Source: Chlorokybus atmophyticus | Lineage: Eukaryota > Plantae > Mesostigma and Chlorokybus algae | DNA length: 64,000 nucleotides | Assembly: GCA_009103225.1 (NCBI GenBank) | Contig: RHPI01001037.1 | Location: forward strand, 1,154,916 to 1,218,915 | Direction: 5' to 3' | Shown here: one piece after another, positions 1-64,000 of the stretch | Layout of the letters: every line of letters starts with the position of its first letter | Numbering within the stretch: position 1 is the first letter of the stretch | Made by a program: the position numbers and the translations under genes | Notes under the pieces: generated by a model | The model's input: the letters and a program-made list of their open reading frames with translations, nothing else | Told to the model about the DNA's origin: nothing | Database searches by the model: none

Positions 1-3000
1 AAAGAGCGTGGTGGTTTCTTGGAGGAGTGTATGTTGTTGGTCCCGAACAACGCGCGTCTCGTGTTCCTTTCTGCTACCGTGCCAAATGCGAAGGAGTTTG
101 CGGATTGGGTCACCAAGATCCATAAGCAACCGTGCCATATTGTATATACGGACTTCAGACCTACCCCTTTGCAGGTAAAACACCAGCATGCCCCGTTTAG
201 GTCAAGGTACGCCTTGTAAGAGGCACGATGTTGGAACCACTGGTATGCATCGTCAAGTTGTAGATGCGCCACCACCTCTTCTTTCACAGCACTTCATCTT
301 TCCGGCTGGCGGAGATGGGATATTCCTTGTCGTGGATGAGAAGTCCAAGTTCAGGCAGGACCACTTTCAGAAGGCCATGGACATGCTGTCGGCAGCAACT
401 CAGGTATGAAGCCTGGCTTGGAAGTTCATTTGCATTCTTTGCACTCAAACGTGAGTACTTAGTGCTTCCTGATGTTCATGCACTGTATTTGTTTAGTTTA
501 TGATGGTGTCCACTGGTTTATGCAGTTCAGTATGTACAGTTTGTTGCGTTCGCCTCTGGTAGTGGCACCCATGTCCAGATATGTCAGTCAACGCTCGGGT
601 GATGTTTGGTGACCATGCAGGCTGATGCGAACAAGAAGTCTATCAGCGGTCCTAGTGACATCTACAAGCTCGTGCGCATGGTCATGGCCAAGCACTGTGA
701 TCCCTGCATTGTGTTTAGCTTCAGCAAGCGTCAGTGCGAGGCTCATGCCCTTCAGATGGCTGACCTCGATCTCAATGATGACGAGGAGAGAATATTGGTG
801 GAAGGCATGTGCAACAATGCGATAAAGTCCCTCAGCGATGATGACAAGCGATTGCCGCAGGTGCTGTGCCCAATAGATGCAACTTGTGTGGTGCAATACA
901 AGAATGTTGTGCTGTATGTGGCGGTCAGCATGTCGTCATGTGACCTGAGATCAAAATACCTGAGTTGCCAGAGCACAGAGCAGGAAGTAGCCAGTTGACC
1001 TTGTGTATCTGATACATGCAGGTGACAGCAATTCTGCCTCTCTTGAGGCGCGGCATCGGCGTGCATTATTCCGGGTTGTTGCCTATCATCAAAGAGGTCA
1101 TTGAGATATTGTTCCAGGTATTGGTGGTGGCATCTCATGTCTGTGCGCTGCATCATTGTTGCATCGTCAAGCAGCGAGCAAAGCTCAACACTGAGTTGCA
1201 TGCACATTGCAGCAAGGCTTGTTGAAGGTTCTTTTTGCCACCGAGACTTGCAGCATCGGCCTCAATATGCCGGCTAAGACTGTCATCTTCACCTCCGTAC
1301 GCAAATTTGATGGCGAGGACTTTCACTGGATATCATCCGGCGAGTACATTCAGGTACACTTGTACCACACATGTTGTCATGTGCCAACCCTATTGCACCT
1401 CCCACCCTATCATAATGTTCGAATTTGTACTTGTGTGTTTGTCAAACAGATGAGTGGAAGGGCAGGTCGAAGGGGTTTGGATGACAGAGGGGTTGTCATT
1501 CTCATGGTGGATGAGCGGATGGAGCCCAGCGTGGCAAAGGGCATGTTGAAGGGCCGAACTGACACGCTTGACTCCAGCTTGCACCTGTCGTACTCAACCC
1601 TTCTCAACATGCTGCGCATGGAAGACGCTTTGCCTGAGTGTCTACTGCGGAACAGCTATAAGCAGTTTCAGACCGACAGGTCTCTTCCGCATCTTAGGGT
1701 ATGCTGGTGTGCTGCTGTCCGTGCTTGTGCGCATGCTGTACCGAGTCTCACAACTTTGCTATAGAGAAAGGTGGAGGATCTGGAGGCCAAGCGGGCAGCG
1801 ATTGAGATTGAAGGTGAAACAGAGTTGGAAGACTTCTATTCGCTTCGGCGACAACTATCTGAGCTGCGTGCAGAGTTGAGGCAACAGGTAAGCGTGACTG
1901 GACGACGACTGCAATGGTGTCGTGTTGTTAAGCATGACATAAGCTCGACCGCAAAGCTGGCGTGCAAGCATTGTTGTCGCTGGTCGGGAAAGTGGTATGT
2001 ATGCTGTGCACAAGTAGCATTGTATCAGGAACTGAAGATGTCACACAACCCCAGCAGGTTGACAGCAACGCCAACAAAAAGCTTGCTCAACGCATTGAAA
2101 CGCTGGAAGGCATGCTGCGCAAGCATCCACAGATGAAGCGGGCAGACGCAGCTGACTCCCTTCAGCTTATTACACAGAAGGCCCAGCTGGCAGTGGAGAT
2201 ACAACATCTGAAACTGGAAGAAAAATCTGCTTGCTCCATGGTGTTAATATCTGAGTTGAACGCAAAGCGGCAATTGTTAAAGCGATTAGGCTACATTGAT
2301 GAAGCTGGAGTTGTACAGGTGGGTAGCTTGGTAGCTATCGTAGCTATTGGATTGTAGAGGCGTTGGAGGTTGCAGATCAGTCTTTGTGATGAAGTTGCCA
2401 TCTCTATCAGCAGCGCCCAGTGAAGTTGGATCGAAGCCGCTTCTATTGGTCACTGCTGATTGAAGATGCACTCATTGTTAATCTTGTGATCTGTTGAATA
2501 TGCAGGTCAAGGGTCGTGTAGCTTCTGAGATCTCCTGCGCGGATGAGTTGGTTCTGACCGAGATGATATGCAATGGAGCATTCAATGAGCTCACCCCCGA
2601 GGAGACAGCGGCGCTGTGCTCATGTTTTGTTTGGTCGGAGAAGGTTAACTCCGAAGCTGCCACGCTTACAGAGCCGCTTGTTGAAGCACTTGGCGTGTTG
2701 CAGGACACTGCGCTGCGAGTGGGGAAGGTAAGTTAACATATGCATAGGCACTCCATAGCAACTTAGAACAGCTATTGGGTAGGCGTTGTCATTGGATGCA
2801 TGTGGAGACCATTTTGAATCTGATGTCACATTACTGTCAGTATGAGTGTGAGCGTTTCGGCATTGTCATTTGACAATCTTCCCTGGCCAACCCAGTGGTG
2901 TTTGTATTGCAGGTGGCTACTGAATGCAAGGTGGAGTTGGATGTAGACAAGTATGCAAACTCTTTTCGGACTGACTTCGTGGAGGCGGTGTATGCTTGGG

Positions 3001-4740
3001 CTAGAGGGGCCAAGTTCTCAGAGGTATTGTTGTGCTGTTTTTCAGCACAGCACTTGTTCCGTTGCTGCGATAGGTTGGTCGTGCAAAAGGCCAACCCTTA
3101 AGTTGCGCAGGTGTTGCAGCTGTGCAAGGTGTCTGACGGCAGTCTCATATGTGCACTTCAGCGTCTGGAGAAACTGCTCCAACAAATGTTTGCTGCAGCA
3201 CGTGCACTTGGTGAAACAGATGTTGAGGTCAGGTTTGAGGATGCCATCAAGACAATCAAGCACGGGGTTGTTTTTGGAATGTCTTTGGAGGACAATACAG
3301 AGCGGCAGGAGAAGGCAGATGGCTTGCCATACAGCCAGTTTGGGAGTGATCATCTCATGCAGGTGCTTCAGCGGCTGTCTGCCCGTGATCTTTGCCAGCT
3401 TGCTGCAACCTGCCGCCGCAACCGCGAGCTTGTTGAGCGAGAGGACCTATGGCAATTCCTCTGCCGCAGAGATCTGCAGCTTGAGGGTGGCAATGGACGC
3501 AGCTGGCGGCAGGTGTACCGAGAAGCCCACACATTGGAGGCTGCCACCTGGCACGAGCTTGGGTCTGTGCAGCGGGGAGCTGGAGGTGGCGAAGCTAGCC
3601 CGCAGGCTCGTGCTTCGCATATATGTAGTTGGGCCGCTGGCAAGTTTGTTGTGTTTGGAGGCGGTTGCGACGGAGGTGAGTATAGAGGCATGCTCCTTTG
3701 TTTGCGCGTTGCTAAGTAGGCATGCAATTGTATGCTGCAGCAATGGTTGGGTTGCTATCAGCATGCAAACAGCTTGTTGCATACCTGTTTCATGCAGTAT
3801 GTGTTGTGCAGGCCGCCACCTGAATGATACTTGGACTGCTTGCATCGAATGGGTTTCGGCAAAGCCAACTTGTACCTGGCGTCGACTGCAGTTGCCCAAT
3901 CAGCCACCTGGGCGGTTCACACATTCGTGCGCTACTGTTGGAAGTTGCGTGGTTGTTTATGGCGGCATCATGGACACAGGAGCGCGCATGAGTGACACGT
4001 GGGCGCTCGACCTGGCTCGGGAAGAGCCTTGCTGGAAACAGCTGCAAGCAAGTGTATTCCCTCCAGCCAGAGGTGCAGCAGCCGCTTGCTATGCTGGGGG
4101 CAGCCGTGTCGTTGTGCATGGAGGCATAGATTCTGTGGGCAATCGGCTGTCGGACTTGTGGGTATTGGATCTCAGCAGAAGCGTTGAAGAACTCTCCTGG
4201 GAGGAAACTCCATCAGTGGGAGCTCCTACAGGACGTTCAGGTCACACACTGACATGGGTGGGCAGTGGTAAGCTTCTTATGTTCGGTGGTCGGGATCAGT
4301 CTTTCGAGGTGGTGGGAGATACATGGCTGCTAGATCTTGAGGCAGACCCGCCTCGCTGGACACAATTGAACAGTCAGGTGTCTCCCACCGGGCGCGCTGG
4401 ACATGTGACTGTGCCTATATTGGGGGGCAGGGCCTTGTTGTTTGGAGGCGAAGACTCCAACAGAGCTCGCAAGAATGATGTCTGGGTCATTGATCCTCAT
4501 GCACCCAATGTGCAGTGGCGGGAGGTGGTGTTGTTTGGTGACAAGCCAGTGCCTAGGTCTTTCCATGGAGGTGCCGTCAACGAAGATGGGACGACAGTTC
4601 TTGTGTTTGGGGGCATGATTGATGGTGCTTGTGATCCTTCCGGCATCGCAACTGGTTCCAGCTCAGAGTTGCCGCACCCAATGCCACCTCAATTTCGCTT
4701 TGATGACGACATCCGGCTTTTATCCTTGACCCAAAATTGA
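1..4740 (+). CDS. MTR4: Mtr4/HEN2-like Ski2-family RNA helicase (5'-truncated by the window edge) fused in frame to an F-box and Kelch-repeat module
   Basis: Manual GT-AG splicing gives exons <1-174, 290-403, 621-860, 1022-1117, 1213-1353, 1450-1698, 1765-1887, 2058-2318, 2506-2727, 2913-3023, 3111-3675, 3812-4740, and the frame is maintained. Ski2/Mtr4 motifs: [83 protein letters not shown] and a DSHCT-like end. There is no stop after the helicase; stop TGA is at 4738-4740. Confidence 0.9.
3279..4740 (+). CDS. F-box/Kelch-repeat module (resembles plant At1g51550-type F-box/kelch); the C-terminal half of the fusion, or a separately initiated product from ATG 3279
   Basis: F-box [34 protein letters not shown] at ~3324-3470. 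Kelch repeats follow: [16 protein letters not shown]|GRHLNDTW (intron 3676-3811), [65 protein letters not shown]. Confidence 0.85.
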
Positions 4741-5924
4741 ACCCGTTTGTGTACATTCCAACCTCTGGCACCCGTTCTGTCGTCCTTTACACATGAATTC
4801 CCAATGTGTCCTCCAGACCATGGAGTTGATCAGGCACTGACCAGCTGTGCCTATATACATGCTGCGCTGTTGTGCCATTCTGAGTTCCAAGTTGATTTAT
4901 TACTGACCTTTACTGTTTGCGTTAGATGATGTCCTTGGGTGAAAGAGCGGCCGCCGTCAACTGTCTTGTGAAGCAGGTTAGTATGTTGGACAGCTCGATT
5001 GCATTGCTACCAAGGCAGTATATGTCGATGTTCAAGCATAACTCGTTCTTTGCACAGCTGTTGCTCAGACTCATGTAGGCACTTTTACTCTCAATTAGCC
5101 ACTGGTTCTGAATTTGTTTTGGTGCACAAGCAGCAGCAGTCTGATATTGGGCCATTTGCAGCCGCCTGGTGGAGTTTGTCAGTAGACGTCATCCTTTAAC
5201 GGTAAGTATGAACAAACTTGGCTAGAACCGCCGGATGGTGTCTTGCACAAGCTAGGATGTGCCTGCACATAAAACTGGTGTATGATGTACACGCCACGTG
5301 CTCACGCTGTTTGTGTACACAAAGACAATGTTTGTATGTGTGTGGTACACTACGTTGTATTACACATGGTCTCTGTACAGTCAGTGCATATTGACAGTAT
5401 TGTGCTATATGTTGAACATTGCCTGTGTGTACATGGACGGTGTATACATGTGGTGTATCATTTTGTGTTGCTAGTAACTAGCTAAGTCTCGGTTGCTGGT
5501 GCAGGTGCAAAGCTCTCCAGGCCATCCCAGTGCAGGCCGCTGCGGGTAGCGTGCAAGTTTCATGTGCAAAAAGCCAGCTATTGCTCTGTCCCGCTGGTGG
5601 CAAGGAGATCAGGTTCAGGAATTTCATGTTGCGGTTGGCCCATCAGGTGTGCTATGGACAAGCGGCTGTATTTTAAGAACAAACAGAGCAAGAGTTAACT
5701 TTGTCGTCGTCGTCGTCGTCGTCGGGCCTAAATCACATTGCACAGGTCACTCTGCACACCGGCCTTAGAGATCTTCAATTGTATGTATTTGCGTGGTGAG
5801 TTGATTGTTCTGGATGAAAGGACAACCATTACCAAAGCCAAGCTTCTGCCGCTGCTCGTACGGTTGCAGGACTTGTCTGAGTGAACCATTGCTTGTAAGC
5901 TCCGATCCAGCTCAATAAGTATCT

Positions 5925-7190
5925 TTAGGTCATCACGTAGTATGCTGTGGGGATGATTATTTGACCTTCTACTGTTGTCCACAGATAGTGGACCCTGCTG
6001 CAGAGCGGCAGGCCAGGCGCTGCTCTGTTTATATATGTCGTCAACAGCGCGAAGCAGTTTTGTGGCCGAATCAACGACTGTAGGTTAGCACTAGGCGAGC
6101 GCATTGCATTGGAGGTTGTCAACAACGCAAGGAGCTGCATGAGCAGGTTTATGGCGATGTCAACCATGACATTCTTGGCGATGGTGCTCACTTGCTTGAT
6201 GTGTTACCGTCACCAAACATGGTAACTCACTGAACCTGCCAGCGGAGATTGGCCAACCATGGTAGGCGCACAGTAAGTGGTTGGTTGGAGCGGGCATGGA
6301 GTTTGGAGACGGGAGCAGCTGCATCAAGAGATCAGCGGTGGGGTCATCGCTGCATCGGCAACAATGTAAAGAATCGTAAACTTGGTCATCATGCACCACT
6401 TGTTGTTGATGAAAATTGCGTCATCCAAGGATTGATCATAGGCAATTTGGCCCACTTGTTTGAGAAGGCCTCGATTTGTGGCGCCTGCTTTCACCATTGC
6501 AGCCAGTGCAGGTCATCGTGGTCAGTCCTTGGACACAAAGTCACAGTGCATGGCTATGCTCAACTGCCATGAAGCATCCCGTGCCATGCATTCCTTGACA
6601 TAACACGCTTACTTTTCCTTATATCTGGATACACTTAGGTTCGTCACGCATGTCTTAGCACTGCTGAGTTGAGCAGTTACATCTGCCTGTGCCTATGCGG
6701 CATTGAGCAAACACAAACATTGAACTGAAGTCAACAATCAAATATGGTATGTTGTGTTTACGTTGAGAGTGTATAGATAATGCGGAATACAATAGCCCAT
6801 GCATAGCATCAAGCCTAGGTATCACCACAGCAGCACACAGCAAGCCATCAACGCGACGTTCCGCATTGCATGTGCAATTGAACACCGGGCTATTCAGCTC
6901 CTTGACCTAGCTCACTACCTGTAGCATCCCACTGGTCATGCAAGCATGCAATTCACGCATAAGCATCTGCCCACAGGGGCTGCTGTGCGCACGTGGAGTG
7001 GCGACAGTTGTGTATGGTAAAAGAGTTGCCAACTCTTTTACCCTACACACCATTGATTCTCAACAGTGTGGCATACTGTTGACAACCAATGCTGACTTCA
7101 CAGTGATCATCCCATCAAGACTGCACCATGCACTACATGGACTGTCCGGCGCGAAAGTGTTGTTGTTGCTTACATGAAAAGGGTTCATTT
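5925..7190 (-). CDS. Possible unannotated multi-exon gene of unknown product
   Basis: Several minus-strand segments have AG/GT boundaries and join in frame: MLMRELHACMTSGMLQ | AQADVTAQLSSAKTCVTNLSVSRYKEK | TDHDDLHWLQC | DDPTADLLMQLLPSPNSMPAPTNHLLCAYHGWPISAGRF. Start and end are not resolved and no family is recognised. Confidence 0.3.
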
Positions 7191-7685
7191 ATGTTGCACA
7201 GCGACTTCTCGAACACTGTTCGCTAAATACGCGTCCTGCATTATGGGACGCGGCTCGAACGGCTATGACGGTACCTGTGAATTCTCGCAGTGGTGAATGG
7301 GTCGGGGGAACTGGATTGGTTCCGCGCTTCTTCAGACTTCAGGCTTGGGACAGGGTTGAAGCCTGGTAGCGGCCTGCTGTGTAGGCCCACAACAGGCCGT
7401 CTGTGGGCCTACTGCGGCGGCGGCGGCGGCGGCGCTGCTCCTCCGTCTTGCTGGTTGCGGCAATGGCTATTTTTCTCGCCGAAATAGAGTAGTTGTGTAC
7501 TTGTTGGTGGTTGATTAGTACGTAGCAATGACACTAGCACAAAGCAAGTGCCTTCTTTCACAAGCCATCTTCTCTTGCCACACACGCAAACTCGCACACA
7601 CGCACACACGCAAACGCCCAAAGCTTGCCCGGAAATCGGCGCCAGCTGTCGTTGCTGCCGCCACCGGTGCAGCGTGGCCTGTGAC

Positions 7686-10600
7686 ATGGCCGATTACATG
7701 GCCCGCAGCTGCACCATGGGCCGGTGCGCCCCAGAAGACGGTGCTCCGGCTTTGGAAGCAGGCCTCGCTGCTAACGGCTGCGTTGTCGCCGTCCGCAAGG
7801 TGCTACGCTGTGAGTTGTATGCCCTCCATGGTCTTGCATGCTTTCTTGCATGTTGTTGGCCTGCATTGCGCTTAACCAGCTATGACGGCAACATCTTGTG
7901 CTGCAATATACCCATGCATGCCGTTCAGTCGGTGTGCTTACACGCAGAGAATGTCCAGTTAGGTGTTGTCAGCGAGGTCATAGCCGTGCCTTACGTGTGC
8001 GGTGTGCTAGCAGTCTGTACATAAGCGCTGTCTGTTGTCGCATCCAACAGCATCTACACACAGCATTGTCTTGCTGGGTGTCTCGCTGTCAACAGTATTC
8101 GGCAACATGTACATAAAACCATTTACGTTTATCCTCCAGATTTGTACATCAGTCAGTGCATGCATTGCTGTTGTCTGCACTTCTTAATATGCATGTCGAA
8201 AGTCAGGTGGTACATATGTCGCACGGTATCAAGTTGCAATCTACATGCTGTCACAGTGGTAGTCACGATGTCATATCAGGGCTTGCCTGGCAATTCAGGT
8301 CTGTGCTATGCATGCCACATTGTTGTGTCCTGATTGCATGTTGCAATGCAGGGAGTTGCTGTGGGCTGGCCTTGGTGCAACCGCTGCTCTGTGCATTGCA
8401 GCGCTGTTGAGATGGGTGATGTCTCGCTATGACGACGAGCCAATGCCCCCCGCATTGTACAATGACATGGGCCTCAGGCGCAGTGTCTCTTCTGCTGGTG
8501 CACCGCCATATTTGAGGAATGGTCGTGCGCTGATATCGTTGCCGCCTTCCGCAGTTCATGAAGAGAGTGAGAGCGTCGAATGGGTCAACATGGTGCTGCG
8601 GAAGGTAGGTATGCCAGTTCTTCTATCGTAAGCAGTGCATCTTATGCCTCCATAGCATGCACTGTCAATGGGTAACCATTAGGAGCTGTTGCCACATAGA
8701 GTAACTGCTGTTCTGTATTGGGTTTGTTGGAACACGACTTAAGTCCTCATCGCATCCCCAAAGTTACAAAGCGCGTGTTGTGCATAGGTGTGGTATGTTT
8801 ATCAAAGAAACTTGGAGCGATGGCTTGTGGACATCTTGCAGCCGGCTATTGATTCCCTAAGCACTCCAGCCTACGTGCGCCGCGTGGTCATAGCGGGATT
8901 CACACTTGCTGCAGAGAGCGCTACCTTTCGCAACATGCAGCGCAAATCCAGCCGCCAAGCAAATGACCTGCAGTACGTTCTGGTGCATGACTAACAGCAA
9001 CATGACACGCAATATCTAGGCAGGCAGGCGCAACTGAGTTGCGTCAACTGCAGGTACCATCTTGATCTGCGGTACACCGGAGGTGCAAAGGCATCTGTCA
9101 CAGTCAAGTTGGCCCACCCCAAGTTGAAGGCTTTGCATGGGGACATACCAATTGACGTCTACGATCTGGATGTGGACGCTCAGGTACTGTTATTGCCCAA
9201 CATAAACAGGCCAGGCAAGAGCATGTGCACTGTTGCAGCTGCAAGTATCAAGCCAGGAGTTGATTGGAGGCTTTAGTCAATGGGATGCGTGTACTAGTGC
9301 GTAGAGTAATGCTTGATGTAATCGTTTTAGTTGACATGATATTGTATTTTTACAGCTGTGGGTTAGACTGCGCCTCTCTCCAGTATCACCTTGGGTATCC
9401 AATGTAAGTCTTGCATTCGTGTCACCACCCAAGATAAGCATCAAGCTTGCGCCATTCGGCCGAGTCAACCTGATGTCCATCCCATTCATCTCGAGGTGAG
9501 CTACTTGCCACCTCCAGTGCAAGCATGGCATGTTCCTGGCTGACTTGTACACCATTGTTGACAGTTTTCTCTCGAAGTTGTTGACGGAAGACCTGCCGGC
9601 CATGTTCATTTTTCCTAAGTGCATTCGATTTGACATCAAGCCCACAGAATCTGCTGTTGCAGCTGCCATGGTTGCGAATGGAGGCAAGCAGCTCAGTGCC
9701 ATGCCACCTCCAGCACATGACTCTTTTGTTGGAGAGCTGTCTGTCACCCTGCGAGAGGCGCGCGGTCTCCCAACCGTGCGTTTTCTCAGTAAGTTCCCTA
9801 GTAGTATGTTGTACTACATGGCGACATGGCGACATGACCAATGCGGTTTGCTGCAAAGCTTGTGACATTCTGCCATGCTGCTTGCTGACCCGCCAGTCTG
9901 CAGGATGGGGCCGCAGTGATCCTTACTGCGTTTTGTCGCTGGGCACGCAAGTGCGCCAAAGCAAGCGCAACACGGATACTTCGTTCGTGCCAGCAAACTC
10001 TTCCTCTGCAGTCTGGAACCAAAGCTTCAGTTTCTTGGTGGAGGACCCACGTGAACAAATGCTGACCATTCGCATCCGCGACGCCGCTTCTCTTAATCTG
10101 AACATTGGCTTTTTAGAGGTAAGACATGCCCTCTTCCCGCAAGTGTGTGCCGTTGTTTATTGGTTGGGCTTGTTGTTACAAGTATACATTGGCAGGTTGA
10201 AATCAAGGACTTGGAAGAAGGCGTGGTGGCAGACATGTGGTTCCCCCTCCAAAAGAAGCTTCCTTCCGGTCAGGCTGTTTTGACAAAAGGTCAGGTCAGG
10301 CTAGAGCTGGAGTACAAGTCTTTCGTGGAGGAAGCGCCGCAGACGCCGGTTGCTGAGGAGTTGACTGATGAGCTCGGGAGGTCTGCTGTCGACGCCAGGG
10401 ACCGGAAGAAGTCGGAAGAAGCTGATGCCGTGGAGGAGCTTGCGCAAGTACACGGCGATGCGATGGCAGAAGACTTGGTGGGCGCATTGTCGGACGATAT
10501 AAAGGAGGTTGCGGAAGCCAGCGATGCAGCGGATAGTGCTGCCAGTGCCACGCGTGAGAGTGCTGATGAGTTGCAGGAGATGGCCGATGTTGCAGACGAT

Positions 10601-11210
10601 GGTGTACAGAAAGCAATGAGCGCGACCACTGCTACCAGTGCTGCCACCAATGGTACCACCATTGCTGCTACCACCAGCAAAGGTGCCATTGATCGTTCGA
10701 GACCAACAGAACGCACCCCGGCCACACTGACAGAAAGCCCCACGCATGGCACCGATCTCACCTTACACGACGTTGGTGACGAATTGAAGGGTCTGGAGCA
10801 AGGGGCGAAAGGCTCACTCGTAATGGATGCACCTAACACTGGTAGTAGTAGTAGTAGTAGTAGTAGTAGTGCCAAACAGGTGAAAGAGCAGGAGAAAGAA
10901 AAGAATGTCGTTGTGGTCGCTATCGAGCTGAAAGATCCTGAACCAAAAGAGCCTGAACCGAAAGAGGTCCTACTATCTAGCTCTTCACGCATTGTTGATG
11001 AGCCCACTGAGCTTGTGACTCAGGAGAGCCACAGGTTGCTTCCCATCAAACTAACAAAAGGTATGTGTCTGTGCAGAACTTTATGTCAGTGCAACATGGT
11101 GTGCGGAGAACCGACTCTACTGGTTCGCAGAGTTGATGATGTACGCCGGGCTAGTTTGGATCGCAAGCGGGCTGCTGGTTGCATTGGCTTGGGAGCGCAT
11201 ATTGAGGTAG
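7686..11210 (+). CDS. NTMC2T5: NTMC2T5-like synaptotagmin/tricalbin-type protein (N-terminal TM, SMP, C2, acidic tail, C-terminal TM)
   Basis: Spliced peptides ESVEWVNMVLRK|VWYVYQRNLERWLVDILQPAID, RKSSRQANDLQ|YHLDLRYTGGA, LWVRLRL, FLSKLLTEDLP, FVGELSVTLREA, RSDPYCVLSLG, WNQSFSFLVEDPREQ, GQVRLELEYKSFVEE match plant NTMC2T5 as I recall it. The last exon encodes the hydrophobic ELMMYAGLVWIASGLLVALAWERILR*. The start at 7686 and the small 5' exons are tentative. Confidence 0.85.
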
Positions 11211-14200
11211 TAGTGCGACAGGCGACAGCCTAGGTCAGTTGCGGTCGCTGCAGTATGGGTGAACACTGTAAGTAATCACACTAGGTAGAGCCACTTTAAC
11301 GTAGCACCTAGTTTATAACCACCACCATGGTGGGTTGTACCTAGCAATACATGGCAGTTGGGTTTCTGTTCGCAAGTGCTGAAGAAGGCCTGCACTCGTT
11401 GGTATAGCAATGCGCGCAATCGCCTATTTTGTGTGAAATGCAAGCAGGCCAGTCTCTCTGCAAGATCAACAATTAGGAATAGTCCCCTACGGGTACGTGG
11501 CTCAGCAAGGCATCTTTTGATCAGCAGCAACAACCATAACCTCTATGCGGGTATGGACACTTAGCTACGCTCATGATAAGAGTTTCAAGGTGCATCTTCA
11601 ATGGGGAGGATGCTTGTATGCACAATCAAGACGGACGATAACTTATGGTGTGCGATTGTAAAAACATATAGCATGCATATGGTATAGCAGTCGGGGCCAT
11701 TAGCACAAGTAGCACACAAGACCAACCATGCGTATCCATGTCATAAGTAAGGAGGCTGTATACAAGGCTGTGGCTTTAAAGTTGTCGAGGGATGGTTGAC
11801 TACCGGCTAGGGCTAGAAGGCATGTTGCACTGCACGGCTTTATGCAAATCTTGTTTATAAAGACTTGATGGCTTTTGCTCACACTGGAACTATCAGCCAG
11901 TAATGATGAAGTGTTTGTTGCATCGCCGAGCAACACACACACTGCAGAGGCACACAATCAACCCCAATTTGTTGCGTTAGCACACCACACAAGTCGGCAT
12001 ACTTATAAACGGGGTACATTAACTTTTCAATGATGCAATCAGGCACAGCTATGATGGTACCACGCAATCAATGCTTACAACCATGCATTAATACTCACAA
12101 TTCACATCTGCACGCATACATCACCCTCAAGCAACGTTTTAAAACACATGCCATATTGTACCCGGCTGTGTGCGTATAATTGACACGCTTCAAGCTCACG
12201 CGACACGTTGAAGCATGTGTCTTATTCAACGCAAAGAAACTCCATGATAAGTCACCCACCTCTGCATCCACGTTCACCTCTGCACCCTCCACCACTCCAA
12301 CAACACAATATAAACAATTTTCTAACCAATGGGCGATGTGTTGGACCTGCTGGTGGTACTACTGTATGGTCGTTGGTGTTGCACCCGTGTAGTGAAGGGT
12401 GTGGTTGCCTCTGCGCACCTGTAGCAAGAAGCACCTGATGAGAGCACATGTAGCAGAGTCACATGCGTGCATGCGTGCATGATGTGCGGCCCTCTCACCA
12501 TTCGTAATTATGTGCTGTGCTCACATGAGTTGGCTCAATGACACGACGCTGAGTTCTCAAATTGATCCTTCTTACCTGCTGTTACGGCTTACCATACGTT
12601 GCTTAAAGCCTCACCTTGCGCCAGCAATCATTCTGCATGCAGTGCACAACAAAACCCTTTCTCCCTTTACCACATTGTCACAACTTGCAACGTTTGCAAG
12701 AACGGTAAAACGTGTCAGACACGGGTTGCTTCCTTTCTTTTCATGCCCGACTGCGGCAACTTTTGCGTCACTACCACACTTGCATTGACAAAAACACGCA
12801 ATACGCTTATTGCGAAGCAAAGGCCACTAGCTCTAAAAATGCGTCATGCAACATTACAAACATGGCTGGTTGACCAATGCAACGAGGAGCATAATGTACG
12901 TAATGACAACACAAATGTGCCTCACCAAGATGGCGGGCTGTCATTGTCAGATGACTGGTCATTTGGTCCATGCGGACTGCGTGCAGCACGTTGAGCGCAA
13001 GGAAACATATGGCGTTGAACCGGGCATGGCATGTCGCGCAAATAAAAAGGGATACTTTTGATGCAACGTCAAATGAGCTTGTTATCATTTTCAACTCATT
13101 TCATAATTTATTGTAAACTTTGAGGCTTCCTACAGCTATTGAGTTATAACCGCATTACCTCCCGCGTATGCTAGCACGGTATGGTCCCCTGGTGCGCTTG
13201 GGCAAGAAAAAGCGACCATATTATAGGGGGTTTGAAAGGCCTGAACTCCCACATGAGCGAGGAGAAAAGGGGGTTGAGGGGGGTCCTTAGGTCGTAAGCG
13301 TTTTCGGCCGTTGTGTGTAAGTACTGGGCAGGCAGCTGCATGTCGACGATCGGCTTATTACCATCATCGGATCGTACCGGCGGCCCTCTTTGCCCAGCCA
13401 ACTCTGACGCCATGCCCAACTCGGTTGGGTTGTTAATAAGCCGTATGTATGAGTGTACCATGCTTTGTGTACATACTCCATGCAACCACAATCTGCGGCA
13501 AAGTCGCAGGAGACAACCAGCATGCGCTCAGCTAGTAACAGTGTTAAGAGCAGCGGTCAAGTGAGCTGCGTATGGGACTCAACGTAGCACGGATGAGGCG
13601 GTTCATAACCCGCTGCTACCCTAAAAAACCCAATTATAGAGGCGCAAGTGGACATGTGCTTAACAACATCCTGGCAGGATGAGGCAAAGCCATTCACAGC
13701 AGCAGTAGATCGCAGGTTAACAGCATCGAAAGGCAAACAACTCAATACAACCAGAAAGAACCCAAGCCTCTTGTTGGCGGGCTTATTCCAGCACTCACCT
13801 GCTGTCGCCTTGCAAGGATGGACTTGGCGACAGCAACTGGGCCCGTGTTCGTTCTGTCTTCCTCCAGCTGGTCATGCAACATCAACTCACGCCATGCACA
13901 GCTGTGAGCACAGTTGGTATTTGTGGAAGCAGCTGCTAGGATCCGCTATGTCCGTCCCCCAGCTGATTGCATGCTGTGAGTTTGCATGATTGGCAACCAT
14001 GGGCACGCGCACGCACGCACATATGCATTACATGGTGTGAACCTGCTTGCTATGCAGTCTGCCAGTGATATTTTTGATGTTAGCTGACTGAGCCAGCCTT
14101 ATTGTCTGTCAATGCTGCTAGCGCTTAGCTGATAGGTACGCCTGACAATGATGTAGACAAAGCACTCTTGAAAGTAAGTTCCTTGTATAGAGTTCTACAA

Positions 14201-15524
14201 TCAGAACAGCACAAGCGCCAGAGCAGCAGCAAGCACAGCAGTGAAGAGAGCTGCCAAAAGGTTAACCACATCATTGCTGAGGATGTCGCTGCCCGATTCT
14301 CGCAACACTGTTGGACCAGGCTTGTTTACCACCTGATCAATGCACAGCGTGTCAACACCCGTGAGCTAGAAACAGTCTATATGCATGCCTGCACACACCA
14401 TCCACACACCCCGCACACCTTGCCTACATCCACACCTACCCTCTTGCGCACTTGGCAGTAGCCGCTGTACTGTAAGGTGGCGCCGAGGATAGAGTCTGTG
14501 AGGGATCCTATGGCTCCCAGCAGTGTGGTCAGCGGCACAACGCGCCACTGATGAGCAGGGTAATTGTGTTGATGCTGACTGTGAGCCATGAAGTGGTGCG
14601 ACAGCAGCCAATGCAAGTAGTACGTGCAACCAATGAAGAGCCCTCCAGCTGCAGACGCCATCAAGCCCCGTGGTGTCACGCCACCATTGGTACCCGTGCG
14701 AACCTTCTGCACTGCGCATAGAAGTACTGGCATCTTTATGCGCTAAATGCAAGATCAGTCTACGCGACCGCTGTGCAAGACTCTGCGATGCGCTACATAC
14801 TGCTTTGTCGTGTAATGATCAAGGCAACAGTGTCAGAAACAAGTGAGCTTCATGTTGCAACGTAAGCGTACACATTGGTGGGTAACAAGCATGCACCTTG
14901 AGGTTGGTGACGAGTCTGGGTTGCTGCTCGCTGAGAACGCCCAGCTCAGACGCCCACGTGTCGGCGCAGCAGCAAGCAAAGTACCCCACAAATGCCGCGA
15001 GCAGGGCCGTCGCTGCCGGATCAAACTTGGCATCAAACACAACCTCCCCTCCATCCCAGCCTCTCATCAATGTCGCTGCCGCCGCGCATAATGTTGCCGG
15101 CAAGGAGTTTGCACACACCTGAACCCTGCAGACGTACTTTCGCTCACAGACTTGATGACAGCCAACTCCTTACATGATAGCAACCAACAAGTACCAGTTG
15201 CGCTGTCCTCCTTCCTTGAAGTCTGCTTCAACGGCGTGTTTGACAGCCGCCCCATACTTCGTCAAGCGTGATGAGCTATAGTAGAAGGCAAAGAGCACGA
15301 GGAAGTATCGCATGCCGCACGCCTATTTACAACAGGTCAGTGACACTGACTGATTCACATCAATTGAAACTTAACAAATGAGCGCTCACCATTGTGACGA
15401 AGCCGATGAGCATTGCTGCGGCTGCTCCGGAAGGTGAAAGGGAGCGTTTTCGCAGGCCATGTGAGCCGAGCAAACCCGCGGTGGCAGCGCATAACCCCAG
15501 CCATGATGCATTTGACACCAACAT
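14201..15524 (-). CDS. TMEM19: TMEM19/PGR-like (DUF92) multi-pass membrane protein
   Basis: GLRKRSLSPSGAAAA, KEGGQRNW|QVCANS, YFACCCADTWASELG, VRTGTNGGVT, GSLTDSILGATLQYSG and the terminal DILSNDVVNLLAALFT...LF* (stop 14201-14203). Confidence 0.92.
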
Positions 15525-16296
15525 GCTTGTGTTCCACTGTGCCGGCCTATATAGTAGGTGTATGCTTATCACGTTCTGCTTGAGCCAGCACTGAGTTGCT
15601 GAACATGCTGATGGACATGCTTTAGACAATCATGTCAGTATAGTTGAGCTGTCTGCGGTGCTGGTTGATGAAGTCGTTGATGTGCTACAAGACCACGTGT
15701 GTTATGTAATTGCGGAAAATACACTGCGCAACATATTCACTCTCACAAGGAGGTCAAAAAGCACTTATGTGGCGCATGCGCTTAATCGCGGATGATTGCG
15801 TTGACGCGATAGCTGAGAAAGCACATGATCATGCTGACTTGCAACTGCAATTGGGTGCAGTTGCACTTCAGCATGCTATGTGGCCTTGTTCATGGTTTGA
15901 GCAGCAAGCTCAGCAAACGCCTGTTTCAAGCAACTTGGTTATGCAGCAACATTCGGGACAAGAATACCTACCAATTCACTATGTTGGTAAGGCAAGCTCC
16001 TGGCTGGTACGACGCTCCACGTCACAGCTTGACCAGCATGGGAGTTGGTAGGAAAAGGCTGCTCCAACGCCACCACCTCCACTCGTTCCTCCTGCGCCCG
16101 TGTCCTCTAACCCCTCCACCTCTGGCAGGGTCCTACTCCTTTCCCTACTCCTACTCCGCCGCCGCCGCAGCAGCAGCCGTCGTGGCCTATCACCCGCAGC
16201 TTACGTGCATGCCACAGTGGTTGTTTTTTTGTTGGCTTGGGCTCTGATAGCAGCGTGGCGGAAGCGGAGGCGGTGTGCCTGACGAGGCAGTGGGGG

Positions 16297-17453
16297 ATGG
16301 CGGCTGGAGGGGCGTTCGGGGGTTCGCGGGGCTTGCAGCCGCAGGCGCCGGAGAAGGGCGTCTTCCCGCTCGACCACTTCGCCGAGTGCAAGAAGGTCCG
16401 TGCATGTCTGGCGCAAGGCTGTTGCCGTTTACACCACTCCAGCTTGCGCCATGCCACTTCACCGGTGTTGCCAGTTCAGAGCTGTATGCTGCAGCATCCG
16501 CTAGGCCTACGTTCTGCTTGTAGTCGTTCAAGTGTTGTCCAAAGCCTGTAAACGCTATAACAGCGGTGCAAACACCACACGTCAACTATTGCAAGGATAA
16601 TAGGCGTGAATTGGCGTGTATGAGCACATTTCCCAGGCAGGACAGCTTGTGCAGTGAAGCGAGTTTGTGCACTGCCACTGCGCAGATTGTGTAGCACCAG
16701 CAAGTCCCTGACACTCTACTGGAAGATGTCCAAGGGTAAGCTCATGTTCACACAGTGGGAGGCTACAAAGTACGCTGTCTGCACCCGTTCAACAAGCATC
16801 TTTTTGATATTTGCGCTCACCGCGCACAGTGACGTTTGTCAAGTTTAGAAAACAACTCTCACATCAGTTGAAGAGTTTGCGAACAGCTGCGATAGTGCAT
16901 AGCCTTACTGACCACTAGTAGCGCGTCATTGTTCTGCTATAGTGCATGCTTTCATGCTGGTTGGCGGGGTGGCCAATTTCGCCGTGCACAACATGTTATG
17001 TTCCAACGCTGTCAACCTTGTATCCGCTTGCATCCGGTGAGGCCGATTTTCCCCGCCTCAACACATCTCTTCTCATCGAGGGTGCTATTGTTCCCTTTGC
17101 TGACACTCACAAGCGCAGTGCAGGAGATGACCGAGTACATGGAGTGCCTGCGCACGAACCAGGGCGCCAGCCAGAAGTGCAGGGATCTGTCAAAGTTATA
17201 CCTGCAGTGCCGCATGGACAGGTGACACACGAGGAGCCTTCAGTTAAGACTCTATTGTTTGTTGCTGTTTGTCACAAACTTCAATGTGATTAGGAACCTT
17301 ATGGCGAGGCAAGATCTTGCCGACTTAGGCTTCAGAGAGCAGGCGAAAGGGGTTGAGGAGGAAGATTTGCAGTCTGGCGTGGCGCGGCGGCGCGCGCAGG
17401 GCGGTTTTGTGGCGGGCGTGCGGCGGAAGAAACCAGGGGGAGAAGACACGTGA
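16297..17453 (+). CDS. COX19: Cytochrome c oxidase assembly protein COX19 (twin CX9C)
   Basis: Three exons: ..APEKGVFPLDHFAECKK | EMTEYMECLRTNQGASQKCRDLSKLYLQCRMDR | NLMARQDLADLGF..*. The PEKG.FPLDH..EC and YL.CRM...LM...DL..LGF motifs are COX19 signatures. Confidence 0.95.
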
Positions 17454-19080
17454 GGTTTAATATGAATGCCGGAAATTCATGCCATGAGGTTATGGTGCAC
17501 CCAGCAGAGCGTTGAGCTGGCGCTACATTGTAACGCCATGTACTGTGAGCTTCTGCCGCCAACAACCGTGTTGGCATCGCTATTGTAACATGCCGTATGA
17601 CGCAGCTATAGGACTGCATGGGTTCAAGAACACCATTTTTGTATGTAAGGTATGGTTTTGTAATTCTGTATATTGCCATTGCTACATGTGATGACAGTTA
17701 CTATATCGTACCTTAGCACTGCACATAAGTCTGGAAGGCCAATGCACTGGGTGCGCCACACACGCTGCATGCGGTGCAGGCCATAAGCCTCAGTGAACAG
17801 TAGGGTGTGCGTTGGCGGTGAGTGGCCTACACAGCTGCTTGTGGGCCGTAGCTAGGCGTTCCCTCTTAGCGCTGTGCGGTGTAAAGTGGAGTCCTCTCCT
17901 TCTCAGGCTCGGGTCAGGTGCCTGCCTTGTCCACATTGTAATTGTCACGCTTCAGCGCCAAGGTTACACAGCCATGTGGCTCAAATCCAAGACCAGACTG
18001 CAGTGGGAGCTGTACAGCCTGCGACTGGGGTCAACATCGGCCGTGCGGCAGAAGGAAACTCTACAAGTGATGACGCTGGTTACCTGCAGACTGCTTACGA
18101 CTCCACTGTCACACGCTTCTTGTGGTCGGTGCTCTCAAATCCACTCTCGCTTACTCAGCTCCCCGCAACCTTCCACACAAGCTATGCCGCAGCCTTCTAC
18201 ACCATCATGGTGTTTGGTGCCTTCACCTTCGCTATCACGACCTTAATCTTTAGGCTTGCTGCCACAAGGTTGGAGTCCATCAATAACGACAAAGTCACGG
18301 CTCTTACAAGACTTTGCGCCTGATCTACATTGCTCTCGCTTCCATTCACAGCTGTAAGTTTTGGGTTTATTTTCACTTCATCAGACGAGAAGACATTCTA
18401 CACTTAACGGTTATAATGTGCCGCTTTGTGGCTGGCATCCTCCTCCTTGTCGTTTTGGGTTCTGCTGGCTAGTCAACTTCAATGACGCACTAAAAGGTCC
18501 TCGCCCCATCAAGCAAACTTGGCAAGAAAGGGCAACCACTGACGGTCCAGGCACTCAGCAAATGGAGGCCACCACGATTGTCACAGAGCAAGCCGCGTCA
18601 GATATGGTGGGCGCAAGTGTCACAGAAGAAAACGCTCAAAGCAGAGGTATGCCGGCTCCGGATCCCACATACCGCTATGTCACTTTCCCCGCGCCATCCT
18701 CTGTTGGGCCGCACAACACATGGCGGGCAGCTTTGAGACAACCAAGCACGCTGTTGCATGGCTGTGTTGTACATAGCTCTGGGGTGCATACTGCATAGCT
18801 CAGATTTGATAATCACATCAAATGCTAAGAATGTGGTGCGCACACACGGATGCTTATTACACATTCTGCCTGTATCTTTTAGTCTACAGGCTATATAGAA
18901 ACTCTCTTAGTTGCTTGGTCAAGTGGCAGGAAGTTGCTGTCACCAATGCGTCACCTAGCGAAAGCATTACTATTGCCTGTTTTGGCGCGGCGAATGGTAT
19001 GCAAATAGATTGGTACACTACAAGTTCTCTCCAGTTACATGTCCCTACCTACATGCAGAGCTCCCCCCCTCCCTCCCCCC

Positions 19081-19346
19081 NNNNNNNNNNNNNNNNNNNN
19101 NNNNNNNNNNNNNNNNNNNNNNNNNNNNNNNNNNNNNNNNNNNNNNNNNNNNNNNNNNNNNNNNNNNNNNNNNNNNNNNNNNNNNNNNNNNNNNNNNNNN
19201 NNNNNNNNNNNNNNNNNNNNNNNNNNNNNNNNNNNNNNNNNNNNNNNNNNNNNNNNNNNNNNNNNNNNNNNNNNNNNNNNNNNNNNNNNNNNNNNNNNNN
19301 NNNNNNNNNNNNNNNNNNNNNNNNNNNNNNNNNNNNNNNNNNNNNN
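19081..19346. other. Assembly gap (N run) after a poly-C/CCCT tract
   Basis: N run. Confidence 0.99.
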
Positions 19347-19832
19347 AGCTAGACCATGGTTATACTATATGTCCTGCAATGATGCGGTCCATGGGAAGTT
19401 TACCTTGCAATGTGGCATGCAAGGCAACCATGCAGGTATTCATGGCTGACTGAGTCTAGGCTACGTGTCCTACCATGTGCACCTGTTACAGCATTGTTGT
19501 GGAGCCTTCTCCATGCGCTGCACATGGGTCACTGACGCAGGATGTGGTCTACATGTACTAATTGACATGAACTTTTCGCCCTCAAGTGCAAGTTGTGAGC
19601 TGCAAGGGCAGTCGGTACTGAGCCAGTGGCAACGGCTAAGACCAAGCAGTGTCATGCAAGCCAGCAGCGATGCGTGCTGTACTGTATGTGCATACAATTG
19701 GACTCACCACATTTGCACCGACTGTGTGTACTAACACAAGCATAGCAGGCTTCCAAAACAAGCGCTCACCTAATGTATGGTCTTGAAGACGAGAAGGGAG
19801 CATACGTGGTGCTCATGGGCGAGAGATGATCA

Positions 19833-20991
19833 TCAATTCCGTTCTTTCCTTTGATACAAGTGATCCAATATAAACTCAAGCTCGCCCAGTGGCAGCACGC
19901 TGGCATTGTCCTCAGTGATGTCCTCCATGACCTCGTCTCCCTGACCAAAGCATGCTTCAGCACAGTGCAAACAATGTGGGTTGGACATGACACATACAAC
20001 CACACAGTGATGCTGTGTTTCAATCACCTGTCCCCAAAACTTGCTCCGTTTGTACACCTTCAGGTCACCTTCGCAACGCACCTGTTGAGTCGTGCTTAGC
20101 AGTAGCTTAACTTGACAGTGTAGTGCAAGGAGTGACTGCATTGTTCAGCAAACTGAAGCAAGCAGCAGTTCTGACACCTGGCATGCGAGGCGCAGGCGCG
20201 CATTGTTAGGAGGCGAGTGCGGTGGTAGCGACAGCCGGGCTCGCTCTATGGGACCTCGCTCTGAGAGCGACACAGGTCCCAACACCTCCACCGCACATGT
20301 GCCGCATGTGCCAAGACCCCTGATAGTGTTGATCATGTTGGTAGAAGTATGGGCAAAAGAGACGCGCTTGCTAGGATAGTGTGGCGACTGCGTCAACTTT
20401 GCTGCCATGGTGTATGTGCAACTGAAGGAAATCAGAACAAGGAATCGAGCAAGCACAGGTATACACTGTGCATGGTCAGTGTGTGCACCAAGAGGAGAGG
20501 AGCCTTAAAAGGCAAACCAAGCAAGCAAGCTTGTTATCAAAGGCGTGCCCTGACAGAATGATGGTAGCATATGTGCACTGTGTAACAAAATCTGCGCGTG
20601 GCTCCTTGCACCTTGCATGCAGGTTCCATCACTCTCCACAAGGTTAACACATTCCACTACACATGAACAGCATGTGTGACTCACCGGCCAGCTCTGCTCA
20701 CCTGCAGTTGATGGTCTGCGCTGCGCCATTATGCGGCGACAGGCCAGCTTTCAGCAGGGCGGTGCGCAGCAGCTCCCCTCGGGCGGCGGCGGCTTGCCTG
20801 CCACGGTACTCTATCGTCAAGTCAGCTTCCTCCTTCGCCTCCTGCTGCGGCTGCTGAGCACCCTGCCCTCTGCCGCCGCCGATGACGGCGCTTACACCGA
20901 CGCTGCGCTGAGCGCAAGCAGTCGCGCCACGCCTGCCGCAGGCGGAGGCTGCACCTGATAACAGGGAGGCGGCAGTGAAGGCGAGAGACAT
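19833..20991 (-). CDS. Plastid-type 2Fe-2S ferredoxin-like protein (cyanobacterial-like family)
   Basis: A transit-peptide-like N-terminus is followed by GELLRTALL, INCR|GLGTCGTCAVEV, RLSLPPH, RLRLACQ|VRCEGDLKV..FWGQ|G. This provides four Cys ligands (C-x4-C-x2-C ... C). Confidence 0.88.
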
Positions 20992-21997
20992 TGTTGCACG
21001 TAGCTTGCAACTGGGCCTGCGCACTTGCTTGGAACTCCAGTAAATGCTTGCACAACACCAGATTGCGCGTTAAGGGCTGTGAGCGATCATGTGCTAGGTT
21101 GCTTGCCGTTGCTGCTTGGCTGCTGGTAATCTCATGGATTTGTGTGTATAGGAGATTGCACGTGATGTATGTGTGTGTGTGTGCTTGTTGACAAATGCAT
21201 TTTGGCCCCTTTCTCTACACTACCCTGTGTGTTGAGCAATCCAGTGCTTAGCACACCTATCTGTTGTGTGAAATGCAGGCTCCGTTTTGGCTGAGAGCTT
21301 TACGACCACTGTGGCACAGCTTATTCTTCAAGGCATGGCAACCTGTACGCGTACGACCAGATCTGCAACTACAGGTCGCATTGAAGTCGACTCTACTAAT
21401 ACCTTGTGTACTTCATGGCACATGGCTGTCACCAGTGCGTCAACTTCCACAAACACACCGCATTGCATTCTATGCCACACATCACTTGTACTGATTACAA
21501 ATTTCAAGTGATTAGTCACTTCTATCATTGCCAAGTAACACAGCCAACAACAACAATGCACATGTTGGCTTCAACAACATTCACCAGTGAAAGTGAAACG
21601 CAACGCCACCATCTACAACCACCACCACAAATCACATGGACTGAGTTGCTACAGCGCTGCATGCCACCTGGCAGACTCTCAATAAACCTGGTGTAGCTGG
21701 AAACCGGTAAAACCTGACCCATGGAACAGCTGCAGACGATGCACAACAGTACTGAACAGCTACTGCAACAATGCAAACGACGATGCCGACACCAAGCGCC
21801 CCGCGTAACTGGTGCAATCAACCACGCCCATGCAGCGTGCTGTTCGGGTCCGGTGAATTGCAACAGCGGGCAACCACTTGCCAAAAGGTTGGAGACCAAA
21901 AGAACCGTGTGAGCAGCTTGCGTAAAGAGACAGCCTTACATTTACACCAGACAAGCAAGCAAGCACAGAATAGTCAACAGTGCAACTAGCCTGCCCT

Positions 21998-22739
21998 CTA
22001 TTCGTCTTCCTGGCTGCGCAAGCGCGCATTGCGGTTTGTGACCAGAACGTTCAGCTGCTGAGCGCGCTCCACAATTGCTTTCCGCTTGAGGGTGGACACG
22101 TTGTGCGCGATCTCCGCGCAGTATGTGCTGCACAACCATGCAAGTGTCATGAAGCATCCACGCCAGAAAATGCCAACCTGGTATGCAATTGCTACAACAT
22201 GTGAACTGAACGACTATGCTCCTGAGGAACTCAACGACTCATGCATAGCTGATGCATAGCTTGATGCTGACTGTAAATGTCAAAATTTGCGATCATGTGA
22301 GCGACGGATGCTGCACATACCGGTTGTGCATCAACAGCAGCTCGAGATCCTTCACGTTGGAGACGCTAAACTTCTTAAAGCCGTTGGGGAGGAGGTGCCT
22401 GGTCTTCTTGTTGCTGCCATAACCAATATTCGGCATAACACCGGCACCCTTGAACTTGCGCCGAAGACGGTTATCAATACCCTTCGGCCTGCGCCATGAA
22501 ACCTGCAGGCACGAGGGATAAATTAGACGATGGTCGCACCCACAACCACGAACACAACAGCAAACAATACCAGACAGATCAGACGCAGCACAGAGACCAC
22601 GACTACTTCTCAGTCCGCTAGCGCCAGTCCATCCACCCCAACCCACCTTGATGGTGCCAGCCTTCTTGTCAAACTGGAAGCGGCGGAACTTCTTCACCCG
22701 CTTCTTCACAATGGTGTGGCGCACCGCCGGCGTCACCAT
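21998..22739 (-). CDS. RPL32: 60S ribosomal protein L32 (eL32)
   Basis: [51 protein letters not shown]|[37 protein letters not shown] across three exons. Confidence 0.97.
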
Positions 22740-22852
22740 CTTGCCCCGCTCTTCCCGGACGTCCGCGCCTCCCTACGCCGCAGCGGCGGCGGCAGCGAAA
22801 AGGACCTACGCAGTGGAACCCGCCACCTATGAGGCCGCCGGCGGCGCTGCGG

Positions 22853-22973
22853 AACCCTAATCCGGTGATATAAGAGTCCTGCCGATATCGGGAAGTTGAA
22901 GATTGTCCTGCGATATCAATAGAGCAACGTTATGTCTACGTCTTTCATGATATCGGCATGAACTTAGGGCTTT
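22853..22973. promoter_or_regulatory. Bidirectional promoter between RPL32 and SF3A1 with telo-box-like motifs and three GATATC palindromes
   Basis: AACCCTAA at 22853-22860 and TTAGGGCTTT at 22964-22973 in opposite orientations. GATATC at 22884, 22912 and 22949. Lies between two divergent genes. Confidence 0.45.
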
Positions 22974-23128
22974 GTTAGGTTGGAGCATTGTGTATGGCGC
23001 GTAGGTGTTGGCGGACGCCGCCGCCGCCACCACCACCGCCGCCGTCCATCAGGAGGACGTGGTAGACAACAGGGACGTCCAAGAGTGTGTGCATAATTTT
23101 GTACAGCATCTGTTTGTCAGGTGCGAGG

Positions 23129-26119
23129 ATGGGGGAGGCTGACGAAGCCCGCATGGCTGCGCCAGGGACGATCATGACGCTGCCTGCGCCGCCTCCAGGG
23201 GGGTTGGGGGTTGAAGGGGGTGCTGTGGTTGTGTCTGCACGGGCCAATGGCGGGTTCTCTTCAGCTCCGGAGAAGCCAAAGGTGGTGCCGACGCAGACGA
23301 AGGCTGTCGGTATCATTCACCCTCCGCTGGATATCAGAAACATTGTGGACAAGACTGCACAGGTATTGTATATCCTGCACAGCAGTCGCAATCCCTCTAA
23401 CCGTGTTTCACTCAGTTTGCCACCCTGGTAAGTTCTCTCCTCTCGTGTCAGCTGCCGAAAACTTGTTCATAATGCTCTCAAATTGCGGATGCGAGTTGAG
23501 CAATGTGCTCAGTCAAAACTGGTTGCATCGGCTCGCATGCATGCGAGCCGATGCAACCAGTTAGTGTCTTGCATGATACACCAGAAACGTGTTACGAAGA
23601 CGCTGATTACTTGCCCTTGGACACGATGCCAGTTGTAGTAGTCTTTGCTAGCTTGACGTGAGCACGTGGTAGCACGTGCTCAGATATCTTCTAATGCTTG
23701 CATTTTGGGTGAAGTTGTTGGCCATCAGGTCAATCAAGCAGCTGAGCTCTATTATTCGTTGTTCGCAGTTTGTTGCCAAGAATGGAGCCGAATTTGAAAA
23801 GCGTATTCATGCCAGCAACAAGGGCAATGTTAAGTTCAACTTCTTGAATCCGGGTGATCCCTATCATGCATACTATCAATACAAGTTGAAGGAGTACATA
23901 GAGGGCCTTGGCAAGCCACCGCCACCACCCAAGCTAGAGGATGGTGCGTCCGCAAATGGCACAACAAATGCAGGTTTCGCGGCAGCTCTTAAAGAAGAGG
24001 CCATACGGGAGCCTGCTGAGCCGCTTGAAAAGCCTGACCCAGATCAGTATCTTGTTCCTATACCGCCCGGCCTTACTCCTTTGGACCTGGATGTTATCAA
24101 GTTGACTGCTCAGTTTGTAGCTCGCAACGGCAAAAGCTTCCTTGCAGGTTGGTTGGTTTGCACGAGTCCATTGCACAGTAGGGAGTGCAATGCATGTACA
24201 TGCGGTGGGTACTGACCACACATGTTGCCCAGGACTTACCAGCCGAGAGCACATGAACCCACAGTTCAACTTTCTAAAGCCTACTCACAGCTTGTTTACA
24301 TTCTTCACCACGCTTGCGGACGCTTACTCTAAAGTTCTGATGCCACCAAAGGGCCTGGCAGAGAAGCTCAGGAAGGAGGCAGAAGACCGCAACATTATTC
24401 TTGAGCGCATCAGAAAGCGGCTGAACTTTGAAAGGTCCCAGGATGAAGCCAGGCAACGAGCAGAGGATGAAGCAGAGGCAGAACGACAGAAGATGGCCGC
24501 GATCGATTGGCATGACTTTGTGGTGGTGGAGACCATTGAGTTCTTTGATGACGAAGATGAGGAGCTTCCTGCGCCGATGACAATGGACGAGGTCATAAGA
24601 AAGCTGCGAGACCTGCCTGTAGAAGAGGAAGATGAAGCTGCAGCTACCAAAGCAGACATGGAGATGGAGATGGATGATGAGGAGATGGACTTGGTGCAAC
24701 AAGGGCTAGAAGCTGACAAGCCAGCAGAGGCGGCAGCTGCACCCACAGTGCCAAGTGTGCCTGCACCAGAGACTGCACCGGACATATCTAAGATGCGCAT
24801 TGTTCGAGACTACAAGCGCCCTGAGGAGCGCTTGGCGCGGCGTGAGGATGGCGTAAAGATGGTGGTGTCTCCCATCACAGGGGAGCTGCTGCCCCTTTCG
24901 GAGATGGCAGAACACATGCGTGTATCACTGATTGACCCCAAGTTCAAGGAGCAGAAAGAGCGAATGATGGCTAAGCTCAGGGAGACAACAATGGCGAACG
25001 ATGACGAGATTACGCGCAACATTGTTGGGCTTGCACGAACACGGCCAGACATTTTTGGTACCACTGAGGAAGAGGTGCGCATGCTTGGACAAGACTGTTC
25101 TTGTGCACACTGCTGGGTTATGTATTTGTTCTTCTATTAATTGTGACTTGTACAGGTGAGAAACGCGGTTGCTGAAGCTGTTGACAAGGACAAGGCCGAT
25201 GCTAGCAAGCCAAATGGCGCCAGTTCAATTGCAGCACCGCCAAGGTTGGGCCAGCCTTCACCGCCTGTATCGACACCCCCACCCCCTCCTGTGCTGCTTC
25301 GACCGCCAAATTCAGCCCCGCCATTGCTGCAGCAACCAATACCACAACCAAGGCCGCAGCAGTACACACCATCGCCGCTTCAGCAATACCCTGCCCCACC
25401 GCCGCCAGCCGGCACGCAGTACCCACCAGGCATCCCTCCGCATTTGCTTCGTCCTGGGGGTACGGCAGCCGCTCCTTCAACTCAACAGCAAATGCCACCT
25501 CACATGCAGCCTCCACCAATGTACAGGCCTCCAATGCCCATGCCACCGGGCATTCCCGGCATGCCTCCGGGCATGCCACCACCCCTGAGTACCTTTGCAC
25601 CCCCTGGGACGATGCCGGGAACTATGCCAGGCATTATGCCCAGCACCATGCCTCCAGCACCGCCTCCACCCCCACCACCTCCCGAAGAACCAGAGCCCAA
25701 GCGACAAAAGTTGGAAGAACAACTTGTCCCTGAGCAGCAGTTCCTGGCTATGCATCCGGTATGCTTTGGTAGTGTAGGTTTGCCATATTGCTAGGACGCC
25801 CCAGCACACTGACAGTTTCATGTGTGCACTTCAGGGTACTGCCCGTGTCACGATCACCGTGCCAGCTGTTGAACGAGAAGGGGGAGAGTACGCGAACCTG
25901 AAGGGGCAGACAGTCACTCTAACTGTCAATTCTTTGGCCGAAACTATTACTGGCTTGAAGAATCTTCTGGCAGCAGAGTTGGGTCTTCCACCACCCAAGC
26001 AACAGATACAAGGAGAAACTGGATTCTTAAAGGATCATCTGTCCCTGGCTCATTACAACGTTGCTCCAGGCGTGCAACTGTCATTAAAGCTGAAAGAGCG
26101 CGGAGGCCGCAGGAGATAA
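23129..26119 (+). CDS. SF3A1: Splicing factor 3A subunit 1 (SF3a120/Prp21)
   Basis: SURP1 VGIIHPPLDIRNIVDKTAQ|FVAKNGAEFEKRI; SURP2 LDVIKLTAQFVARNGKSFL; IDWHDFVVVETIEF; SPITGELLPLSEMAEHMRVSLIDPK; LARTRPDIFG; a Pro-rich region; a C-terminal ubiquitin-like domain ending FLKDHLSLAHYNV..LKERGGRRR*. Confidence 0.96.
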
Positions 26120-28539
26120 CAGTACGATAACAGTACGCTGTGCAACTCTGTTCTATGTACATTCTTGAGGTGCAACCATCCAGTTGCCGTCATTGTTGGT
26201 TTCTGTGCGCTCGAGGGTGAGGTTGCTGGCATTAAGGGCTGTGGAGGCAGCGCATGCAGCCTGTTGCGCATGTAGCATAGCCAGCAGTGATGAAGCACTA
26301 AGCCCAAACATGGAGGTGGAGAGGTGCCTGTATCATGCCACGCTAAGGGCCACGAACTTATGTGCGCAATTATAAGCAGTGCATGTATTATCGCCCCAAC
26401 ATCCACCTTTGCAAGTGGCATATGTATCAGTTTCTGATGCAGCAAGCACTGTGTTTGGCTAGGTATGATAGCAGGTACTGAAATGCTTTATTATTGTTAT
26501 GTAGAGAGACACTGGCTAGTTGTTGGCGCGTAGAACATACGATGTTCCAAGGTGGTGCACTCAAGGTGAACGTTTGTGCCGCTGAGTGCATGAAGCGAGT
26601 AGGTGCCTTACTCATAGGAATAGACAGAAAAGCACTATTATCAGTGACGTAAGCGTTCATTGTTAGCGCTACAAGGAATAACCCATTCTCCTGTGACTAC
26701 TTGCATACGCCATGACTCAATGCTTGTTGCATTCGATGGCCCCGCTGTTCTACTTGAACCGAGCTGATCACCTCTTCATGGGCATTCCGTAAAGTATGGA
26801 AGTCGCACACCATCAGTGGCTAACACCTCACATGATGTTGGGGGTGCATCAATCCTTGTCACGGAAGCAGCCATAGGCCACAAGTCCCATTGCTCCACCA
26901 ACACCTCAATTAAGCTAACTTAACTCTTCCATTGACCAAGCGTACACATGTATATAAAATGTTGTCACACTCGTCTTCTGAACTGTGACCGGAGCAAAGA
27001 TGGCACATACGCAGCATTGTGCCATCTATGATCCGAATGCTTCGTTTCGGCACCAGCGACGCCAGCAACACGGTGCCTGGTAGAAGTTTTCTGCACAACA
27101 CATTTTACAAATGCACTTTACTGTGCACAACACACAATGTGCAACGCTGACGCTGCGCATTTGTTTGTGCACATTGATGTACATTTGAAAGCTCGTGATG
27201 CTCCAGACTTAACCAGGCGCTAAACATGGTGTTGCTGTTGTCGCTGGTGCCAAAGTGAAGCATTCAAGTTGTGCGCGTAACGTTGGATATTTTGTATCTA
27301 ATATTCAGCCGAGATCCCGTTTCTTATGACAAGTAAAACGATGATTTGCAACACACTGTTGTGCAATGGCAGTGTCCGCTTTGAGGAATTGAATATTTCG
27401 GTTCTCTCATGCCAGTGCTTGTCGTTACCATTAACCAAATGCCTCCTGCTGCAATTTCAAGTTTACCTTACATCTGATGATGCCGGAGACTCTGATGCCA
27501 CAACTCCTCCCAAAATGCGTCAGCTCAAGAGCAACACCATAGGTATGTAACCATGTAAACATCTGGGGCAATGGAGGACAGATGACGGTGCTTGTCAATC
27601 ACATTCAAAATAATAACTCTTGCCTTTCTCACCAAGATTGTTTGCATACACAAATAGAGGCAACAACGCAAGCAACTTGTGCTGTTCAGGTGCATACTGC
27701 ACTTACTGGTTGTGGTCTGCTAGTTGTGCTATCCTCGTGTTCCTTTCAATGCACTCCAGGCAGCAGCTCACAGCATGGTCACACGCAGCTGACGATATTC
27801 TCCATTTGTATACATTGCTATTGCTGATTCAACCAGGTTGCAAAAAGCGCCTACAATAAGGAGGCAACCCAACAAGCTGAGCACGTGCATCTAGTTTGTG
27901 ACTGTGTGGCGTGTATGTGGTAGATGGGTGTGTGTGCTATTATGACCATAGACCCTGTTGTGCTTATACTGGAGCATTTTCTCAGCAGAGCAGCTACAAG
28001 CATGGCACAGACCACGCTGCTATGCTGCAATGGTGCTGGCTGCAACTGTGGCAAGGCTCACCCAGCAGTAGCCAGTACACCTGTCGGGAGGTCGGGGCCT
28101 TGAACGCACTCCCATCGCCAGGTCCAGCGCTGCTCAGGAGAATCGGCTTGCTTGGCACTCAAAGCACTTGCAGGCTGCCAGGAACACTGGGAGGCATGCC
28201 TGGACATGCCACAGTCAGGTGGGTTGTCGTTGATGGCCAGTGCACAAGGCCAGGCACATGTTTCTACTTCATGAGAGGCAATTGACAAGCTGGCCCCATG
28301 CCACCTGCATCCGCTGTAACAAACACCACATGGCACCGGTCAGTATGCGCATGCTGGCCTGAAGTCTTCAACTTGTTAAGTAGTTTGCGTTGCTACCTCC
28401 AAACCTTGTTGAGCCGGAAGCTGCACTTGCCTGGTAACGTGATTGTCAAGTGGCCGTGGACTAATGCTGTGGAGGCGTGAGCGCCTGTACAGTGCAACCT
28501 GCTATCCTGCACCCTTGAAGCTTTGCAGCATGGTGGCAC

Positions 28540-29790
28540 TCACTTAGCTTCACGTCCAGCAGTTGGGTCCCACCGCGCCACACTAACAAACTCCACGCTA
28601 AGTTTGTTTAAGCAGCTCGGCGATGTCCAATCTATCTGTGGCTGCTTTGGCTGGACGTAAACCAGTAGCAGGCCCTGAGACAGCATGCACGTTAGCTTGC
28701 ACCTCCTTGCCTGAGATCTATCACTCCGCACATGGAATGTCCATTCCAACATGACTGACGCGGCCTGTAGAGGTGCGCTTGCAACTACAGCACAGCGCAA
28801 CTCTGCCTGCTGTTGTGATGTACCTTTGCCACCTGTCCACTGACTCGCGACAGACACTGCACACTCCGCCATGTCAACTGTTGATGGGGTGCAGCTCTGG
28901 TCACCGCGACAGCGCAGTAACTGTACAGCGGTCAATGTGGGTCCTTTGCAAACAAATCCGCTGCATGCAAGGGATGGACAGAGATCGCCACCAACACCAC
29001 TGTGCTTACTCAGAATGCGCAATGGAGGGGTGGTGCCTGTACAGCACATAGTCACATCCATAGAGCATCCCCTGCCTGGGCAACCAACCCTGCAAGCGAA
29101 ACTGCTTGTAGGCAGCATACTCAACAGCAAAGTTTGTGCGTATACTTGTGAAGACTGTCCAGCACTCAGCTGCAGTCAACGCTTGCGCCTGTGAGTTGCG
29201 CAAGACACGGATGAGAAGATCATGAGCAACTGCACAGCTTTATCAACGAACATACCGCATTGCACTCTGCAAGATCCAAAAAACAACATTTGTCAACAAG
29301 CAGCAGTGCGTATGTTGGCTCAACAGCTTCATAGCGAGAACTTTACCAGGTCAGCTATGCTTCGCAACTGAAGACACTCGTATTCAGCCGCCAAAAAGTA
29401 CGCTTCAACCGCACTGACAAAGACAGCGCTCTCCTCCCCTTATACAGACGCCAGTCAGAGATCAACAATAAAACCAGCATGCTTGCCCTGTCACCGTCGT
29501 GATGGCATACCTGGCGAAGTAGCTCTGCTCTGGCCATCATTCCCAACGTCTGTGGAAGGGAACGTAACGCCGAAGCAGGTTGCCGAAAGCAAGGCAGCTG
29601 TGCCAGCTTCAGCGCAGTCCAAGCGGACAGGAAGAGATGAAGCACCAGGCGCACCGACGCTCACCCACCCAATGATCGCAGAAGCAGACAATGCGCGCAG
29701 CGCTGCTGCCGCCCTCCCCGCCGCCAGCAGGTCATCCTCACAAACCTTGACCTTGAAACGCGTGGCATGCCAGACAGGCCCCCGACCCAT
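28540..29790 (-). CDS. SEN2: tRNA-splicing endonuclease catalytic subunit Sen2
   Basis: LLSATCFG, SAVEAYFL, FAVEYAAYKQFRLQGWLPRQGMLYGCDYVLYRHHPSIAHSE (catalytic Y/H motif) and the C-terminal LLLVYV..VARWDP. The start codon is tentative. Confidence 0.9.
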
Positions 29791-30086
29791 TCCAACCTGT
29801 CGCCTATGGAGCCCACAGCTACACCAGCATCCTCAAGCATGCCGCCAAGCACATGCTGGGCCGTCACTGCATGCTTATACCCAGCCGCGGTTTCATCAGG
29901 CCATTGACACTACTGTGGGGCCCACAGTGCGGGCCATTACACTACCAGGTACTACCGGTACTAGGGTCCTAATGGCGCTTGTGATCATCAACAGATGACT
30001 GTAAACATGATGTTGTATGAGTTGTGTGCTTATACCCGGGGTCGGCTATACAGCGGCAGTGTGAGGCGAAGCACAGTGCTGAGCGC

Positions 30087-33015
30087 ATGGCCATGCATGC
30101 GGTAGCGGGGGCAGTGGCGTCGGCGTCGGCGTCGGCGTCCGCTTCGGCGTCGGGCCGATTATGGGTGAACGTTTCTGCTTTCCCTTCTAGGTCTCCGAGG
30201 CGGCGGCGGGAACGTCGCCGCCCTGGTCTTCAGGAGGCTGGTAGTGGAGTAATTGTCGTGCGGGCTGTTGGCGCTCAGCCGCACAATGCTGCTGCTGCTG
30301 CTGGAGGAGGTGGGAGACCACCAATTCCACCTCGCCCACCGCCTCCGCCACGACCAGCGTCTCCTCATGGACGAGCTGCTGCCTCTCCTCCACCTCCTCC
30401 GCCTCCTCCCGTCGCCTCCACCTCCGCCTCCTCCTTCGACGCGACATCGCTGGAGGAGGCCGTCCTGGACTTCATGGACGCCTCTTTGCATCCCGACCGC
30501 TTCCCCTCGGAGCAAGAGCTGATTGCCGCCGGCCGTAGGGACCTCGCCGCAGCCATTCGCAAGGAGGGTGGATGGATGTCCGTCGGCTGGTCCACCTTGC
30601 CGCCGCCGCCGCCTCCCCCTACCCTCCTGGACCTCCTTCCTTTTGAGGGGGAGGAGGAAGATCAAGAGGTGGCAGCGAAGGTGAGCGATGCCGATGGTAG
30701 CATGGACATGGACATGGACGTTTTGGAAGCACCAGGCATGCCGCCTGATCCCAAGGAGGCGGCGTTTGAGGAGGCTCTGCTGCAATTCATCAAGGTATGT
30801 TGCCTAGCATAGAGATGGTTTCACGTAGTATACAATAAATGAGTGCGGCTGTGCAGTAGTGTTGAACGTTGTGTAGTGCACTATGCATGGTTGCATATTG
30901 GCAATCAGGGTGGTATACGATTGCACACGCATTCGTAAGCAAACGTTTGCTGCGTGCGAATATCAGTGCAAGTATAGTTTGCCATCCGGGTGCAGCATCA
31001 CGCGCGCAAGTAAGGACTGAGCTAGGCCACTTCATGCATTCTACACTGCGCATGTGACAGGATTGGTGTGCATGATCATTTGCTGCATTCAGTGGCACCG
31101 GTGTCAGACAGTGCAGGTACAGTTCGCCATCTGGGTGCAGCATCGCGCGCGCAAGCAAGGATTAAGCTAGTCCACTTGCACATGCAATCTACATTGCGCA
31201 TGTGACAGGATTGGTGTGCACGATCACTTGCTGCATTCAATGGTACCGGTGTCAGACAGTATATGCCCTTCTTGATTATGCAGTAAGCGTGCTATTGCAA
31301 TGCAGACATCTGGTGAAGGGCGCAAGCTGCCGTCGGAGCAGGAAATGCTGGATGCAGGCCGGGCCGACCTCGTGGCCATGATAACGGACAGGGGTGGATG
31401 GCTTGCTGTGGGATGGAGGGTATGTTGACTCGCAGTTTGCCCAACATGTTCTCACCTGAGCAGTGGTTGTTTGTGTTGACGCTGTGCATTCATATTTGGG
31501 TTTTGCAGATGGCCCGCCAGCTGGAGCAACACAGGAGCCAAGTTGGGGTCATATGGGGGCAGAGTTCTGGCTGGGACGGGAGTGCAAGGGATACACCTGG
31601 CAGCAGTAGTGGCCGAGATGGGCTGAATTGGCAACGCGGGAGGCCTTCAACGTTTTTTAACTTACGCCCATTGACGGTTCCTATGTCCGTGGAGCGGCTG
31701 GAGCGAGAAGTGGCTCCGTATTCCAGTGACGGTGCTATGCCATGTGAGGCTGAGCTGCTGGCTGCCGGACGCCCAGACATTGTGTCCGCCATTCGACACC
31801 ATGGTGGGTTTCTAGCAGTGGCTGCCCTGTTTGACCTTGATCCACACCGCATAGCTGGGTCCTCCTACTCTAAGCCGTCTACATCTGCCTCCTTTTCTTC
31901 TGCCACCACTCCCTATGCCAGCAAGGTATCGCTCTTGTTTATTCGCCTTCACTAGCTCAGCCCTGTGCTAGTACACGCTAGGCAGTCAGTCGCCTTCTAT
32001 GCTTAATTGTCAAGGGTTGATCTGGCATGCACGGTCACTGCGTGCAAGCATGGTCGTCAGCTACATGAATTGCACAACAGGCACCCTATGCCTATGGGAG
32101 GAGCCAAGTTCCTCCTGCTGTGTCTTCTGCAACAAACTTTAGTCTCAACATGGACACTCAGAAGCGCCCTGGAAGGTCACGTGGTTCGGATACGGCATTG
32201 GAGGCAAAACCTCCTTCACTGCCCATGCAACTCTCACGACCGCTAGCTGCATTGACTACCACACAACCCAGAACGCCAACTGCACCGGTTAGTGTCTTGC
32301 CTTCTGTTATCCCACAACTCTTGCAGCAACTTAAGGTGTGCATTGGTTCCAGGAATCAGTAGTGCTCTTATGTAATTGCATACAGGCTGGCAGTGGGGCT
32401 CAGCTCAACCTGGCAGAACGGGCATCTGCAGTAATGGAGAGCATTCGTTCAATGGGTGAGGAGCTGGAGGCAACGCGATACGCTATTGGTGCTGAGCGCG
32501 GCGAACTGAGGGAACAGGCTGAAAGATCAGCGTTGCATGCAGCGGCCGTGGAAGAGCTGCAGCGAGCAACCGATGAGCTGGAGTTTCGTGAAGGCGACGT
32601 TGAAACCACTGAACGCCAGCTGCGTGCCACCCAGTCGCAAATAACACGTGAACAAGGGCAGCTTGCACTGGAAGTGTCGGAGGTGACGCGTGCGCTGCGG
32701 GAACGCGACGGGCGACTGGCAGCTGCGGAGGCAGCACTGCGCAAGCTGCGAGTCACGCGGATTGTTTGGCCGTGTGGTGTGGGCTCAGGGGATGAGGGCG
32801 CTTCCTCCGTCAGTGTGTTTGGCACCTTTGACGGATGGAATGGTGGAGTTCCTCTTGTGCGTTCTGAAGCGGGCGTCTGGGTGGCGGAGCTGCAGCTGTA
32901 TCCTGGGCGCTACCAGATAAAGTTTGTTGTTGACGGCATCTGGCGCGTTGATCCCTCGCGACCTATCGCTCGTGACGCCAATGGCAACGAAAACAATGTG
33001 GTGTATGTTGAATGA
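30087..33015 (+). CDS. PTST2: PROTEIN TARGETING TO STARCH 2/3-like (FLO6-like) plastid protein with coiled coil and C-terminal CBM48
   Basis: Transit-peptide-like start; LDFMDAS..FPSEQELIAAGRRDLAAAIRKEGGWMSVGW, typical of PTST2/FLO6; coiled coil at ~32400-32750; CBM48 VSVFGTFDGW..LYPGRYQIKFVVDGIWRVDP..GNENNVVYVE*. Confidence 0.85.
30972..31260. repeat. Two-copy ~145-bp tandem duplication in PTST intron 1
   Basis: Copy 1 starts gtatagtttgccatccgggtgcagcatc at 30972 and copy 2 starts gtacagttcgccatctgggtgcagcatc at 31117. Both end ..ccggtgtcagacagt. Confidence 0.9.
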
Positions 33016-34229
33016 TGAAATAATGGAAATTTGTCTTCACATGCTATGTTGATTGGCATATGCAATGCCAGTGTTCATTTCTGCAAACAGCCATTGAAGG
33101 TCTGCGCCGTCAGCTGTGCCATGTCAGGGCTTGTCTTGAGCATTTAGGCTGGCCCCTTGGCTCGAATGTTCTCATTGCATATGGTCCCTCTGCGCTTTGC
33201 AGCTTGTTCCTTGCTGCGTGTCAAGCTACCGACCTGCCTGCTGTCTCCCTGCTATCCTTTGAGGGGCTAGTTGTAGCAATGTTCTAGCTGGTGACTATGC
33301 TAGGCTGTTGTCCTAGCTCTGCCTTGGCCCCATGTAATCTATGCCCGTTGCTTGGTGTACTGATGCATTTGCCTTAGCCTTACCCGCATTGTGAGCTTTG
33401 CGTTGTGGGTATGCTTGGTAAGCAACTCTGTTGGTTATGGTGAGTACATTATTTTATTGAACCTTATACTATTGTGGGTACATAGAGTCCATGGCAAGCA
33501 CATCACACGACTACCACATGCGCGTCACATTCACATATGCTGCATGACATTGTAGCGTATGTGAATGTGGCACGCATAAGAGGCCAAATACAGCGGGTCA
33601 ATGCAGCTACAATAGCTTGACGGACTTAATGCATGCTACGTGTTGTACATAATTCACTGCTACAAGTACACACGTGCTGGGTCTGTATGTATTCTGGGCC
33701 TCTCTATGTTACCCTACACATGCGCTGTGGCGCTCTTGTGTGTAGGTGAGCCCTTGGATTTGCCATGTGTTGCTGACTGCAAGTGGTGCTGCTAAGCGGC
33801 CTAACGCATCAGCGTTGCCTTTGCCGTTGCTGCTTGTGACTATCAATGCCTAACACTCACTTGTTCATTGTTCGCTTGACTGACTCGCGCTTATGCTACG
33901 ACTGGCGTGTGTGCTTTGCATTAGCACAACATCAAAGCATTGTTTCACCTATGTATAGGTTGCCTTATGTAAATGCCAGAGTTGCTGCTGCAGTAACCTG
34001 GGCGGGCTTGCCTATCGCAACTTTGGCGCTAGCGTTGTTGCTTGACAGACTTTTGTTTCCCTGCCTCTCGTTCATTATTATGTTGAGTCTACTTGTATTT
34101 TAGACTCATGTATGTTACGCTACACATGTACACATGTATGAATGCTTCAAGCACTGCATCTTTTCTATGTACATGTGTACATGATATATGACGTGCTGTT
34201 GTGCACACATATGGGCATGCAACATGCAA

Positions 34230-34638
34230 CAACAATTGTTGACCTTGACGTGTACCGCATTGGGAACAGCACTGCTGTACTTAGATGTCACCGTGTATCA
34301 GATTTTAAACACGGGGCTCGTCACGCGTATATATAACAAACTCAACACCCCGGCAGTCGCGGGCATCCCTGTGCGCAAAGCCCCCCACCCCACCTCCAAC
34401 ATCGCGTTGTCGGCGAAGTTGAATGTGGTAACCTCGCAACTTGCGCGGTACTCCAACATCTTGCTTTGAACAGTTTTTGCGGAATTTTATGGAGTATCTG
34501 TTTTGGTTGCAGGCAGAGGGGTACAGAATGAAGACGATGCTGTCAAAGTTGAGGGCGAGGCTGTTTTGCTCGCAGGCTCTGTACTTGGAGCTGACATGTA
34601 AGCATATGTATGTGCACATATGCAAACGTGTGTCATGA
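34230..34638 (+). mobile_element. Degraded 3' fragment of a Penelope-like retroelement reverse transcriptase
   Basis: LYLDVTV..LVTRIYNK..KAPHPTSNIALSAKLNVVTSQLARY, then a frameshift to FLRNFMEYLFWLQAEGY..LSKLRARL*. This fits RT motif 7 plus the PLE-type thumb (PH..SNI..SQL.RY..L..GY). Confidence 0.75.
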
Positions 34639-37600
34639 CTGCATGTGACGCGCGACAGAAGACCGATAGGAACTGCGGGCGACAGGCAAGTAGGTAAGTG
34701 CATGAGATGGGGAGCACCCGGCCCACCGGGTGCCCGCTTACATGCTACACACACGTGTTCTGCTGTTTCATGCCATGTACTTAATGCCATACCTATGCTC
34801 TCAATGTACGGGTGATGTTATCTGCGACCAATACTGACTATTACTGATACCGCTACTGGCTACTGATGCTACGGCTACTGGCTACGCTCCTGTTACATTC
34901 ATTAATGGCAACTTTGTATTTTCGTACCTACTACTGCACGTACTCACAAACTCACTGGCGGCGTTGACGTTTGTGTGGTTGTCGCTAGGGGCCGTGGCTG
35001 GGCGCTCAGGGAGCGCTAGACTGACACTGCAGTGCCCCCTCCCTTAGCAGGTATCTCCTACTGCTACTGCCGCTACTCACCTGCCGCTGCCGATGCATGT
35101 TGTTGCATTTGCCCCCTAGCCATGGCCCCTAGCTGATGAACTGTGTGTGGAGGTGCGGGTGCAAGGGTGGAGGTTATTTGTACTTGCTTGCTTGTTTGTG
35201 TGTTGCCTTGTTATGCTCCGCTTGCTAAAACGCGCACAGATATATGCACACCACCACATTACTATATACACTTCATCGTTGTTCACGCTGGGCCAAACAT
35301 CTACACTACGCTACATCTTCTAGCCCTCCCTGTTGCACATGCACGAATATGCACACATTGTCATTACCTGCCCAGACGGGCTGCTGTCCAGCATGTAAGG
35401 ATGGAGCTGCTGCTGCAATGGCATGTGCGGCTTGGCTAATGCAGCTATATGACGCTAGGTAGGCCAGTATTTCTCTGCCTCTCATTCGTTGTGATAAGTC
35501 TACTTGTACACAGAACCCATGTATACAACCTACACTACATATGCACCAATGTGCGGCATGTATTACAACATGGAGCTGCTGCTGCAGTAGCATGTGCGGG
35601 CTTGCCTATTGCAGCTATTTGCTGCTAACGCTGTTGCCTGGTTGGTCATTATTTGCCCATGCCTCTCGTTTATCATTGTGTTGGTTTGTTGATTGCCTTG
35701 GCCCTCTCCATGCGGTGTTGCATAATACGAGATACGGATTCAAGTACGACATCACATAAATACAAGTATTTCATAATACTTTTACACATTAAAGATTAAA
35801 TACGATTCAGACCCGATTTATTATGTGACAATGCATTGCACAATGTGCTATCGATAATGATGATCAATAGCAGCCGCCGTGTGCAGCGAAACTTTAATAA
35901 AGTGCATACGCACACAATATGTGAGTGCAAGTCATTGATTGCATCATGTAAGCACTGAGTTTTCAAATGGCATAGTAGTCGGAATAGTATTTCGATAGTA
36001 TTTCTAAATTTGAGATAAATACGATGAAAGACTAGTATTCTCAGCGTTAAAGTTGGATAGTATCATGCAATTGGGTCTCCACGTTCATCTACACATGTAC
36101 TTGTCTGCGGCATGTAAGTTCAAAAGCTGCCGCAGTGCTGCAATAGCATAGACTAGGCGAAATGCTGACACACACATCATGATGCTTGCATACATGCACA
36201 ACATGCCGCATTTTTGATTAAGCATCACATAGTCACAACATGCAAGCATACAAGCAAAGGCTGCAAGGGATTTAAACCAGCCAAGGGCGCAAAACCCTTG
36301 CAACACATCTCCAAGCTTGCTTACACGGCTGCCAAACCCATCATAAGTCAGAAGTCAAAAGTCAATTTAACATGTGCAACATTTTCATATAAGCATGTGC
36401 AGATTATTGACGGTAATGGGACAGCAAATTGCCCGTACGCAGAGATTGTTTCCTCATAGTCTTAAAAACGAATAGGACCTGTGAGGTGTGAGTGCAACAA
36501 ATAAGCGATAGTGGCTTTGAATGCATATTATGATGATAATCTCAACAATCACGCATATTATACATGTTTATCAATGTCAGCGCAAAGTTATGCATTGCTT
36601 ACCGCCGGCTATGCCTTGCCTACTATTGTGCATTCCTTGGAAACTCTTCAAGCTAGCCACGTACGATAAATTATTACGCATGCGTACAGGCCACTTATTT
36701 GTATACGTTAAAGATTAAGTGGGAAACGCATAGCATTCAATTGCGCATAATGCATGATATTTTCGTGTTTGACACCACATGCACTGTCGATATGAAGGGT
36801 GTACGGAGCTTCATACAATCGAGCGACTTAATAATATGCCCACAATCTTAGCGAGTAGTCCATGTTTTATGAGGCTCGAAAAAAGGTACCTTTACACGCA
36901 CATGACTCTTTCCGTTATGGCAGCGGTGCTAGGGTGGACGGGCGTCGATGTAGCTGCGCCGACGACTAAGGTGGACGCCCTGCTCACGGGCGCTGCCTAG
37001 CTCCCACGTGTTAGGCATTACTGCTCGTGTGTTGGTTAGGCATGTATAATTGTATATATGGTTGTCCGCGGTGGGTAGTGCAGTGCAACTATGTGGTATG
37101 ATGGTGCCGTGCTGTGCTGCAATGCCTTGTGACTGGCTGCTGTGCTGTTGAAATGCATGTAGTGCCTGCTGTGTGAATGTGCTTTGGCTATGTTGATATT
37201 CATGCTGCTTGTTGCTATTGTATTCTAATGCATAGAGCCATTGCAATTAACTAGTAGCGCAGAGTTGCGGTGGGTATTAATGCTGCAAGTGTTGCACGGG
37301 GTGCGCGAGAACGGGTTTTACACTGCCACAGCAATTGTATTACCCTGGGACTGGCGGCGATGATATACAAGCACTAGCACCACACTGCACACTGCCCCAG
37401 CACTGCACAATTCACCCATCACGCCACCCTCAACCCCTGTCTTCCTGTGCTGTTTTCTGCTGCTGGTGGTTCTGACCATCAGTGTCTGTTGCTTTACGTT
37501 GGTTGCTGTGCTTGCTATCTTCCCTGCTGCCCTGCCCTACTTCCACCCCACTGTCAACTTGCGCAAGCATTTAGCAACGCACCATGTTAGCGTGTATGCC

Positions 37601-38803
37601 CCTGCTGATGGAATAAAGTTCAGCTCTAGAGTGCTCCTAGTTGCAGCTGGCGTTGATACTATGCTCTTACTTGTGATGCAACCGCTACTCAGATAAGCCT
37701 ATATCCGAACTGTTGCTGTGTGGATTTGTAACAACGAGTGTTTGAGGCCTTTACTGATCACTGATCAGTAAAGACACTTTCACGTTGCAACCTGCGCTGT
37801 AAAGGACACTGAAGCCCACCGTATCGGGTTGCTTGTATCATCTCTGACAGCCACCCCGGCGCTGTCAATCAGTGTCAGATTACGCTCTGTACCGCGGCGC
37901 GACCCGTCCAGATTGTTGACTGTGCGGCCGTCGGCGATGCGGGAGAATCGTCGGCTAGATGCGGCCGATCAGGAACCGCCTGCCGGACCGGTTGCCCACT
38001 TCCTGCCACACCGCAAATGGGCTGCAATTAATACGTCCGGTGCTGGTCTGCTGACTAGTAGTAGCAATGCAGCCGATACGAGGAACGAGACAATAAACGG
38101 CGACACCCCACTGTCAATGTGCATGCTTGCTGCTAAGCTTAAGGCCTAACCTTACCGTTACTGGAGTGGGCTTTGTGCCTCTCGTCATGAGAGTCTGATG
38201 ACTCATGAGACAGTCAAAGCGAGAGTCTCACATGCCCCAGCGACGCTGGGCCAGCGTGCATGCCGTTTGTTCCATGACTGCGGCAAGTGTTATTGACACA
38301 TGAGTTTAAAGTTGCCGTTTTCCCTCGCTTGTGCGCCCGTTCGCCCGGCGTGCAGCCGTTCTCTGCGCAGGCGCTCGGGATCTGCCCACCCGCCCCGCTG
38401 GACGGTCCAAGCAAGCGATTTTCAAAGAATCACAAGTTACCATTGACCACAGGTGAATCAACACTCCTCAGGATTACAAGGAGTAGTATGGCAGGGGTAC
38501 GTTTGTGTATCACTCTTTCTTGGACCAGACCAAGCCACTTATGATTCCATCGCCACCATCACAGTCTGAAATCTGCGTTGCTATCGCCGTTAGCGCCAAA
38601 CTGCGGCAGCCAAACGTGGCATTTATCAAGCCTCTAAAAGCTATGTACATGGTGTGGAACATTATACCAGGTGTGGAGTGTTTGTCGGCAGCGGTAGCGG
38701 CGGCGGTGTTGGTTTGGGTATACGTGCTGTGTGTTTTGCAATTGCTGGTGGACACTGTGTGTGCGTGAGCAATTAGCTTTGCGGGCAGTTTGGTTTGGTC
38801 AAG

Positions 38804-40089
38804 ATGGCCACGCAACACCCAACGGCGGACACCACGGCGAGCATGCGGGACACGGCCTCGTCCTTGACAGCGCAAGCTCAGGACAAGCTGACTGCGATGA
38901 AGGATAGCGCCGTCTCTGCAGCTTCTTCCCTGAAGCAGCAGGCTTACTCTACGTCGGGCACAACTTCTGCCCCAGCCTACTATCCTCCTGCCACGCCCAC
39001 AGGGCGCGCGCTTCCCCCAGCTCACCAAATGCTTGGCACTGGCGCAAGTAAGTTCTGTTTCACTTTGGGTTTCCCCACCGTTGTGCCTGAGCCTGTTTCT
39101 TTTGAGCTTTTGCATGTCTACCACAACATGCACCTATGCCTGCGACAGCTCGTCACGTTGTTTGACACTTGGGGTGAGTGGGGTGTAGTGTACCGTATGC
39201 AAATTGAACGTTGTCCTCTTACAGCCTCGGACTTGCTTCTTTGGAAGAATCCTGTGGCCAGCGGCTCTGCGCTGGGAGTGGTGGCCTTTTTCTACCTTGC
39301 TCTGCAGTGGTTCAACTACACGCTGGTGTCGCTACTTGCGAACCTGCTGTTGATCGTCGTGGTTGTCACCTTCCTGTGGTCGCACGCCGCTGCACTGCTG
39401 AAGAGGTACGGGGCAGTTCTTCAGCTCGTTTTTCTTGCAGCGCCGTGCATTCAGCTATTGACGTGCTTGCAAGTTGCATCCAGTGTCATGTTATTGCTCG
39501 CAAATTGCATCGTGGTCACATACATGGTCGCGATGCAGGTCTCCTCCCCCTCTGCCCAACTTCCAGCTATCTGAGACAGACATGTCGAATCTGACAGCTA
39601 AGGCCACTCACTATGTCAACCTGGCTTTTGCCTATGTCCACCGCGTCGGCAGTGGCAAGGACGCCCTCCTGTCTCTCAAGGTGAGCAAGCTTTTCGCGCG
39701 TGTTGTTGCTGTATGTTAGCAGGTGTCGCTGCTGTGGATGTTTTAACTATTTGTGCATACAGGTTGCCCTCGGGCTCTACATCGTCTCCATTGTCGGAGG
39801 CTGGTTCAACTTGGTCGATCTGATCTTCATTGGTACAGAATTGTCACTTTGATGGTTGCTGGGGGAGTCGCTTGCATGGAATTGTCACCATACTGCTGAC
39901 AATCGGTGTGTCTACGCAGCCACCATTCTCGCTTTCACAGTCCCTAAGCTGTATGAGAAGTACGATGGACCCATCAATGAGAAGGCTAAGCTGTTGATGG
40001 CGAAGGCTCACGAGCTGTACCAAGTCTTTGACGAGAAGGTCCTGAGCAGGATTCCAAAGCAGGCGCCTCAGACCAAGAAGCAAGCGTAG
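38804..40089 (+). CDS. Reticulon-like protein (RTNLB family)
   Basis: SDLLLWKNPVASG, hydrophobic hairpins NYTLVSLLANLLL..FLWS, later exons SPPPLPNFQLSE, VGGWFNLVDL and FTVPKLYEKYDGPI..YQVFDEKVLSRIPK..*. Confidence 0.92.
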
Positions 40090-43000
40090 ATGATGTGCGC
40101 GCGGAGCAGACATTCAGCTGGGGCAGTGGTTTCAGTTGGTTCATCAACGTCTTGTAAATATCGGTGAGGTATGCAGCAGGCTGGCAAGGTTTTTTTTTTT
40201 TACACCTGGCTTGGCCTGCAGATCACCCTCCTTGTACGCCTAGTCGATTTCAGGGTTAAACTCTACAGATTAGGATGTTGACGCTTGCCAGGCAGCATTC
40301 ATCAGTAGCTGCGCAAGCTAGTGTCTGGTTGTCTGGTTATTGGAGGTAATCAAGAGCACTTCCTACTGGAGTATGTAGTACCAGTTGATATGTGAGAATG
40401 ATTTGTGCTTACCATAGCTGCTGATTGTTGTAGTCTGTGCTGCATGCTGCAACCTGTCTGGTATGCATGTGCTGTGACCTTGCCCAATGCAATGTGAGTG
40501 AACGGCGTGTGTGGTTAAGCGCAGTGTACCAATTCTGAAGTGATTTTGTAATGCCCTTATGTTCACAGCCTGTGGGAGTTGCAACCCGCATGCACTTTGA
40601 ACAGAGCATGCAGTCTAGACATAATACTACTGTTTAGCTCAATACAATAGTGTAAATGCATGATTTATGTTACAGTGCCAATCAAACACTGTGCAAAGGA
40701 ATGGAAATGGAAATGGAAATGGCAATGTCCAGGATTGTTTCGCTGCATATTGCTGCAAATTTTCAATGTTCTTACACTCATATACTTGCACACCTCCACG
40801 CCAATGTTTAAAAATCGGATGATGAATTAGCCATAGGTAAAGTGTGAAAAAGTAACAGCACATCAAAACAAGTAAAATTGGGCATATACCATGCTAACAC
40901 TTTACACCAGCAATTAACCGCCGGGCTGCCTACTCTACCTAGCACGCTAAGCCCTTGCCCCATTAGTCCAACCAGCGTGCATGGTGTCCAGCAGTCATGT
41001 GCCGCACCAATGATGTGAACAGGTAACATATTCCAGTACAATTTGCCATGGAGATGTGCACTACATAGAATGCAAGGATTGTGAACATGTTACGTGAAAC
41101 AAGCTGATAGCGAACATGTTCCTCTCTCACTCTGTTATGCTATAACCTCTGTTCAGCAATGCAGCCTGTCCACCACACCTCCCACAGCAGCGCAGCGACA
41201 ACAGTGTGCTGCACGCCGTGCATGGAACTGCATGATGCGCGCCAATGGGCGCAAACCCTAACGCTGACGGCAGAGCGTCCAGACGGCGGGAGGAGGGAGG
41301 GTGTAGGGAAGGAAGGAGGGAGGGGGACTCCAACTCCTGCTGCTCTTTTGACCGCTGGTGCTGCTGCAAATGGGCCGCTAACCATATGGCGCAGGTGCAG
41401 GTAACCACGACTGCAACGTGTGCATGCATGACTGACAGGGGGGTGTAGATGTAGGTGTAGGAGTAGAGTAGGTAGCCCGGTGGTCGTGTATATAGCACGA
41501 GGTGAGTGTGCTCTGCAGAGTGTTGCCTGCGTGGTGTGGTCTGAATGGGCACACCCCTCTCGCATCTTCTGTACACACAAGGCCCAGCCCACCACCCAAA
41601 CCTCCCCGACTGCACCTAACCAGCATACCACGCGCCACGAATGCAAGAGCGTGCTCTGCTGAGGTCAGTAGTGCGGGGTTGAGGGTTACAAAGGGCTGCC
41701 AAAGGTAGCAGCACACGGAGAGGAGGGACGAGGGTGATGCTGGCGAGAGGAGGGAGGGGGAGTTCATCTGCTGGTGCTGCCGACTGCCTGGCGCTGTGGA
41801 CTATGACTAACTGCCTAGCTGCACGTTGTGCAGGTGATGACCAGTGCGAGCATGTCATGCATGTCTAACGGGGTGGTGGTGTTAGTGTTGGTAGTAGCAG
41901 TGAAGTAGAGTAGGAACCCGGTGGTAAAAATGTTGGTGGTGAGTTTGTGTGGCTGACTGTATGCTAGTCACATTCCTTGCATGTCAGATGCATACGCACG
42001 CCACATTGTATGTACACAGCCCGGCCTGACTCTTGTACCTGTTATTCTGTTACAAATAAGTGAATATACAACATGCATGCATGACTATTGGGGTAAGAAT
42101 ATAGTGTTAGCGTATGAGATACAGATACAGATAGCTTTGGCCCGATGGTGGGTTGTTACCTGAATGGTGACTGCCTGCATGCCTTGTGTGCTTGATATTA
42201 TGCATGTTGTGTGCCTTTGACACCGTGCATGTGACCATCCTAGTTTGCAATCTTTCTTTCTGTACACAGCACTATCAACACAACATCTGCACACGCGCCA
42301 CACTATACAGTGTATGTTACAAAACAGGTTGTGTGCATGTGTAGTCAGTGTGAGTTTCTCAGTCAATCAATCAATACGCCACCGCGTAAACAGATTACAA
42401 CTTGCGGTCACTTCATACGTAACGTGCTGGCCCAAGTATGCGTACAAGTAGCATACTTCTTCAACAGTATGGTCGAGAAAGTGTCACAACAATACTCTGC
42501 GCAATGCCTCATTGTTTGCACTTGCGCTCAAGGTATAGCGTCAGCAAGACGTGAACGCCAGTAACAACAACAACAATGATAGTCATAAAGTTACGGACAC
42601 GCACCCTCTGCTCTGGACAACACACACCACCGCCTTCGTCTTGGTGTCCGCTGCTGCCGCCCGCACAGACAGACTGACTGACTGGCTGCGCGCAGGCTAG
42701 GCTAGCTGACGTGCATGCATGCCCAGCAGCAGCTTGGCAGAGGAATAACTACTGCTACAGCTCCAAGTTGGCATGCATGCATGTCAGCTTACTTGCAACG
42801 GTTCGCCCGGCGTTGGTGGCGATGACGATGGGGGAGGTGAAGGAGGAGCTGATAGAGGTGGAGGATGGGGCAGCGCTGGACGAGGGGAAAGTTGTTGTGG
42901 TGCCGGAGGGGCACGAGGAGGAGGCCCCAGCGTGTTTCCACATGCCTCTCAATTTGCCGAGGCCGTGACTGTATGGTCCCAAACAGCCAGCGCCTGGCTT

Positions 43001-44297
43001 ATACAACGCACAGCCTTGGTGCGTTTGCTTGACTCGGACGTCTATCGCTGCATGCTGCGTGTTTTGATCTGCTTGGAAAAGAGTGTTTGATAGCTGAGCT
43101 GCTGTTCAGGCCACTTGACTTATTTTATGAAGGGTACAGTCGCTTGCAACTGTAATCAGGCCGTTTGACAACAACTTCATGTGTGTAGGTTTGCATGCAT
43201 TCAGGGCTAACGCTGCGACACGCCATTGTGCTGACTGGTCACTCCGCACGCTGATTGAGAGATTGAAAGCCGTTTTGTGTTCGCTGACACCCGACAGTCT
43301 GGTTGGTAGTAGTACAACAGAGCACAAGTACAACACGGCCACAAACACATTGTCTTTGTAGCACAAGTACAACACATAGATTACCAATAAGGTTAAAATA
43401 AGTAGGGCCGACAGTGAGGTAGAAACCACTACATTGATTGCTGCTGTGTAGTGCTGCAGGTCAGGAGATGTACAAGAGAGCGCATGCAACCATACACAAC
43501 ATGCAATCAGCGTCAGCCAGCACAAAGGGCAACAGCGTGTTGCAGCAAACAGGAGTCATTGAGTATGGCTTCAATCTGTAACTGCTGCCTTACATTGCAG
43601 GCCATGACGGTGGCACATGAACATGTTGATGTTTTCAAATGTCCATTGGCTGCGGAGTGGCACTGCCACTGCTGCGCATGCTTGGGAGCACACGGCCTGT
43701 GCACAACACTCTCCTTGCCCATGGCAACAAATGCAGCAAATTCTCATTGGTTACTTCGGTTTACCACGGTGACAGAATCTGATGAAGCGGACTTCATCGA
43801 GAAAGTGGTAAACGTTGATTGCACGTAAGCTTCTATATATTCAACTTGTAACCGAGAATCTGCATGTTAAGGTTCAGGTCTGCACGAGGTCCTTGCCCTC
43901 CCTTTAAGCGAGCCAAATCAGACCCTGCGTGACGGCGCTGCTCAATGCATACATGAGGTATTTCCTGGCGGCTGCTGGTAGTCACATACAGAACCAACTT
44001 CGAGAGGTGACATCGCATAAGTATGCCTTCATTGTGCAGTACAAAAGGCTCGCAGGAGCACTTACGGTGGCAAGGCGCTTTGGGACTCGCTGGCGTCCGC
44101 AGGGCACTTCATTGGCTGCATGCGCATACGCGCATAAGGTACTGTCGCGCTGCTTCACAGCTTACAGTTAGATAAAAACAGAGAGAGGTCTGTTCCGGCT
44201 GCGTGAGCCAGAGTGAGTATGTGTGTGCGTTCTGCATTATGATAATAACTACATACGGTGTGAGCGGATCTCCGCGCGCGCGCTCACGGGCGGCGTG

Positions 44298-44617
44298 NNN
44301 NNNNNNNNNNNNNNNNNNNNNNNNNNNNNNNNNNNNNNNNNNNNNNNNNNNNNNNNNNNNNNNNNNNNNNNNNNNNNNNNNNNNNNNNNNNNNNNNNNNN
44401 NNNNNNNNNNNNNNNNNNNNNNNNNNNNNNNNNNNNNNNNNNNNNNNNNNNNNNNNNNNNNNNNNNNNNNNNNNNNNNNNNNNNNNNNNNNNNNNNNNNN
44501 NNNNNNNNNNNNNNNNNNNNNNNNNNNNNNNNNNNNNNNNNNNNNNNNNNNNNNNNNNNNNNNNNNNNNNNNNNNNNNNNNNNNNNNNNNNNNNNNNNNN
44601 NNNNNNNNNNNNNNNNG
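44298..44617. other. Assembly gap at the position of the GA-rich microsatellite of copy B
   Basis: N run; the right flank matches sequence just after 56084. Confidence 0.95.
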
Positions 44618-45456
44618 AGGGGGGGGGCGCATAGAACTGGTGGTGGGAGCTCAGTCTAACAGTGATGCGCGGATATATCTTGCAGCAACGCCCCCAGTTT
44701 GACGTGGTAAGGGTGTCAGCTATCGTTATGGTGCCGGACGCGCTGTCCTAAATCTAATCTATCATAAGGAATGACTGAGCAGGACTCTAACTAGAACTGT
44801 GCATGTTTGGCAGCGTCTCTGTGTCTACATACTTAGCTTGACATTAAGCACCGCGTGCATGCATGACGGGTTGCGCACCATCCAGTACAGGGCATGCAGT
44901 CACTCCAAGCAGCATGCTAGCACCAGAAGGAGCTTGGAGGATCGCGAATATCCTTGCAGTGTATTGCCACGACGCGCATGTGTCCTGCACTCGAAACTCG
45001 GAAATTCAAATGCAGACAGTCTTCAACTAGCAGGCAGATGCTATCAGCGGCGGCCCAGGTCGCAGACGCCCAAGTCCAACTCTGGAGCATGCCTGGCCTC
45101 CGCACAGCTCTCCTCCTCAGCTCGCGTGATGACTGAAGACGACACATGCGTGAAATCGATGCCTTGGTACTGTGTACTTGTTCGTACCAGAGCAGGGCGG
45201 CTGGCGGATTCTTACATGCATGAAAATATCTGAACCCTGCCTGGCCATGTGCTTGATGCTGCCACGCAAGCACGTGAAGTTTATTAATCGTGAACACAAT
45301 CCGTGAAGTCCAGCCGCTTTATGGCGGATACCAGCGAGCGTGCGGGCGTCAGCGTTGCTCTCAACCTGAGGTATATCTGTGCAAGGGCGTCACCAGTACA
45401 CAGGCAAGGCGGAGGCGGAGGCGGAGGCGCGTGCAGCAGCGCTTGGCGCCAGCATC

Positions 45457-48400
45457 ATGGCCGTTCCTGCTCATGCGCTAGCCGTCCTGGTCGTCCTAGC
45501 GGCTGTTGCCTTCACTTCCACAGGTGTGTGACCATAATTGCGAGCGGGTTCCAACAAGTCTTGTCGTGGCTGTCCTGCTTGCCAGACAGAGCCAGTCTGC
45601 CGTTTTGTGATTTGACTGTGCAGCAACAGCAGCTGCAGGTGCTGCTCCTGCACCTGTTTGGGGTGATGGGGATATCTCGTTTGTGAAAGAAAATTCTTTC
45701 CAGACATTTCTGTTTAGTGCCGAAGCGACAGCATGGGTTGTATCCTTTCCAGCAGCATGCATGGGTGCTGATTATAATGACCTGGAAACTTAGTCATGAT
45801 GCTCATGTGTGATCAATCTGTTGATCATAAAGAAAGTAAGCACTGACCATGGTATGGTTAGTGTTGCTGCTGCCGCTGCTGTTATTGCTGTCGTTGTTGC
45901 CATTGGAACTACTGATTGCCAACTGACTGGGTAGAGTGTTACAGTGCTGGGGGCTGAGGACCCGTTGAAGGCTTCAATTTCAGGCTACCTGTTTTGCGAC
46001 CGCTGCAACAACCGGCTGAATGACACGGGTGACTACCCCCTGGCTGGCGTGAAGGTGTCAGCATCGTGCAGGTACATGTGTGCCAAACCCGCATTCTGCG
46101 ATATCAACACAGACTATACCACGCGCACTGATAACAACGGCTACTACGAGTTTAAGAACATGATCGACACGTACGAGTCGTCTGAGAGGGACACGGGTGC
46201 AGCCAGCAGTTTCTTCTTTTGTTCTGTTCACACCGACGACCTCAGCGGCGGGTCGGCAGTGCCGCCGCCGTGCAATGCGTACTCGCTCTGTTCTCGTCTC
46301 ACGGACCTGTGCGACTCCAACCGGCTGGGGTTAAGGTACAACTTCGAGCCGCATGCTGGCGATGTCATCACAACCGGACGCAGCTGCTTCGCTGAAAGGC
46401 CCAGCCCTGGCTCCTGCCAACATCACTCTCGGCCACAAGTCAAAGGTATGTCAAACACATGAGAGTGTCTGTGTGTGACACATGCGCGCGCGTGCATCCA
46501 GATGTGTGCATGCATTGACATGTTGGCACGCACATCCCCGTTGCATCTTGTGTACACTTGTTGTGTACATGCACGCACGTGCGCGTGTACACAACAGGTG
46601 TGCAATTGGCGATGACAGTGAAACTGACTTGACCACACCTTTGCTTGGCAGAATGTGCGAAGCGGATCCTCTATCGGTCCACCACCTCTTGTGATTCGTT
46701 ATCATGCCGCACGCTTGTGATCAACTCTCTTCCAGCCGGTCAGGACATCTTCGCGAGCACCTCTGCGCAGCCCGTCGAGCTGCACTCAATACCATACTGG
46801 GCCGCATCCCACTCGTCGCGAATGGAAGCTCTCACAGTCTCCGGAGGTAACAGACAGCATGCCAACGCAGCATGTATCAAGTCATAGCATGCCAATGCAG
46901 CATGCATAAAAGGATGGCTCTGATGATATGTCTCCACAGACAGCATGTACTGGGCGGAGCTGGTCAGTGAGAACTGGTCGTGGCAAACAGCAACATGGCG
47001 ATTCTTATCGGCAGCCAGCAACGCCACGGAGCGCATACCCACTTGGCAAATGCATGTTCTTTCCGATGACGTGTTACTCCCCTGGGGGGCGTACCGCCCC
47101 GACAGCTTTGCTGTGGACTACACGGCAGGTGAGTTTGTTGCTGAGAGGCTTCTCCAACCAACTGAGCTTCTGTTGCTTTTGACACGTGTTGTTGCTGTTG
47201 CGTAGACCAAATTTTTGTATTCGTTTCCAACTGCGTAATCCATTACCAAGCAAATGAGGGTGATGTGGTGATTTATGCAACGGGACAGTCACTCGGCGGC
47301 ACCCAACCAGTGATATACAAGGCAGTGGAGGGCCCACATATGCGTCCAGAAACGCGAGCCACCATCACCAGCCTGCAGATTGACACGTCTGGTATGTTGT
47401 AGTGGTGTGGTGTGGTGTGTGTGTGTGTGTGGGGNNNNNNNNNNNNNNNNNNNNNNNNNNNNNNNNNNNNNNNNNNNNNNNNNNNNNNNNNNNNNNNNNN
47501 NNNNNNNNNNNNNNNNNNNNNNNNNNNNNNNNNNNNNNNNNNNNNNNNNNNNNNNNNNNNNNNNNNNNNNNNNNNNNNNNNNNNNNNNNNNNNNNNNNNN
47601 NNNNNNNNNNNNNNNNNNNNNNNNNNNNNNNNNNNNNNNNNNNNNNNNNNNNNNNNNNNNNNNNNNNNNNNNGTGTGTGTGTGTGTGTTGGGGGGGATGC
47701 GGTCTGAACTGCTGGTTGTGTGTGTTTGACAGTGGCTCTATGTATGTATCACTGTGCAGCAAAGCCCACGCCAATTCTCTACTGGATTGAGACGCGGACG
47801 CTGCGCAAAAGCACCAATGGCTCCATGACTGATTATCTGAACACCAGTATTAAGCGCGGGGCCCTGTCACTTGACAGGACAGGGCACCTGAGGGATGTGC
47901 AGGTGTTGTTCGAGCGCACCATGGCATGCGGGGGGCCATATGATTTTCAAGGCATGCCAGTGACACAGCTGCAGGTGGACACCGTCAACAAGCGCCTCTA
48001 TGCGCTTCATAATGCTTACTACAACACCTACCGGCAGGACAAAAAGAGTCCCGCATCGTATCTGAGTGTGTACGACATTGGTGCTGCAAGCAGCATTCAA
48101 TTATTCCCCCGCACATTGCTACGCCCGCTCGGGGTGTTCGTGGACTCTTTTCGCATTGACGTTTATTCTGGTAAGCTGACACCGACCATTGAGTTGAAGC
48201 CTCCACAATATGGTGTGCAGTCTATGCACATTACAAATGCGTGTCCCAGCAGATCCCCCCCTCATGTACGCGGTGGCCGGCTCTGGTGTAATGTACAAGC
48301 TTCAACTGAAATGCCTTGATCGCGATATTGACGGAGGCACAGTGGCTATACCGCCATATCTGCTGGCACCACACGATTACACCTATGTTGACAATTTTGA

Positions 48401-48574
48401 CATCTTTTACGGTGCGTGCAATGTTTGTAGCATTCTGCCCAAAGGTAGTCCGTGCATACTGGTTGATGGCAAAGTGGGGGATTGCTTTGCAAGCTGACAT
48501 GTTCGTGCTGATGATGTGCAGACCCAGCTTGTCTTAAAACCATTCTCCAACGACAACAAGCTTGGAGTGCCTGA
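45457..48574 (+). CDS. Uncharacterised secreted protein, paralogue A (signal peptide, SdrD-B/Ole e1-like Cys-rich domain, YWTD-like beta-propeller), ~586 aa
   Basis: Exons 45457-45523, 45945-46445, 46652-46846, 46940-47128, 47206-47391, 47760-48170, 48253-48411, 48522-48574 total 1761 nt and stay open. Signal peptide MAVPAHALAVLVVLAAVAFTST; ISGYLFCD..NDTGDYPLAGVKV..TDNNGYYEF; repeats AVDYTADQIF, LQIDTS..LYWIE, LQVDTVNKRLYAL, RIDVYSDPPLMYAV. Confidence 0.82.
47435..47672. other. Assembly gap inside an intronic (GT)n microsatellite of paralogue A
   Basis: N run flanked by (GT)n on both sides; the paralogous intron at 59001-59107 has only a short (GT)n. Confidence 0.95.
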
Positions 48575-51500
48575 GCTTCAAGGGTAATACGTGGTTGGCT
48601 CCTGCACCTGTACGTGAATGGCTGCTGCGTGCATGTGCGTGGTGTGTGATGTGCTTCAGGTGCGTGATATAGTTGTGCGCGGGACTGTATGTGAGGTAGA
48701 CCAGTGTGCTATACAGCCGCAGATGTAAATAGATGTAACAAGTGTACATGCGCTGTGTGAGGTAGATTTGGCGTTTTACGCATCATGTACACAATCATAC
48801 AACCTAATCAAGGCAAGCTCAAGAAGTGGAAGGGGTTGCATGCAAATAGCACACAAGAGTAGAAAGCAACATAGCATTGATAACATCCAGCAAGGACAAA
48901 GTTAAGTGGGGCTTACCTCAGCTTCAATTGAGCACAACTACAAATCGTAGCATATCACCTTTTGTACACTGCAACTGACTAGGATTTGAATATGTCAGGC
49001 AGCAACGGCAGGCAAGGAAGGGCATGGGTGGAGATATGTATATGGAGTTTGATGTACTGTGTATTCCGTCTTGATGCACAGGATAAACGCGAGGTTGTCA
49101 TAAGCATGCATTAGTACACCATACATCACATAGCCAACCACACGCACATGCATGTATGACCACTGCGCTAATTGTATCTTGTACCATACCCCTACTCATA
49201 TTGCCGGTGTGTGAGGAATGCGTTACAAGTTATAAAAAATGTTATTGTGCGAAAACTATGATTATACAACGTTGACATTTGTCTGTACACCTATAAATGT
49301 ACAAACTCATGCCACAGGTCTATCGCACTCTACATGTGCACCTATAACTACACATTACTCTCTTTTGTGAAATTTGTCAAAAGAACAATCACGATATATG
49401 TTTCCATATCAAGAATATTGAGCATACACGTGATAAATGTGCGCCGATACAACCAGTCACATTTGTTATATGAACTGGCAATCAGAGAAGATGGTTTTTG
49501 CATAAAGTCAAGCTCTTTTATAGTGTGACATCGACAACCAAGCATATACCCATATATCTCAAATGGAATAAGTCTTATAATATTGATATATCATAAAATA
49601 TTTATTTTCTCAGGAAGAACCAACACATAACAGTAGCTCCGGCAATGTACAAATAATGCGAAACGGCAATGCACATGCGTGATGACATGCACAGTCAGCA
49701 GCATGCAGAGACACAATGTGCTTAATAATGGAAAAGAACACTGCGTTGTAATACCAAAATTTGGTGGAGACAGTGTGGTTTCCAAAACGAGAGTATATTG
49801 TATTATGTTGCTATTACAAAAACCATCGGACATGCATAGGCAAAGACCATGGCATGAACGTGACCACTGTGGTTAACAAGCTCAAGCGGGCAAAAACGAT
49901 GCAAAAAGTTTACAATTTGCAAGTTAGTTGTTAGACATAGGCATGGCACAGCAAGGCGTGTGCTGGGCTCCACAGCAGCACGCTCAGCAAGGCAGGACAA
50001 GCAGTAGGTAGCATTAGGGCCTCACTTGAAGCAACATGCATATGCATGCGGCATGCGCAATTTTCTACTTGCCTCAAGGGCTTGATGTTGGTTCCGGTTG
50101 ACCAACACCATGGCAATACCATGCTGACGAGTTGAACTTCCTCTGTGTGAGTAGTGATGTGTGGGCGCAAAGAGCGGGCGGGGTGATACTATAACGTGTG
50201 CATGCAGTGTGCATTGCGTGAGTGTGCGTGTGCATGACCATGCGTGACGTAGAGCAGCATATCACAGTACACACACCAATTTGCACATGTGTATAGAGTG
50301 TGTATACATAGCAAATGTTGTTGCACCTTTGAAGCTGACAATTTACAAATGTGCCGCTTGGCGTGTCTTACAAAACCATGGTGCGTGCATCAAAATAATT
50401 ATTGTCTGTTGAGCTGCATCTCATTTGGCCTGGGATACACATTGTCGTAGTTGTTAGGACAAAATTGCACATTTTATACATTAAGGATAGGCTTCTGTTG
50501 ATGACTTTGGCCACGGATAAGCTTAGACAACATTTATGCGAGTAAGTATGTATACCAATGTTGCTGCCTATGTGCATGTTTCGAGCACTTATACGCAATC
50601 GGTGGCTCGCAACACTCGTTCCATATATAATGCACTTGCATCTCCCCCATGTAATGTGGCACACGCAGTGTGCACTGCTCGGCCGCCAATGCTATGGAAG
50701 CTATGAAATTCCAAAATTGTCCTTTGTACGACCCGCATTGCATTTGGACGTGTTATTGCATTTATGCTAAAGTTGTGCATACCTTTAATGTGCCTGTTGA
50801 CAAGTGCGGCCACGTAAAGATGGCCGGCAAGCGCGACAGTTTTGTGCAACTTGGCGCTAGTCTTTTGCCCAACCACGAGCGCCAGTGCTGCCGTACAAAA
50901 AGGTTACACTTTAAGTGTAAGTTTGCGCAGGATCTCTTAGCGCCTTACCGCACGTGTAACATCCTTAATATTCAATGTGACGCTTATATTTAAAGCAATT
51001 CACCTTGCTACATTGAGGCACCTGCGATGGCTGATTCCACCTCACAAGCTGTGCAACTGGTGCATGTATGTCCACAACTTGCTGTGGATAGTATTTTTCT
51101 TGTTTCCAAAGACCAAAAAAGACACCATCCACAGCGCGATCCCTACCAGCATAGGTCACCAGTGAATCTAACAATATACAACCGTGCTTGCTTGATATTT
51201 TTTGCAAAACTATAGTGCGTACATTAAATGCCACAATGCTATTGTCTACTGAGGTGCATTCTATCCCCAAGTCTAATCAACACCAAATAACATGCTTTAA
51301 CTACAAAATGCGGCTGCATCTCGCATTCAATCAAAGCATGTTATTGAGCTGGTACATTGCTGTGGGTGCAACATCTCCAAGGGTTTGTTGCAACACCAAG
51401 GAGAGCCTGCCTACTATTGGTGGCAGGCGCCCCCCCGCGCAAGGACATGACACCTTATCAGTGGAAGTGCTGGAGTGACATGCTCACCAATAGTAGGCTC

Positions 51501-52436
51501 TCCTTGGTGGCAGGGATTTATGGCAGACATTGTTGCAACCAAACCTTGAAGATGTTGCAACCACAGCAATGTACCATCTTCCCTAGCCACAGCTTGTATG
51601 CGTGTGTGGGGTTGAACAACATCAATAATTCATCAACATCCCAATACATGGATATGCAAGTGTTGCACTGTTAGTGCTGCCATGCATACATGCATACACG
51701 CATGCCATCGTTACACTCTACTCGACATCCATCACATGCACGAGCACTACTGTACGCAAGTGCTGCGTCTACTTTTATTGTCGGGCGACATTGTGCCCCC
51801 GATGTCCACTTCTGAACATTGGTGAAAACAATAGGCGGGTAGAGCAGGCCTGGGAATATGACCCTCCAACTTGTATCCACCTGCCTTCCCGCAGGTTGTC
51901 ACACATCAATACCACACAGGTATGCACCATGCGGTTGGCTTATAAGTTGGCTTATTAGGCTATCTTACATGCTTAAACGAGTAAAGCTTCAATTGCTCAA
52001 TACAAAGCACCATGCAATTGGCTTAAGAGAGCATTATTTATTGTGATGCAACGCATTCAAAAGTATACAAGATTTGCGAGCAGACTGTACGGTGTATACT
52101 TTGCAGCATGCTGGCCTCAAACATGGTATGTATAAGTCGCCTAGCAGCATACATCCTTTAACATTGTGGCCTCAACATCTACATCAATCTCTGGTCTGCT
52201 ACTTCCTTCGTTGTTGTTTGTGCTGCACTTGCAAGAACGGCATAGCGTAAGCAAGGGTTAAACAATAGCAACAACAACGACCACAAACATAGCGTCGCAA
52301 CACGCACAATTGGCTCTGCCGCCACTGCACACAGAGTAACGGGCTACGCATGGGCTACCTGATGAGCATGCCCAGCAGCAGCTTGGCATACACGTCAGCT
52401 TGCTTGCGGAAAGTTGGCCCTAGCGGTGGTTGCGAC

Positions 52437-54015
52437 GACGTCGTCGCAAATTTTACACGGTGACGGTCCAAGAAATCAGAGACTGACATGTACCTGACCC
52501 TACCTGATTGGACCTGACCAAACGGATTGGTCCATAAAGGGACTTATAGGACGGCCGGTGGTACTCAGCACCATTTAATGACGGTCAGCGGTCGGCCAAT
52601 CGGTACACGCGACGGAAGCCTGCCCATAATAACTAGCACGTGACGTCACCGCATCTTCAAGTGAAGGCCGATCGCCGGTCGTTTTTCCCCCCCCTCAGTA
52701 GCGACCCGTCTGATGTAGCAGAAAGTCACCTTTCGATCATCTACAGTGACAACCGGCCGCCGGTCGTAGCATGACCGTCGTACCGTATGCGCGGCGGCTT
52801 GCCTACTATGGCAAGCTAGTTACCGTTAGTCCCCTACTACATGACTTGCCCGCATCCTGGGTGCCGACCGCCGGCCGTCCGTTAGTGCGGCGGCGACCTC
52901 ATGACCAGCGAGTAACCGCCCGTCCCTTTTTGTTTTTTTGCCGGCGAGTAATGCGTAACAATGGTACAATTCTTGTACCATTGCGGCGACTAACGTACAT
53001 TTTTAATAGTACAAAACTCTAATACAATAGCACCATCGTATCATACTGATGGTACGATGGTGCCATTGTGACAACGCGTTTGAATCACTTGGGTTGCCAA
53101 GGTTCAAAGGCTCAACAGCTTTAAGCAAGTTGAACCGTTAAGTTGTCCAGTGGCGGTGGCGGTGGCGGCGGCAACGGACAACAAGAATTAAGCAATACGC
53201 TGTGCTGTAGCGTTGTGTTGTGCGCAGCAGCGCATATAAGCTAACTGCCCTTCTAATCTCAGGGCGGCCAGGCCAGGCTAAGCCAAGCCAGGCTAAGCTA
53301 GGCTAGGCCAGGCCAGGCCAGGCTAGGCTAGGCGAGGCCAGGCTAGGCGACGGCGGCATGTGCGTGTAAGGTATAACATTGTGAGTATTGTTGTGTATGC
53401 TGCTGTTGATGGCGCTGGTGTGATTGACTTGTGCTTGCAGGAGCGGCGATCGACAAGGATCGGCGGTAAAGGTGGAGCGCAGGAGCGGCAGCTTGGGACA
53501 AGGCCTTATATTATAGGGGGTAGGTAGTAGTAGTAGTAGTTCATGTTGTAGCATGGTACCAGTATGACTTGCAATATATATATTATGATCTCTTTGATGA
53601 TTGTTTTGCTTATTGTTGGTGACACTCACGTGAGGTATTTAGTCATGACTGAACGGTACCTAACATGTACCTTTAAAGGTACCATTCAGTAATGGCAAGT
53701 ACTATAAGGTACTTGTGAGGCACAGTCAGTTAGTGTACTGTCGCCCGTATCTACCTGTTGGATACCGGCTAGTTACTTGTCAGTTAGGTTAAGTCCCTTT
53801 TGCTTAACTGATAGGTATCCTTACAGGTACCTGTCAGTTAGAGTCGGTCCCTTGATGCAGACGGTCGCCGACTAATGGTCACGGCCGTTATGCTTAGGCC
53901 CCTGTATCAAGATCGCCAGTAGATTGAACAACGACAGTCCAACTCAGTATCCTCAGACCCACGACCGTTCTCTATACGAGTCGGCCGTTAGGAGTAACAT
54001 TTTGCGACGGATGTC
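52437..54015. mobile_element. Non-autonomous terminal-inverted-repeat DNA element (~1.58 kb)
   Basis: Left end GACGT-CGTCGCAAA-TTTTAC matches the reverse complement of the right end, GACATCCGTCGCAAAATGTTAC. Many subterminal GACGGTC/GACCG motifs; no credible ORF. The paralogous site in copy A (~42820, ttggtggcgatgacgatgggg) is empty. Confidence 0.8.
53265..53350. repeat. (AGGCY)n pentanucleotide tandem repeat inside the TIR element
   Basis: ggccaggctaagccaagccaggctaagctaggctaggccaggccaggcc... Confidence 0.9.
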
Positions 54016-55694
54016 GATGACGATGGGGGAGGCCAAGGCGGAGCTGATAGAGGTGGAGGGAGGGGTAGCACAAGACGAGACGAACGTGGTGCCGGAGGGG
54101 GACGAGGAGGCAGCCCCAGTATGTTTCTACGTGCCTCTCAATCTGCTGAGGCTGTGACTGTGTGATGCTTAACTATCAGCGTCTTGCTCATTCAACGCAT
54201 AGCCTTGGTGCGTTTGCTTGACTCGGTTGTCAACTGCTGCATGCTGCATAAATCGATTGGCTTGGAAAAGCAGTGCTTAGATGGCTGAGCTGCTTAAGCC
54301 ACTTGACTTACTTATGGTAACCTATGAAGATTGCAGTCGCTTGCAACTGCGGTCACCTTTTTTGACAACAACTTCATGTGTTTATGTTTGCATGCATACA
54401 AAGCAGGGTAACGCTGAGACACGTCATTGCGGTGCTCACTCGGTGTTAATTAAGAGATTGAAAGCCCTTGTATATCTACTGACACAGGATAATCTGTTTA
54501 GTAGTACAACACATACTCAAACTTGCTTCCACCCTCATCGGTACACCACCAATGAGGGAGAAAGCAAGCCGGTAGGACCGACAGTAAGGTAACAACCACA
54601 AGATTAATTGCTGCTGTGTAGTGCTGCAGGTCAGAAGATGTACAAGAAAGCGTATGAAACCGTATACAACATACAATCAGCGTTAGCCAGCATAACGGGC
54701 AGCAGCGTGTTGCAGTAAACACACTGCCGTCATTGATTATGGATTCAAGTTGCTAGTGCGTGTGTACAGTGCAGGCCATGACAGTGGTATGCAATCTTGT
54801 TGGTACCCAAAGTCCTTCATTTGCATCGCCACTGCAGCGCATGCTTTGGCGTACACCGCCTGTGCACAACACTCTTTCGCCCTCGACAGCGACCGCAGCA
54901 ACCTTCATTCGCTCAATTACCAAGGTGAGCTCGGTTCCTACATGGGTGAGCAAGTGGAGAACGTACAGACTGTGACGCACTCCATGGAGCGGACTGCAAC
55001 GAGGAATATCCTTGTGGTACAAGTTGGTTGCGCTCACATTGATCCTAGTCATTCAACTTGTAACCGACAGCTTGCATGGTGAGGTGCAGGTCTGCACGAG
55101 GTCCTTGCCGCCGCTTTCAGTGGGCCAAGTCCAACCCTGCAATGACAGCGCTGCTCGATGCATACAAGAGATACTTCATGCCTGCTGCTAGTCACATATA
55201 GAACCATATTGAAGGTGACAGCGCATAAGGATGCCTTTATTGTACCGTGCAAGCGGCTTGCATGGGCACCTGCGGCGGTTAGGCAGTTTAAGAGTTGCTG
55301 GCGTCCGCAGGGCTCTTCATGGGCTGCATGCACTATGCGCATAACTTGCTGCATAACTACACTGCTGCACAGCTAACAGTCAGCACGACACGCACGCTCT
55401 TACGAGTGGCGCATCAACCCTTGCTGGCCACACGCGCGCGCACGCGCGCGCGCATGAACACACACTTCCGCACGCACTGCGGTGCCACGACTGACAGGGG
55501 TTGCCAGGCACAGCACCGACAGCGATGCTGCGCTGGTGGCGGACAAGGACAAGTGGGTGGCAGAGGAGGGGGATGAGGAAGGCCGGGGGGAGTCCCTGTC
55601 GTCTTGCCTGCTGATTGCCCCTGCGCTGCTGTCAACGGCGACTGACGTTGCTGGCGCCTGCTGTACAGGTACTGTACTTGGCTTGGCTTGAAGT

Positions 55695-56084
55695 GAGAGC
55701 GAGATCGAGCGAGAGAGAGAGAGCGAGCGAGGGAGCAAGGGAGCGAGGGAGGGAGGGAGAGGGAGGGAGAGGGAGAGAGGGAGGGAGGGAGGGAGAGCGA
55801 GAGAGCGAGAGAGCGAGAGCGCGAGAGCGAGAGAGCGAGAGAGCGAGAGAGCGAGAGAGCGAGAGCGAGAGCGAGAGCGAGAGCGAGAGAGAGAGCGAGA
55901 GAGAGAGAGAGCGAGAGCGAGAGCGAGAGAGAGAGCGAGAGAGAGAGAGAGCGGGAGCGAGAGAGCGAGCGAGAGCGAGAGCGAGAGCGAGAGCGAGAGC
56001 GAGAGCGAGAGCGAGAGCGAGAGCGAGCGCGAGAGAGAGAGAGAGAGTTTTGAGAGCGAGAGAGAGAGAGAGAGAGAGAGGGAG
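55695..56084. repeat. Compound (GA)n/(GAGC)n/(GAGG)n microsatellite, ~390 bp
   Basis: Directly visible purine-rich gagagcgaga repeats. Confidence 0.97.
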
Positions 56085-57088
56085 GTGACAAACGCATAGC
56101 GCCGGTGGTGAGAAGCTCAGTCCAACAGAGATGCGCAGATGTCTTGCAGTCTCAACCCCAGGATTGACGCGGTAAGGGTGGCAACAATCTAGATTGTGCC
56201 TGACGCTCCAACCCTTGCATTGTTCTGACTCCGAAACCTAGCCAACTTCATAGAGGCGCCCTGTAAGAGTAAACTGCTTTGTACATCTGTCAGCTTAGCT
56301 TGATCAATGGAGGTTGCGTTGACATTAGGCAATGACTCAGCAGGACTGACTCTGATTGCCATCAGTAGCTATTGACCAATGGTGCTCGCATGTTTACAGC
56401 TTCACCGTGTCTACATACTTACCTTGCCCGATATCTAGCACCGCGTGCATGCATTACTCAGATTGATTGCATGTGCCCCTTGTTAGACGGTGCAGCAGCA
56501 GGAGCAGCAGCATGCTAGCAGCGAAAAGAGCTTGATGACCACGAATATCCTTGTAGCTTTCTGCCATGATCCGCATCTGTCATGCACCCGGAACTTCTAA
56601 TGCAGACAGCCCGGCTGTCTGCATTCGTTGAAGGCGCCGACTAGCAGGCAGAAGCCCAAGTTGCATACTTCAAGTCTAACCCTGCTCCACAGGGTTAGAC
56701 TTGACCCTTCCCACAGCTCTCCTCCTCGGCTCGCGTGATACGCCCGTACAGCAGAAGACGATTGTGTTCGACGAAGATACCGCACTTGTACCTAGAAAAA
56801 GGTACCTTGGTTGGTTGTTTCGTACTATAGCAGGGCGGCTGGCGGATTCTGTACACCTGCATGAAAACATCTGGAGGGAAGTCCTCGCCATGTTGCTTGA
56901 TGCTGCCACGCAAGCATGAGAAGTTCATTGTGAACACATTCCTTCAGGCCCAGCTGCTTTGTCGCGAAGACCAGCGAGCGTGCGGGCGTGAGCGGTGCTC
57001 TTCTAAGGTATAATTTGTAAAAAGGCGTCACCAGAACACAGGCAAGGCAGAGGCGGAGGCGCATGCGGCAGCGCTTGGAGCCAGCATC

Positions 57089-59966
57089 ATGGCCGTTCCT
57101 GCTCATGCGCTAGCCGTTCTGGTCGTCCTAGCGGCTGTTGCCTTCACTTCCACAGGTGTGTGACCACAGTTGCGAGCGGGTTCCAACAAGTCTCACGCAG
57201 AAATCAAAATGCGCAGGCAGCGTTAGCATGGTTCTCCTGCTAGCATGATGTAGCCGATCTTGGGTGATTTGATTGTGTGCAGCAACAGCAGCTGCAGCAG
57301 CTGCTCCTGCGCCGTTTTGGGGTGCTCATGGGGATGTCTCGTTTATAGAGACCTCTTTCATCCCAGAGATGTCTGCTGCGTGCCAGTGCTACCGCATGGA
57401 ATGTAGCCTTTGGAGCAGGATGCATGGGTGCTGATATTACTAGTAACGGCCTGGAGGGTCAATCATGATGCCCATGTGTGATCACGGTGGTTTTATGTAT
57501 ACTACAGCAGCACGAATCATAGTGTGGTTGATGTGCCGCTGCTGCCACAATAAGACTAACGATATCGTTGTTGTCGTTGTCATTGGTGATTACTGATTAC
57601 GAACTAGTAACTGACTGGGTAGAGTGCAACAGTGCTAGGGGCCGTGGACCCGTTGAAGGCGTCAATCTCAGGCTATCTGTTTTGCGACCGCTGCAACAAC
57701 CGATTCAACGACACGGGTGACTACCCCCTTGCTGGCGTGACGGTGACAGCTGGGTGCAGGTACTTTTGTGCCAGACCCGCGTTCTGCCACAGCGACACAG
57801 AGTATACCACAAGCACCGATGTCGACGGCTACTACGGGTTCAAGAACGTGATCGACACATATGAGTCGTTTGAGAGGGACACGGGTTCAGCCGGCGGTGA
57901 TTACTTCTGTTCTGTGTCCCTCGAAGACAGGGGTGGGGGTGGTTTGACAGTGCCGCCGCCGTGCGATGTGTACACGCTCTCTTCGCGTCTTACAGACCTG
58001 TGCGACTCCAACCAGCTGTGGTTAAAGTACAACTTCGAGCCGCACGCTGGCGATGTCATCACAACCGGACGCACCTGCTTTAGCGAAAGGCCTAGCCCTG
58101 GCTCCTGCCAACAGCAGTCTCGGCCACAAGTCAAAGGTGCGTCAGACACATGAGAGGCATCGCTCTTTTTGTTACACGCATCCATATGTGTGCATGCATC
58201 CACATGGTGGCACGCACATGCACGCACGCGCGCATGTACACAAGTGTGCAATTGGCAATGACAGTGAAACTGACTTGACCACACCTTTGCTTGGCAGAAT
58301 GCGCGCAGCGGATCCTCTATCAATCGACAACCTCTTGTGGTTCATATGCATGCGACACGCTTGTCATCAACTCCCTTCCAGCTGGTCAGGACATATTCTC
58401 AAACGACTCCACGCAGCCCGTCGAGCTGTACTCAATACCGTACTGGATGGGATCCTTCGCGTCCCGGATCGAAGGTCTCACAGTCTCCGGAGGTGACAGA
58501 CAGCATGCCAATGCAGCATGCATCAGAGGTTGGCTCTGATGAATATGTTTCCACAGACAGCATGTATTGGGCGGAGCTGGTCAATGTCACTGACACCTGG
58601 TCGCGGTTCACAACGACGTGGCGGTTCCTTTCGGCACCCAGCAATGCCACGGAGCGCATTCCCACATCGCAAATACGTGTTCTGTTCGACAATGTGGTAC
58701 TCCCCTGGGGGGCGTATCGCCTCGACAGCTTTGCTGTGGACTACACCGCAGGTAAGTTTGTTGCTGAGACTCTTACATCTGCTGCTTCTGACATGTGGTG
58801 CTGCTGCGTAGACCAAGCGTTTGTGCTCGTGTGCAACGATATACCCTCGTACCACCCAGCAAACGAGGGTGACGTAGTGATATATGTGACGGGACAATCA
58901 CTTGGCGGCACCCAACCAGTGATATACAAGGCAGTGAAGGGCCCAAATATGCGTCCTGGAACGCGAGCCACCATCACCAGCCTGCAAATTGACACGTCTG
59001 GTATGTTGTAGTGGTGGTGGTGGTGTGTGTGTGTGTGTGTTGGGGGGGATGCGGTCTGAACTGCTGGTTGTGTGTGTTTGACAGTGACTCTATGTATCAC
59101 TGTGCAGCAAAGCCCACGCCAATGCTCTACTGGATTGAGACGCGGAAGCTGATCAAAAGCAGCAATGGCTCTAGGACTGAATATCTCAACACCGTTATTA
59201 GGCGTGGGGCTCTGTCACATAACAGAATAGAGCACCTGAAGGACGTGCAGGTGTTGTTCAAGCGCACCATGGCATGCGGGGGGCCGTATGATTTTGAAGG
59301 CATGCCAGTGACACAGCTGCAAGTGGACCCCGTCAACAGGCGCCTCTATGCGCTTCACAATGCGTACTACGCCATTTACCGGACCAATAAAAAGAACTCT
59401 GCGTCGTATCTAGGTGTGTATGACATCGGTTCTGCAAGCAGCAAGCAACCCACCTCCCGCACATTGCTACGCCCGCTTGGAGTGTTTGTGTTTCATTGTC
59501 GCATCGATGTTTATTCTGGTAAGCTGACACATACCATTGAGTTGAAGCCTCGGCTATATGATGTGCAATCCACATATATTGATATTGGTAATATGTTTCC
59601 CACCAGATCCCCCCATCATGTACGCGCTGTCCGGCGGTCCCTCTAATGCAATGTACAAGCTTCAACTGAAACGCCTGGATCGCTGTGTTAACAGAGGCAC
59701 AATGGCTGTACCGCCATATCAGGTGGCACCACACGCTTTCGCCTATGTAGACAATATTCACATCTCTTACGGTGCGTGACATGTTTATCGCAACTGCTGC
59801 AGTAAGGTAGTCTGCGTATACTGGGGGTGTGGTAGAGTTGGCATTGCTTTTTCCCAGGCTGACATGTCCGTGCTGACGTGCAGACCCAGCTTGTCTGAAT
59901 TTGAACGCTCTCCAACAAGCTTCAAGGGCGATGCGTGGTTGCAGCAAAACGAGCTCCTTCAAGTAG
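57089..59966 (+). CDS. Uncharacterised secreted protein, paralogue B, ~602 aa
   Basis: Exons 57089-57155, 57633-58136, 58298-58492, 58557-58751, 58812-59000, 59108-59518, 59607-59771, 59884-59966 total 1809 nt and stay open. Signal peptide is identical to paralogue A and the domain layout is the same. Confidence 0.82.
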
Positions 59967-61827
59967 AATATGCAAGGGCGTTCATGTGTGCATAGTGTAC
60001 CATACAACAGGGTTGTGGGTTAAGTCACTGTTCAGTTAGTGTTTCAGTAATGCACAACTGCTGCAATCTGCGTGGAAAAGAGATGGGCTAAGCATTGGCA
60101 ATGAGATTCTCTCATTCAGCATCCCAACACAACCAATCAACTATTCTCTTTGAAACATGGTTCCAGCGCTTCTCGCATATTGGACACACCATTCAAGAAC
60201 TTGGCTACGCTCTTCACCATGAACACACCTGCCACAGACACTGCAAAACACATGATGACTCACCACCTTAGTGAAATCACGGAGCCATCAATGGAGTTAC
60301 AAGACAAACAACTAGCCTTCTGCCTCCACCATGCTTCTGAACTGCCGAGTCCCCCCTCCCACCCCAAAATAATACGGCTTCGCAGCGATCAGTGCATACG
60401 TGTGCGGCCTCCTCAAACATTGCCACTTGATACATCCGCGCCTTGCAAACGATATATAGGCAAGTCCACACTCATTCTCTTGCTACCGTAAGGATGAGCT
60501 CGTACAGCCGCAGTTGGGGCGTTCCGGGTATATCGTCTCAGATGAGAGTATAATTTTGTATACGGTTGTTGCTATCATCATCGCAGGTCAATCTCAGCAA
60601 TGGTGACTTGGCATGTCTGCCAAGTCACCGGCAAAGAAGCGTGCCGTGAAAGTGGTGTTTGTGGCCTCCTTCGCGTTCATGCTGGCTCGCATATTGGTAA
60701 CGGGGATTGTCAATGCTGTCAACACGCCCTCACTGTGATTATGAAGATGATCCTCTCCCACACCCTGAGCGCAAACATAACAGAATTACGACTACTAGTT
60801 GTGAAAAGCCCTTTCCTAGGGATATGATATCTCTAAGCGATATCCCGGATTTCGCTTCGCACATTCGCATGTATATAGAAACATCTACCAAGATCATGGC
60901 CACTATGCTAGGCAAACTAACTCAAGTGGTTGGCAACCACCGCCACGGTATGTGCAACGGTGATTACAAGTGGTAGTGGGTTTAGATGAGTAATATCAGG
61001 ATATGCTTAGCCCTGTGGTGATCACAACCGCTACTCGTTGCTGATGTTTCATTGCATGCCATGCATGTCTCGTGCTTGTAGCATACACCTCATTGCATAG
61101 GGTATAAGTTATATTGCACACATGGAGTCCGTGCACACTCATGTCATACAATAGCAAGAAGCAAGCACATGAGCAAATAATTACACCTATATAACACCCG
61201 GGGCCATTGCACGACTCCGAGTCGTGCTTATCATAGAGTCTATGATAAGTGACCCTATGTGCAATGCAATGCCGTGGGTGTATGGACAAAGCGGCAGCAG
61301 CGGCAAGCAGTCACCAACTTGAGCTGCACAGTGTAGCAACAATTGGAACGGTAGGAGACGGGACACGAACAGCAAGCAGGCGTGATGTGTGCAATGTTGT
61401 ACAGTTCTCCAACACGCCCGCCCCTTCCCCTGCCACTCTCGCGCTTTGGTTGTGCTCTGGCGGCGCGACGAGGGTGTTATGAAATGCTCGCCAGCGCTCG
61501 CAGCCTGTTGAGTTAGTAGTGCGTAGGCAGTAGGCAATGGTTGACATCCCGAGTCATAACGATTGCAAAGCTATTAGCCAGTCGGCAGCATGCATTAGGC
61601 AGAAATGAAGTGTCACTTAAGCATACAGTCACACAATGACCTAGCAGCAAGCACATAACACTACTAGCCCCTAGGCCTATTAGACTGCATGAGGGCAGAC
61701 CAGTTGTTCCCCTCATGTACTCGCTCACCTGCACTCACCTGGCGCCATGGTTGCCATCTTTTCTCACTGGCTGTTGCTGCCTTTACATGCCTTCACTACC
61801 TACATGTAGAAGTGCAACGGTGAGACA

Positions 61828-62570
61828 TCATACATGTACCATGTTTGTCTGTCTCACCATCTTCGCCCGTAATTTGCCCAACAGCTGCAGGTCGCGCTTT
61901 TTGTGACCATATAAGCACAGTGCTGCTATAAGTCTCCTCATCTTCAACAAGAAATGGGGTCCGAACGTGCACACTCAGGTGAACCTGACATATGTTGTGT
62001 CACCATTACGTTCAGCTTAGTAACAATGGCATGATTGGACAATGGGTGTGGCATCCTCTAAACTGGCACTTCAAGGTTGATTCCAGCAACTTACCAGATA
62101 GCCTGGTGCAAACGCCATGATTAGCTGTTTAAAATTCAAAAGATTCAACACGGGCACTGATGCATCTGATGCTGTTTGTGAGAGTGTCAGCATATCCTGA
62201 GGGTAGATACCACAAGGTAGTGCAACATCTGCCATGTACATGAATTTTGGGAATGCAGGCAAAGCTATGACCTGCAAGTCATCTACGAACCATTCGATAC
62301 AATGTGTTAGCCTGAGGAAGAGGGGCCTGTCCACGAGGGGCTGCAACCGTTGTAGCCACCTGAGCTTATATGCAAACAGGTCGTAGTTTGCCAAGTATAC
62401 ACCTGCACAGTTGCCCCATAGGAATGCCAATGCGTTGTCTGTGCTGGGTATCTTTGGCAATCGCACGAACAGGTTTGATCACACAAACTATAGCATCGTG
62501 TGCAGCAAGTGCTTAGTGAAAACCTTTCTAGTTCCAGTGCTTGCTATGACCGTTGAGCCAGTAGCCCTTC
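61828..62570 (-). mobile_element. Degraded Penelope-like retroelement RT (core through thumb)
   Basis: Across several frameshifts and stops: ML*FV*SNLFVR, RQRIGIPMG / NCAGVYLANYDLF, WFVDDL, GIYPQDMLTL, RMPHPLSNHAIVTKLNV, FLLKMRRLIAALCLYGH..LGKLRAKM..*. Homologous to the 34.2-34.6 kb relic. Confidence 0.85.
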
Positions 62571-63115
62571 TGCGTGTCACCACCCCTGCGGTGACTGTGA
62601 CATGCAGTGTAAGTGCTCCGCATTGCGTTTCTCTTCATCCGTTGCATACTCCATGTCCACATGCCCGCGCACTCTGTACTACTCTGCCTGCACACGGTAG
62701 GAGTGGAGGTGGAGTTGAAGGAGGAGAGTTTAGGCCGGTGGTCGTACTTGCAGGTGCGTATGGTTGGCTATGTGGTGTGGTGTGAAAATGCATGCTTATA
62801 ACAGCCTCGCGCTGATCCTATATACAACAGCACCTTCAATTTATACACATGTCAACTTTTCTCCCCCCGCTCCCCACCCCTCATCACCGAGCATTCCGCA
62901 GGAGGAGAACAAGATGCCACCCATGCGTTCACCATCACGTGTCTGCAGGGTGCTGCTGGCCCGGCAGCGGTGGCGGCAAGGGCGGCGGTGGGTGCGACAG
63001 GAAAGCGCCACGTGGCGGCGGAGGCAGGGGAGGGATGTACTACAGCTGTGTCGTGTCGACTGTCAGCGCTGGTGTCACCGCAGGCCTCAAGTCTAGCAGC
63101 CCACCGCTTGCCTCC

Positions 63116-63826
63116 ATGCCAGGCTCGACTGCGCGGCGGAAACGCCGCGAAGCTAAGGCAAAGGCGGAGGCGGAGGCGGAGACGGCGTGCAAGGGGCGGC
63201 TGGAGGAGTTTAGAAAGTGCCTGGCGGAGAGCGACTGCGTCAAGGTACGGCCGAAACAAGGCTGTGAGGCCAGGCCGCCCGTTGTGCGCATGTTGCGTTG
63301 CCTGCAAACTTACACTTCGACGCGAGCAAAGTGTGCCCTTGCTCACTGTATTCAGTGACACCCAAGCTGGTTCTCTGGTTTTCCAGTAGTGCATCGGCTG
63401 CATGTCTTGACCTTCTCGTGGTTATCGCTGCCCTTTACGCATGAAGGATGAAGCGGAGCATGGGCAGTCCGTTGTAGCTTGAAGGACAGACACTACCATA
63501 TCTCAGCGACGAGTCATTGAAGTGGAGGTCTCTCATTTCTACACAGGAAACAAACAGGAAAATGTATGCATCAGTGCATTTGTCACTGTAACAACGACAT
63601 GTACAGCAACCAGCCAGCAAAGGGCGTGCTTGTGCAACATGTGCACACCCAGACCCGGACACTGCTCAATCAAATACTGCGCACACATACACATATGGCT
63701 TGGTTGACGGCCTCTCCACTGCAGGTTGAGGGCAGGACTTTGAAGGAGTGCGCAGGAGGCACTGAAGGCGTGAGCAAGGAGTGCCAGGACCTGCGCACCC
63801 TCTACAAAGAGTGCAAGCGAGGAGAG
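63116..63826 (+). CDS. COA5: Cytochrome c oxidase assembly factor COA5/PET191 (3' exon beyond the window)
   Basis: ACKGRLEEFRKCLAESDCVK|VEGRTLKECA..ECQDLRTLYKECKRGE| twin-CX9C pattern. Exons 63116-63244 and 63725-63826. An in-frame upstream ATG at 63035 is an alternative start. Confidence 0.9.
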
Positions 63827-64000
63827 GTGTGTATGGCATTGTGAACTCTAGCAAAAACGTTCACGTGTGTGCTGCATGCGGGCATAACTCGTGTACGTGC
63901 ATGCATACGATTTAATATGTTCTGAGCTATGTGTCGCGTACTCTCAATCCAGTGCATGTTGGCTTCCAGCTTTCATGCAAGTCTTGCTAACTATGAAATG

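What the first reader, a model, noticed from the sequence alone, without database searches (positions are those of the whole stretch)
1765..2318. The helicase has cleanly lost the KOW (fist) domain of its arch
Seen: the ascending stalk helix ([19 protein letters not shown], exon 1765-1887) splices through a 170-nt intron directly to the descending stalk ([24 protein letters not shown], from 2058). No GWGVVV-type KOW sequence is present, and the intron is far too short to encode the ~150-aa domain. Established: the Mtr4 KOW binds structured RNA and arch-interacting adaptors such as Nop53 and Utp18. Inference: exon-precise KOW loss uncouples this paralogue from normal adaptors, and the C-terminal Kelch propeller may have replaced KOW as the specificity module.
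Basis: partly seen in the sequence, partly recalled or inferred. Interest (0 to 1): 0.7.

Follow-up and report, generated by a model that had tools for sequence, protein, structure and literature searches.

The report
Exosome helicase copy without its fist
A green alga (probably Chlorokybus) carries an extra, fast-evolving copy of the RNA-exosome helicase MTR4 that has lost exactly the 151-residue KOW "fist" where partner proteins normally dock; the same transcript also encodes a ubiquitin-ligase adaptor at its end.

Summary
Transcript contigs from three runs in two studies join 1887 to 2055, not 2058. The intron is therefore 167 nt, and one extra Gln is encoded.

- **What is missing.** Compared with its nearest relative, the canonical MTR4 annotated in Chlorokybus (P0079, 997 aa), exon g matches residues 547-587 and exon h matches 739-826. 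Exactly residues 588-738 are absent, and nothing is added or replaced.
- **What that segment is.** In an AlphaFold model of P0079 it is the whole fist (beta-barrel plus flanking short helices) between two stalk helices. No trace of it is found in the intron or anywhere else in the 64-kb window.
- **How unusual it is.** All 224 MTR4-type proteins fetched keep this segment.
- **Origin.** The gene is a lineage-specific MTR4 duplicate, not HEN2, and it is the fast-evolving copy. Helicase motifs III-VI and the DSHCT domain are intact.
- **Fusion.** One transcript contig runs from exon h into the F-box/Kelch tail.
- **"Exon-precise".** Only half shown: the acceptor side sits at an ancient phase-0 intron position, while the donor side could not be checked.
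- **Function.** Loss of arch-adaptor binding follows from published work on the KOW domain. Kelch replacing KOW as the specificity module is untested.

The scan had already noted the F-box/Kelch fusion on this window (s1-078899); the KOW deletion is the new part.

The parts
1..1353 (+). Helicase core exons a-e (1-174, 290-403, 621-860, 1022-1117, 1213-1353). They start just after motif II and run through motifs III-V. The gene's 5' end lies outside the window.
   Evidence: Reading frames. All four introns are skipped in transcript contigs. The exons match P0079 residues 204-463 at 78-91% identity.
1450..1698 (+). Exon f: motif VI ([10 protein letters not shown]), the winged helix and the first turns of the stalk.
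   Evidence: Its last 20 residues match PF21408 positions 1-20. It equals P0079 464-546, 72/83 identical. The intron after it is at a position shared with land-plant MTR4 (546.0).
1765..1887 (+). Exon g: ascending stalk helices, ending ..ELRQQ.
   Evidence: PF21408 positions 23-61, E 4e-9. It equals P0079 547-587, 35/41 identical. In the P0079 model this is part of H533-558 plus H564-588.
1888..2054 (+). 167-nt GT..AG intron that stands where the KOW-coding sequence would be.
   Evidence: Skipped in X1 and X3 contigs; an X2 contig ending at 1887 continues with 2055-2062. Genomic contig X5 is identical over 1845-2044. No barrel similarity in any frame.
2055..2318 (+). Exon h: a short turn (QVDSNAN), then the descending stalk helices and the link into the helical bundle.
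   Evidence: It equals P0079 739-826, 65/88 identical. It matches human MTR4 chain residues 792-873 and only PF13234 positions 152-200.
2506..3287 (+). DSHCT / helical-bundle exons i (2506-2727), j (2913-3023) and the first 59 codons of k (3111-3287).
   Evidence: PF08148 positions 7-81, 85-116 and 118-171. They equal P0079 827-995.
3345..3470 (+). F-box, inside exon k (3111-3675).
   Evidence: PF12937 at E 1e-8 and PF00646 at E 1e-6, both above their cut-offs, on exon k residues 79-120.
3812..4740 (+). Exon l: Kelch beta-propeller and the stop codon (4738-4740).
   Evidence: PF24681 at E 4e-43, plus Kelch_1/3/4/6. X1 contig record 3 (2985 nt) runs from 2097 through exons i-l without a break.

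Best explanation
This is a Chlorokybus-lineage duplicate of the nuclear exosome helicase MTR4. The whole KOW/fist domain, 151 residues, has been removed between two phase-0 exon ends. The ascending stalk helix now turns through about five residues (QVDSN) straight into the descending stalk helix, leaving a stalk-only arch.

Shown:
- the deletion and its exact limits;
- the splice, in RNA;
- the descent from MTR4;
- the accelerated evolution of this copy;
- intact helicase motifs III-VI and an intact DSHCT domain;
- the in-frame F-box/Kelch tail on the same message.

Inferred:
- The protein can still hydrolyse ATP and unwind RNA. Engineered arch-less and KOW-less yeast Mtr4 can.
- It cannot bind arch-interacting-motif adaptors (Nop53, Utp18 and the like) or hold structured RNA on the fist.
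- It therefore no longer serves the rRNA-processing routes of canonical MTR4.
- Its targeting now depends on other surfaces, most plausibly the F-box/Kelch module, which would tie the helicase to an SCF ubiquitin ligase.

Likely origin: loss of the exon or exons between two introns of the ancestral copy.
For: Splice:
- 1887 joins 2055 in X1, X2 and X3, from two studies.

Deletion:
- Per-exon alignment to P0079 is contiguous on both sides. Exactly 588-738 is missing, with nothing added or replaced..MRQQ|VFAAD...AEDDM|QVDSS.. in P0079 against ..LRQQ|QVDSN.. here.
- The AlphaFold model of P0079 (mean pLDDT 84.6) has H564-588, then H591-597, strands 602-698 and H708-724, then H743-760. The deletion is the entire fist between the stalk helices.
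- Pfam finds the stalk, no barrel, and DSHCT.
- There is no KOW relic in the intron or elsewhere in the window.

Descent:
- P0079 is far the nearest relative: 509/636 identical, against about 48% for land-plant DExH9/MTR4.
- P0079 is only 66% identical to Mesostigma MTR4, so the duplication came after that split.
- This copy has 76 unique changes against 12 in P0079, p = 1.6e-12.

Integrity:
- No stop across 1075 codons in 12 exons.
- [17 protein letters not shown] and [10 protein letters not shown] are present.

Published background:
- Yeast Mtr4 1-665 + linker + 819-1073 supports slow growth and assembles into TRAMP complexes that still polyadenylate, but it fails to activate the exosome. 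ATPase and helicase activities survive arch removal (PMC3384339).
- AIM adaptors bind the KOW (PMC8894942).
Against: - 19 of 160 near-invariant MTR4 columns are changed, against 3 in P0079. The changes include GVVW to GGFL after motif II, HH to HY, and five positions at the DSHCT end. Full activity is therefore not assured.
- Among the listed differences from the X3 orthologue, exons a-c show 18 non-synonymous against 6 synonymous changes. That is close to neutral expectation.
- The N-terminus, with motifs I-II and the exosome-docking segment, lies outside the window and was not seen.
- The truncated arch itself was not folded.
- No evidence links the Kelch domain to any substrate.
- The donor-side intron position is not seen in any of five canonical genes.
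Confidence: 0.6

Rival explanations
1. The gene is a decaying duplicate. After duplication it lost the KOW, read through into a neighbouring F-box/Kelch gene, and is now drifting. It is transcribed and spliced but has no selected function.
For: - It has three- to six-fold more unique substitutions than the canonical copy.
- 19 of 160 near-invariant positions are changed.
- Exons a-c show 18 non-synonymous against 6 synonymous listed differences from the X3 orthologue.
- The stop codon is followed by further splice joints, which could make the message unstable.
Against: - The reading frame is intact over 1075 codons and 12 exons.
- Every intron is correctly removed in three runs.
- A second lineage, 3-8% diverged in nucleotides, holds the same KOW-less junction and the same fused tail. 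The indels listed there cancel out or sum to three bases.
- The catalytic motifs are kept.
Confidence: 0.2
2. The protein is a regulatory decoy. A KOW-less MTR4 still docks on the exosome or on TRAMP/NEXT-type partners through its N-terminus and core, but cannot load adaptor-selected substrates. It would compete with canonical MTR4, or, through the F-box, bring those partners to an SCF ligase for turnover.
For: - The stalk, core and DSHCT surfaces are retained and only the fist is removed.
- KOW-less yeast Mtr4 still assembles into TRAMP but does not activate the exosome (PMC3384339).
- The F-box is present.
Against: - Nothing here shows that it binds the exosome or any cofactor.
- The DSHCT end, which packs on the core, is the most altered part: 37/59 identical, with 5 near-invariant positions changed.
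Confidence: 0.12
3. It is an assembly or gene-model artefact. The KOW exons exist but were collapsed out of the assembly, or they are used in another isoform.
For: - Only contigs, not raw reads, could be laid.
- One X3 contig leaves the window at 1889 and rejoins at 2091, with unknown letters between.
Against: - The 1887-to-2055 junction is seen in RNA contigs of three runs from two studies.
- By its piece lengths (182 + 121 + 69 = 372), X1 record 2 has no extra letters at the joint.
- A genomic contig covers 1845-2044 unchanged.
- The odd X3 contig is deeper. It is 88-94% alike in neighbouring exons, and its three listed amino-acid changes all equal P0079. That fits the canonical paralogue, not an isoform.
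Confidence: 0.03

Closest known systems
Canonical MTR4 (DExH9) of Chlorokybus, EukProt jgi/Chlat1/7532 (P0079)
   Same: It is the nearest relative, 80% identical over 636 aligned residues, with the same stalk, helicase motifs and DSHCT. The two share the rare Y570F change.
   Different: P0079 keeps residues 588-738 (the fist) and ends at residue 997, just after the DSHCT domain. The window gene lacks the fist, continues into F-box/Kelch, and evolves three to six times faster.
Engineered yeast Mtr4 delta-KOW (1-665 + GSGSASGSGS + 819-1073) and arch-less Mtr4 (PMC3384339)
   Same: A comparable segment is removed: 153 residues in yeast against 151 here. By offset, the natural deletion corresponds to roughly yeast 664-814. 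The stalk is kept.
   Different: The yeast protein is a laboratory construct with an artificial linker. Here the stalk helices are joined by the protein's own five-residue turn, in a second gene copy beside an intact MTR4. The yeast correspondence was not checked residue by residue.
HEN2 (plants) and Mtl1 (fission yeast), specialised MTR4 paralogues
   Same: Each is a second nuclear MTR4-type helicase with its own set of targets (PMC8894942).
   Different: These paralogues are ancient and keep their KOW domain. The window gene is a recent duplicate of MTR4 itself and has no KOW.
Other Ski2-like helicases without an arch (Hel308, Brr2, Suv3)
   Same: They are DExH cores that work without a KOW fist (general knowledge).
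   Different: They have no stalk at all. The window gene keeps the MTR4-specific stalk (PF21408) and DSHCT.
FBH1, the F-box DNA helicase of fission yeast and mammals
   Same: It is a helicase carrying an F-box in one polypeptide (named in the abstract of PMC7913671). That its motor works within an SCF ligase is general knowledge.
   Different: FBH1 is a UvrD-type DNA helicase with an N-terminal F-box and no Kelch domain. It is unrelated in sequence and is an analogy only.

Membership tests
MTR4/Ski2-type DExH RNA helicases | Helicase motifs III, IV, V and VI | tested here: met
   [28 protein letters not shown] and [10 protein letters not shown] are read in exons a, c, e and f. Those exons are 78-91% identical to P0079.
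MTR4/Ski2-type DExH RNA helicases | Motifs I, Ia and II, and the N-terminal exosome-docking segment | not testable with these tools
   The window starts at the equivalent of P0079 residue 204, just after motif II. The full protein was found in neither protein library.
MTR4/Ski2-type DExH RNA helicases | MTR4-like stalk (PF21408) | tested here: met
   Exon f end plus exon g cover profile positions 1-61 of 64. Exon g scores 37 bits against a cut-off of 24.2.
MTR4/Ski2-type DExH RNA helicases | KOW / beta-barrel fist (PF13234) | tested here: not met
   Only profile positions 152-200 of 203 (the descending helix) match, below the cut-off. P0079 residues 588-738 have no counterpart. All 224 fetched relatives have this segment.
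MTR4/Ski2-type DExH RNA helicases | C-terminal DSHCT domain (PF08148) | tested here: met
   Exons i, j and k cover profile positions 7-171 of 172, each above the cut-off.
MTR4 clade rather than HEN2 | Nearest relatives are DExH9/MTR4 orthologues | tested here: met
   The gene's nearest relatives among the fetched proteins are MTR4-type: P0079 and the land-plant proteins named DExH9. P0079 itself grouped with DExH9/MTR4 proteins. No HEN2 sequence was fetched for direct comparison, so HEN2 is excluded only indirectly.
F-box/Kelch substrate receptors of SCF ligases | An F-box followed by a Kelch propeller | tested here: met
   PF12937 at 35 bits (cut-off 24.3), PF00646 at 28.6 bits (cut-off 20.5) and PF24681 at 147.7 bits (cut-off 50).
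F-box/Kelch substrate receptors of SCF ligases | Binding to SKP1 and to a substrate | not testable with these tools
   This needs a pull-down or a complex model of the full spliced protein.

The most novel reading that the evidence does not exclude
A natural rewiring of an RNA-exosome helicase. After duplication, the adaptor-docking fist was cut out and an F-box/Kelch module was added, so that an RNA-unwinding motor is now aimed by, or aims, an SCF ubiquitin ligase. This would be a helicase-coupled E3 that removes or tags proteins on RNPs. Its fast protein evolution in two Chlorokybus lineages would fit a role in a genetic conflict such as virus or transposon RNA surveillance.
Probability: 0.2. 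Interest if true: 0.8.

Novelty: new variant of a known kind. Interest (0 to 1): 0.55.

Why it matters
The KOW fist is where every known arch-interacting adaptor recruits MTR4, and it was present in all 224 MTR4-type proteins fetched here. Its role has so far been studied with laboratory deletions. This alga keeps an intact MTR4 and also a transcribed copy with a deletion comparable in size and place to the one yeast workers engineered, joined to a ubiquitin-ligase adaptor. That makes testable what an MTR4 motor can do without its fist, and whether another domain can supply the targeting. The scope is limited: one small algal lineage, no functional data, and clear signs of relaxed or altered constraint.

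Tried and rejected
**Retrieving the full protein.**
- An exhaustive HMMER search with exon h gave a best identity of 41%, so the protein is not in that library.
- A word search with P0079 region 739-899 found nothing between P0079 itself and Mesostigma at 59%.
- The N-terminus and the annotated model therefore stayed unseen.

**Reading the canonical Chlorokybus MTR4 locus for its introns.** It is not on record.

**Intron comparison with the first full-length hits.** P0002 and P0036 turned out to be intron-less genes of other protists. They were replaced by Marchantia, Selaginella, Coccomyxa, Myrmecia and Chlamydomonas eustigma.

**Looking for a KOW relic.**
- Pfam on the two open read-through frames found only the stalk.
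- Local alignment of all three intron frames to the P0079 fist scored no better than shuffles.
- tblastn of three KOW segments on the whole window gave noise only.

**Other look-ups.**
- Literature search for natural KOW-less Mtr4 found only the engineered yeast constructs. No paper on this gene turned up.
- The earlier-findings look-up for the canonical copy, by words and by sequence, was blank, which means nothing.

- The truncated arch was therefore not folded, and no tree was built with this gene as one row.
- Exons were searched and aligned one by one by reference. In one script exon coordinates were indexed together only to check the frame and classify codon changes. Nothing joined was printed or saved.

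**Rejected reading.** That the X3 contig jumping from 1889 to 2091 is an isoform of this gene. It fits the canonical paralogue better, but the letters between the two sides were not seen.

Full report
**Gene model and splice.** The window opens inside a + strand gene. Reading the sequence and ORFs gives these exons:
- a 1-174
- b 290-403
- c 621-860
- d 1022-1117
- e 1213-1353
- f 1450-1698
- g 1765-1887
- h 2055-2318
- i 2506-2727
- j 2913-3023
- k 3111-3675
- l 3812-4740

Contigs of three transcript-like runs (X1 and X3 from one study, X2 from another) skip every one of these introns at GT..AG. At the place in question, X1 (depth 41) and X3 (depth 45) join 1887 to 2055. An X2 contig ending at 1887 continues with CAGGTTGA, which is 2055-2062. 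The upstream AG of a CAGCAG acceptor is used, the intron is 167 nt, and one more Gln is encoded. X1 record 2 (372 nt = 182 + 121 + 69) leaves no room for extra letters at the joint. Genomic contigs of X5 are identical over 1845-2044, inside the intron; they may be the assembly's own data.

**What is missing.**
- Pfam places the end of exon f plus exon g on the MTR4-like stalk (PF21408, positions 1-61 of 64). It places exon h only on positions 152-200 of the 203-position MTR4 beta-barrel model, and exons i-k on DSHCT. Barrel positions 1-151 have no counterpart.
- Against solved structures, exon g aligns to FRH 659-692 and exon h to FRH 850-934 and to human MTR4 chain residues 792-873.
- tblastn of four full-length relatives on the window stops at the end of exon g and resumes at exon h. 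In each, 160-180 residues go unmatched, and Pfam calls those residues the barrel.

**The nearest relative fixes the limits exactly.** A profile search returned the EukProt protein jgi/Chlat1/7532, the canonical 997-residue MTR4 of Chlorokybus (P0079), with stalk, barrel and DSHCT. It is by far the closest protein to the window gene: exons are 78-91% identical, against about 48% for land-plant DExH9/MTR4. Exon-by-exon alignment is contiguous. Exons a-g equal P0079 204-587, exon h equals 739-826, and exons i-k equal 827-995. The junction reads ..MRQQ|VFAAD...AEDDM|QVDSS.. in P0079 and ..LRQQ|QVDSN.. here. Exactly residues 588-738 (151 aa) are gone, with nothing added or replaced.

**Structure of the lost segment.** An AlphaFold model of P0079 (50-sequence alignment, mean pLDDT 84.6) has stalk helix H564-588, then H591-597, strands 602-698 and H708-724, then stalk helix H743-760. 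The deletion therefore removes the whole fist and nothing of the stalk. About five residues are left to turn from one stalk helix into the other.

**No relic.** There is no barrel similarity in the open read-through frames. The three intron frames score no better than shuffles. There is no significant match of the fist anywhere in the 64-kb window, while the flanks hit at E 2e-19 and 4e-39.

**Origin.**
- Over 636 aligned sites the window gene is 80% identical to P0079.
- P0079 is 66% identical to Mesostigma MTR4, and the window gene 55.5%.
- The duplication therefore followed the Chlorokybus-Mesostigma split.
- The gene descends from MTR4, not from the old HEN2 paralogue that the green lineage also carries (PMC8894942). 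No HEN2 sequence was compared directly.
- With five different outgroups, the window gene holds 57-76 unique changes against 12-19 in P0079 (p from 6e-6 to 2e-12). It is the derived, fast copy.

**A canonical copy in the same organism.** This is supported in two ways: by the annotation, and by a second, deeper transcript in X1 and X3.
- The second transcript is 88-94% like the window in exons d-g.
- In X1 it differs only by synonymous changes across motif VI.
- In X3 it carries three listed amino-acid changes that all equal P0079.
- In X3 it leaves the window at 1889 and rejoins at 2091. The two extra matching letters, GT, fit the Val588 codon. The rejoin is exactly where the two proteins become identical again ([10 protein letters not shown]).
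- The letters in between were not seen, so this reading stays probable, not proven.

**Is the loss exon-precise?** Both edges are phase-0 exon ends. I mapped the introns of five canonical MTR4 genes exactly: Marchantia, Selaginella, Coccomyxa, Myrmecia and Chlamydomonas eustigma.
- Of the window gene's ten intron positions, 384.0, 546.0 and 899.0 are shared with one or more of them.
- The acceptor edge of the deletion coincides, within one codon, with a phase-0 intron (739.0) present in Marchantia, Selaginella and C. eustigma.
- The donor edge (587.0) is not an intron position in any of the five.
- The canonical Chlorokybus locus is not on record.

Loss of whole exons between two introns is the simplest origin. 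The intron's 5' end does not resemble the VFAADK coding sequence that follows residue 587 in P0079. Even so, only the acceptor edge has been checked against conserved intron positions.

**State of the gene.**
- *For function.* There is no stop in 1075 codons over 12 exons (an in-script frame check only). Motifs III-VI are intact. Splicing is correct. One X1 contig of 2985 nt runs from exon h through the F-box and Kelch exons. An orthologue in X3, 3-8% diverged, holds the same KOW-less joint and the same tail, and the indels listed there cancel out or sum to three bases.
- *For relaxed or changed constraint.* 19 of 160 columns that are at least 95% conserved in 213 MTR4-type proteins are changed, against 3 in P0079. 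These include GVVW to GGFL after motif II, HH to HY, RVLR to QLLK at the stalk base, and five positions at the DSHCT end. Among the listed differences from the X3 orthologue, exons a-c have 18 non-synonymous against 6 synonymous changes, falling on both lineages. Only 38 of about 165 differences were listed, so this ratio is rough.

[quoted passage not shown] Yeast Mtr4 1-665 + linker + 819-1073 supports slow growth and forms TRAMP complexes that still polyadenylate, but it fails to activate the exosome on structured RNA (PMC3384339). Utp18 and Nop53 bind the KOW through arch-interacting motifs that are conserved in plants (PMC8894942).

By offset, the natural deletion corresponds to roughly yeast 664-814 (not checked residue by residue). 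This is close to the engineered 666-818. I infer a motor that can still unwind RNA but cannot be recruited by AIM adaptors or hold RNA on the fist. The C-terminal F-box (above the Pfam cut-offs) and Kelch propeller would tie it to an SCF ligase. Whether Kelch supplies the helicase's targets, or the helicase supplies the ligase's, is open. Decay and decoy readings remain possible.

**Novelty.** All 224 MTR4-type proteins fetched keep the fist, with 118-285 residues between the flanks, against none here. All 120 listed hits of both word searches carry PF13234. These samples are the best-scoring relatives, not a census. I found no paper describing a natural KOW-less MTR4 or this gene. The fusion itself was already noted by this scan (s1-078899). 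The deletion, its exact limits and the descent from MTR4 are the new parts.

Noticed in passing
window 4741-5540: The X1 and X2 transcript contigs run on past the stop codon (4738-4740) through three more joints. These are about 4833 to 4926 (GC..AG after shifting), 4976 to 5162 (GT..AG), and 5203 to about 5510 (a loose end that matches 5510 onward). This is either a long spliced 3' UTR, which could expose the message to nonsense-mediated decay, or run-on into a downstream gene. The first ORF there (from 4926) gives only 24 codons when spliced.
   Followed up: partly
window 2053-2058: The acceptor of exon h is a CAGCAG (NAGNAG) pair. All contigs seen use the upstream AG, so the exon starts at 2055. 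Use of 2058 would drop one Gln. It was not seen, but contigs hide rare forms.
   Followed up: partly
window 1018-2120 (runs X1, X3): A second, deeper transcript is 88-94% like exons d-g, and its listed amino-acid changes equal P0079. It is probably the canonical MTR4 paralogue, only about 8-12% diverged in nucleotides. If so, the duplication is recent relative to the split of the Chlorokybus lineages sampled.
   Followed up: partly
window 1-860 (exons a-c): Protein evolution between the window gene and its X3 orthologue is unusually fast: 18 non-synonymous against 6 synonymous listed differences. Relative to P0079, these split about evenly between the two lineages.
   Followed up: partly
window 1888-2136: The frame of exon g stays open through the whole 167-nt intron, with the first stop at 2134-2136. 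Intron retention would shift out of the exon h frame and end the protein soon after.
   Followed up: no
window about 5703-5724: There is a short GTC triplet run (about seven copies) downstream of the gene.
   Followed up: no

What the first reader, a model, noticed from the sequence alone, without database searches (positions are those of the whole stretch)
3111..4740. RNA-exosome helicase fused in frame to an F-box/Kelch E3-ligase substrate receptor
Seen in sequence: exon 3111-3675 carries the end of the Mtr4 DSHCT domain (..[17 protein letters not shown]). Where Mtr4/HEN2 proteins end in SLYL*, it reads on without a stop or intron ([12 protein letters not shown]) into an F-box and then a full set of Kelch repeats. 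Both halves keep intact frames and splice sites. Established knowledge: Mtr4/HEN2 feed RNA to the nuclear exosome, F-box/Kelch proteins are SCF substrate adaptors, and the Kelch part resembles the standalone plant At1g51550 type. I know of no described helicase-F-box-Kelch chimera. Inference: the product could be an RNA-guided ubiquitin-ligase adaptor coupling RNP recognition to ubiquitylation. It could instead be a young chimera formed when a helicase duplicate captured a neighbouring F-box gene.
Basis: partly seen in the sequence, partly recalled or inferred. Interest (0 to 1): 0.9.

Follow-up and report, generated by a model that had tools for sequence, protein, structure and literature searches.

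The report
Mtr4-type helicase fused to F-box/Kelch
In this alga (probably Chlorokybus) a gene for an RNA-unwinding motor of the nuclear RNA-disposal pathway lost its stop codon and now reads straight into a protein-tagging (ubiquitin ligase) adaptor. The joined message is really made, and nothing like it turned up in any other organism searched.

Summary
RNA-supported exons form one open frame of 1075 codons in the window; the N-terminus lies off the window. The frame holds an Mtr4-clade DExH helicase that ends two residues short of the canonical ...SLYL stop. A roughly 20-residue flexible linker follows, then an F-box and six Kelch repeats, with the stop at 4738-4740.

Spliced RNA contigs from two independent studies (2013 and 2021) cross the junction. 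They show no mismatch, no intron and no stop, so assembly error is excluded.

The F-box/Kelch half is an orthologue of the plant At1g51550 family. It shares that family's phase-1 intron exactly with Marchantia and Chara. It is free-standing in Coleochaete, Chara, Mesotaenium, Marchantia and seed plants.

A length-unrestricted phmmer scan of 1.84 billion representative proteins found no protein carrying both halves.

The helicase half keeps motifs III-VI but lacks the KOW/beta-barrel of the arch.

The fusion is real, expressed and apparently lineage-restricted. Its function, an SCF adaptor tethered to an RNA helicase, is inference only. Three things remain open: a separate F-box/Kelch transcript from an internal start, the Mtr4-versus-HEN2 assignment, and conservation in sister Chlorokybus species. 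I class it as a new variant of known kinds, of moderate interest.

The parts
1..174 (+). Helicase exon (RecA1 end, motif III SAT); the gene continues upstream of the window
   Evidence: Open frame and GT donor. RNA joint 171->287; X1 contig 1 extends 280 nt beyond the window start.
290..403 (+). Helicase exon
621..860 (+). Helicase exon (motif IV region)
   Evidence: Aligns to plant MTR4 P0048.
1022..1117 (+). Helicase exon
   Evidence: RNA joints 856->1018 and 1114->1210 in X1 and X2.
1213..1353 (+). Helicase exon (motif [13 protein letters not shown])
1450..1698 (+). Helicase exon (motif [12 protein letters not shown], winged helix, start of stalk)
   Evidence: PDB sequence search: Mtr4/Dob1 99 bits, human MTR4 92, Ski2 34-42. 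Pfam stalk positions 1-20.
1765..1887 (+). Ascending stalk helix of the arch
   Evidence: Pfam MTR4-like_stalk positions 23-61 of 64, E 4e-9.
1885..2060 (+). Site of the missing KOW/beta-barrel (intron 1888-2054 plus flanking codons)
   Evidence: Against plant MTR4, query 376->388 corresponds to subject 303->448, so about 145 residues are absent. Only beta-barrel profile positions 150-200 of 203 remain. Joint 1884->2052 is seen in X1 and in the roughly 3% diverged X3.
2055..2318 (+). Descending stalk helix
2506..2727 (+). DSHCT exon
   Evidence: Pfam DSHCT positions 7-81, E 1.4e-19.
2913..3023 (+). DSHCT exon
   Evidence: Pfam DSHCT positions 85-116. Joined to 3111 in X1 and X2.
3111..3287 (+). 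Last DSHCT helices, ending ...GVVFGMSL; the canonical final YL and stop are absent
   Evidence: Pfam DSHCT positions 118-171 of 172. Alignment A1. AlphaFold helices 9-32 and 36-58, pLDDT 80-90.
3279..3281 (+). In-frame ATG at the junction; a possible start for a free-standing F-box/Kelch product
   Evidence: No direct TSS evidence either way.
3288..3344 (+). Linker of about 20 residues ([12 protein letters not shown]...)
   Evidence: Low pLDDT (48-58) and no secondary structure at residues 59-78. Corresponds to the variable N-terminal leaders of free-standing orthologues.
3345..3476 (+). F-box
   Evidence: Pfam F-box-like 35.2 bits and F-box 28.6 bits, both above their cut-offs. Helices 79-122 with pLDDT above 90.
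3477..3675 (+). Connector helix and first Kelch blade; the exon ends in phase 1 inside ...GGGCDGG
   Evidence: The intron position is identical in Marchantia L001 and Chara L003.
3812..4740 (+). Kelch blades (rest of 1, then 2-6), conserved C-terminal tail, stop at 4738-4740
   Evidence: Pfam Kelch families, E 4e-43. 38-42% identity to At1g51550-family proteins, E down to 5e-68. Continuous in X1 and X2 contigs.

Best explanation
This is a genuine, transcribed gene fusion in a Chlorokybus-type streptophyte alga. An Mtr4-clade DExH RNA helicase has already lost the KOW/beta-barrel head of its arch. Its last two codons and stop were replaced so that its final exon runs directly into exon 1 of the orthologue of the plant F-box/Kelch gene At1g51550.

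The predicted product has, in order: the helicase core, the winged helix, the bare stalk, the DSHCT bundle, a roughly 20-residue flexible linker, the F-box and a six-blade Kelch propeller.

Shown here: the continuous frame, the domain identities, the spliced RNA across the junction in two data sets, the shared intron position with Marchantia and Chara, and the absence of the combination elsewhere.

Inferred: the F-box recruits SKP1/CUL1, so the protein would be an SCF substrate receptor permanently tethered to a 3'-to-5' RNA translocase. The Kelch propeller either selects a protein substrate on helicase-bound RNPs or supplies the partner-docking surface that the lost KOW domain used to provide. 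FBH1 is the analogy: an F-box DNA helicase that works as SCF(FBH1) on RAD51.
For: One frame of 1075 codons runs over 12 exons with all GT-AG introns.

Pfam finds DSHCT to position 171 of 172, then an F-box above its cut-off, then Kelch at E 4e-43.

The helicase is Mtr4-clade, not Ski2: 99 bits against about 40. Motifs III, IV, V and VI are retained.

X1 contig 3 (2021) runs 2097->4831 through five splices. X2 contig 5 (2013) runs 2916-3021 plus 3109-3522. Both have zero mismatches or gaps at the junction. Both hold 10 of 10 sampled junction words.

The helicase frame has no stop before 4738, so any helicase protein with a complete DSHCT must carry the F-box/Kelch.

Mtr4 hits end two residues after query residue 59, and F-box/Kelch hits begin near residue 70. 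No hit has both halves.

The Kelch half belongs to the At1g51550 family and has the identical phase-1 intron.

The linker is predicted flexible and both flanking modules are confidently folded.

The FBH1 precedent is documented in PMC4148199 and PMC12946210.
Against: The RNA evidence comes from assembled contigs, not single molecules. They cannot exclude a second, shorter transcript that starts just upstream of ATG 3279.

Contig depth in X2 rises 5'->3' (about 5, 7.8, 8.4, 9.3). That fits either 3' bias or an extra internal start.

Differences from two diverged Chlorokybus runs in the helicase exons are 7 nonsynonymous to 4 synonymous. This hints at relaxed constraint in the winged-helix/stalk region.

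Conserved DSHCT positions are altered: EGSxIR reads DGSLIC. The F-box lacks the usual LP proline.

The N-terminal third of the helicase, including motifs I and II and the exosome-binding region, is off the window.

No SKP1, exosome or substrate interaction has been tested.
Confidence: 0.7

Rival explanations
1. There are two functional outputs, with the helicase in decline. The F-box/Kelch protein would be made mainly from its own start (ATG 3279) on transcripts that begin inside or just before the junction exon. The helicase exons would be a divergent, KOW-less duplicate that lost its stop and survives as a read-through 5' extension of little function.
For: There is an in-frame ATG exactly at the junction with G at -3. 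X2 contig depth is higher over the F-box/Kelch part than over the 5' helicase exons. Helicase exon differences between Chlorokybus lineages are 7 nonsynonymous to 4 synonymous. Identity to a plant MTR4 is only 39-43%, the KOW is lost, and conserved DSHCT residues are altered. At1g51550 orthologues work as free-standing proteins everywhere else.
Against: The 637 helicase codons in 11 exons remain open with intact splice sites and are correctly spliced in RNA. Motifs III-VI are close to yeast and plant Mtr4. The KOW-less splice is shared with a roughly 3% diverged lineage, so the frame has stayed open since before that split. The depth gradient is smooth rather than a step at 3279. The substitution sample (11 changes) is too small to prove neutrality.
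Confidence: 0.17
2. The fusion is real, but it does not act as a ubiquitin ligase. The Kelch propeller would act as a replacement protein-docking head for the lost KOW domain, retargeting the helicase to new partners. The F-box would be a structural spacer or a handle for the helicase's own turnover.
For: Loss of the KOW/beta-barrel coincides with gain of a propeller in the same gene. The KOW domain is the RNA- and adaptor-binding part of the Mtr4 arch and is needed for exosome activation (PMC3384339 and PMC3592479). The F-box departs from family consensus at the LP proline and at two aromatic positions.
Against: The F-box scores as well as or better than those of its free-standing orthologues in Pfam (35.2 bits against 21.6-33.7). 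It folds confidently. The propeller sits at the C-terminus behind a flexible linker, not on the stalk where the KOW was.
Confidence: 0.1
3. The fusion is an assembly or reading artefact: a missed stop, a frameshift, or two loci joined by mis-assembly.
For: None was found. A single-genome observation always carries this risk beforehand.
Against: Two RNA data sets from different studies and years reproduce 3109-3673 letter for letter. They splice it to helicase exons on one side and to the Kelch exon on the other. One of them differs from the window at a synonymous site (4098), so it is not the same data re-used.
Confidence: 0.02

Closest known systems
Mtr4 / Dob1 / SKIV2L2 and plant MTR4 (DExH9) / HEN2 (DExH10) nuclear exosome helicases
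   Same: DExH core motifs III-VI, winged helix, stalk helices and DSHCT bundle. It scores 99 bits to yeast Mtr4 on one 83-residue exon. It is 39-43% identical to a plant MTR4 model, about the level AtMTR4 and HEN2 share with each other and with yeast Mtr4 (43%; PMC4140647).
   Different: It lacks about 145 residues of the KOW/beta-barrel. It lacks the terminal YL and stop. It carries a 438-residue C-terminal F-box/Kelch extension. Several invariant DSHCT residues are changed. Whether it is the MTR4 orthologue, the HEN2 orthologue or a third paralogue was not resolved.
F-box/kelch-repeat protein At1g51550 family (streptophytes; function uncharacterised)
   Same: F-box plus six Kelch blades plus a conserved tail. 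It is 38-42% identical over the whole Kelch exon, with best named hits 'At1g51550'. The phase-1 intron inside GGGC(D/E)GG is identical in Marchantia and Chara.
   Different: Orthologues are free-standing proteins of 440-570 residues with their own N-terminal leader. Here the leader is replaced by a helicase. No helicase lies within 10 kb upstream in Marchantia or Chara.
FBH1 / FBXO18 (F-box DNA helicase 1)
   Same: It is the well-studied case of a helicase and an F-box in one polypeptide. It acts as SCF(FBH1) and ubiquitylates a protein (RAD51) bound to the nucleic acid it translocates on (PMC4148199 and PMC12946210).
   Different: FBH1 is an SF1 UvrD-type DNA helicase with an N-terminal F-box and no separate substrate-binding propeller. 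This protein is an SF2 DExH RNA helicase with a C-terminal F-box plus Kelch. The two are analogous, not homologous.
Neurospora FRH (Mtr4 homologue) with FRQ and the F-box protein FWD-1
   Same: An Mtr4-type helicase operates in one pathway with an SCF F-box/beta-propeller receptor. This rests on established knowledge; FRH structures appeared as hits.
   Different: Those are separate proteins, the propeller is WD40 and the context is the circadian clock. There is no evidence of any relation to this gene.

Membership tests
Mtr4-type Ski2-like DExH RNA helicase | SF2 DExH core motifs | tested here: inconclusive
   Motifs III (SAT), IV, V ([12 protein letters not shown]) and VI ([10 protein letters not shown]) are present. 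Motifs I and II lie upstream of the window and could not be read.
Mtr4-type Ski2-like DExH RNA helicase | Closer to Mtr4 than to Ski2 or Brr2 | tested here: met
   Mtr4/Dob1 99 bits, human MTR4 92 and FRH 81, against Ski2/SKI2W 34-42.
Mtr4-type Ski2-like DExH RNA helicase | Arch with stalk and KOW/beta-barrel | tested here: not met
   The stalk is present (Pfam PF21408, 37 bits). The beta-barrel is reduced to profile positions 150-200 of 203 and falls below the cut-off. About 145 residues are missing relative to plant MTR4.
Mtr4-type Ski2-like DExH RNA helicase | C-terminal DSHCT bundle that ends the protein (...SLYL-stop) | tested here: not met
   The DSHCT is complete to profile position 171 of 172, but the protein does not end there. 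YL and the stop are replaced by the linker and F-box.
Plant MTR4 versus HEN2 subfamily | Placement in a phylogeny with labelled MTR4 and HEN2 sequences | not tested
   No labelled HEN2 sequences could be obtained under the length rule of the homologue search. The nearest C-terminal fragments include one named DExH9 (MTR4).
F-box protein (SCF substrate receptor) | F-box domain above the curated threshold | tested here: met
   PF12937 scores 35.2 bits (cut-off 24.3) and PF00646 scores 28.6 (cut-off 20.5). The helices are confidently folded.
F-box protein (SCF substrate receptor) | Binds SKP1 and assembles with CUL1 | not testable with these tools
   This needs yeast two-hybrid or co-immunoprecipitation. 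The LP proline is replaced by S.
At1g51550-type F-box/Kelch family | Best reciprocal similarity, same architecture and same gene structure | tested here: met
   Top named hits are At1g51550 proteins with E down to 1e-61. There are six Kelch repeats (read from the translation; Pfam). The intron phase and position are identical in Marchantia and Chara.
FBH1-type F-box helicase | N-terminal F-box on an SF1 UvrD-like DNA helicase | tested here: not met
   The helicase is an SF2 Mtr4 type and the F-box lies C-terminal to it. FBH1 is an analogue only.

The most novel reading that the evidence does not exclude
The fusion may be a 'Rosetta stone'. It would then reveal that the conserved but uncharacterised streptophyte F-box/Kelch protein At1g51550 works with the Mtr4/HEN2 nuclear RNA-surveillance helicases in plants generally. 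For example, it could ubiquitylate a helicase cofactor or proteins stuck on exosome substrates. In Chlorokybus the fused protein would be an RNA-translocating SCF ligase that clears proteins from RNPs.
Probability: 0.15. Interest if true: 0.8.

Novelty: new variant of a known kind. Interest (0 to 1): 0.55.

Why it matters
Both modules are well known, but this searching found them nowhere else in one polypeptide. I also found no RNA helicase of the exosome pathway reported with a built-in SCF receptor. If the product is made and binds SKP1, it would be the RNA counterpart of FBH1. It would also give a concrete, testable hypothesis for At1g51550, an orphan F-box gene conserved from streptophyte algae to crops. 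In addition, it is a natural 'KOW-less' Mtr4, useful for asking what the arch head is for. If the helicase part turns out to be decaying, the locus instead shows how stop-codon loss creates chimeric genes.

Tried and rejected
- **Homologue search with the junction exon** (candidates of 103-329 aa): no hit. This only shows that this alga's transcript fragments are not in that collection.
- **JGI metagenome contigs searched with the junction exon:** 95 pattern matches, none confirmed.
- **ESM Atlas feature search:** only F-box or Kelch clusters, none with DSHCT.
- **P0021 and P0110:** phmmer aligned both across the junction, but on inspection one is a plain F-box/Kelch fragment with a long leader and the other is an MTR4 fragment read into an intron.
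- **Mesostigma orthologue P0230:** the gene model lacks the F-box and blade 1, so it says nothing about fusion there. Its locus is not on record.
- **Synteny:** no helicase similarity within 10 kb upstream of the orthologue in Marchantia or Chara.
- **Mtr4 versus HEN2:** I tried to name the 'RG..F'-type C-terminal fragments through cluster look-ups, but none carried a useful name.
- **Sister Chlorokybus species:** X3 held 0.39 of the sampled words of 2900-4800, yet it gave no laid contig there and was not listed for the junction stretch.
- **Scan notes for paralogues:** nothing found by words or by sequence.
- **Literature:** no paper combines DSHCT or Mtr4 with an F-box fusion, none links Chlorokybus with these terms, and At1g51550 appears only in gene lists.
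- **Unused:** the third homologue search was not run because no query that could be given by reference would answer the remaining questions.

Full report
**1. What is in the sequence**

I read window 1-6000 and took exon ends from the RNA joints. Splicing 12 exons gives one open frame of 1075 codons that ends at TGA 4738-4740. The exons are 1-174, 290-403, 621-860, 1022-1117, 1213-1353, 1450-1698, 1765-1887, 2055-2318, 2506-2727, 2913-3023, 3111-3675 and 3812-4740. All introns are GT-AG. The ten helicase exons before the junction exon are all in phase 0. The gene starts upstream of the window: X1 contig 1 has 280 nt before position 1.

Pfam results:
- DSHCT spreads over exons 2506-2727, 2913-3023 and 3111 onward, reaching profile position 171 of 172 at residue 55 of the junction exon.
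- The F-box and F-box-like models match residues 79-120 of the same exon, at 28.6 and 35.2 bits, both above their cut-offs.
- Kelch propeller families match the last exon (PF24681, E 4e-43).

**2. The breakpoint**

Alignment A1 and the list of Mtr4 C-termini show that Mtr4-type proteins end ...(D/G)I(V/I)FAASLYL-stop. The window reads ...GVVFGMSL and then continues [30 protein letters not shown] into the F-box. Only the last two residues and the stop of the helicase are missing.

Free-standing F-box/Kelch orthologues carry variable leaders of 10-50 residues before the same F-box.

An AlphaFold model of the junction exon was built on 15 aligned sequences (mean pLDDT 73.9). It gives two confident DSHCT helices (residues 9-58) and an unstructured, low-confidence stretch at 59-78. 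Confident F-box helices follow at 79-122, then the first Kelch strands. The two modules are therefore joined by a flexible linker of about 20 residues.

**3. Is it transcribed as one piece, and could it be an artefact?**

Four RNA runs were laid on 1-6000.
- X1 (2021) contig 3 is 2985 nt long. It runs from 2097 through joints 2315->2503, 2725->2911, 3021->3109 and 3673->3810 and on to 4831. It is unbroken across 3109-3673.
- X2 (2013, another study) contig 5 covers 2916-3021 plus 3109-3522.
- Neither run shows any other letter, gap or joint inside 3109-3673.
- Both runs hold 10 of 10 sampled words of 3215-3355.
- X1 differs from the window at 4098, a synonymous G>C change, so it is an independent sample.

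This excludes a missed stop or a chimeric assembly.

One caveat remains. These are assembled contigs, so they do not prove single molecules and cannot exclude an extra transcript that begins just upstream of 3279. X2 contig depths rise from about 5 over the helicase exons to 7.8, 8.4 and 9.3 over the junction and Kelch parts. That fits 3' bias or such a second start equally well.

The helicase frame has no stop before 4738. Any helicase protein with a complete DSHCT must therefore carry the F-box/Kelch.

**4. The helicase half**

One 83-residue exon scores 99 bits to yeast Mtr4/Dob1, 92 to human MTR4 and 81 to FRH, but only 34-42 to Ski2 proteins. This places it in the Mtr4 clade.

Against a plant MTR4 model (P0048) the two aligned blocks are 43% and 39% identical. 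Motifs III, IV, V and VI are retained. AtMTR4 and HEN2 share 43% identity with each other and with yeast Mtr4 (PMC4140647). This helicase is thus as far from plant MTR4 as a paralogue would be. I could not decide between MTR4, HEN2 and a third lineage.

The arch keeps both stalk helices, but about 145 residues of the KOW/beta-barrel are gone and about 11 residues stand in their place. This agrees with an earlier scan note on this window. The same KOW-less splice (1884->2052) is present in X3, whose contigs differ from the window by about 3%. The deletion therefore predates that split.

Several otherwise invariant DSHCT residues are changed: EGSxIR reads DGSLIC. The 11 differences seen in X3 and X4 are 7 nonsynonymous and 4 synonymous. 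That sample is small and comes from the winged-helix/stalk region, but it hints at relaxed constraint.

**5. The F-box/Kelch half**

The Kelch exon finds 149 proteins at E of 1e-5 or better. The best reach 38-42% identity over 90-100% of the exon. Many are named 'F-box/kelch-repeat protein At1g51550', and nearly all of the full-length hits are free-standing proteins of 440-510 residues.

Free-standing members also occur in Coleochaete, Chara, Mesotaenium and Marchantia.

tBLASTn on the Marchantia (L001) and Chara (L003) loci puts their intron in the same split glycine codon of GGGC(D/E)GG as the window's 3675/3812 intron. This is strong evidence of orthology and of an ancestral two-exon core.

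From the translation I count six Kelch repeats and a conserved C-terminal tail. The F-box lacks the usual LP proline, yet it scores at least as high as the orthologues' F-boxes.

At1g51550 itself appears in the held literature only in gene lists, so its substrate is unknown.

**6. Is the combination found elsewhere?**

- A phmmer scan of 1.84 billion representative proteins, with no length limit, used the junction exon as query. It gave 116 hits.
- The Mtr4-type hits match query residues 2-59, and complete ones stop two residues later. The F-box/Kelch hits start near residue 70.
- No hit has both halves. The two hits that seemed to span the junction do not.
- The ESM Atlas, JGI metagenome contigs and the literature gave nothing.
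- No helicase lies within 10 kb upstream of the orthologue in Marchantia or Chara, so there is no sign of an old neighbourhood.
- The Mesostigma model P0230 is truncated at its N-terminus and is uninformative.

The organism is taken to be Chlorokybus from an earlier scan note. The pattern of runs fits the strains and distances in PMC8611356: a 2013 multi-species study, then a 2021 study with near-identical and 3-5% diverged samples under one species label. Whether the other Chlorokybus species carry the junction could not be determined.

**7. How it most likely works**

Shown: a single expressed frame encoding helicase, linker, F-box and Kelch.

Inferred: the F-box binds SKP1/CUL1. The protein would then be an SCF substrate receptor tethered to a 3'-to-5' RNA translocase. 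The propeller would recognise a protein on helicase-bound RNPs.

FBH1 is the architectural precedent. It is an F-box DNA helicase that acts as SCF(FBH1) on RAD51 (PMC4148199 and PMC12946210). It is an analogue, not a relative.

One variant is that the propeller replaces the lost KOW head as a docking module. The KOW is needed for adaptor and RNA binding and for exosome activation (PMC3384339 and PMC3592479).

The main rival is that the F-box/Kelch is mostly made on its own from ATG 3279, with the helicase a declining duplicate.

I put about 0.7 on a real fusion protein. Conditional on that, I put roughly one-in-two odds on a true SCF-ligase role.

**8. Verdict**

The fusion is a real, expressed and apparently lineage-restricted domain fusion of two known families. 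I class it as a new variant of known kinds. It is interesting as a possible RNA counterpart of FBH1 and as a functional lead for an orphan conserved plant F-box gene. However, it is a single-lineage case with no functional data. Interest 0.55.

Noticed in passing
window 4741-6300 (+): RNA contigs of X1 and X2 continue past the fusion gene's stop. They pass through a GC-AG intron (4834-4925) and GT-AG introns 4977-5161, 5202-5504, 5647-5745 and 5895-5983. The spliced product has stops in all three frames (the longest ORF from ATG 4926 is 24 aa). Its depth in X2 is about twice that of the Kelch exon. It is probably a separate spliced non-coding RNA or a long 5' UTR that overlaps the fusion gene's 3' UTR. 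Otherwise it is a multi-intron, NMD-prone 3' UTR. X3 uses an alternative joint, 4972->5501.
   Followed up: partly
window 1765-2318 (+): The helicase has cleanly lost the KOW/beta-barrel head of its arch while keeping both stalk helices. The same splice is seen in a roughly 3% diverged Chlorokybus transcriptome (X3). It is a natural 'KOW-less' Mtr4.
   Followed up: yes
window 1450-1887 (+): X3 and X4 contigs differ from the window at 11 exonic sites, 7 of them nonsynonymous. One is H300R in the otherwise conserved FHL(S/T)Y stretch. This suggests fast protein evolution of this helicase among Chlorokybus lineages.
   Followed up: partly
window 8340-8610 (+): The next obvious + strand coding exon (...SESVEWVNMVLRK, then a GT donor) looks like the start of a synaptotagmin/tricalbin-type SMP-domain protein. 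This is a reading by eye only.
   Followed up: no
window 5900-6600 (-): Minus-strand ORFs of 79-88 aa lie antisense to the spliced + strand RNA. There may be a gene on the opposite strand.
   Followed up: no
L001 10001-12590 (Marchantia polymorpha): The Marchantia At1g51550 orthologue has an extra short first exon (residues 1-24) ahead of the F-box exon. The leader of this family is structurally variable.
   Followed up: partly
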